A stretch of DNA of 39,054 nt from Mariprofundaceae bacterium. GTDB taxonomy: Bacteria; Pseudomonadota; Zetaproteobacteria; Mariprofundales; Mariprofundaceae. Positions 1 through 39,054 of this stretch are shown piece by piece. The notes under the pieces are model-generated. The model had not been told where the DNA came from. It ran no database searches and saw nothing but the letters and a program-made list of their open reading frames with translations. The stretch covers positions 1-39,054 of the forward strand of contig JAUZQU010000134.1 of the NCBI GenBank assembly GCA_030950835.1, in the 5' to 3' direction. Position 1 is the stretch's first letter. Every line of letters starts with the position of its first letter. A program made the translations under genes and the position numbers.

Positions 1-1484
1 GCCTAACTACCATCAAAGCGCGCTTGGACGCTGGTCAAACCAGCGCAGTCGCCGTAGCCCAACAATATTTAGACCGCATCAACACTTACAACGATGATTT
101 GAATGCTTTTGTGCACATCGATGCCGATCACGTGATCGCCCAAGCTCAAGCATCTGATGATTACCGCAGCAAACATGAAGCACGTCCACTTGAAGGTTTG
201 CCGATTGCGGTCAAAGATATTTTTTGCACCCAACATGGCCCAACACGCTGTTGTTCTAAAATTTTGACTGATTTCCATGCACCTTATGATGCCCATGTCA
301 TCGGCTTGCTCAGAGAAGCTGGGGCAGTGTTGGTGGGTAAAACCAACATGGATGAGTTTGCTATGGGTTCATCCAATGAAACATCTGCTTTTGGTGGCTG
401 CAAAAACCCTTGGAACACCGATTGCATTCCTGGTGGTTCATCGGGTGGTTCAGCTGTAGCAGTGGCTGCGGCTTTGGCACCTGCTGCTTTGGGCACAGAC
501 ACAGGCGGCTCGATTCGCCAACCTGCTGCTTTGACGGGCTTGGTTGGTCTTAAACCCACTTACGGCAGGGTTTCACGCCGTGGCATCATTGCTTTTGCTT
601 CATCCCTTGACCAAGCTGGCCCTATGACCCGTACCGTCAAAGATGCCGCCATGCTGGCTGCTGTAATGTCTGGGCACGATGCAGGTGATGCGACATCGGT
701 TGCTGATGCACCGCAGATTGATTGGCTTAAAGCCTGCGCAGAAGGGCAGGATATGACTGGTCTGCGCATTGGTAAACCCAAAGAGTATTTTATTGATGGC
801 ATACATGATGAAGTGCGTCAGGCCATTGAAGATGCTTTGCAAAAATGCCAAGAGCTTGGTGCAGAAATCGTTGATATTTCCTTGCCACACACCAAATATG
901 CCGTGGCAGCTTATTATGTCATTGCCCCATCGGAAGCTTCCACAAATTTATCACGTTATGATTCGGTGCGTTTTGGACATCGCTGCGACAACCCTGAAGA
1001 CTTGGAAGATATGTATGCCAGATCGCGTGATGAAGGCTTTGGTGACGAAGTAAAACGCCGCATTTTAACGGGTACATTCGCCCTTTCTTCAGGTTATTAT
1101 GATGCTTATTATTTAAAGGCACAACGCGTCCGCACCCTGATCAGCCAAGATTTTAAAGCTGCTTTTGAGCTTGTCGATGTCATTGCCACACCGACAAGCC
1201 CTGTACCCGCTTTTAAAACTGGTGAGAAAACAGAAGACCCCATCACCATGTATTTATCCGATATTTTCACCATTGCAGTGAACTTAGCTGGCTTGCCTGG
1301 GCTTTCGCAACCTTGTGGTTTTGCCGATGGTTTGCCTGTTGGTCTGCAATGGATTGCGCCAGCTTGGCAAGAAGATAAAATATTGGCAGCGGCAGCTGCG
1401 TATGAAGGTGCAACAGATTGGCATACCAAAACAGCGAGTGCCTTTGCCCAAACAGTATCAAGCAATAACGGAGGTGAAGCATGA
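1..1484 (+). CDS. gatA: Asp-tRNA(Asn)/Glu-tRNA(Gln) amidotransferase subunit A (5' end outside window)
   Basis: Amidase signature: IAVKD, GKTNMDEFAMGSS, GGSSGGSA, GTDTGGSIRQPA, GDEVKRRI. The frame is open from the window edge, so TTG at 24 is not the true start. Confidence 0.97.
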   Translation, partial: LTTIKARLDAGQTSAVAVAQQYLDRINTYNDDLNAFVHIDADHVIAQAQASDDYRSKHEARPLEGLPIAVKDIFCTQHGPTRCCSKILTDFHAPYDAHVIGLLREAGAVLVGKTNMDEFAMGSSNETSAFGGCKNPWNTDCIPGGSSGGSAVAVAAALAPAALGTDTGGSIRQPAALTGLVGLKPTYGRVSRRGIIAFASSLDQAGPMTRTVKDAAMLAAVMSGHDAGDATSVADAPQIDWLKACAEGQDMTGLRIGKPKEYFIDGIHDEVRQAIEDALQKCQELGAEIVDISLPHTKYAVAAYYVIAPSEASTNLSRYDSVRFGHRCDNPEDLEDMYARSRDEGFGDEVKRRILTGTFALSSGYYDAYYLKAQRVRTLISQDFKAAFELVDVIATPTSPVPAFKTGEKTEDPITMYLSDIFTIAVNLAGLPGLSQPCGFADGLPVGLQWIAPAWQEDKILAAAAAYEGATDWHTKTASAFAQTVSSNNGGEA

Positions 1485-2908
1485 GCTGGGAAGTTGTAAT
1501 TGGATTAGAAGTACACTGTCAAATTAACACCAAAACCAAAGCATTTTGTGCTTGCTCCACTGCATTTGGTGCCGAGCCAAACACGCAAACATGCCCTGTT
1601 TGCTTGGGTATGCCAGGGCAATTGCCTGTATTAAATGATGTTGCAGCGCGCAAAACCATTTTGACGGGTTTAGCTATCAATGGCAACATCAATTTAGAGT
1701 CTAAATTTGATAGGAAAAACTATTTCTACCCTGATTTACCCAAAGGTTATCAGATTTCTCAATTTGCTGTGCCTATTGTTGAAGGTGGTTATATCGACAT
1801 CCCCACCAAAAATGGCGAAAAACGTCTTGGTGTGACCCGTATTCATATGGAAGAAGATGCAGGAAAATCCATGCACGAAGGGCTAGATGCTGTTTCGCAT
1901 ATTGATTTGAATCGCTCTGGTATTCCGCTGATGGAAATCGTTTCTGAGCCTGATATGCGCTCTGCTGATGAAGCCATTGCTTACTTGAAACAACTGCATC
2001 AAATCATCAAATTCCTTGGTGTATCGGGTGCAGATATGGAAAAAGGGCAATTCCGTTGTGATGCTAATGTTTCGGTGCGTCATCCTGGTGAAGAGCTGGG
2101 CACACGCACTGAAATGAAGAATATGAACTCGTTCCGCTTCATCAAACAAGCCATTGAATATGAAGTGTTGCGCCAAATTGAAATCATTGAAGATGGTGGC
2201 AAAGTTAAACAAGAGTCTCGCCTTTGGGACTCTGTAAAAAATGAATCACGCTCTATGCGCAGCAAAGAAGAAGCCCAAGATTATCGCTACTTCCCTGAGC
2301 CAGATTTGCCACCGCTTCGTGTGAGCCAAGAAGAAGTCGATGCCATCCAAGCTGGTATGCCTGAATTACCAAACCAACTGCGTCAACGCTTTGAAAGCGA
2401 GTTCGGTTTATCCGCTTATGATGCCGATGTACTCACCCAAACCCAAGCTTTGGCAGTGTGGTATGAATCTTTGGTTGCCGCTCACCCTGCCAACCCCAAA
2501 CAATGTGCCAACTGGCTTGCCAATGAGCTGCTTGGTCGCCTCAAAGAGTTGGGTAAAAGCATTGAGCATTCCCCCATCTCTGCACAAAGTTTGGCAAGTC
2601 TTTTGGATAGAATTGCCGACAACACCATCTCTGGAAAAATCGCCAAAGATGTACTTGATGCAATGATGGAATCAGGCAAAGATGTTGATACCATCATTGA
2701 CGAAAAAGGTTTGAAACAAGTCTCGGATACGGGTGCTATTGATGCCATGATTCAAACGGTCTTGGATGCCAATCAAGGGCAAGTTGAAGCATATAAAGGC
2801 GGACAAGACAGGTTGTTTGGCTTCTTTGTTGGGCAAGTGATGAAAGCTTCCAAAGGCAAAGCCAATCCAGCGCTGGTGAACCAACGTCTTAAAGCACTCT
2901 TGGCTTAA
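1481..2908 (+). CDS. gatB: Asp-tRNA(Asn)/Glu-tRNA(Gln) amidotransferase subunit B
   Basis: VIGLEVH, RKNYFYPDLPKGYQISQ, HMEEDAGK, RCDANVS, DYRYFPEPDL, GFFVGQVMK. ATGA overlap with gatA and GGAGG RBS. Confidence 0.98.
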   Translation: MSWEVVIGLEVHCQINTKTKAFCACSTAFGAEPNTQTCPVCLGMPGQLPVLNDVAARKTILTGLAINGNINLESKFDRKNYFYPDLPKGYQISQFAVPIVEGGYIDIPTKNGEKRLGVTRIHMEEDAGKSMHEGLDAVSHIDLNRSGIPLMEIVSEPDMRSADEAIAYLKQLHQIIKFLGVSGADMEKGQFRCDANVSVRHPGEELGTRTEMKNMNSFRFIKQAIEYEVLRQIEIIEDGGKVKQESRLWDSVKNESRSMRSKEEAQDYRYFPEPDLPPLRVSQEEVDAIQAGMPELPNQLRQRFESEFGLSAYDADVLTQTQALAVWYESLVAAHPANPKQCANWLANELLGRLKELGKSIEHSPISAQSLASLLDRIADNTISGKIAKDVLDAMMESGKDVDTIIDEKGLKQVSDTGAIDAMIQTVLDANQGQVEAYKGGQDRLFGFFVGQVMKASKGKANPALVNQRLKALLA

Positions 2909-2910
2909 AT

Positions 2911-5418
2911 ATGCGAAAAAAACAACAGTCACGGCACTGGATATTCGCCAGCGTGGCTGTTGTATTGTTGTTGTTCATGAGTATCAACAAGCTCAACCAT
3001 CAACAATTATACCATAGTTTACAGCAACAACTCGCCAACACAGGCATCGCATTACAAGCTAAAAACATCCAGTTAAGTTGGATGTACCTTGGCTCCATTC
3101 GTTTGGATGGGGTGAACATGCAAAGTGACCATTTTCAGCTTTCCGCGCAACATCTTTTTATTGACCTTGATTTGGCAGCCTTGTTAACGGGCAAAGCGCT
3201 AGCCCAAGCCTTGTATTTACAATTGGCAGATATTGATGTGGAAAAAAATCAAACAAACACATGGTTAAAGCTCATAGACAACGACAGTTTCAAGCTGAAA
3301 CGTATTGATATATCACAAAGTGAAATCCATTTTGCCGAACAACATCTTACCCTTAAACAAGTGGATTTGGATATTCGTGATATTGGCAAAAACAAAAGTC
3401 CACGCTTAGAACTTAGGGCACATATAGGCGATGGACGCATAGATGCACATGGTTATTTGCATCTCAAACGTGGTGAAATCACCCGTGGTTTTGGGCGTGT
3501 ACGTTTATTTGATATTCCCGTGCAACCATGGCTAAAACATACCCGTTTACACTCTTTAAACGGTACCATCACCACCCATATCAACCAAGATTCAACATGG
3601 CAGGCGCTTGGACATCTTGCCATTCAAGATCAACAACTTAACCAACTTGAACTGCGTGGAAAAGTGCTTCGTAATATCGAAAATATTATGGACATTCAAG
3701 ATATGGTGTTGCACATTAACCAAGCTGGGGCGTTCAACATCCAAGGGCAGTGTTCAGCGTTATTCAACTGCAAAGTGCAACTGCAAAGTGAACGTATTGC
3801 CTTAGCACCTGTGTTTTCTTTGCTCAACCAAGAACAACATGCCGAGAAGCTAGGTAGTAGCCGCATCCAAGACGTGAATATGGCTTTAACATGGGAAAAT
3901 GAGGTGTTCTCCAGCTCTGGGCATGCCAAGTGGCAAAGCTTGTTTTATGACACCATCACTTTGGCTGCGGGGAAAATAGAGCTGCAAGATTTGTCTTATC
4001 AAGATGGGCATGGCTGGCAGTTAGACAAGTTAAATGTCAGGCAAACAGATGAAGACCATGCTTCGCTCTCTCTTGAGCAAGCCAGCTATGTCCAAGAGCG
4101 TTGGATTCTACCTCTACACCTGCAACATAGTGCCTTGTGGTTGCCTTTGGCACAGACATTAGAGACTATATTTAGCCAAGAATCGCCGAAGTTACAAGGT
4201 TCTGGGCTGATGCATGGTCAGTTGTTATTGCACATAAAACAACAGCAACTGCAACAGCTCAACATGGATATTTATGCCCAACAAGCGCACATTATCTGGC
4301 AACAAGTGGAAAAACCATTGGCTGTGCCAAGCTTTATTCGCGGTGAAATCACTTGGCAAGATCATGTTATTAACCAAGCCGAAATCTCGCTTGGTTTGGC
4401 GAAAAGCCGTGCTGAGATAGATTATATACGCACGGAACAACACACGGTATGGAAGTTAGAAAAGTTGAACATAGATATATCTCAATGGCAAGATATGGGC
4501 ATTCAATTACCCACATTTTGGCAAGCTTGGCATGGGCGTGTGCAAGGTGACATCATGTTCAAACAAGCTGCACAACAACGCACTTGGAGCATAGATCAAG
4601 CCACATTACAACTCGCCAATTTTGGTGATGCTGGGCATCAGTTTGATGGTGATGTGAAAAAGAATGGTCGTCAGTGGTGGTTGGATGATGTGATGTGGAA
4701 ATTCCAGCAACAGCAGGCCGTGTTCTCCAGTGTTGGCAGCGCTACTGTACGGATAAAAGCAGCGCGTTTGGATGCACAAAATTTGATGTTATTAGCCAAG
4801 ATTGAAGGTTTCAAGGGGCATTTGCAAAGCCGTATACTACACTTACCCTTTGCTGATTTTGAAAACTTTTCTAGCACACTGCAAACTTCCAAGCACGGTT
4901 TGCAACTGAGCAACAGCAAAAGTGATTTTCATCAAGGAACCTTACGCAGTAAACTTATGCACATCCGCCAAGACGATGCCCGTATGCACTTTTCTGGGTC
5001 TCTACAATTAGGGAATGTGCATTTAAAACCATGGGCGTGGTTACAACAACAATTCCAAAACCCTTTGCGGGGTAATTTGTATGCCACGTTGAACCTACAA
5101 GCCAGCTTTGATGATGCTTTGACACTACATCATTGGTCTGGTGATGGTGATGTGCAGGTCTATAATGCCCAGTGGCTGCGTGCAAATGATCATCTCCATG
5201 CAGATTCACTACAACTCAAGCTGCGCAAACGAAAACAGTTTGCAGCAGATATTAATGTAGAAAATGGACGCAATCATGGTTCAGGAAAACTTCTGATTGA
5301 TGCACAACATGATAGCTCAGGTTATCTGCAATGGTTGGGGAAACGTGTCCACTTCAGCCATGATTGGCAACACATGCAATTTACGACAAACGACGAATCT
5401 GCTATTGAAAAGCAGTAA
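2911..5418 (+). CDS. Large membrane-anchored periplasmic protein, probably AsmA-like superfamily
   Basis: 835-aa ORF starting 2 nt after the gatB stop. Basic N-terminus, one TM helix, then a long run of alternating-hydrophobic beta-strand-like sequence. Family assignment is by architecture only. Confidence 0.6.
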   Translation: MRKKQQSRHWIFASVAVVLLLFMSINKLNHQQLYHSLQQQLANTGIALQAKNIQLSWMYLGSIRLDGVNMQSDHFQLSAQHLFIDLDLAALLTGKALAQALYLQLADIDVEKNQTNTWLKLIDNDSFKLKRIDISQSEIHFAEQHLTLKQVDLDIRDIGKNKSPRLELRAHIGDGRIDAHGYLHLKRGEITRGFGRVRLFDIPVQPWLKHTRLHSLNGTITTHINQDSTWQALGHLAIQDQQLNQLELRGKVLRNIENIMDIQDMVLHINQAGAFNIQGQCSALFNCKVQLQSERIALAPVFSLLNQEQHAEKLGSSRIQDVNMALTWENEVFSSSGHAKWQSLFYDTITLAAGKIELQDLSYQDGHGWQLDKLNVRQTDEDHASLSLEQASYVQERWILPLHLQHSALWLPLAQTLETIFSQESPKLQGSGLMHGQLLLHIKQQQLQQLNMDIYAQQAHIIWQQVEKPLAVPSFIRGEITWQDHVINQAEISLGLAKSRAEIDYIRTEQHTVWKLEKLNIDISQWQDMGIQLPTFWQAWHGRVQGDIMFKQAAQQRTWSIDQATLQLANFGDAGHQFDGDVKKNGRQWWLDDVMWKFQQQQAVFSSVGSATVRIKAARLDAQNLMLLAKIEGFKGHLQSRILHLPFADFENFSSTLQTSKHGLQLSNSKSDFHQGTLRSKLMHIRQDDARMHFSGSLQLGNVHLKPWAWLQQQFQNPLRGNLYATLNLQASFDDALTLHHWSGDGDVQVYNAQWLRANDHLHADSLQLKLRKRKQFAADINVENGRNHGSGKLLIDAQHDSSGYLQWLGKRVHFSHDWQHMQFTTNDESAIEKQ

Positions 5419-5475
5419 TGATATGTCTGCAATCTGACGAGAACTGGCACATCTCCATGCAAGTTGCCTGGTTTT

Positions 5476-6309
5476 TTATGCTGATTCTTGTGTGGAAGTA
5501 TCTTCAGAAAAACGTGCCAAAAATAAACCCACTTCAAACAATAATAACATAGGGATGGCAAGTAGTGCTTGGGAGATGATGTCAGGCGGTGTTAACAGCG
5601 CAGCAAAAACGAATGCCCACACAATGACATAACGACGTTGTTTCGCCAAAGAGTCTGCTTCTGTAATCCCCAAGCGAATCAACAACATAATCACAATAGG
5701 TATTTGGAAGCTTAGACCAAAAGCAAATAGCAATTTCAATACCAGCGTTAAATACTCTTTCACTGCAGGCATAGCTTGGATAAGGTCAGTAGAAAATCCT
5801 AAAAAGAATTCAAAAATAACAGGGAATACGATGTAAAATGAGAATGCTGCGCCTGCAATCATCAACATCACACTGGCTAAAAAGTAAGCTAAAAAGGCTT
5901 TGCGTTCATGTTTGTACAAGGCAGGTGTTACAAATGCCCAGAATTGGTAGAAGGTAATCGGTGCGGTAGCAAACAAACTCAATACAAGGGCGATTTTTAA
6001 ATATGTGAAAAACACATCTGGCGCATTGAGGAAAATCAAAGGTGTGTTTGGCGGTAAAGCGTCTCGAATGGGTGCAGAGATAAACTCAAAGACAATGCTA
6101 GAGAAGTTCATCAATACCAATACACCAATCACATATGCCACCACTGCAATCAGCAAGCGTTTTTTAAGCTCACGCAAGTGTGACATTAAAGGTATTTCGG
6201 CAACCTCATTTTTAGTGGTCGATACTTCTGCTGCCGTGACTTCTGACCCTTTGGCTTCTGACCCTTTGCCTTCTGGCGAAGATGTTTCTGATGATGCCGC
6301 TTCACTCAA
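5476..6309 (-). CDS. tatC: Twin-arginine translocase subunit TatC
   Basis: PLMSHLRELKKRL, YQFWAFVTPALY, FGLSFQIP, AALLTPPDIISQ. Overlaps the tatB stop by 4 nt. Confidence 0.96.
   Translation of the reverse strand: MSEAASSETSSPEGKGSEAKGSEVTAAEVSTTKNEVAEIPLMSHLRELKKRLLIAVVAYVIGVLVLMNFSSIVFEFISAPIRDALPPNTPLIFLNAPDVFFTYLKIALVLSLFATAPITFYQFWAFVTPALYKHERKAFLAYFLASVMLMIAGAAFSFYIVFPVIFEFFLGFSTDLIQAMPAVKEYLTLVLKLLFAFGLSFQIPIVIMLLIRLGITEADSLAKQRRYVIVWAFVFAALLTPPDIISQALLAIPMLLLFEVGLFLARFSEDTSTQESA
6240..6275. repeat. 15-bp in-frame tandem repeat (about 2.4 copies) in the TatC N-terminal extension
   Basis: cttctgaccctttgg / cttctgaccctttgc / cttctg, encoding GKGSE-AKGSE on the minus strand. Confidence 0.75.
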
Positions 6310-6572
6310 GGGGGATTATCCTCTGATTTTTGTTTCACCTGTTCTTTGCTTTCTTCAATCGAGGTCTGGATGCTCTGTTTCATTTCCTCAACTGGTCGGA
6401 TTAGCTGTTGCTTCTCTAAGTCAAACTGTGATTTTAAATCATATATCCACTTGCGACCTTGACGCATGAATCCTGCAATTTGCGCAAAGAATTCAGGCAA
6501 ACGTTCAGGCCCAAGCACCAAAAAGGCAATCATACCAATCAATATTAACTCAATCATACCAATATCAGGCAT
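6306..6572 (-). CDS. tatB: Twin-arginine translocase subunit TatB
   Basis: MPDIGMIELILIGMIAFLVLGPERLPE, the TatB GPERLP motif. Lies between tatA and tatC. Confidence 0.95.
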   Translation of the reverse strand: MPDIGMIELILIGMIAFLVLGPERLPEFFAQIAGFMRQGRKWIYDLKSQFDLEKQQLIRPVEEMKQSIQTSIEESKEQVKQKSEDNPP

Positions 6573-6616
6573 AGTTCAGCCTACCAACAGCAGTAAAGAA
6601 AGCCAACGACTGAACA

Positions 6617-6802
6617 TCATGCTGATTTACTTTCTTTTTTCTCACTGTCATCTGTAGATTTTTTATCATCTGTAATATTACTACGAAAACTTTTGATGCC
6701 CCTTGCCAAACCTTCACCCAATGCAGGCAGTTTTTTTGCCCCAAACAACACCATCACAATCACCAAAATTAAAATTAACTCAGTAGTACCTAACCCAAAC
6801 AT
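6617..6802 (-). CDS. tatA: Twin-arginine translocase subunit TatA
   Basis: [26 protein letters not shown]...GIKSFR. Start moved to ATG 6802, which has an AAGGAG RBS upstream. Confidence 0.95.
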
Positions 6803-7162
6803 AAGCCTTACTCCTTTGTTGTTTTCACTCAAACCATCTCATACTTATCGCTATTTGTTGCAGCCAAACAAGTCGCCATAGACTAAGCTGAACACCAACC
6901 AGCAGCAACCACCTAAACAGTATCAGCCTTATCCTGCAAGTTTTTTTGCCATCCATATTCGCGATTGATTGTTATATGCCACCACATCATATTGCCTTTG
7001 CATGGCTTTTTCACAGGCTCTGCATTCCTATTTCCACCCTAAAAAAGGAAAGTATTTACACGCTGATAAACATCAATCTAGCAATTTAAGCTGTGTTATC
7101 TGCGAACAATCTATGGAGAACAATTGAACATCAAAGTAGTTACAGGCATCGTTTGCCTTCTT

Positions 7163-7810
7163 ATGTGTAATTATCCTTTTCCTATTCTTTGGCATCAACA
7201 ACAAAGCTACCCGCAAGCTATGTCCGAGCAAGCGTCTTTGCGGGATAAGATGTTAGATGGAAATGGGAACTTTGCTTTGATTTTAACCGAACACCCACCC
7301 ATTTATACTTTAGGCACATCGGGAAGTGCGAAAGATGTGTTGCAGCGAGAGGTGGATGGGCAAAGTATTGAGGTGTTTCAAACTGGGCGTGGTGGTGAGG
7401 TGACTTACCATGGGCCAGGGCAATTATTATGTTATGTCGTGGCAAATTTAGCGCATGAACAAGACTTGCATCAACATATTTGGCGTTTGGAGGAAGTGAT
7501 TATCCGTACTTTGGCAGTATTGGGGGTCACTGGGCTGCGTGATGATAGGGGTATTGGTGTTTGGGTGGATGGTTTAAAGATTGCTGCAGCTGGAGTGCGC
7601 TGTCGCCGATGGGTGGTTTGGCATGGTATTGCCTTGAATATCAAGCCCAATTTGAATCACTTTAAGGGTATTATACCTTGCGGCATGCGTGATGCACCCG
7701 TCACTTCTTTGGCAAACTTGGGGCTTGAGGTGACGCGGGAAAGCGTAGAAACGATTCTCAAGCGGCAAGTTGCGGAGGTATTTAGCACGCTTTTTTTGCC
7801 CGCAGACTAA
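7163..7810 (+). CDS. lipB: Lipoyl(octanoyl) transferase LipB
   Basis: EHPPIYTLG, RGGEVTYHGPGQL, KIAAAG, HGIALN, IIPCG. Start most likely ATG 7163 (uncertain). Confidence 0.93.
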   Translation: MCNYPFPILWHQQQSYPQAMSEQASLRDKMLDGNGNFALILTEHPPIYTLGTSGSAKDVLQREVDGQSIEVFQTGRGGEVTYHGPGQLLCYVVANLAHEQDLHQHIWRLEEVIIRTLAVLGVTGLRDDRGIGVWVDGLKIAAAGVRCRRWVVWHGIALNIKPNLNHFKGIIPCGMRDAPVTSLANLGLEVTRESVETILKRQVAEVFSTLFLPAD

Positions 7811-7893
7811 ATCAAGTCTATTTTGTCTTGTTTGCTGTTAAGAATTGGTCTATTAATGCACTAAGGACGTTTTAAGTTTTGCAGGAGGCAAAC

Positions 7894-10605
7894 GTGTCAG
7901 ATTCCACGGTTACACAAAGCAGTGCCACATCCCATGAAGAGATGCTTCAAGCTTTGCAGCGCAGTATGCGCGTCTCCGCAGCCAGTGTTTCGGCAAACAC
8001 ACAAGATTCATCGGCTGCTGTACAAAATGATATTGAATATCCATCCCGTGCCCTTTATTTGATTCAAGCTTGGCGTATGCACGGGCATTTACATGCCGAC
8101 CTTGACCCTTTAAAACAACACCCAAGCAAACCTAGCCCTGAAATGGAATTGGCATATTATGGTTTGAACGATGATGACTTGGACAGGGTGTTTCCCACGG
8201 GTGATTTGGTAGGCCCTGCGGCTTTGCCTTTAAAAGACATTTTGGACATTCTACAACGCACTTATAGTGGACATATCGCGCCTGAATTGATGCATATCAT
8301 GAACACTTCACGTCGCCAGTGGATGCAACAACGTTTAGAGGGTTCGCGTTCTACACCGACTTATGATGATGCAGCGCGTAAACATCTGTTTAGCTTGGTG
8401 ATGAAAGCCGAAGAGTTTGAACGTTTCTTGCATACACGTTATACAGGGCAAAAACGCTTTTCTTTGGAAGGTGGTGAAAGTTTGGTGCCGATGTTGGATG
8501 CTTTGATTCAACGTGCAGGCAATAAAGGTGTGAAAGAAATCATTTTGGGCATGGCACACAGGGGTAGGTTAAATGTACTCGCCAATGTCTTGGGCAAATC
8601 GTTGACCGACATTTTTTCTGAATTTGAAGGCGATCAATTCAATGATGCCGATACGGATGCAGGTGATGTTAAATATCACATGGGTTTTTCCTCGGACATC
8701 AGCACAGCAGGTGGAACAGTACACTTATCACTGGGTTTCAACCCCTCTCATCTTGAAATTATTTCACCTGTAGTTTTGGGCAGCGTGCGGGCGCGGCAGT
8801 GTAGACGAAAAGACAAAGCGCGGCGTGAAGTGATGGGGGTATTGATTCATGGTGATGCTGCTTTTGCAGGGCAAGGTGTGGTGGCAGAATCGTTAAACTT
8901 GGGTGATTTATCTGGTTATCGTACTGGCGGCACGATTCATATCGTGATCAACAATCAAATTGGTTTTACCACCAACCCCTTTGATGCACGTTCCACTTTT
9001 TATTGCACAGATGTCGCCAAATTGGTGCAAGCACCCATCTTACATGTTAATGGTGATGATCCCGAAGCTTGTTGTATGGCGATGGAACTAGCGATGGATT
9101 ATAAACATCAATTCCGCAGTGATGTGGTGATTGATTTGGTCTGTTATCGCAGATTAGGGCATAACGAGGCTGATGCACCTGAAGTGACGCAACCCATGAT
9201 GTATGGACATATTCGACACCATGAAACAGTGCAACACCTGTATAGGCGTGACTTGGCTGTAGCAGGGGTATTATCTGAAGAAGAAGCCATTGAAACTGCC
9301 AAACACTACCGTGAATGTTTGGACAGCGTGCGTAAAAACAACATCGCTTTTCCACAATCTCCCAATACAGAAAACAGCCTGCAAGGGCGTTGGCAAGATT
9401 TTGTGCGTGAACATTCTGAAGAGCCTGTAACGGCAGTCGATGAAGCGACTTTAAAGAAATTGGTTCGTAGAGCTACGCAAGTCCCCGATGATTTTCGTAT
9501 GCATCCTAAAGTGCAAAAGATTTATGATAACCGCATCAAAATGATCGATGGTCAGATGCCGATTGACTGGGGTTGTGCCGAAATCATGGCATATGCTTCG
9601 TTATTACAAGATGGAGGCTGGATTCGTTTGACAGGGCAAGATACAGGGCGAGGTACATTCTTTCATCGCCATGCCATCGTTTATGATCAAGATTCAGGCA
9701 AAGGTTTTATCCCTTTACGTCAGCTTGAAAGTGGCGAGTTGTCTCGTTTTTTAGTCATCGATAGTATGCTCTCTGAAATGGCGGTGATGGCATATGAATA
9801 TGGTTATTCAGTAGCAGAGCCAAGGGCTTTGGTGATTTGGGAAGCCCAATATGGTGACTTTGCCAATATGGCACAGGTGGTGATTGACCAGTTTATTGCA
9901 GCAGGCGCCTCAAAGTGGAATCGCATGTCGGGTTTGGTATTGTGGTTGCCACATGGTTATGAAGGGCAAGGTGCAGAACATTCATCTGCCCGTTTGGAGC
10001 GTTTCTTGCAGCTTTGTGCCAATGATAATATGCAAATCGTTTGCCCGACTACGCCTGCACAACTCTTTCATCTATTCAGAAGGCAATATTTGCTTAACTC
10101 GCGTAAACCCATGATTATGATGGGTCCAAAAAGTATGTTAAGGCATAAAGCGTCTGTTTCTACGCTTGAAGACCTGACTTCGGGCAGCTTTCAGCCTGTT
10201 TTAGCAGAAAAGGCTACTGCAAAGTGCCGTAGGGTGATTTTATGCAGTGGTAAAGTGTATTATGATCTCATCGAAGCACGAGAAAAACAAAATGTAACGG
10301 ATGTGAACATCATACGCCTTGAACGTTTATACCCTTTTCCTGCCACTGAACTCAAGCAAGCTTTGGCTGATTACACCTCTTGTAAAGAGGTGCTGTGGTT
10401 GCAAGAAGAGCCTGAAAATCAAGGGGCTTGGTTTCAAATCAACAGTAATATTCGCCGTATTTTGCAGCCCCAACACAAGCTTTATGGTTTGGCACGACCA
10501 GCCTTGGCAGCGCCTGCTGTAGGCTCATTAAAACGGCACAATGTACAAAAAGAAACATTATTAACAACAGCGTTGGCAAAAGATGTTGCTGCTTTTATGC
10601 GTTAA
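7894..10605 (+). CDS. sucA: 2-oxoglutarate dehydrogenase E1 component
   Basis: GQKRFSLEGGE, GMAHRGRLNVL, GDVKYH, NPSHLE, ThDP motif HGDAAFAGQG...NNQIGF, WEAQYGDF, LPHGYEGQGAEHSSAR. GTG 7894 follows an AGGAGG RBS. Confidence 0.96.
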   Translation: MSDSTVTQSSATSHEEMLQALQRSMRVSAASVSANTQDSSAAVQNDIEYPSRALYLIQAWRMHGHLHADLDPLKQHPSKPSPEMELAYYGLNDDDLDRVFPTGDLVGPAALPLKDILDILQRTYSGHIAPELMHIMNTSRRQWMQQRLEGSRSTPTYDDAARKHLFSLVMKAEEFERFLHTRYTGQKRFSLEGGESLVPMLDALIQRAGNKGVKEIILGMAHRGRLNVLANVLGKSLTDIFSEFEGDQFNDADTDAGDVKYHMGFSSDISTAGGTVHLSLGFNPSHLEIISPVVLGSVRARQCRRKDKARREVMGVLIHGDAAFAGQGVVAESLNLGDLSGYRTGGTIHIVINNQIGFTTNPFDARSTFYCTDVAKLVQAPILHVNGDDPEACCMAMELAMDYKHQFRSDVVIDLVCYRRLGHNEADAPEVTQPMMYGHIRHHETVQHLYRRDLAVAGVLSEEEAIETAKHYRECLDSVRKNNIAFPQSPNTENSLQGRWQDFVREHSEEPVTAVDEATLKKLVRRATQVPDDFRMHPKVQKIYDNRIKMIDGQMPIDWGCAEIMAYASLLQDGGWIRLTGQDTGRGTFFHRHAIVYDQDSGKGFIPLRQLESGELSRFLVIDSMLSEMAVMAYEYGYSVAEPRALVIWEAQYGDFANMAQVVIDQFIAAGASKWNRMSGLVLWLPHGYEGQGAEHSSARLERFLQLCANDNMQIVCPTTPAQLFHLFRRQYLLNSRKPMIMMGPKSMLRHKASVSTLEDLTSGSFQPVLAEKATAKCRRVILCSGKVYYDLIEAREKQNVTDVNIIRLERLYPFPATELKQALADYTSCKEVLWLQEEPENQGAWFQINSNIRRILQPQHKLYGLARPALAAPAVGSLKRHNVQKETLLTTALAKDVAAFMR

Positions 10606-10626
10606 ACTGGAACAAAGGGGATAAGC

Positions 10627-11703
10627 ATGATGTTTGAAATTAAAGTACCAAGTTTGGGTGAGTCTGAAAGTGAAGCAACACTGATTTCATGGTTAAAAGC
10701 CGTGGGTGATGATGTGTTGGCAGATGATATTATTGCAGAAATTGAAAGTGATAAAATCACCATGGAAATCACGGCAACTGAAGCAGGTGTATTAAGCGAG
10801 CAAGCTTGTGCCATCGAAGATACAGTCGAGCCTGGGCAGGTGATTGGTTTGATTGATACATCCAAAACCGTTGCGCAACCTGCCGCAACTACAGCCAGCG
10901 CAAAAAGCAGCACTGCACCTACCCAAGCCACAGCCGCCCCCAGTAAAACCCCAGTAAAAGAAAAGGTCAAACCCATACCGACTACGCCAAGCTTAACCGC
11001 AGGACGTGAGCAAACGCGCATTCCCATGACACGTTTGCGCAAACGCATTGCCAGCCATCTCAAAGAAGCACAAAACACCGCTGCCATGTTGACCACATTC
11101 AATGAAGTGAACATGCAACCCGTGATGGACTTACGCAGCCGCTACAAAGCCGATTTTGAGCGTAAACATGGCTGCAAATTGGGTTTCATGTCCTTTTTCA
11201 TCAAAGCTTGTGCCTATGCCAGCGCCAAATTTCCCTCCATCAATGCCTATATTGATGGCGATGATGTGTTGTATCATAATTATATTGATATGGGGGTCGC
11301 TGTTGCCACGGATTCAGGCGTGCTTGTGCCTGTATTGCGGGATGTGGGGCTGAAAAGCTTTGCCGAGATTGAACAAGGCATCATTGCCTTGGCGACAAAA
11401 GCGCGTACGGGTGGTTTGTTACCTGATGAACTCAAAGGTGGCACTTTTTCGATTACCAATGGTGGTACATTTGGCTCAATGTTGTCTACGCCCATCATCA
11501 ATACACCGCAAAGTGCCATTTTAGGTATGCATAGTATTCAAAAGCGGGTAGTCGTTGAGCATGATCAAATGGTGATTCGTCCTATGATGTATTTAGCGCT
11601 TTCTTACGACCATAGATTGATTGATGGTAAGGAAGCTGTGCAGTTTTTGGTCGCTGTGAAAGACTTCCTAGAACAACCAGGGCTTGCCTTGTTGGACATC
11701 TAA
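10627..11703 (+). CDS. sucB: Dihydrolipoyl succinyltransferase (E2)
   Basis: Lipoyl domain (VPSLGES...EIESDKIT), Ala/Thr/Pro linker, catalytic domain [31 protein letters not shown]. Confidence 0.96.
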
Positions 11704-11750
11704 GGCATAAATACAAACCATTTCAATGATTTAACTAACCCATCCTGCCG

Positions 11751-11783
11751 TATAGCATATTCATGCTATATACAGACTAGTCT
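11751..11783. promoter_or_regulatory. Two adjacent palindromes upstream of the RpoS-like gene (candidate operators)
   Basis: TATAGCAT-attc-ATGCTATA (11751-11770) and AGACTAGTCT (11774-11783). Confidence 0.4.
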
Positions 11784-11873
11784 TACCACCTCATTCTTGG
11801 CATCGACATTGCGTATATCTGAAAAGTACAATGTTCGTCATGGAAGAATTTGATTGCCAAGGATGGGAATGAT

Positions 11874-12719
11874 ATGAAAAAAGCCGTTAGTCTTGAACCA
11901 ATGAACCTTTATATGCGTGAAATATCTAGGCATAGCCTGCTCACAGCCGAGGATGAGGTTGAACTCTCCTTACAAATCGCCCAAGGTGATGAATCTGCCA
12001 GACAGCGCATGATTAATGCCAACTTACGCTTGGTGGTCAAAATCGCCCGTCGATATATGAACCGCGACTTACCTTTGGATGATATCATTGAAGAAGGTAA
12101 TATTGGTTTGATTCGTGCTGTAGAAAAATTTGATTCTGCACATGGCTGCCGTTTTTCAACCTATGCTACATGGTGGATTCGCCAAGCGGTTGAACGTGGC
12201 ATTATGAATCAATCGCGCACGATTCGTTTGCCCGTACATGTGAGCAAAGAAATCAACAGCATGACGCGCTCAGGTAATCATTTGCGTCATGTTTTAGGAC
12301 GTGAACCTACAGACAACGAAATCGCCATTAAAATGGGTAAAACCACCAAACGTGTGCAAGAATTGAGGGAAGCAGTCTTACCCACAGAAAGCGCGGATAA
12401 ACTCTTACAAAGCACTGGTGATTTCACCGTATTGGACATCACCGCAGATGAGAATGCCGTTGCCCCTAGCGAACAGTTGAACCAGAATATTTGCAAAGAT
12501 CTGTTGGCTGGGTGGTTGCAACATTTGAACAAAAAAGAGCAAGAAGTGGTATCGTTGCGTTATGGTTTGGGTGGACGAGAAGACCCTTGGACTTTAGAAG
12601 CCATTGGCAATCATTTGGGTGTCACCCGTGAACGCATTCGTCAGATTCAGGTTGCTGCTTTGCAGAAATTACGTATGTTGCCAGATGCACAAAACATGCA
12701 TTTGGAGGAAATCATTTGA
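11874..12719 (+). CDS. rpoS: RpoS-like group 2 sigma-70 factor
   Basis: [64 protein letters not shown] (RpoS-type ER..MNQ), TRERIRQIQ. No region 1.1. Start placed at ATG 11874. Confidence 0.8.
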
Positions 12720-13243
12720 CGGCAAAAGCAGCAGTTCAACTCAGAGATTATATTCGTGACATCCCTGACTTTCCTAAACCCGGGATAGTCTTTAAAGACA
12801 TCAGCCCTTTGTTGGCAAGTGGTGAAGCTTTTGCTTCATGCACCTCACAACTTGCCATACATATGCCTGATGATATTGATGCCATTGTGGGCATTGAATC
12901 ACGCGGTTTTTTGTTTGGTGCAGCCTTGGCGCAACTCACTGGTGTTGGTTTTGTGCCTATTCGCAAACCAGGCAAGCTTCCTGCGGATACCCACGGCATT
13001 GATTATGAACTTGAGTACGGCATGGACAGATTAGAAATTCATAAAGATGCTTTAAGCCAAGGGCATAAAGTGGTGATTGTCGATGATTTGTTGGCAACCG
13101 GTGGTACAGCCGCTGCCACAGTAGAACTGGTGCAAACATTGGGAGCAGAAGTCGCTGCATGTTTATTTGTGATTGAACTTGAGTTCTTAAAAGGTAAAAA
13201 TCGTTTGCAAAATGTGCCTACACATAGCTTGTTGAAATATTAA
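12716..13243 (+). CDS. apt: Adenine phosphoribosyltransferase
   Basis: [36 protein letters not shown] motif [16 protein letters not shown] start with GGAGG RBS, overlapping the sigma stop. Confidence 0.97.
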
Positions 13244-13286
13244 ACAAAAAAGAATGACACTATCGAAATAAATTGAGCATGAAAGT

Positions 13287-13316
13287 TTGGCAGTTATGAA
13301 GTTTATAAACTATAAT
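13287..13316 (+). promoter_or_regulatory. Putative sigma70 promoter for the cytochrome cluster with an overlapping 12-bp palindrome
   Basis: TTGGCA (13287-92), 18-nt spacer, TATAAT (13311-16). Perfect palindrome AGTTTATAAACT at 13300-13311. Confidence 0.5.
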
Positions 13317-13356
13317 AACATCAAACACAGAATACGCTTAATTTTGAGGTGAAAGT

Positions 13357-14097
13357 ATGCCGCACTACCGTCGTTTTCAAGATATTTCTGTCAGTGAGAA
13401 GCTTTTAAACTCGATGTTTTTATTGATGATTGCAGTTGCATATCTTTTTGCATTATTACATATGTACTATGCTCATGAAGGGCGTGATGGCGAAGCTGGT
13501 TTGTCGGTAAAAGACGTGATGATTGCTTATCATGGCAGCCATGACCAAACCCGTCTAGGTGCTGCAATTAAAGGCTCTATGGGTGCAAACTTACCTTCGG
13601 CTGCTGCCAAAAATGATATTCTAGACTGGATCAATCTTGGAGCACATGAGGATGATTACCAAACCCGTATCCGCCCTATTTTTGAGAACAACTGTATCGC
13701 CTGTCACTCCGTTGATAGTGGTATGCCTATTCCCTCGTTAGAATCTTTTGCTGATGTTCGTGCTTTAACCCATACGGATACGGGAGCAACGATTCCAACT
13801 TTGGTGCGTGTATCACATATTCATTTGTTTGGTATTGCATTTATCTTATTTTTTGTAGGTCGTATATTTTTATTATGCGAAATGCCTGCGTTATGGAAGC
13901 GCGTTGCCGTGATCATTCCCTTTGCTGCGGTTTTGATTGATATTCTCTCTTGGTATATTACAAAATCTATCCCTGGTTTTGCTTATGTCGTCGTGATTTC
14001 AGGAGGGCTTATGGGGCTGTCATTGTGGTTCCAAATTGGCGTTTCAATGTATCAAATGTGGTTTCATCAAAAGCATCATCAAGGAGAAGTAACATGA
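13357..14097 (+). CDS. Four-TM inner-membrane protein with a periplasmic c-type heme motif, function unknown
   Basis: TM1, soluble domain with CIACH (13693-13707), SHIHLFG at the start of TM2, two further TM helices. GAGGTG RBS. Confidence 0.8.
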   Translation: MPHYRRFQDISVSEKLLNSMFLLMIAVAYLFALLHMYYAHEGRDGEAGLSVKDVMIAYHGSHDQTRLGAAIKGSMGANLPSAAAKNDILDWINLGAHEDDYQTRIRPIFENNCIACHSVDSGMPIPSLESFADVRALTHTDTGATIPTLVRVSHIHLFGIAFILFFVGRIFLLCEMPALWKRVAVIIPFAAVLIDILSWYITKSIPGFAYVVVISGGLMGLSLWFQIGVSMYQMWFHQKHHQGEVT

Positions 14098-14390
14098 AAA
14101 AAATAACAACAGCGATAGCGGCAATCGCAACAGTAGCATTACTTTCTTCGCCTGCATTTGCCTCTGATGGCGTGGATGGTGCGAAGCTTTTTAACAAGAA
14201 ATGTAAAATGTGCCATAAAATGGAGAAAAGCAGGTCTGCGCCAGCAGTACAATCCATGCATACAGATGCCAGCATTTTATCTGCTAAAATAAGTAACGGT
14301 GGCAAAGGCATGCCTAAGTTTGGTCACAAGTTTTCTGAAGAAGAAATCAGTGCTTTGGTGAAGTATATCCAAAGTAATACAAAAAAATAA
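14094..14390 (+). CDS. Periplasmic monoheme class I cytochrome c
   Basis: Start ATG 14094 (ATGA overlap, AAGGAG RBS). Signal peptide ending AFA, GAKLFNKKCKMCH, distal Met in GKGMPKF. Confidence 0.9.
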   Translation: MKKITTAIAAIATVALLSSPAFASDGVDGAKLFNKKCKMCHKMEKSRSAPAVQSMHTDASILSAKISNGGKGMPKFGHKFSEEEISALVKYIQSNTKK

Positions 14391-14412
14391 AAACGTCACA
14401 AAGGAGAGTGAA

Positions 14413-15225
14413 ATGTTTAAAATAGTTACTATATTCGTCAGTTTGATGGTATTATCAAGCTCTGCTTGGGCAGCAGATATGCAAGGTAAAGCTTTGTTTA
14501 ACAACAATTGTGCATCTTGTCATGCTATGGATGGTAAAGGTTCAAAAATGGGGCTAAAACTCAAGCCTTTTCCCGCCCGAGATTTAACCGCATTGGCAGC
14601 CACCGTACAACGTGATGAGTTGCGCCGCATTATTTCAGGTGGCATTCAAGGTACAGCCATGACACCTAAAAAGTACGATCTTGATGCCTTGGAAATTGAA
14701 TATGTGATTGATTATATTTTGGGCTTTAAACGCACTGTGAATTTAGCCAATGGCAAAAAACGTTTTTCAAAAGTGTGTGTCTCATGCCACGGCATGGATG
14801 GGCGCTCCCAAACAGGTATGGGTGCAAAAAACCTAGTCTATTCCAAATTATCACTTGCTGATACCGTGCATACCATTCGTTATGGTCGGGCAGGCACTAA
14901 AATGACAAGCAAGCGCCACCAATTGAATAATGCTGACATTGAAGATGTGGCTAATTATGTGCACGGCTTACGTTACCAGCATAATTTGAAAAAAGGCGCG
15001 GAATTATATGCTTCTACTTGTAAATCATGCCATAAATCACCATCCACCATTAAGCTTCAAGGCAATGCGGCTGCGAAAAAGAGCATGTCTGACTTAAGTG
15101 ATTACGTTTTAGACCTGCGTATTCGTCATGGTCGTCATGTGGCCCGTTCGAACAAACAAGTTCAACATTTATCGGATGATGATACGCGTGATATTATTGC
15201 TTACCTAAGGCAAGAAACGAAATAA
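14413..15225 (+). CDS. Periplasmic triheme cytochrome c (three tandem class I domains)
   Basis: Signal peptide ending AWA. CASCH, CVSCH and CKSCH, each preceded by a G-x-x-x-F/Y helix. AAGGAG RBS. Confidence 0.9.
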   Translation: MFKIVTIFVSLMVLSSSAWAADMQGKALFNNNCASCHAMDGKGSKMGLKLKPFPARDLTALAATVQRDELRRIISGGIQGTAMTPKKYDLDALEIEYVIDYILGFKRTVNLANGKKRFSKVCVSCHGMDGRSQTGMGAKNLVYSKLSLADTVHTIRYGRAGTKMTSKRHQLNNADIEDVANYVHGLRYQHNLKKGAELYASTCKSCHKSPSTIKLQGNAAAKKSMSDLSDYVLDLRIRHGRHVARSNKQVQHLSDDDTRDIIAYLRQETK

Positions 15226-15244
15226 TATGTCACAACTTATAACA

Positions 15245-15268
15245 AGCACCGCTCATTTGAGCGGTGCT
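15245..15268. terminator. Hairpin between the convergent cytochrome and kinase operons
   Basis: AGCACCGCTC-attt-GAGCGGTGCT, a perfect 10-bp stem with only weak U-tracts. Confidence 0.55.
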
Positions 15269-15391
15269 GAACTTCTTGACCTTGAATTCATCCAGAAACA
15301 CGATAAAGCAGGATCACGTTACACATCATACTAAGGGTATCCCCCAAGCTTTAACTGATTGAATCATGGTCAACAAACACTGATTCAAACA

Positions 15392-16042
15392 TCAATCGCT
15401 ATAATCTGACCAAAATTCAGTGCCTGAACGCATATTGTTGATGCGTTCGATTAACATATCTAAAGCGTTGGGGTGTTCAGCAAAGTTGATTCTATCGGTT
15501 TGTACCACCAAAAGCGGCGAATCTTGATAATGAAAAAAGAAATCATCATACGTTGTGGTGACTTGATTGATGTAGTCTAAAGTGATGTTTTTTTCAAACT
15601 TTCGTTGCCGTTGCTGAATACGTTTAAAGGCTATTTCTGGTGAAGACTGTAAATAAATAACCAAGTCTGCGCGGGGTAAATCAATGTCTACAAGTTGCGC
15701 AACTTGTTCATACAACACAAATTCAGCATCCGATAAATTCGTCATGGCAAAAAGGCGGTCTTTAGCGAATACATAGTCGCTGACCATAACAGGATGAAAC
15801 AAGTCTTGTTGCACTAAAGTTTGCCACTGCTTTAAACGTGAGAACAAAAACGATAATTGCACCGACAAACCATGACGTTCGGGATGTTGGTAAAAAAGCT
15901 CAAGAAAGGGGTTATCTTCAATACTTTCTAACAAAAGATTCGCATCAAGTTTAGATGCTAAACCTTGTGCCAGCGTGGTTTTACCCACACCAATGCCACC
16001 TTCAATGGCAATATGCATCATTTTGGGGTGTTGCTTGTCCAT
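15392..16042 (-). CDS. Deoxynucleoside kinase (dGK/dAK family)
   Basis: IAIEGGIGVGKTT P-loop, NPFLELFY, QLSFLFSR, DLVIYLQ. Usual position downstream of folK. Confidence 0.9.
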   Translation of the reverse strand: MDKQHPKMMHIAIEGGIGVGKTTLAQGLASKLDANLLLESIEDNPFLELFYQHPERHGLSVQLSFLFSRLKQWQTLVQQDLFHPVMVSDYVFAKDRLFAMTNLSDAEFVLYEQVAQLVDIDLPRADLVIYLQSSPEIAFKRIQQRQRKFEKNITLDYINQVTTTYDDFFFHYQDSPLLVVQTDRINFAEHPNALDMLIERINNMRSGTEFWSDYSD

Positions 16043-16551
16043 AACTTCCCTTTGTATAAGTCGCTATTATGTTGTATCAAATGCTGAATCATGGCAGAAA
16101 TTGGCTGCTGTGTAACGGGGTGAATCCAATCGGGGTGAATATCGGCAAGGGGTTGTAAAACAAACAAACGTTTTGCCAGCTCTGGATGCGGCAAACGAAG
16201 CTCAGGGCTTGAAAGGATGATATCTTGATAACAAAGCAAGTCTAAATCCAAAGTTCTTGAAGCCCAATGGCTTAAACGTTTCCTGCCATGTTGATCTTCA
16301 ATCTCATGCAATACCTGCAGCAGTGATGCTGCGGGTAAGTCAGTATCCAGCTGCACTACGGCATTCAAATAATCAGCTTGGGCAGGGCTGTTTGCATCAG
16401 CGGTGAGGGCTGCTGTTTGGTATAGTTTTGACTTGGCAATGATTAAACCATGCTCTTGTAACATCACGCATGCTGAGTCAAAAGCGCTTTGTACATCGCC
16501 TAAGTTACCACCCAAAGCAATCATGATGCCTTGTTTCCCCCATGTTTTCAC
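16018..16551 (-). CDS. folK: 2-amino-4-hydroxy-6-hydroxymethyldihydropteridine pyrophosphokinase
   Basis: ALGGNLG, YLNAVV, RTLDLDLL, LPHP, RLFVLQPL. Exact start uncertain. Confidence 0.93.
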   Translation of the reverse strand: MKTWGKQGIMIALGGNLGDVQSAFDSACVMLQEHGLIIAKSKLYQTAALTADANSPAQADYLNAVVQLDTDLPAASLLQVLHEIEDQHGRKRLSHWASRTLDLDLLCYQDIILSSPELRLPHPELAKRLFVLQPLADIHPDWIHPVTQQPISAMIQHLIQHNSDLYKGKLWTSNTPK

Positions 16552-16556
16552 AACAA

Positions 16557-18560
16557 TCAGCTCAACAGTGGCGCAATCACCAGTGCCACAATCGCCATCA
16601 CGTTAATCAAAATATTCATTGAAGGGCCTGAAGTATCTTTAAAAGGATCACCTACAGTGTCGCCAACCACCACAGCGGCATGTACAGCCGAGCCTTTGCC
16701 ACCAAGATTACCTTTTTCCACATGTTTTTTGGCATTATCCCATGCGCCACCTGCGTTTGCCATCATCAATGCCATGAGTACACAACACAGCAAAGCGCCT
16801 GCTAACATGCCGCCTAACGCCTCCGCACCAAGCCCAAAACCAACTACCACAGGTGTAAACACTGCCAACACCCCTGGTAGAATCATCTTTTTCAAGGCTG
16901 CTGTAGTGGCAATTTCGATGCAACGTTCATGGTCGGGCTCTACTTTACCCTCCATCAAACCTGCGATTTCCTTAAATTGGCGACGGATTTCTTTAATCAT
17001 TGCAAACGCCGCATCACCCACAGCCGTCATGGTTAAAGAAGCAATCAGGAATGGAACCACCCCACCAATAAATAAACCCACCAACACGATAGGTTCACTC
17101 AAGTTCAAAGAGAAATCAGGGATGCGGGAAGACACTGTTTCCACAAAAGCGGCAATAATAGCTAAAGCAGCCAGCGCAGCAGCACCAATCGCAAAACCTT
17201 TGCCAATCGCGGCGGTAGTATTGCCTAATTCATCCAAAGAGTCGGTGATTTGACGTGTCTCTTCGCCCAAACCTGCCATTTCGGCAATGCCACCAGCATT
17301 ATCTGCAATAGGTCCATAAGCATCAATCGCCATCGTCATACCCACCGTTGCCAACATACCCACAGCAGCAATACCCACACCATACAAGCCGCATAAAGAA
17401 GTGGAGACAAAGATGATTGCGCAAATTGTAAAGACGGGAATCACCACCGACTGCATACCAACAGCTAATCCTGCAATCATCACCGTTGCAGCACCAGTTT
17501 CACCAGCTTGCGCAATATTACGCACAGGTTGTCCGCCTGTGTAATACTCAGTTACCAAACCAATCACAATACCACCCACTGCCCCTGCCAATACCGCACC
17601 CCAAACACCCACATCTACATCCATCATGCTGATGAGCAGGTAAGAGGAAAGGATGAAAATAAGCGATGAACCTATCGTACCCATGCGCAAGGCGACTTCA
17701 GGCGATTTCTGGATAGAGATGCGCACCAAGACAATACCAATCAAGGAACAACATAAACCCAAAGATGCCAATGCCAAGGGTAAAAACATCAACGTCTGCT
17801 GCTCTCCAAGCGGATCTAAGATGTCCACAGCCATGGTCGATGCCATGGCAATAGTGGCAATGATAGCCCCACAATACGATTCAAAAATATCCGAACCCAT
17901 ACCCGCCACATCACCCACATTATCACCCACATTATCAGCAATAACACCAGGGTTACGCGGATCATCTTCGGGTATACCTGCTTCAATTTTTCCCACCAAA
18001 TCAGCGCCAATATCCGCACTTTTAGTGAAAATACCGCCACCAACCCTTGCAAAAAGTGCCACAGAAGATGCACCCATACCAAAGCCATGAATGGCGTGGG
18101 CGGTAGCTGGATCACCACCAAAAAATAAATATAATGTACCTAAACCAAGCAAACCAAGGGCAGCCACCGTAATACCCATCACCGAACCACCATAAAAGGC
18201 TACCGAAAGTGCAGCCGATGCACCGTGCTCATGGGCGGCAACTGTGGTGCGGATATTGGCTTTGGTCGCAGCAAACATACCGCAATAACCTGCCAAGGCA
18301 GAACAACCCGCGCCGACTAAAAAAGCAATGGTAGTATGCAAACCCAAGCTGAATGCCAAGAGCAAGGCAACCAACAATACAAAAACGAGTAAAATGGCGT
18401 ATTCTCGGCGCAAGAAAACCATAGCTCCAAGGTGGATAGACTGTGCAATGCTCACTGCTTTACCTTCGCCAACAGCATGTTTCATGACCATGCGATATAA
18501 GATATAAGCGGATATTAGTCCTAAAAAGCCTAATATTACTGGTATGAATTGCATGTCCAT
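16557..18560 (-). CDS. hppA: Membrane-integral ion-pumping pyrophosphatase, K+-dependent, probably Na+-translocating
   Basis: [78 protein letters not shown]. Confidence 0.95.
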
Positions 18561-18706
18561 AAACCCTCCTCAAGGTTGTTCATAAGCTGGATGTTTAACA
18601 TCATGATGGGCGTTGGTGAAGTGGTAGCGTAAAAATTAAAGGCAAAGTATCAAGTGCTGCGCTACTACAAAATTAGTAAGAGCCAAAATTAGCGACGCAT
18701 ACCAAC

Positions 18707-19693
18707 TTACAACGCCCCACCACAACTCGAACCCTGTCCCGCAGTGCAAGCATAACAATGGTCCATAATCGTTATCGGCTGCCCTTCTAAACCTTCTTGC
18801 AAGGTTTGTTTCAAATTCGCTTGCGTAATCAACTGCGTAATATGCAGTTTCTTCTCGCCTTGAATCGGTGCAGGTAAGTCCAACATCTGATTGAAGTCAC
18901 AATCATAAACATAACCCAACCAATCCACTGAAATCAAGGTTCTACACATCACCCCAGCCACATTATCCGCCAAGAAGTTATCTTTAAGCAACTGCATATA
19001 ACCTTCAAACTGCCCCTTGCTGACCAAAGTGCTACCAAAACGCTGGATTGGTTGATTGGTAATCGTAAACAAATGGTTAAAGTGGATATGATAACGCGCT
19101 AAAAGCTCTTTTTTATAGTCTGCTTCAAGCGCTTCTTGGGCAGGTGGTAAACTCGTCCCCTGTGGGTTGAAGACCAAATTCAACTTTAAATCACTGCCTT
19201 CCAGCCCATAACCCAACGCATTCAAACGCTGAATACCCGAAATACTACTCTGAAACACCCCATCCCCACGTTGCGCATCCACATTGTCTGCCAAATAACA
19301 GGGCAATGATGCTGCCACTTCCACTTGCTGCTCTGCTAAAAATTCTGCCAACCAAGCATAACCATCTTCTTCTAAAATCGTCAGATTACAACGGTCAATC
19401 ACATGCACATCCAAAGCCCTAGCCGCTTTAACCAACATCTTAAAATGTGGGTTCATTTCAGGTGCGCCACCTGTTAAATCCAAGGTTTTAATCTTGGCGA
19501 CTTCCATCAAGCTAATCAGCTCTTGTATGGTAGATTCCGACATCAACTCTTTACGGTTAGGCCCTGCATTCACATGGCAATGAAAACAGGTCTGATTGCA
19601 CAAATAACCCAAATTGACTTGTAAAGTATGCATTTTTGCCCGTCGAATCGCTGGAAAATTCGTTTTTTCTAATAGTGGTAACATGTCTCGCAT
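18707..19693 (-). CDS. arsS: Radical SAM/Cys-rich domain protein, ArsS (arsenosugar biosynthesis) family
   Basis: LQVNLGYLCNQTCFHCHV (CxxxCxxC), DLTGGAPEMN, ASLPCY, VMCR, YDCDFNQML, HCYACTAGQGSSCGGAL. Start placed at ATG 19693. The family call does not establish the function. Confidence 0.8.
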   Translation of the reverse strand: MRDMLPLLEKTNFPAIRRAKMHTLQVNLGYLCNQTCFHCHVNAGPNRKELMSESTIQELISLMEVAKIKTLDLTGGAPEMNPHFKMLVKAARALDVHVIDRCNLTILEEDGYAWLAEFLAEQQVEVAASLPCYLADNVDAQRGDGVFQSSISGIQRLNALGYGLEGSDLKLNLVFNPQGTSLPPAQEALEADYKKELLARYHIHFNHLFTITNQPIQRFGSTLVSKGQFEGYMQLLKDNFLADNVAGVMCRTLISVDWLGYVYDCDFNQMLDLPAPIQGEKKLHITQLITQANLKQTLQEGLEGQPITIMDHCYACTAGQGSSCGGAL

Positions 19694-19790
19694 GGCTTGT
19701 TTCCCCAGTTTTCTTCGTTGGTCGTCAAACAAGCATGAATATTACAAAAAAGAAGTCAAGTCTAGCCGTTTATTGCTGAAAATTCCTGAC

Positions 19791-21896
19791 TTATACGCTC
19801 ATTTTCTGCAATAAAACCGTGAAATCTTGGCTACTCATAGGCGCATTGAAGAAATAACCCTGAATTTCATCACAACCTGCATCTTCTAACCAAGCCAACT
19901 GCTCCCTTGTTTCCACACCTTCAGCAATCACTGTCATATCCAAACCATGGGCCAATGTAATCATGGCAGTCACGATTTTACTGTCATCTTTATCATCAGG
20001 CAGCCCTATGATAAAAGATCTATCTAGTTTCAATTTTGAAATGGGAAAACGTTTCAAATAGCTCAACGATGAATAACCCGTACCAAAATCATCAATCGCC
20101 AGCTGTATACCATTACCATGTAAAGCCTGTAAAATTTTAATCGTCGATTCTGCATCTTGCATAATCATACTTTCAGTCAGCTCGAGTTCCAAAAAGTCAG
20201 GTTCTAAATGATGTTTATGCAGTATTTTGTCCACCATTTTCAGCATATTACCATCTTTAAACTGCCGACTTGAAAGGTTCACCGCCATCCGCATACAAGG
20301 AAAACCCGCCTCTTGCCAAGTTTTATTTTGCCTACATGCTTCATCCAAAATCCACTCACCAATCGGTACAATCAAACCAGTTTCTTCTGCCAAAGGAATA
20401 AAGTCTAGCGGCGCAACCCTGCCCAACTCTGGCTGATTCCAACGTACCAAAGCCTCCATACCAGTCACCACGCCAGAGCCAACTGCATATTTGGGTTGAT
20501 AATGAAGCTCAAACTCTTCATTTTCCAAAGCTTTACGCAGCTTAGACTCCAAGTTCAAACGTTTACTTGAAGTGGCATGTACATCTTGGCTATAAAAAGC
20601 ATACCTGTTTCGCCCTTGATCTTTAGCATGATACATCGAGGTATCCGCATATTTTAACAAGGTCTCAATATCATCCGTATCATCTGGAAAAATACTAATG
20701 CCTACGCTGGTCGTCACCGTCAGTTCTTGCCCTTGAATCAACACAGGTTCTGCCAATGCCTTAATCATTTTCTCTGCCACTACACCAGCATCTTCTGCTT
20801 TTTTAAGCCCCAACAATAAAGAGGTAAACTCATCACCACCCTGCCTAGACAACATATCGCTCTCACGAATGCAACCAAACAAACGCCCCGCCACCTCTTG
20901 CAACAACAAATCACCTGCTGAATGACCCAGCGTATCATTGATGACCTTAAACCTGTCCAAATCCATGAAGAACAAAGCAAAACGCCCTCCATTACGACGG
21001 ACATTGGCCGCTGCATGTTTTAAAGTCTCTTGAAACAATACGCGATTAGGCAGCTCCGTTAACGCATCATAATGTGCCAAATAATATAGCTTTTGCTTGG
21101 CATTCGCATGGGCATTGATGTCCGAATAGGTGGCAATATAGTGCGACACCACACCTTGTGCATCCAATACACTGCTCACTTTTAACCATTCAGGATATTC
21201 CTGCCCATTCTTCTTATAACTTTTAACCTCCCCTTCCCAAAAACCCATCTCGGTCACTCTAACCCACATTTCCTCATAAAAAAATCGATGCTGCTCTGTC
21301 GCATGCAGCTCCACAATATGTTGGTTGATCATTTCTGGCTGAGCGTAACCTGCATGTTGCAAAAAGGCAGGATTGACCACCTGAATCAGCCCTTGTGCAT
21401 CCAAAACCATGATGCCCTCACCTGAATTTTCAAAAATCGAGCTTGAAAGCTGCAATTGTCGCATCAAGTCCTGACGTTGTTGAATTTCATTTTCCAACAA
21501 TTTCTTCTGTCTATAAAATGCGCAAAATGTTTCCACTTTGGCTTCTAAGAGTTCAACATCAATGGGTTTAATGATGAAATCAACCGCACCATATTCATAA
21601 CCTTGGCTAATCGACAAATCATTCGGCGTGAGCGCTGTGATAAAAACTACCGAGATATCTGCCCATGCAGGATTTGCTTTAATCGTGGATACCGTGGCAA
21701 AACCGTCCATATCAGGCATCAGCACATCCATTAATATCAAAGCAAAGTCCGCATCTTCGCCTAAAATATCAAGTGCTTGCTGTCCTGAATTCGCTTTAAC
21801 CACGTTATAATCATCATGATCGAGAATTTCTTCAAGCAACAATAAATTGTCTTCAATATCATCAACAACAAGAATTTTTATGCCTACTTCATTCAT
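19791..21896 (-). CDS. REC-PAS-GGDEF-EAL c-di-GMP response regulator
   Basis: ILVVDD...LMDVLMPDMDG receiver, PAS/PAC, DLDRFK, RESD I-site plus GGDEF, EALVRW, ELELTES, IDDFGTGYSSL, AEGVET. Confidence 0.95.
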   Translation of the reverse strand: MNEVGIKILVVDDIEDNLLLLEEILDHDDYNVVKANSGQQALDILGEDADFALILMDVLMPDMDGFATVSTIKANPAWADISVVFITALTPNDLSISQGYEYGAVDFIIKPIDVELLEAKVETFCAFYRQKKLLENEIQQRQDLMRQLQLSSSIFENSGEGIMVLDAQGLIQVVNPAFLQHAGYAQPEMINQHIVELHATEQHRFFYEEMWVRVTEMGFWEGEVKSYKKNGQEYPEWLKVSSVLDAQGVVSHYIATYSDINAHANAKQKLYYLAHYDALTELPNRVLFQETLKHAAANVRRNGGRFALFFMDLDRFKVINDTLGHSAGDLLLQEVAGRLFGCIRESDMLSRQGGDEFTSLLLGLKKAEDAGVVAEKMIKALAEPVLIQGQELTVTTSVGISIFPDDTDDIETLLKYADTSMYHAKDQGRNRYAFYSQDVHATSSKRLNLESKLRKALENEEFELHYQPKYAVGSGVVTGMEALVRWNQPELGRVAPLDFIPLAEETGLIVPIGEWILDEACRQNKTWQEAGFPCMRMAVNLSSRQFKDGNMLKMVDKILHKHHLEPDFLELELTESMIMQDAESTIKILQALHGNGIQLAIDDFGTGYSSLSYLKRFPISKLKLDRSFIIGLPDDKDDSKIVTAMITLAHGLDMTVIAEGVETREQLAWLEDAGCDEIQGYFFNAPMSSQDFTVLLQKMSV

Positions 21897-22078
21897 ATCA
21901 TCCCACTTCTCACCGTCTCTACACCTTATATGAGCTTACTCAAAGTAATCAGAAGCAAGTTCAATGCCTGTTTTGGGCAGTATCTGAACGGCAAATCAAC
22001 AAGAACATATATGCCGCCAAGCACACCTTAATACACGCCATAGTTGACCCCATGTTTATTCGGTGCTTCAATCGGGGT

Positions 22079-22369
22079 ATGGAAGTTTCACAACAAGAAC
22101 AGGATGTGCAGAGCCGTGTGCAAACATTGGCTGAACATTTGGCAACCATTCGCCGCAACCATGAGAAAACCTTGGCGGAAAACAAACGCCTGCGTGAAGT
22201 GGTGCGTTTGGCAGAAAGTGAGCTGCGTAAACGCCGTGAACAAATTGAAAAATTACAACATGAGTATCAAAATCTGCAAAATAAACGCCTAGAAGCCAAA
22301 GCCCGCGTGGAACATGTGTTGGAAAAAGTCGATTTACTTTCAGCAGAACACGCTGGCAATCAGCCATGA
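22079..22369 (+). CDS. ZapB-like coiled-coil protein
   Basis: Short continuous heptad coiled coil directly upstream of zapA. Start placed at ATG 22079. Confidence 0.65.
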   Translation: MEVSQQEQDVQSRVQTLAEHLATIRRNHEKTLAENKRLREVVRLAESELRKRREQIEKLQHEYQNLQNKRLEAKARVEHVLEKVDLLSAEHAGNQP

Positions 22370-22379
22370 GCAAACAAAC

Positions 22380-22673
22380 ATGAGTCAATCCATAGAAGTC
22401 ATACTTGCGGGCATCACCCTCAACATCAATACCGACGATAAGCCTGAGCATGTGCGTGCGGCAGCTCAGATGGTACAAGAACAGTTTGACGAGTTGAAAA
22501 GCTCTGGTGCCATCATCAATACCAACAAAATTATGGCGTTAATTGCCCTTAACCTTGCCGATGAATTGTTAAATAAGTCTTCAACCAACCCTGAAGTGAT
22601 GCAGCATATTATTTCAAGCCTTGACCAAGTGATTGCGCAAGCAGAGGGTTTAGCTAATGTGTCCCTGCGCTGA
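22380..22673 (+). CDS. zapA: Cell division protein ZapA
   Basis: IEVILAG...HVRAAAQMV...LIALNLADEL. Canonical position before 6S RNA and ygfA. Start ATG 22380. Confidence 0.85.
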   Translation: MSQSIEVILAGITLNINTDDKPEHVRAAAQMVQEQFDELKSSGAIINTNKIMALIALNLADELLNKSSTNPEVMQHIISSLDQVIAQAEGLANVSLR

Positions 22674-22833
22674 CCGAATCGCAGTATAGTTTCTGAGCCG
22701 ATGTGTTTTTTATGGGAGATCGCTATGTTTGTGGTGTGCGTCCTTGTTGTTCAAAGGAACCTAAAGCAAACATGCTTCGCCCCCCTCACTTTGAGGGTTC
22801 GATAACTTTCTGTTGGAGCGACAGTGCGGGGAT
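22661..22833 (+). ncRNA. ssrS: 6S RNA
   Basis: Closing stem GTCCCTGCGCTG (22661-72) pairs with CAGTGCGGGGAT (22822-33). Internal stem ATGTTTG/CAAACAT and apical TCCT/AGGA. About 173 nt, in zapA-ssrS-ygfA synteny. Confidence 0.85.
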
Positions 22834-22844
22834 GCTTTTTTATC

Positions 22845-23426
22845 ATGTCTAATATCAGCCAACTCAAACAACAATGTCGCCTTGATTTATCAGCGCAACG
22901 CCAACAACTTAGCCCCGCACAACGTCAACATCATTCACAACGTATCTTTGAACATAGCCAAGATTATTTAAAGGGTGTGCCTCAACCTATGGAGCTGCTC
23001 ATTTATCGGGCTTTGGCTGCTGAAGTGGATACAAGTTTCTTTTTCAATGCAGGGTTTACCCATATTTACGCACCTCGTATGTTGCCCCAGTCAGGGCTTA
23101 CTTGGGTGCGCGTCCAACACGATACCATATGGCAAAAGGTCGACTTTGGTGTGCTTGAGCCCACATCGGGTGAAATATGGCAAAAAAATAAACTTAAAAC
23201 CCTGATGATTTGTCCGCTTTTAGGTTTTGATCGCCTTGGTAATCGCTTGGGTATGGGTAAAGGTTACTTTGACCGCTGGTTAGAACACCACGCCAATGAA
23301 GTCGATCAGCAGTTGGGTTTAGCCTTTTCCTTACAAGAGCTTCCCAAAGTGCCCACAGAACCGCATGATGCGCCCCTTTCTACTATTATCACTGAGCGTG
23401 AGGTTATTACATGTCTGAACCATTAA
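22845..23426 (+). CDS. ygfA: 5-formyltetrahydrofolate cyclo-ligase
   Basis: K...R N-terminal helix, EVDT, FGVLEP, PLLGFDRLGNRLGMGKGYFDR, EPHD. Start ATG 22845, after the 6S RNA. Confidence 0.93.
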   Translation: MSNISQLKQQCRLDLSAQRQQLSPAQRQHHSQRIFEHSQDYLKGVPQPMELLIYRALAAEVDTSFFFNAGFTHIYAPRMLPQSGLTWVRVQHDTIWQKVDFGVLEPTSGEIWQKNKLKTLMICPLLGFDRLGNRLGMGKGYFDRWLEHHANEVDQQLGLAFSLQELPKVPTEPHDAPLSTIITEREVITCLNH

Positions 23427-24208
23427 ATATTCTTATCATTGGCGATGTTTTGGGCAAAGCTGGGCGCAGAGCCTTACGCGACCACTTACCTCACCTCATT
23501 GATGAACATCAAATCGACTTTTGTGTCGCCAACGGAGAAAACCTTGCCGCAGGTTTTGGCACTACGCTCAAAACTGCCGACGAACTGTTTAGTATCGGTG
23601 TCGATGTGTTGACCAATGGTAACCATTGTTGGGACCAAAAAAGCTTTTTAAAAGACATCGAAGAAGACGATAGATTTGTCCGCCCTGCTAACTTCTCGGC
23701 ACATGCACCAGGCTCTGGTTGGACTATCCAAGAAAGCCGTATGGGGCATAAAGTCGCCGTGATTAACCTCATCGGACAAGTTTTTATGAACACTTGGGAC
23801 TGCCCTTTTGCCGCAGTTGATAAAATTATGTTAGAGATGCCCGATGATGTGCAAGCCATTGTGGTGGACTTACACGCCGAAACCACCAGCGAGAAAATGG
23901 GCATGGGTTGGCATTTGGATGGGCGTGTTTCTATGGTTTATGGTACGCATACCCATGTTCCAACCTGTGATGAAGTCATCCACAGTGGTGGCACAGCCTA
24001 CCAAACCGACATCGGCATGACAGGCTCATACAATTCCATCATCGGCATGAAAAAAGAAGGGGCTTTGCACCGCATGGTCACACGTTTACCCCAACGTTTT
24101 GAAGCTGTAGAGCGCGGAGGCACCATTTTCGCCACCAAAGTCAGCATCAACCCACAAAACCGACAAGCCACAGACATCCAAAGGATTTGTATTCGACCTT
24201 CAAGTTAA
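23411..24208 (+). CDS. ymdB: YmdB-like metallophosphoesterase (TIGR00282 family)
   Basis: IGDVLGKAGR, NGENLAAGFG, GNHCWD, RPAN, DLHAETTSEK, GTHTHVPT, TDIGMTG. Confidence 0.92.
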   Translation: MSEPLNILIIGDVLGKAGRRALRDHLPHLIDEHQIDFCVANGENLAAGFGTTLKTADELFSIGVDVLTNGNHCWDQKSFLKDIEEDDRFVRPANFSAHAPGSGWTIQESRMGHKVAVINLIGQVFMNTWDCPFAAVDKIMLEMPDDVQAIVVDLHAETTSEKMGMGWHLDGRVSMVYGTHTHVPTCDEVIHSGGTAYQTDIGMTGSYNSIIGMKKEGALHRMVTRLPQRFEAVERGGTIFATKVSINPQNRQATDIQRICIRPSS

Positions 24209-24232
24209 CAGTAGGTCGAATACTTCCTTCTT
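24189..24232 (+). terminator. Hairpin spanning the ymdB stop, between convergent ymdB and rpoD
   Basis: GTATTCGACCT (24189-99) / AGGTCGAATAC (24213-23), followed by pyrimidine-rich TTCCTTCTTT. Confidence 0.55.
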
Positions 24233-26199
24233 TACTTCAAATGCGAAGAAAGCTCTGGGCTTTCAGCAAAGGTTTTAAGCTTTTGCGCCCGTGAAGGGTG
24301 GCGGAGTTTACGCAATGCTTTGGCTTCGATTTGACGAATCCTTTCGCGTGTCACATTAAACTGTTTGCCCACTTCTTCCAAAGTATGGTCAGTGTTCATA
24401 CCAATACCAAAACGCATCCTTAACACTTTTTGCTCTCTATCGGTCAAGTTTTGCAACACTTCATGGGTAGATTCACGCAAGGCTTGGATGACGGCCGTAT
24501 CCAGCGGATTTTCAGCTTTTGAATCTTCCACAAAATCACCCAAACTGGTGTCTTCATCATCACCCACAGGGGTATCCAAAGACACAGGTTCTTTGGCAAC
24601 TTCCAAAATTTGCTCTACCTTTTCAATCGGCATTTCTAAAATCTCTGCCAACTCTTCAGGGCTAGGGTTTCTGCCTGTTTCTTGAGCGATTTGACGTGAA
24701 ATACGCATCATTTTATTGATCGTCTCAATCATATGCACAGGAATACGAATCGTACGCGCCTGATCCGCAATCGAGCGGGTAATCGCCTGACGAATCCACC
24801 ATGTTGCATAAGTAGAGAATTTATAACCACGTCTCCACTCAAATTTGTCCACTGCTTTCATCAAGCCAATATTACCTTCTTGAATCAAATCCAAGAAACC
24901 AAGCCCACGATTGGTATACTTCTTGGCAATCGAAATCACCAAGCGTAAGTTCGCTTCAATCATTTCACGCTTGGCTTGACGCATTTTCGCTTCACCCATG
25001 GTCAACTTACGCGCCACGTCTTTAAGCTCATACACATCCATTTCACTTTCTTGCTCAACACGTTTCAAACGGCGTTGGTTTTCACGAATCTTAGTGGATG
25101 TCTGCTCAAACTTAGCCGTCCAAGCTGCATCAGGATGTTGCTTTAACATATCATTGACCCAACGTTCATCAGTCAAACGTGTAGGGAAAGTCTCCAAAAA
25201 TAGTTTGCGTGGCATTTTCGCTTTGAGTGCTTGATCACGAATCGCACGTTCATACTTACGCACTCTATCCACCGCATTTTTAAAGCGTTGCACCAACATA
25301 ATCAGTTGTTTGTTGGAAAACGGAATCGTTACCAACTCCACCAACATCGACTTCAACACTTTTTCCGCACGCGCAGCAAGTTTCTTGTCGCGTGGTTTGC
25401 GCATACGTTCTTGGCGAATACCCAAGAATTCTTCGTGTAAGACCTTCGCTTTTTCAAAGCGTGCCAACGCTTCTTCGAGTTGCTCTTGCTTGGTGATGAT
25501 GGTTTCTTCCATCGGTGTACCATCTGGTGTTGCCGTACGCGCTTTAATCGCAACAGCCAACTCCTCAGCATTCATTTTTGGCTTAGCATCAATTAAATCA
25601 TCATCATCCAAGTCACTTTTATCCATGCGGTTTTCATACTCGGCAATCGCCGCCGCATTGACCACTTTATCATCAATATCTAAAATATCTTTGAAATTAG
25701 GCTCTTCTTCAAGTTCCTCAGCTTCATCACGAATTTCAATGACCCGCTCACCCAAACGCATGATTTCACGGAATGTTGCTGGACACAAACAAATCGCTTC
25801 GTGAACCTGCATACGCCCTTCTTCAATACGACGGGCAATTTCAATCTCGCCTTCACGCGTCAACAGCTCCACAGTACCCATTTCACGCAAATACATGCGT
25901 ACAGGGTCGTCTACACGAATCACCGTGCCTAAGGTGGTGGTATCAGCGCGAAGTGCGGAGTCCTCTTTGCGCAAACGGTCTTTACGCATGGCGTATTCAC
26001 CCGTTGGCGCACGTTCAGGATCAACCACCTCTACACCCATTTCGGTGAACAAATTGATGATGCCTTCGACTTGATCCGCATCGACCAAACCTGTAGGCAA
26101 ATGGGCATTTAAATCATCATAAGTGATGAAACCAGCTTCTTTGCCTTTTGCCATCAATGTGCCAAGTTCTTTGACGCGTGTCTGCTCTTTTTTACTCAT
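24232..26199 (-). CDS. rpoD: Primary sigma factor RpoD
   Basis: Region 1.1 (GFITYDDLN), [11 protein letters not shown], long non-conserved region, [61 protein letters not shown]. Downstream of dnaG. Confidence 0.98.
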
Positions 26200-26218
26200 A
26201 ATTCTAGTACCACCCTTA

Positions 26219-27958
26219 TTAAGGTTTTTGATTTTGTTGATACAATTTTTGTTGCGCTTTTAAGGTTGTTAACTCTGCTTGCAGACGGATTTTCACAGCC
26301 AAGCCCAACGAGCGACTTCGTAATAAGTCGTCGAGGTAACTCACCTGCATATCAATCAAGAGTATATCAAACTCATCGTCTTCAACAGTTGGTAGGTTCA
26401 CCCAGCGTGCAATATCATGATTGTCGGGGAATTCCCGCATCAACTGTGCCGCTATATCTAATATGGTGCTTTCTTCTATGCCTACCAAGGAAAAGGCGCG
26501 GGTATATATCGGGTAAGCGGGGTCACTGTCAACAAAAAACTCAAACGCATCTTCATTCAACTTACTAAATCTTGCATGTTTTTGTAGTAAACCAGCCATA
26601 AACCTATCATGTTTCAATGGTGATACTGCCAACCCTCGCGCCCTTTTTTGTACTTTTACTGCCCTTGGTTTAGCCACCAAAACATTGCCTTTTTGATGCG
26701 TAAGTGCCACACCACTGGCTTTTTCCACCTCTGATTGCCAGGCCTGACGTAAATAATCATCACCCATGCCCGACAACATCTTCTCCGCCTTTTTCGCCAT
26801 CATCGCCCTGCCTGATGCCCCTTCACCACTAATCAGCTGCAAACCTTTCAACCAAGCATCCAAAGCTGGCAAGGCATCTTGTTCTAAACGTTGCTCAAAT
26901 GCTGCTTGCCCTTCTTTTTTGAGTAGCGTATCGGGGTCTTCACCATCAGGTAAGTATAAAAAACGCGGATTATGTTCAGCCTTTAACACCCCCAACATAC
27001 GTTCAATCGCCCGCCATGCCGCCTGTCGCCCTGCTTTATCACCATCAAAACAAAATATAGGCGCAGCTTCAAGGCGTAAGATTAGACGCAACTGCGGCTC
27101 TGTAATCGCAGTGCCCAGCGGTGCTACGGCATAAGGCAAATCAAATGCAGCCATCGCCAACACATCCATATAACCTTCAACCACCACCAACATTTTACGC
27201 TTACGAATCGCGTCTCTGTGTTCAGAATAACCATACAATAGGTTAGATTTATGATAAAAATCTGTTTCAGGTGAGTTTAGATATTTGGGTTCACCATCAC
27301 CCATCACCCTGCCACCAAAACCCACCACTTCGCCACGTTTGTCCCGAATCGGGAACATCACCCGACCCCTAAACCTATCCGCATACCCCCGTTCATTGCG
27401 AACCAACACGCCAATGCCTTCAAGCTGCTGTAACATGTCTTTATCATCACCAAAACAACGCTGCATAAAGCCATAACCCGCAGGAGAAAAGCCAAGTTGA
27501 TAACGTTGAATAATACTTAAAGGAAGCTGACGTTGCTCCAAATACAATGTTGCCTTAGCACCCTCATCGGCTTGTAAAGTGCGGGCAAAAACCCCTGCAA
27601 CTTGAGCCAACAAAGCCAAGCCGCGCTTTTTCCGCGCTTCTTCCCCAGGGTTCACCGCGCGACTCGCAGGTATCGCCATGCCTGCTTTATGGGCCAAGAA
27701 TTCAACAGCTTCTGGAAAAGCATAACCATCATGTTCCATTAAAAAACGATAAGCATTACCGCCTTTGCCACAACCAAAACAATAATATATCTGTTTATCC
27801 ACAGACACCGAAAATGAAGCTGATTTTTCATTGTGAAATGGGCATAAACCCATCATATTTGAACCAGATGCCTTCAAATCCACGTGCCGCGCGATAATTT
27901 CCACCAAATCGGTGCGTGAAATTAACTCATCTAAGTAACTTGAAGAAAATTGTGCCAT
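26219..27958 (-). CDS. dnaG: DNA primase
   Basis: CHC2 zinc finger CPFH...[48 protein letters not shown]. Confidence 0.97.
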
Positions 27959-27990
27959 GAAAAGCTTTGTAGGGTTGATGAACTACAATT

Positions 27991-29223
27991 TCAAGCTTTG
28001 GCTGCAGTTACCCGATTACGTCCTTCATGTTTGGAAACATACAAGGCTTCATCTGCCCGTTTTAACCATTGTTTATGCTTTTCCGTTTCCCCACATACCG
28101 CCACACCCAAGCTTATATGCACTTCAATCGTCCCATGTTTGGTGGAAAAATCAAACAGTTGCACTGCTTGGCGTATGTTTTCAGCCAGCTGCATCGCTTC
28201 CTCTAAAACCATGCCTACAACAATAATACAAAACTCTTCACCACCCAAACGTGCTACCATATCGGTATCGCGTACGGATGTTTGCAACAATTCAGCCAGT
28301 TTCTCCAACACTTCATCGCCACAATCATGTCCATACCTATCGTTAATCGCTTTAAAGTGGTCGATGTCTATCATCAAACATATCAAACCTTCAGAGCTTT
28401 CAGTTAAATATTCCGTGAGTTTACGCCGATTTGCCAAACCCGTTAAGGGGTCGTTTCTTGCTTGTGCTTCTGCATCAAGCAAACGCTCAGACAACACACT
28501 CATTTGCTGCACATGTGCTGTCATAGTTTGTTTTAAACTCTGGCTGGCTTGATTGAGTTTTTTGCCTGCGTGTAAAATACCTTCTCTGGCTTGTTGTAGT
28601 AATTTTTGCGCTTGTTTGGGGTCATCGGGAAGTGTTTGTTCAAGCAGCTTTTCTGTATGCAACAGCTCTGGTGAATCTTCACCCACTTCAGCCAACACCC
28701 CACCCATAGCCTGCACAGACGTTTGTAAAGCAGCCATCAATAATTTAAGTTCATCACGCACTTTTTCATCATCTTGTAAGTGGCAACGTATATGACGCTC
28801 AAAAGCCACACATTGTTGCGTCAAATCATCCATCTCTAAGGCTGGTTTACCCAGTAAATCACAACCTCTAGCCAACATCTTACGCACCAAAGGTAAGTCT
28901 TGTTGTGCTACTTCAAGCAAGGACTTACGTTCCTGCACATGTGCCTGAAACTGCTGCCAATCGACGTGTTGCGCATCCCCATCTGACAACCGCTTCAACA
29001 ACAAACCATGTTCAGCATCAAACAACAGCGACAACATCGCCAACACCTGCGCATACAATGTCGGTGCAATGCTGGGCATGCTCTGCAACGACTCCAGCAG
29101 CATGACTAAACGGCGCATCAGTGTCCTTAATTCTGCTGTTTCATTATGAGGATTTAACACCACCGTGCGTAAGGTATCTAAACCATCCAAAACTTCTGCC
29201 AACACATCTTTTTTATCCATCAT
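27991..29223 (-). CDS. Cytoplasmic diguanylate cyclase with a long helical N-terminus
   Basis: [32 protein letters not shown]-site plus GGEEF, ADEALY. Overlaps the MCP stop by 11 nt. Confidence 0.93.
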
Positions 29224-30943
29224 GTTCTTGACGTAACGCCTCTAAACCCTGTAAAAAGTCACGAATCACCTGCTCTTGTAAACTGATGCTATTATTCAAA
29301 TTCTCTGCTGCTAACTGCAAGTCTTGAGAAATATCATGGGTTTGCCCAGAAACCAACTGCACATCAGACACTGCCTCCTGCACTGAATGTATGCCCTCGC
29401 TAGAGCGTTGCGCTCCCAATGATATTTCTTGAATCGCCGCAGTTTGTTCGTCCATCGCCGCGGAGACATGCTGACTATAAGCATTGAGTTCGACTATGGT
29501 TTCACCAATATTCTGAATCGCCTCCACAGCACTACTACTTTCATGCTGCATACGCGTAATCCGCTCAGAGATATTCTCCGTAGCTCTGGCAGTTTGCGTG
29601 GCAAGTTCTTTGACTTCCGAGGCTACCACCGAAAATCCTCTGCCCGCCTCCCCTGCCCTTGCCGCTTCAATGCTTGCATTCAATGCCAATAAATTGGTTT
29701 GTTCTGCAATATCACGAATAGTCGCAATCACAGTGCCAATTTCTTGAGATACTTCGGAGAGTTGCGCCAAAATAATATTGGTTTTACCTGCATCCTCCAC
29801 AGCTTGATCCGATGTCTCCAATGTTTTCTCGACTTGTTCATTCACCAAGTTGATATTCGCACTCATTTCTTCGGTGGCAGAAGCTGTAGAAATTACCTGC
29901 TCTGTGGTCAATATCACGCCTGCGTCAGCAATTTCGCTTTGCTTCAATAATGTAGCAGACGATTCCGTTAATGTTGCCATAGAACGATTAACATCATCAC
30001 TGGCTTGTTTCACCTCACCCACCACATCGGCAATACTCGTTTCAAACACCTCAATCAACGCCGCTTCTTGCGCTTGAATATCATGTTCTCGTGCGATTTT
30101 CTGCTGGATTTGCTGTTGTTTCAATGCTTCAGCTTGCACACCCTCTTCAATGGAGAATCGCATCTCCTCCATATCCACCATCAATGCACCAAGCTCATTT
30201 TGATGTTTTGATACTGCTCTGAAATTCAAATCACCATCGGTGATACGATCAGCGACCCGCCCTACTTCCAACAAAGGTGAAATCAAGCGTCTTTTGATGA
30301 TGAAATAGAACAATACCATACCAACCGTGAAGAATATCAATGCCATCAAGCTGTTCGACTGCACATCATCTTGCACTTTGGCATCCAAGTCTGCCAATGA
30401 ATAGGTAATACGAATCGCACCATTAATCGCACCACTTGCCACTTCATGGCAACGTAAACAATCTACCCCTCTGGTTGCTTTGCTGGCTCTAAATGGCGTA
30501 ATCACAGTCACCACACGCTCCTCAACCCCTTCACTGCTCAATACTGTGTTCACTTTGACCACTTCTTCACCCGCCAATGCCGCTCTATCCCAAGCATCTT
30601 GTGGCTCTTCGCTGGCATAACCTGGTCCAAACTGCTTGGATACAGGCTGCCCTCGTAATACTCTTGCTTCACGAATATTCGGGTTGAGTAACATCTTTTC
30701 TCGCAACACTTCGCGCTCATCCATCAGCCCTGATAACATCAATAAGTTCAACGCATCAAAATAAATAAGGCTGGTATCCTCAACACTTTGTTTGACCATA
30801 TTTAAGGCTAAGTTCTGCTCTGAATCCAAAGTCTTATAAGCAGTTACCCCCATGATGATAAAAGATAACACCCCTACAATCAACAGTATTTCTGTAGCAA
30901 TAGAGAGCTTAATAACTTTAGTTTGCGGTTTATATTCATCCAT
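29213..30943 (-). CDS. Methyl-accepting chemotaxis protein with a periplasmic c-type heme motif
   Basis: TM1, periplasmic domain with CLRCH (30446-30460), TM2, HAMP (NELGAL), signalling tip [41 protein letters not shown]. Confidence 0.94.
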
Positions 30944-31104
30944 AGTGCCAGTTCCTCGTTTTATAATTCATACGTTACATCCAAGCCATACGCAAAAAAG
31001 ATGCCATGAATGCCCATGCAACAGCTATCCACACACTTGTCAGCATACGCATCTCACGTGTATCATCTGCCCCACACGCAACATCGATGTAACGGAGATT
31101 CAAG

Positions 31105-33207
31105 TTGTCTAGAAAAAAAGGAAAGGTTGCAAACAGCCACAAAGATTCAGCCCCACAAAAAAGCACCCGCAATCCATATGCAAATGCGGAAAATACAGCA
31201 AGCAAACAATCACCTTGGCCTTCTGCTCCACCAGAGCGTAAAAAAGCCAACTTAAAATCAGAGCAACCAAGTCATGAAGGCAATCGTGGTGGGCGCAGCC
31301 GTGATTCAAAAAAACCGCAAGTCGATGATAAAGTCTGGACAGGCATCGTTTCCGCGCATCCTGATGGTTTTGGTTTTGTAAATGTACAAGGGCGTGAAGA
31401 AGACGTTTTTCTTTCCGTCGATGAAATGCGTGATGTGATGCATGGCGACCAAGTTGAAGTACAAACCTTCCAACGCCGTGGTCGTGAAGCAGGGAAATTG
31501 TTGCGCATTGTCAAGATGGCAGCGAGCATCATTACCGCAGAATTCAAGATTGAACATGGGCTTGGTTTTGCCCATCCACGTTCTAAACGTATGCCCCAAT
31601 CCATATTGATTCCACGCGAACACAGCGCAGAAGCGAAACATGAAGACTGGGTTCGCGTCGATATTGAGCGCGGCAGCAACCCTTTACGCGGCAAAATTAT
31701 CGAAGTCTTGGGTGATGATTTAACACCCAAAAAGTTGGTCGATTTGATTATTGCCGAACAAGCTTTATCCGAATCTTTCCCACCAGCAGTGTTGTTAGAG
31801 TCTGAAGCTATTCCTGAGCGTATTCGGGTTAAAGAGAAAAAAGACAGATTAGATTTAACCCACTTGCCCTTTGTCACCATTGATGGCGAAGATGCGCGTG
31901 ATTTTGATGATGCGATTTGTGTGCAGCCGCGTGGTGAAGGTTTTGAAGCTTGGGTTGCCATTGCTGATGTTGCCCATTATGTGCCTGTGGATTCGGCTTT
32001 GGATGTGGAAGCGCAAACAAGGGGCAACTCTTTTTATTTCCCAGACAGGGTCATTCCCATGTTGCCTGAAAAATTATCCAATGGTTTATGCTCCTTAAAT
32101 CCTGATGTACCACGCCTTGCTATGGTTGTGCGTATGCGTTTTGATGCAGGCGGCAAACGACGTTCCTCGCATGTGTATAATGGATTGATTCATTCGCAAG
32201 CCCGTTTGACCTACGAACAAGCCGCCAGTTGGTTAGAGCAAGGGGATACCTCCAGCGTTGCCTTAGAACATGTGCGTGAGATGTTGATATGTGCTTTGGG
32301 TTTATACCATGTGTTAGAGCGCAATCGCGGTAAACGTGGTGCCTTGGAAATTGAATTACCTGAAGTACGCGCCGTGATTGAAGGTGATGCTGTATGCAAT
32401 ATTGAATCACGCGAGCGTAATGTTGCCCACAAATTGATTGAAGAAATGATGTTGGCAGCCAATACTGCTGTTGCCAAGTTCATTGAAGATAAGAAGTGTA
32501 CGCAACTCTACCGCATCCACCCTGCGCCAGAGCGTGACTCCATTGAAAAGTTAAACGCTTTCCTCAGCACCTTTGGTTTGAAGATTCGTCAACATGCGCG
32601 TGATGATGTGCGTCCGCAAGATGTACAACAAGTGCTTGCTGCTGCCGAGGGCAAACCCTTTGCTCACATCTTGCAACGTTTGGTCTTGCGCTCCATGCAA
32701 CAAGCCAAATATACCACTGAAAATGTAGGGCATTTTGGTTTAGCTTATGATTGTTATGGTCATTTCACCAGCCCTATTCGTCGTTATGCCGATTTAACCA
32801 CCCACAGACAACTCAAGGGCATTCTCGCCGAAGAAAAGATTAAAAAACAAGACTTAGAAAGCATAGGCGCACATATTTCCAGCCAAGAGCGCATACAACA
32901 ACGCGCCGAATGGGATACCCAAGCCATGTTAGCAGCGTTGTATCATCAGCAAGACGTGGGTAAAGTTTTGCAGGCGACGGTATCAGGGGTAAGCAAGCGG
33001 CGTGTCTTTTTCACCCTCAGCAGCAGCCAAGCCGAAGCTGCGCTCAACATCGATACTTTAGGCAAAGTATTCACTTTGGATGAAGTCCACCACCGTTTGC
33101 ATGACAAGAGCGGCAGTTTAAGCTTGGGTCTGGGTGACACCTTCGATATCGAAATCACCTCAACCGACCCAGTGCGTGGTTTAATCAATATTGTCTTGGC
33201 GGTGTAG
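31105..33207 (+). CDS. rnr: Ribonuclease R (RNB family)
   Basis: Cold-shock domain AHPDGFGF...MHGD, catalytic TIDGEDARDFDDA, VAIADV, PMLPEKLSNGLCSLNP, HFTSPIRRYADL, divergent C-terminal S1. TTG start with GGAG RBS. Confidence 0.92.
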   Translation: MSRKKGKVANSHKDSAPQKSTRNPYANAENTASKQSPWPSAPPERKKANLKSEQPSHEGNRGGRSRDSKKPQVDDKVWTGIVSAHPDGFGFVNVQGREEDVFLSVDEMRDVMHGDQVEVQTFQRRGREAGKLLRIVKMAASIITAEFKIEHGLGFAHPRSKRMPQSILIPREHSAEAKHEDWVRVDIERGSNPLRGKIIEVLGDDLTPKKLVDLIIAEQALSESFPPAVLLESEAIPERIRVKEKKDRLDLTHLPFVTIDGEDARDFDDAICVQPRGEGFEAWVAIADVAHYVPVDSALDVEAQTRGNSFYFPDRVIPMLPEKLSNGLCSLNPDVPRLAMVVRMRFDAGGKRRSSHVYNGLIHSQARLTYEQAASWLEQGDTSSVALEHVREMLICALGLYHVLERNRGKRGALEIELPEVRAVIEGDAVCNIESRERNVAHKLIEEMMLAANTAVAKFIEDKKCTQLYRIHPAPERDSIEKLNAFLSTFGLKIRQHARDDVRPQDVQQVLAAAEGKPFAHILQRLVLRSMQQAKYTTENVGHFGLAYDCYGHFTSPIRRYADLTTHRQLKGILAEEKIKKQDLESIGAHISSQERIQQRAEWDTQAMLAALYHQQDVGKVLQATVSGVSKRRVFFTLSSSQAEAALNIDTLGKVFTLDEVHHRLHDKSGSLSLGLGDTFDIEITSTDPVRGLINIVLAV

Positions 33208-33250
33208 CTCAGCAGACAGTATCTGATTGGAGCCATCGAAATGAAGGTTA

Positions 33251-33296
33251 TTGATATTGCCTAAAACAACATCTTCGCTTTTTTAGGCAATATCAA
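33251..33296. repeat. 16-bp perfect inverted repeat between convergent rnr and cca
   Basis: TTGATATTGCCTAAAA (33251-66), 14-nt loop, TTTTAGGCAATATCAA (33281-96). Confidence 0.8.
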
Positions 33297-33326
33297 GCAA
33301 ACCTGCGCAGGGGTGGCGCATGCACA

Positions 33327-34712
33327 TCAATCCAACGCTGTATATCGCTGCAACCACAACAAAGCCGATGATTCATCATATATCTCATCATCCAACTGCG
33401 CTTGATAGGCTGCATTTAATATGTGTTTAAAATCTGCGCAGGGTGTCAGCCCAGCATCAATCAACATTTTACCCGTGAGCAAGGCTGGAGATTGTCGCTG
33501 TTGAATCTTTAAGCTTATTGCCTTGTCTAACCATGGCAACGCAGGTCTTGAAGCTGGTGCAGGGGTACGTCCTGAAGCGTCTGCTTCGGTCAATACTTCC
33601 CAAAGTTCGATGCTGGCAGGTTGTAAGCGGTGCGCCAAACGTGATACCGCGCGTTTGCTGGCTTTGCCGTGTAAATGGGTGATATGTTCTTGGACTAAGG
33701 GTAAAAGTATGGTTTTGAAGCTTTTAGGCGCTGCAATACGGCGTAACAATGATGTGGCAGGTGTTTTGCCTGCCATAGCGTGGGCTGGTGAGCATATTTT
33801 TCCTTCTGCATTGCTCAAGGTGGTCGATGGTTTACCTAAATCATGGCATAAGGCGGCAAAAACAAGCTGAATTTGCTGCTCTTGGCTTAAATCCCGTTGC
33901 CCTTTCAACTTGGCTGCGGCATCCACCACCAAACAAGTATGCACCCAAACATCACCTTCGGGATGCCAATAATCATCTTGTGGACAGCCCATTAAAGCTG
34001 TCAATTCGGGATATAAACTCAACCAAGTCGAATCTTTTAACGCTTGTAAACCATACGATGGTGTGTCTGCTTTTGCCCATTTTAGCCATTCTTGCCAAAT
34101 GCGCGATGCAGGCAAGCTGCTGGCTTCAGATAACAAAGATGCACACATCTTACGCGTTTCTTGGCTCAAAGTAAGTTGGAAACGCGCTGCAAACTGCATG
34201 GCGCGTAATGGGCGAAGCGGGTCTTCAACAAAGGCTGGAGAGACATGGCGCAAGGTTTTTTGTTTCAAATCTTCAAGCCCATGATGAAAATCGAGCAACT
34301 GTTGCTCAAGCGGATTCACCATCAAGGCATTGATGCTGAAATCTCGGCGTAAAGAGGCTTGTTCGGGGCTAATCCAAGGGTCAGGTGTTACGGCAAAAGC
34401 ACAATGTCCTACACCTGTTTTCTTTTCCGTACGTGGCAAGGCAACATCCACCTCTAAACCCTTTAACCATAGCTTACAAACACCGAAATGTTTGCCTACA
34501 TGTTCTACATGCCCCAAATTACTTAGCGTTGACCACAGTTTTTCAGGCTCAAGTTGATACACTTCCACATCCCAATCGTGTGGTGTTAAACCAAGGGTTA
34601 AATCACGCACACATCCGCCCACCAACCAAGCCTCACCGCCTGCTTGAGCAATGCTTTGACACATCTGAACCAGTGTTGTGGGGATACGTTGAAAATCAAA
34701 TGAAGCGGACAT
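33327..34712 (-). CDS. cca: tRNA nucleotidyltransferase (CCA-adding, class II) with HD domain
   Basis: VGGCVRD...DWDVE, RTE loop, RRDFSINAL, EDPLR, HPEGDVWVHT and HDLGKP (HD domain). Confidence 0.9.
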   Translation of the reverse strand: MSASFDFQRIPTTLVQMCQSIAQAGGEAWLVGGCVRDLTLGLTPHDWDVEVYQLEPEKLWSTLSNLGHVEHVGKHFGVCKLWLKGLEVDVALPRTEKKTGVGHCAFAVTPDPWISPEQASLRRDFSINALMVNPLEQQLLDFHHGLEDLKQKTLRHVSPAFVEDPLRPLRAMQFAARFQLTLSQETRKMCASLLSEASSLPASRIWQEWLKWAKADTPSYGLQALKDSTWLSLYPELTALMGCPQDDYWHPEGDVWVHTCLVVDAAAKLKGQRDLSQEQQIQLVFAALCHDLGKPSTTLSNAEGKICSPAHAMAGKTPATSLLRRIAAPKSFKTILLPLVQEHITHLHGKASKRAVSRLAHRLQPASIELWEVLTEADASGRTPAPASRPALPWLDKAISLKIQQRQSPALLTGKMLIDAGLTPCADFKHILNAAYQAQLDDEIYDESSALLWLQRYTALD

Positions 34713-34738
34713 ATGCCCAACTTAACAAGCTCTTGCCC

Positions 34739-37621
34739 TTAAAACAACTCTACATCATCATCCATACCAATCGTAATCAGCTCGACAATATCATCACGTC
34801 TATCCAACCATGAACGCCGAGAAACGGGATTGCCAAAGGGGTTGATGATGATTTGGTTTTGCCGTACACATGAAAAGTCTTCATGATGCGGAAATAGCAT
34901 ATGTACTGCAGTTTGCACGGGGTCTTTCCATTCAAATGCCGAGTTGAGCCTGAAACCTATCCATAAATAACCCTGCTCTAACAACATCGCAAACAAATCA
35001 TCCGCAGATTCAGGTAATGCTTGATGCACTTTCAATATCTTGATGTTCATTTGGTCACTATCACCAAAATCAATCATCAACTGATCCAAAGCATGGCGTA
35101 ATGCACGGTTAATTTTATACATACTCTCACTTTCCGAGGTATACATATTAAAGCTGGTATGCGCCACATAAGCACCATAAAACTCGTTGGGGACAGTCAT
35201 ATGTACTTCCGTCTTCAAGACATCATGCTCCAACTCTTGTTGCAACAAACGTACTTGCGAACGCTCCTCTAAAACAGGGAATACTTGCGGACGTTTGTCT
35301 GCATCTTCCACAATAGTGATGATATGCGATAATGTGGTCGCGATGACGGCATAAGCATCTTCTTCCATGTGTAAAGGTCGGGATAAAATCACCCTGTCAC
35401 ACTCATTCAAATAGGGTGCTAAGGCATTCATATCTGAGAAGTCCCAACGTTGAATACGGATGGTCACCAACTCATCCAAACCTGGTTCTTCGGCAAGCCT
35501 TCGTTGCAGGTAGTTTTGTTGGCTAAGCACCTCGCTGTCCGGCAAATCATCCAAAATAGTCAGGGTCATCTCATGGTAAAAACGCAAAAGCCGTTTGAGC
35601 AATAAAGGTAAACTTCCTACCCAACCTATCACCAGCAAGTTCAAGGTGTCCGCAGCTTCTACTTCCACCAAACCATGGCTCGACAAAGAACCTGATGCAT
35701 TGGCTGGTGTAGGTGGTGTTTGATGGTTCAGCATAGTCATGATTTCACCATGAAGTTGGTGTTGATCCACCGCAATACCAATCACACCTTGTAGCTGTAC
35801 TTCTGCTTTGAAAATATCATCCAAACCATACACAGGTTTTGTTTTTCCCTGTTCATCCACAATGCCAATGAAAGTGACACCTTTGCTGAATAACGCACAT
35901 GTCAGCTGCTGAATATTCATTTGTTGTTTCAAATCAGGGCTGGTTAACATCCATTGTTCATCTTCACCACGCACCAACTTACCTGACCACTCTGAAATCA
36001 CCATCGCAGACTCTTCTGGTCTGTCTGGAATCATTAAACGGTTCATGATTTGATCAAAGTCGCTGAAACGTAAAATATTACACAGTGCATTGGCCCTGAA
36101 ATCGGCTTCTGAAATGATGACCGTAGGAAAATTGAACCGTTTGGACTTGTCCCAGCCCACCTGCAACATATGCTCATGTTGTTCCAAATGTGGAGCAGCC
36201 ATGCCTGGTATCGCATAACTCAAATACAGTTCGGGGTTCACTTTACGAATCGCCAACAGACTAAAAAAGGCATGTGCCAAGGATTTAGCACCATTCGCAG
36301 GAGGCATCATAACCAAACCTTGTTGGGCAGCAGCTAAGTTGACGCGCCGCAAATCTTCCAGCCTCTCAAAGCTACCTTGACGATAAGTCAGCCATTTTTC
36401 ATCAATCACTTCAGCTGGTGTTTCATCCGCATTATGCAATAAAACCAATTTTAATCGGGTAAATGAACGGTCTGAAATCGTTTTTAGCTGTCGAATGATA
36501 AAAGGCGCAGCCGAAGACCAACCCAACATCACCATATGGTTGGTCATCACCAAACGTTCATTACGCAATTTAATCATCAAACCAGAAACAATGTTGGCAC
36601 CAATACCAATGAAAAATGCAAAGACAAATACGCCAATAATGACCGCTACAATGGAGAATACAGTTAAACCAAAGCTTTGAGGGAACAACACCGCATTGCC
36701 AGGGTCGGTAAACAGGCGAAACGCAAACCAAATCGGCGCTAAGATTTCACCATCTTGAGCGTTGATGATTTTATCTTGGGTAAAATCAAATTCACCCAAA
36801 AATAAATGCGCCAAAACACCGCCGCCAATGGATAATACCGCCAAAATTAACACAATCAGGTTGATTTCCTGAAAGAACTGACCCTCACGCATCACATCAC
36901 GCAAGTTACGAATAATCACCATCCACGGTCTGAACAGGCGAATCAAACGCAACATCCTTAAAATACTACCAATATTGGTATTACCAAAAATCGGAACCAT
37001 GGCAATAGTAGCTATAAGGTCTAACCACCAAAAAAACCATTCAGAGATACGTTCGCTATCGGTTTCGTAGGCCATGTTTTTCATCACCAAGTAACGTAAA
37101 CACAATTCCACCAAGAAAAAGATGATAATAACCCATAACAAAGTATCGGTAGCGAAAAATGAAATCAGAATGACCAGAGAGATAAACATGCCATAAGTGG
37201 GTGAATACATGGCACTTTGCAAATCAAGATAACGGAAAACACGCAAGGTGCGCAACAAATAAACCGCCCTTAACATACGCACTGCAGCGGCATTTTCAGC
37301 CATGAAAGGCATGTCAAAAATGGTAATCAATAATGAGGCAACACCAATGATGTCCAAGACCAATAACAATATATCTACCCGCTGATTCAACGAGGAGCGG
37401 TAAGGCGCGGTAATGGCTTTACGGCGCATAATCAAGAAACGCAAACTGATTTCGGCAAAGAAAATTACAAATAAAATCGAAGCCAAAACCCTGTCATGGG
37501 TAAACGACAAAGCAATCAAAGCAATCATACAAAAACCAAATCTAGGATGTGCCAACATCCATTCTAAGTGATGGTATAATAAAGACTTATCCTGGAATAC
37601 AGTTTTCAAATTATGCAGCAT
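34739..37621 (-). CDS. Putative cation channel: two tandem voltage-sensor-like domains, CASTOR/POLLUX-like pore, RCK domains
   Basis: Two S4-like arginine ladders (RMLRAVYLLRTLRVFR; RMLRLIRLFR), each preceded by FxxExxxR and LD helices. Pore WFAFRLFTDPGN. Rossmann-like RCK starts NHMVMLGWS and NLLVIGW. AAGGGAG RBS. Confidence 0.8.
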   Translation of the reverse strand: MLHNLKTVFQDKSLLYHHLEWMLAHPRFGFCMIALIALSFTHDRVLASILFVIFFAEISLRFLIMRRKAITAPYRSSLNQRVDILLLVLDIIGVASLLITIFDMPFMAENAAAVRMLRAVYLLRTLRVFRYLDLQSAMYSPTYGMFISLVILISFFATDTLLWVIIIFFLVELCLRYLVMKNMAYETDSERISEWFFWWLDLIATIAMVPIFGNTNIGSILRMLRLIRLFRPWMVIIRNLRDVMREGQFFQEINLIVLILAVLSIGGGVLAHLFLGEFDFTQDKIINAQDGEILAPIWFAFRLFTDPGNAVLFPQSFGLTVFSIVAVIIGVFVFAFFIGIGANIVSGLMIKLRNERLVMTNHMVMLGWSSAAPFIIRQLKTISDRSFTRLKLVLLHNADETPAEVIDEKWLTYRQGSFERLEDLRRVNLAAAQQGLVMMPPANGAKSLAHAFFSLLAIRKVNPELYLSYAIPGMAAPHLEQHEHMLQVGWDKSKRFNFPTVIISEADFRANALCNILRFSDFDQIMNRLMIPDRPEESAMVISEWSGKLVRGEDEQWMLTSPDLKQQMNIQQLTCALFSKGVTFIGIVDEQGKTKPVYGLDDIFKAEVQLQGVIGIAVDQHQLHGEIMTMLNHQTPPTPANASGSLSSHGLVEVEAADTLNLLVIGWVGSLPLLLKRLLRFYHEMTLTILDDLPDSEVLSQQNYLQRRLAEEPGLDELVTIRIQRWDFSDMNALAPYLNECDRVILSRPLHMEEDAYAVIATTLSHIITIVEDADKRPQVFPVLEERSQVRLLQQELEHDVLKTEVHMTVPNEFYGAYVAHTSFNMYTSESESMYKINRALRHALDQLMIDFGDSDQMNIKILKVHQALPESADDLFAMLLEQGYLWIGFRLNSAFEWKDPVQTAVHMLFPHHEDFSCVRQNQIIINPFGNPVSRRSWLDRRDDIVELITIGMDDDVELF

Positions 37622-37639
37622 CTAGGGGCTCCCTTTCCA

Positions 37640-37984
37640 TCAAGAAACTTGCACACATTGATACACGCAAATGCCTATCCATGCTTTCTCCCCATTTTGT
37701 GCATCTTGAGCGCAGGCCACAAAACCCCGACCACTCAGCGTATTTTGATAGGCGAGGGTGAAGTCATCCAACAACTGAAATTTCATTTCTTGACCAATAT
37801 AAGAATGATCAAAATGTGTCGTGAAAAAACTGATGCCGCCATCCGAGAAATCGCGTAATTCCGTAGACTCATAATTCAAATCATCATTTTTGGCATACGC
37901 ATAGATTTCAACTGCCAACGTAGCAGCTTTCCTAGGGTGATTTCGTCTATCATGGTTAGTGTCTTGTGTTTGTAGGGCTGTCAT
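37640..37984 (-). CDS. Stand-alone PilZ domain protein (c-di-GMP receptor)
   Basis: DRRNHPR (RxxxR) and DFSDGG (DxSxxG) motifs. Start placed at ATG 37984. Confidence 0.82.
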   Translation of the reverse strand: MTALQTQDTNHDRRNHPRKAATLAVEIYAYAKNDDLNYESTELRDFSDGGISFFTTHFDHSYIGQEMKFQLLDDFTLAYQNTLSGRGFVACAQDAQNGEKAWIGICVYQCVQVS

Positions 37985-38349
37985 AACCCATAGTGAAAGC
38001 AAAGCACTTGCCAACTTTAATGGCTAAGACTTCTGCGGCAAATACCTTCTTTTTATGGCTCTTACCAATTCCAAGTGGGTAAACAAAATTTGTTTACCCT
38101 AGAAAAGTCGAGTTTTCCGCCAACAAAAACCAAATAAGGAAAATACTTTGTAATATCATACGCAGCATAGCCTGCTCATGCTCACTATCTTCGCGCTGTT
38201 CTAGCCTTTTCGCCATGCCATGAAGTAAGGTCATGCTTTCAGCCTGTCTATCACAAATATACCATGAGCTAGGCATAGTATGGGTTCAACATTGCCTGCG
38301 TGTATCAACATGGGTGAATAATAAGCATTTTTCAGATTGGCTAAGCAAG

Positions 38350-38383
38350 AAAAAAGCCTGCAAACACTAGGTTTACAGGCTTT
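38350..38383 (-). terminator. Intrinsic terminator downstream of tRNA-Leu
   Basis: Minus strand AAAGCCTGTAAAC-ctagt-GTTTGCAGGCTTT running into a T-tract. Confidence 0.75.
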
Positions 38384-38407
38384 ATAAGTCCTTAATGGAC
38401 TATGATG

Positions 38408-38494
38408 TGGTACCGAGGGCCGGAGTCGAACCGGCACGGCCGCAAAGCCACTGGATTTTGAATCCAGCGTGTCTACCAGTTTCACCACCCCGGC
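38408..38494 (-). tRNA. tRNA-Leu(CAA)
   Basis: GCCGGGGTGGTGAAACTGGTAGACACGCTGGATTCAAAATCCAGTGGCTTTGCGGCCGTGCCGGTTCGACTCCGGCCCTCGGTACCA. Anticodon stem CTGGA/TCCAG, loop TTCAAAA, long variable arm, GTTCGA T-loop, encoded CCA. Confidence 0.97.
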
Positions 38495-38519
38495 ATTTTT
38501 AGAACAGCATAGGTAAGAC

Positions 38520-38555
38520 GGCGCGAAGTGTTGCGAGCGTTTGGGAAAGTGTCAA
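38520..38555 (-). promoter_or_regulatory. Stable-RNA-type sigma70 promoter for tRNA-Leu
   Basis: TTGACA (38555-50), 17-nt spacer, AACACT, then GC-rich discriminator TCGCGCC. AT-rich tract further upstream. Confidence 0.65.
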
Positions 38556-38578
38556 GCGCCGAAATTATTCCTTACTTT

Positions 38579-38977
38579 TCAATGCGTAAATGAGAAAAAT
38601 AAACGTTGCTCATCCATTGTTTTGATTTGTAGCATCAACGTGTTACTTCGCTGCTGAGAGAAGCGTAGTTGACGACTCATCAAGTAATCACCCTGCTTAC
38701 GCATCATGAATTTCTTACCTGAGGACATCTGTAATAATGAGGCCGATGTAAGGTCATCAAGTGAATGCGGTGGCAGCAGTAAGAGCCGCACTTCATGACT
38801 ATGGGTATCTTGTTCAGGGAAGATTTGTAGCTCTACTGTCCAACCTTGAGAAGTGGCCAGATAACTTTGTGCTAAACTTCGTTGCAAGGCAAAGTCGCGC
38901 TTGCTCTGCTGCTCTATGTGTAAAACACGTTGTGACTCACGTTTTGCGGCTTCTTTTTCAAGGTCTTCATGCGCCAT
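38579..38977 (-). CDS. Hypothetical protein, possibly N-terminally truncated
   Basis: 132-aa ORF with protein-like composition, no recognised motif and no clear RBS. Confidence 0.5.
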   Translation of the reverse strand: MAHEDLEKEAAKRESQRVLHIEQQSKRDFALQRSLAQSYLATSQGWTVELQIFPEQDTHSHEVRLLLLPPHSLDDLTSASLLQMSSGKKFMMRKQGDYLMSRQLRFSQQRSNTLMLQIKTMDEQRLFFSFTH

Positions 38978-39054
38978 TCACAATTATTACATCAGGGTTT
39001 AGTTGTTTTAAAGTTTGCAAGCATACATCAGAATTTACAGAAGTTACACGTATT
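38967..39054 (-). pseudogene. 3' end of a reading frame resembling a truncated formyltransferase-family domain
   Basis: Minus frame from the window edge reads IRVTSVNSDVCLQTLKQLNPDVIIVNGA*. This resembles the SVN...L..L.PDVIIV.G segment of Formyl_trans_N proteins, which normally continue well past this point. Confidence 0.45.

Follow-up and report, generated by a model that had tools for sequence, protein, structure and literature searches.

A predicted bacterial channel protein with two tandem voltage-sensor-like units, one pore, and a CASTOR-like gating ring

Characterized voltage-gated channels have, to our knowledge, one voltage sensor per pore unit. A gene on contig JAUZQU010000134.1 of a Mariprofundaceae bacterium (GenBank assembly GCA_030950835.1; the 39,054 nucleotides that were analyzed are referred to as the window) was predicted, from its letters alone, to encode an ion channel in which two sensors stand in series before a single pore and two RCK domains. 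The locus raises the question of whether such an architecture is genuine, to what it is related, and what it does. Two serial sensors per subunit would make a natural test of sensor chaining and of charge-movement relay.

Domain order and its conservation

The open reading frame and every residue cited in the original prediction were found at their positions (Table 1). The AlphaFold2 model of the 960-aa channel (pLDDT 84, pTM 0.81) has four helices in each sensor unit, S5, a short pore helix at residues 294–305, S6 at residues 317–354, and two alpha/beta domains. Conservation, profile, and structure tests uphold the two tandem sensors, the pore, and the two RCK domains, and the domain order sensor-sensor-pore-RCK-RCK is confirmed.

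Table 1. Channel gene and neighboring gene in the window
Feature	Coordinates	Strand	Details
Whole channel gene	34739..37621	-	960 aa, ATG start; ~10 transmembrane helices and two RCK domains
Voltage-sensor-like unit 1	37229..37546	-	residues 26-131; F54/E57/R61, D83, D90, S4 R115/R118/Y121/R124/R127/R130
Short, conserved linker from sensor 1 S4 to sensor 2 S1	37202..37228	-	residues 132-140
Voltage-sensor-like unit 2	36923..37201	-	residues 141-233; F169/E172/R176, E194, D201, S4 R222/R225/R228/R231
Pore module (S5, pore helix, filter, S6)	36560..36880	-	residues 248-354
Predicted selectivity filter TDPGN, without GYG	36695..36709	-	residues 305-309
RCK1	35726..36544	-	about residues 360-632; E537 aligned to CASTOR Ca(II) ligand E493
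RCK2	34760..35647	-	about residues 659-954
PilZ-like gene, co-directional	37640..37984	-	114 aa; upstream, 18 bases before channel start

Pfam and NCBIfam gave no useful match for the whole 960-aa protein, and a PDB search with the single sequence returned 0 matches. A homology search found 169 homologs; the conservation counts reported here use the 120 relatives listed, in which query coverage is 96–100 per cent. Because these homologs exist, with the listed ones covering the query at that level, we rejected the possibility of an artifact, a misassembly, or a chance fusion. In the alignment of relatives, linker residues D133, M138, and S140 are invariant, followed by P141, Y143, G144, and M145. 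Scanning for promoters was uninformative, with 6 sites where 11.5 would be expected, and a look-up of sequencing runs listed none.

Two sensors, one pore, and the gating ring

Both units have an S2 Phe with an acidic counter-charge, an S3 Asp, and S4 arginines at three-residue spacing, and every charge cited in the prediction is kept in 119–120 of the 120 aligned relatives. All 120 retain F54, E57, R61, D90, R115, R118, R124, R127, and R130 in sensor 1 and F169, E172, R176, D201, R222, R225, and R228 in sensor 2, whereas position 231 is Arg in 119 and Lys in one. Position 121, which falls in the register of the sensor 1 S4, is an invariant Tyr, and nine S4 arginines are conserved per subunit. 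The two sensors are paralogous (HHalign; P = 93.9 per cent, E = 1.5e-7, 29 per cent identity over 91 columns). Profile comparison of the sensors with the pore gave P under 1 per cent for both, and only a 9-residue linker separates the two units, so that there is no pore between them. A two-repeat channel that had lost one pore was rejected, as no pore trace lies between the units. Two-pore channels and Nav/Cav repeats have a pore unit for each sensor. These channels (e.g., AtTPC1) likewise carry more than one sensor per polypeptide but, unlike them, the protein studied here has two sensors and one shared pore.

The sensor 2 region has recognizable counterparts: it aligns to BK in a profile alignment that spans sensor 2, the pore, and RCK1 (E = 0.0045), and in one relative (P0121) it has an Ion_trans match (E = 9e-13). 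The Slo family (BK/Slo1 and Slo2; PDB 5tj6, 7yo2, and 5u70) similarly has a sensor, a pore, and two RCK domains on a single polypeptide, but each subunit carries just one sensor, and the filter is of the K+ type (VGFG in the alignment) where the protein studied here has two sensors and TDPGN.

Since whole-model fold searches covered only residues 247–957, sensor 1 was modeled separately. The resulting four-helix model (pLDDT 80) had no individually significant Foldseek match (best E = 0.27), and 45 of the 47 listed rows were voltage-gated channels. With VIA, the best match was TRPM2 (Z = 9.9, within the helical-bundle score range; rmsd 3.6, 121 aligned), the Ci-VSP sensor scored Z = 8.9 (rmsd 3.9, 113 aligned), and 22 of 50 rows had sensor domains, mixed with designed bundles. 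The sensor 1 piece matched Ion_trans at E = 0.0055, short of the cut-off, and residues 1–360 of a homolog retrieved from the Atlas only generic Ion_trans/Slo clusters (under 0.9). Mean column conservation is 0.75 in sensor 1, 0.75 in sensor 2, and 0.74 in the pore. Sensor 1 is under purifying selection (dN/dS about 0.07 against the closest relative, L001). In a paralogue family that is represented in the same genome (L079; see below), sensor 1 retains 5–6 arginines and sensor 2 two, which argues that sensor 1 is not a relic.

The filter TDPGN is present in 113 of the 120 relatives, D306 in all of them, and a TVGYG-type K+ filter in none of the 120. CASTOR/POLLUX/DMI1 channels have a filter of the ADSGN/ADAGN type, and TVGYG is absent from both CASTOR and the protein studied here. 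The solved CASTOR chains that we compared cover the gating ring only, and the likeness of the two filters is therefore putative; of the proposed CASTOR-type xDxGN filter, the half seen directly is TDPGN without GYG.

The CASTOR/DMI1 ring is the closest match of the cytoplasmic half, as had been predicted. The gating ring of LjCASTOR superposes on residues 360–954 with Z = 26.8 (rmsd 3.4, 478 residues; Foldseek E = 7e-17), compared to Z = 19.9 for BK, and the family profile matches CASTOR at E = 8.5e-32, compared to about 1e-10 for BK/MthK. By both structure and profile, the best ring match is thus a group of plant nuclear-envelope channels (CASTOR/POLLUX/DMI1; PDB 6o7a, 6o6j, 6o7c, and 7vm8), although the protein here is bacterial and its ring is about 16 per cent identical to that of CASTOR. 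RCK1 and RCK2 have no detectable similarity in a profile comparison (P = 0.6 per cent), and the tandem RCK assignment therefore comes from the structure match. E537, which aligns to the CASTOR Ca(II) ligand E493 with a two-residue alignment ambiguity, is Glu in 104 and Asp in 16 of the 120 relatives. The Ca(I) ligands D442 and D444 of CASTOR align to G473 (Gly in 105/120) and A475 (a position that is Asp in 28/120) and are not retained. According to passages of its published description, CASTOR is predicted to have four transmembrane helices, against about 10 and two sensors here, and is a Ca2+-selective, Ca2+-regulated channel without TVGYG (PMC6697748). The plastid POLLUX-like PEC1/2 are reported, in passages of another study, to conduct K+ (PMC8644588), so that membership in the CASTOR/POLLUX lineage does not fix selectivity.

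Single-sensor relatives and motility genes

The tandem-sensor channel occurs in 77 of 133 Zetaproteobacteria genomes and in none of the 286 other Pseudomonadota genomes searched. Mariprofundus ferrooxydans PV-1 carries an orthologue (L017). Its nearest sequence relatives outside Zetaproteobacteria are uncharacterized bacterial 'QDPGN' channels of 800–900 aa (two clusters are named Deltaproteobacteria or Myxococcales), which share the pore motif WxxFRxxxDPGN and have Ion_trans and RCK/Castor Pfam matches but, with the exception of P0270, carry one sensor. Among 143 representative matches examined, 79 are full-length with room for only one sensor. Judged from these sequences, channels with a single sensor on a CASTOR-like pore and ring are a widespread bacterial family, and the new element is therefore the tandem duplication of the sensor rather than the joining of a sensor to a CASTOR-like pore and ring as such. 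The original prediction knew of no description of the whole architecture. Our literature search, whose scope lay outside subscription papers, supplements, and InterPro, found no description of the tandem-sensor architecture and no paper on the single-sensor 'QDPGN' channels, but the fusion of sensor and CASTOR-like parts is itself not rare.

P0270 is one independent tandem case among the single-sensor relatives; the pore tree is a quick version that omits 18 of 76 rows, in which the search pattern missed the filter, and the sensor tree is built on few columns and its branches are long. When P0270 was used to scan metagenomes, none of the 16 loci was a further tandem case; 13 of them have a filter (12 of these with one sensor pattern and one with none).

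Flagellar rod genes are carried by 75 of the 77 channel-positive genomes, and any family member is held by 2 of 42 flagella-negative genomes. The channel is dispensable, given that 16 of 91 flagellated genomes have no channel match. These counts span related genomes, and co-loss is partly trivial where genes are linked in one operon. Flagellar or che genes lie within 2.5 kb of 46 of 69 loci; the other 23 loci have no motility neighbors, in some cases due to contig ends. The family occupies three separate motility settings: one is within the fli/flg cluster, another just before cheY-cheA, and the third has a chemoreceptor gene on one side and cheY on the other. As its relatives are concentrated among genes for swimming and chemotaxis, the channel likely couples membrane voltage to motility. 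This link is the main functional clue, and it was invisible to the author of the original prediction.

The subclade of the gene in the window is sister to the che-operon subclade (100 per cent local support). The gene itself and its three nearest relatives lie outside motility operons, and its own role in motility is therefore extrapolated from the family. It is flanked by the PilZ-like gene and a tRNA nucleotidyltransferase gene; the PilZ match of the 114-aa neighbor is E = 4e-4 here (short of the cut-off) and 2.8e-7 in L001, and this neighbor is found beside the channel gene in the window and in L001 only.

The L079 paralogue of the same genome is located between a chemoreceptor gene and cheY-cheA and ends in a tail with a DxxxQ motif. 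Across its family, cheY follows the tail in 30 of 30 loci, a C-terminal helical domain is conserved with D1103 and Q1107 in 63 of 63 sequences, and the filter is more variable (xDPGA/N/V/S). DxxxQ is the catalytic motif of the CheZ phosphatase as defined in passages of PMC7750401; before it, the tail reads LQNID instead of AxxFQ. The tail has a Pfam CheZ match in 0 of 32 sequences and no PDB match under E = 0.6, the named Atlas cluster nearest to it, at 0.78, is a CheZ-like one (no more than a lead), and canonical CheZ is above the cut-off in 0 of 133 genomes. Co-folding of tail and CheY scored 0.44, compared to 0.01 for the best control, with at least 90 per cent of contacts agreeing among runs and a partner pLDDT of at least 82. 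Of 157 solved complexes, 116 reach the pass mark, as do 2 of 215 mismatches, but the pass is weak because both of these mismatches, and no more than 18 of the solved complexes, scored 0.60 or less.

Proposed function and alternatives

On balance, we think it probable that the tandem sensors and the CASTOR-like ring belong to a voltage-opened, likely Ca2+-permeable, tetrameric cation channel that likely feeds motility. The observed basis of this reading is the domain order, the homology of the sensors, the nine S4 arginines, the CASTOR/DMI1 ring, and the co-occurrence with flagellar and che genes; assembly as a tetramer is predicted, and permeability to Ca2+ rather than selectivity for K+ is likely. 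Depolarization would open the channel. Sensor 2 would gate the pore via the S4–S5 linker, as in Kv/BK, and sensor 1, which lacks a pore of its own, would pull on the sensor 2 S1 through the short invariant linker, so that the two sensors would work serially, making the response to voltage steeper or displacing it. Cytoplasmic Ca2+, bound by the ring at the CASTOR Ca(II)-like site, would provide a further level of control, and a falling membrane potential would lead to ion entry and thereby to altered motor or chemotaxis output. A bolder combination, which we regard as doubtful, is that of a founding family with two serial sensors, and hence eight sensors per Ca2+-permeable CASTOR-type pore, wired into flagellar and chemotaxis operons and including a paralogue that carries a fused CheY phosphatase-like domain, in which membrane potential would be a direct chemotaxis signal (electrical energy taxis).

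The alternatives differ mainly in what sensor 1 and the pore would do. If gating of the pore is left to sensor 2 alone, sensor 1 could be a peripheral docking or stabilizing module, for example for stator, export, or receptor-array proteins. Its lack of an S4–S5 linker to a pore, its weak fold scores, and the far wider spread of single-sensor relatives, for which one sensor is enough, fit this view, but the five buried S4 arginines and the counter-charges of sensor 1 are invariant in all 120 sequences and it is sensor 2 that lost charges in the paralogue family, which leaves the docking role rather unlikely. Sensor 1 could also be a proton conduit of the Hv1 kind joined to the channel, which would agree with a pore-less S1–S4 unit with a full set of S4 charges. 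Hv1 requires an Asp in mid-S1. No Asp or Glu is present in S1 of either unit in any of the 120 sequences, and the Hv-like option of the original prediction is therefore disfavored and very improbable.

Ion flux might also be small or absent, with the protein acting mainly as a voltage-driven conformational switch from the sensors through the ring to partner proteins, for instance CheY or PilZ. The invariant DxxxQ tail that is always followed by cheY, the variable filter of the paralogues, and the co-folding score point in this direction, weakly in the last case; yet the family of the gene in the window has no such tail, its filter and S6 glycines are near-invariant, and the tail lacks CheZ matches, so we consider a pure switch improbable. 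Somewhat less probable still is a channel that serves ion or pH homeostasis in general, conducting K+ or cations non-selectively, with a historical link to motility, the copy in the window then serving c-di-GMP or stress physiology. It would accommodate the loci without motility neighbors (some of them at contig ends), the placement of this copy between the PilZ-like and tRNA nucleotidyltransferase genes, the K+ conductance of PEC1/2, and the single-sensor 'QDPGN' channels, whose 16 metagenome loci have no motility neighbors and none of the 40 Zetaproteobacterial neighbor families tested; the near-absence of family members from flagella-negative genomes and the three separate motility settings speak against it.

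As bacterial relatives of CASTOR/DMI1, the tandem channels and their single-sensor sisters offer a route to a full-length pore and to the selectivity, still disputed, of the plant channels of symbiosis. Zetaproteobacterial hosts are iron-oxidizing marine bacteria of steep iron and oxygen gradients, and because the family is placed in flagellar and che operons, one can test whether membrane potential acts directly on swimming. NavBP of Bacillus pseudofirmus has no RCK ring. According to passages of PMC4225499, this voltage-gated channel of a bacterium is likewise connected with motility and chemotaxis, but it differs from the protein studied here in having one sensor and in being Na+-selective.

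Two sensor-like units ahead of one pore

The whole window channel has no Pfam match and, by single-sequence search, no PDB match. It has 169 homologues, the best 120 of which cover 96–100 per cent of the query at 49–100 per cent identity. Of their 78 genome loci, 75 carry titles naming Zetaproteobacteria or its families, and three bear the label Gammaproteobacteria, Proteobacteria or proteobacterium. The S2, S3 and S4 residues on which the original prediction of tandem voltage sensors relied are all invariant in the 120-row alignment except R231 (119 Arg, 1 Lys), and the TDPGN filter is found in 113 of the 120 aligned sequences; plant CASTOR/DMI1-type filters read ADSGN or ADAGN. This tandem-sensor family of predicted channels is real and conserved.

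An AlphaFold2 model (pLDDT 84, pTM 0.81) places four-helix units at residues 26–131 and 141–233, separated by a joint of approximately nine residues and followed by S5, a short pore helix, S6 and two alpha/beta domains. The two units are paralogous (HHalign P 93.9 per cent, E 1.5e-7, 29 per cent identity), which, together with the model, bears out the two consecutive sensor-like units originally proposed; profile comparison of both units with the pore found no pore likeness in either. Unit 2, the pore and RCK1 align to BK (E 0.0045), and a relative matches Ion_trans (E 9e-13).

Modelled alone, unit 1 has a pLDDT of 80. Its Foldseek search gave no single significant match (best E 0.27), and among the matches listed 45 of 47 were Nav, Cav, Kv, TPC or CatSper chains. 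An exhaustive structure search ranked TRPM2 top (Z 9.9, rmsd 3.6, 121 aligned), with the Ci-VSP sensor at Z 8.9, designed bundles interspersed, and sensor domains in 22 of 50 among the matches listed. Its motifs and its homology to unit 2 argue strongly that unit 1 is voltage-sensor-like. The unit is not decaying, because its mean column conservation (0.75) equals that of unit 2 (0.75) and the pore (0.74), and its dN/dS is approximately 0.07 against L001, the closest relative (synonymous sites near saturation).

CASTOR-like ring and origin of the doubling

Residues 360–954 best match the LjCASTOR ring (Foldseek E 7e-17; Z 26.8, rmsd 3.4, 478 aligned) versus a Z of 19.9 for BK, and a profile including distant relatives matches CASTOR at 8.5e-32 versus about 1e-10 for BK/MthK, confirming the predicted CASTOR-type RCK ring. 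CASTOR is described as both selective for and regulated by Ca2+; it is predicted to have four TM segments, lacks TVGYG, and has D442/D444 and E493 among its Ca-site residues (PMC6697748). Mapped through the distant-relative profile, E493 aligns with E537 of the window channel (acidic in 120/120), and D442/D444 align with G473/A475 and are mostly lost. PEC1/2, plastid relatives, are reported to conduct K+ (PMC8644588), and the ion selectivity of the window channel is therefore not fixed by kinship. In its predicted working the channel resembles a hybrid of BK and CASTOR, yet it misses defining features of each family and is therefore filed under neither.

A search of 1.84 billion representatives gave 648 matches, 143 of which were examined. 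Full-length proteins with room for one sensor ahead of a DPGN-type filter account for 79, and 57 are short or without a detectable filter; the seven with larger pre-filter room comprise five window-family members, the protein P0270 and a mis-picked single-sensor protein. Of ten clusters looked up, two bear Deltaproteobacteria or Myxococcales names. Because single-sensor full-length proteins are numerous, sequence comparison identifies the predicted combination of sensor, CASTOR-like pore and ring as a broad bacterial family, in which the new step is the doubling of the sensor.

In a sensor tree built from few columns, sensor 1 groups into one clade (95 per cent) across both Zetaproteobacterial subfamilies, and sensor 2 into another (82 per cent). 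This grouping by position points to one old sensor duplication to which both subfamilies would trace. P0270, of 900 aa, carries two sensors in tandem and groups within the single-sensor proteins (97 per cent); it looks like an independent duplication known from one metagenome sequence, and a metagenome scan for its relatives found no second such tandem. The literature search, in which most subscription journals lay outside coverage, found no relevant paper on tandem sensors, channels in Zetaproteobacteria or prokaryotic CASTOR relatives.

Proteins P0214–P0341 represent a large uncharacterised bacterial family with a single sensor, a QDPGN filter and a CASTOR-like ring, and are the nearest voltage-sensor-bearing CASTOR/DMI1 relatives in this analysis.

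Gene neighbourhood and proposed working

The channel family occurs in 77 of 133 Zetaproteobacteria genomes, and in 32 of 64 when near-complete genomes are taken alone. With the sensor-1 profile, 62 of 115 genomes of the class gave a match, against 0 of 286 other Pseudomonadota genomes searched. Where 600 aa or more of the channel gene is present (69 loci), neighbours are flagellar (36), che (8), both (2) or neither (23, some through contig ends). A common order runs from flgB-flgC-fliE-fliF-fliG-fliH-fliI-fliJ through a gene whose product has an MgtE_N-like domain and the channel gene to fliK-flgD-flgE.

Four members, the window copy among them, make up a subclade that lies outside motility operons and is sister to the subclade preceding cheY-cheA (cheA assigned by similarity to other CheA found). 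At the window copy the order is tRNA-Leu, hybrid histidine kinase remnant, PilZ-like gene, channel and tRNA nucleotidyltransferase; L001 keeps this order, and there the 568-aa kinase, still intact, separates tRNA-Leu from the PilZ gene. The L001 assembly has a second channel copy (L006) a short way upstream of fliK. The contig carrying fliK in the window's genome starts within that gene, so a flagellar channel copy may be missing from the assembly.

Coordinates of features in the window and at two other loci
Feature	Location	Strand	Remarks
Beta-rich protein, 835 aa, N-terminal anchor	window 2911-5418	+	no Pfam match; after gatA-gatB; possibly AsmA-like
Three co-directional genes	window 13357-15225	+	246-aa membrane protein (one CxxCH, no Pfam match), small cytochrome c, trihaem cytochrome c; possibly an electron-transfer cluster
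Channel gene	window 34739..37621	-	single intact ORF, 960 aa
Hybrid histidine kinase N-terminal remnant	window 38115-38237	-	41 codons, 61% identity, E 4e-10
Terminator-like hairpin following tRNA-Leu(CAA)	window 38353-38383		13 pairs
tRNA-Leu(CAA)	window 38408-38494	-	
ORF upstream of tRNA, 132 aa	window 38579-38977	-	no Pfam or NCBIfam match
Distant paralogue, both sensors and C-terminal DxxxQ domain	L079:6166-9627		1,153 aa
Two divergent channel-gene copies in tandem on one contig	L071:7254-13170		

At three other loci (L028, L035 and L058), the tandem-sensor gene adjoins a gene for a conventional K+ channel-like protein with one sensor (VGYGD motif, family f152).

We infer a working scheme in which eight sensors of a tetramer would encircle one pore. 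Gate opening would fall to sensor 2, via its S4–S5 linker; sensor 1 would influence sensor 2 via the invariant linker, so that nine arginines per subunit would make the response to voltage steep or shifted, and the ring would contribute Ca2+ control. Depolarisation would open the channel, and the resulting cation entry, likely including Ca2+, would alter motor or CheY output; NavBP is an earlier example of a voltage-gated channel tied to motility in a bacterium (PMC4225499).

That sensor 1 is a scaffold seems unlikely, and that it is a proton conduit is scarcely credible, its S1 being without any acidic residue. A largely non-conducting switch is distinctly improbable, and we find a role in homeostasis without a tie to motility very doubtful. 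Among the genomes surveyed, which are related and many of them incomplete, flagellar rod genes occur in 75 of 77 channel-positive genomes and the channel in only 2 of 42 flagella-negative ones; 16 of 91 flagellated genomes gave no channel match.

A paralogue beside cheY

The paralogue at L079, in the window's own genome, is homologous to the window channel across 866 columns including both sensors (P 100 per cent). A chemoreceptor lies on one side of it and cheY-cheA on the other, with an overlap into the start of cheY; cheY follows paralogues of this type at 30/30 loci fetched. Its family (77 matches and one cross-hit) has five to six arginines in sensor 1 and only two in sensor 2, and its tail, a helical domain of 119 aa, carries an invariant DxxxQ (63/63).

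DxxxQ is described as the CheZ catalytic motif (PMC7750401), and canonical CheZ above the cut-off was found in 0 of 133 genomes. Counting against a CheZ-type tail, AxxFQ adjacent to DxxxQ is absent from the L079-type tail, and 0 of 32 such tails match Pfam CheZ. An Atlas link of the tail to a CheZ-like cluster (0.78) is a lead only. Co-folding of the tail with CheY (0.44 versus 0.01 for the best control) gives weak support: of 157 solved complexes 116 attained the mark, as did 2 of 215 mismatches, but passes at 0.60 or under comprise only 18 solved complexes and both mismatches. Contacts agree by at least 90 per cent between runs, with partner pLDDT at least 82. In other genomes, the DxxxQ domain occurs as two to three tandem copies and as short open frames of 120–170 aa.
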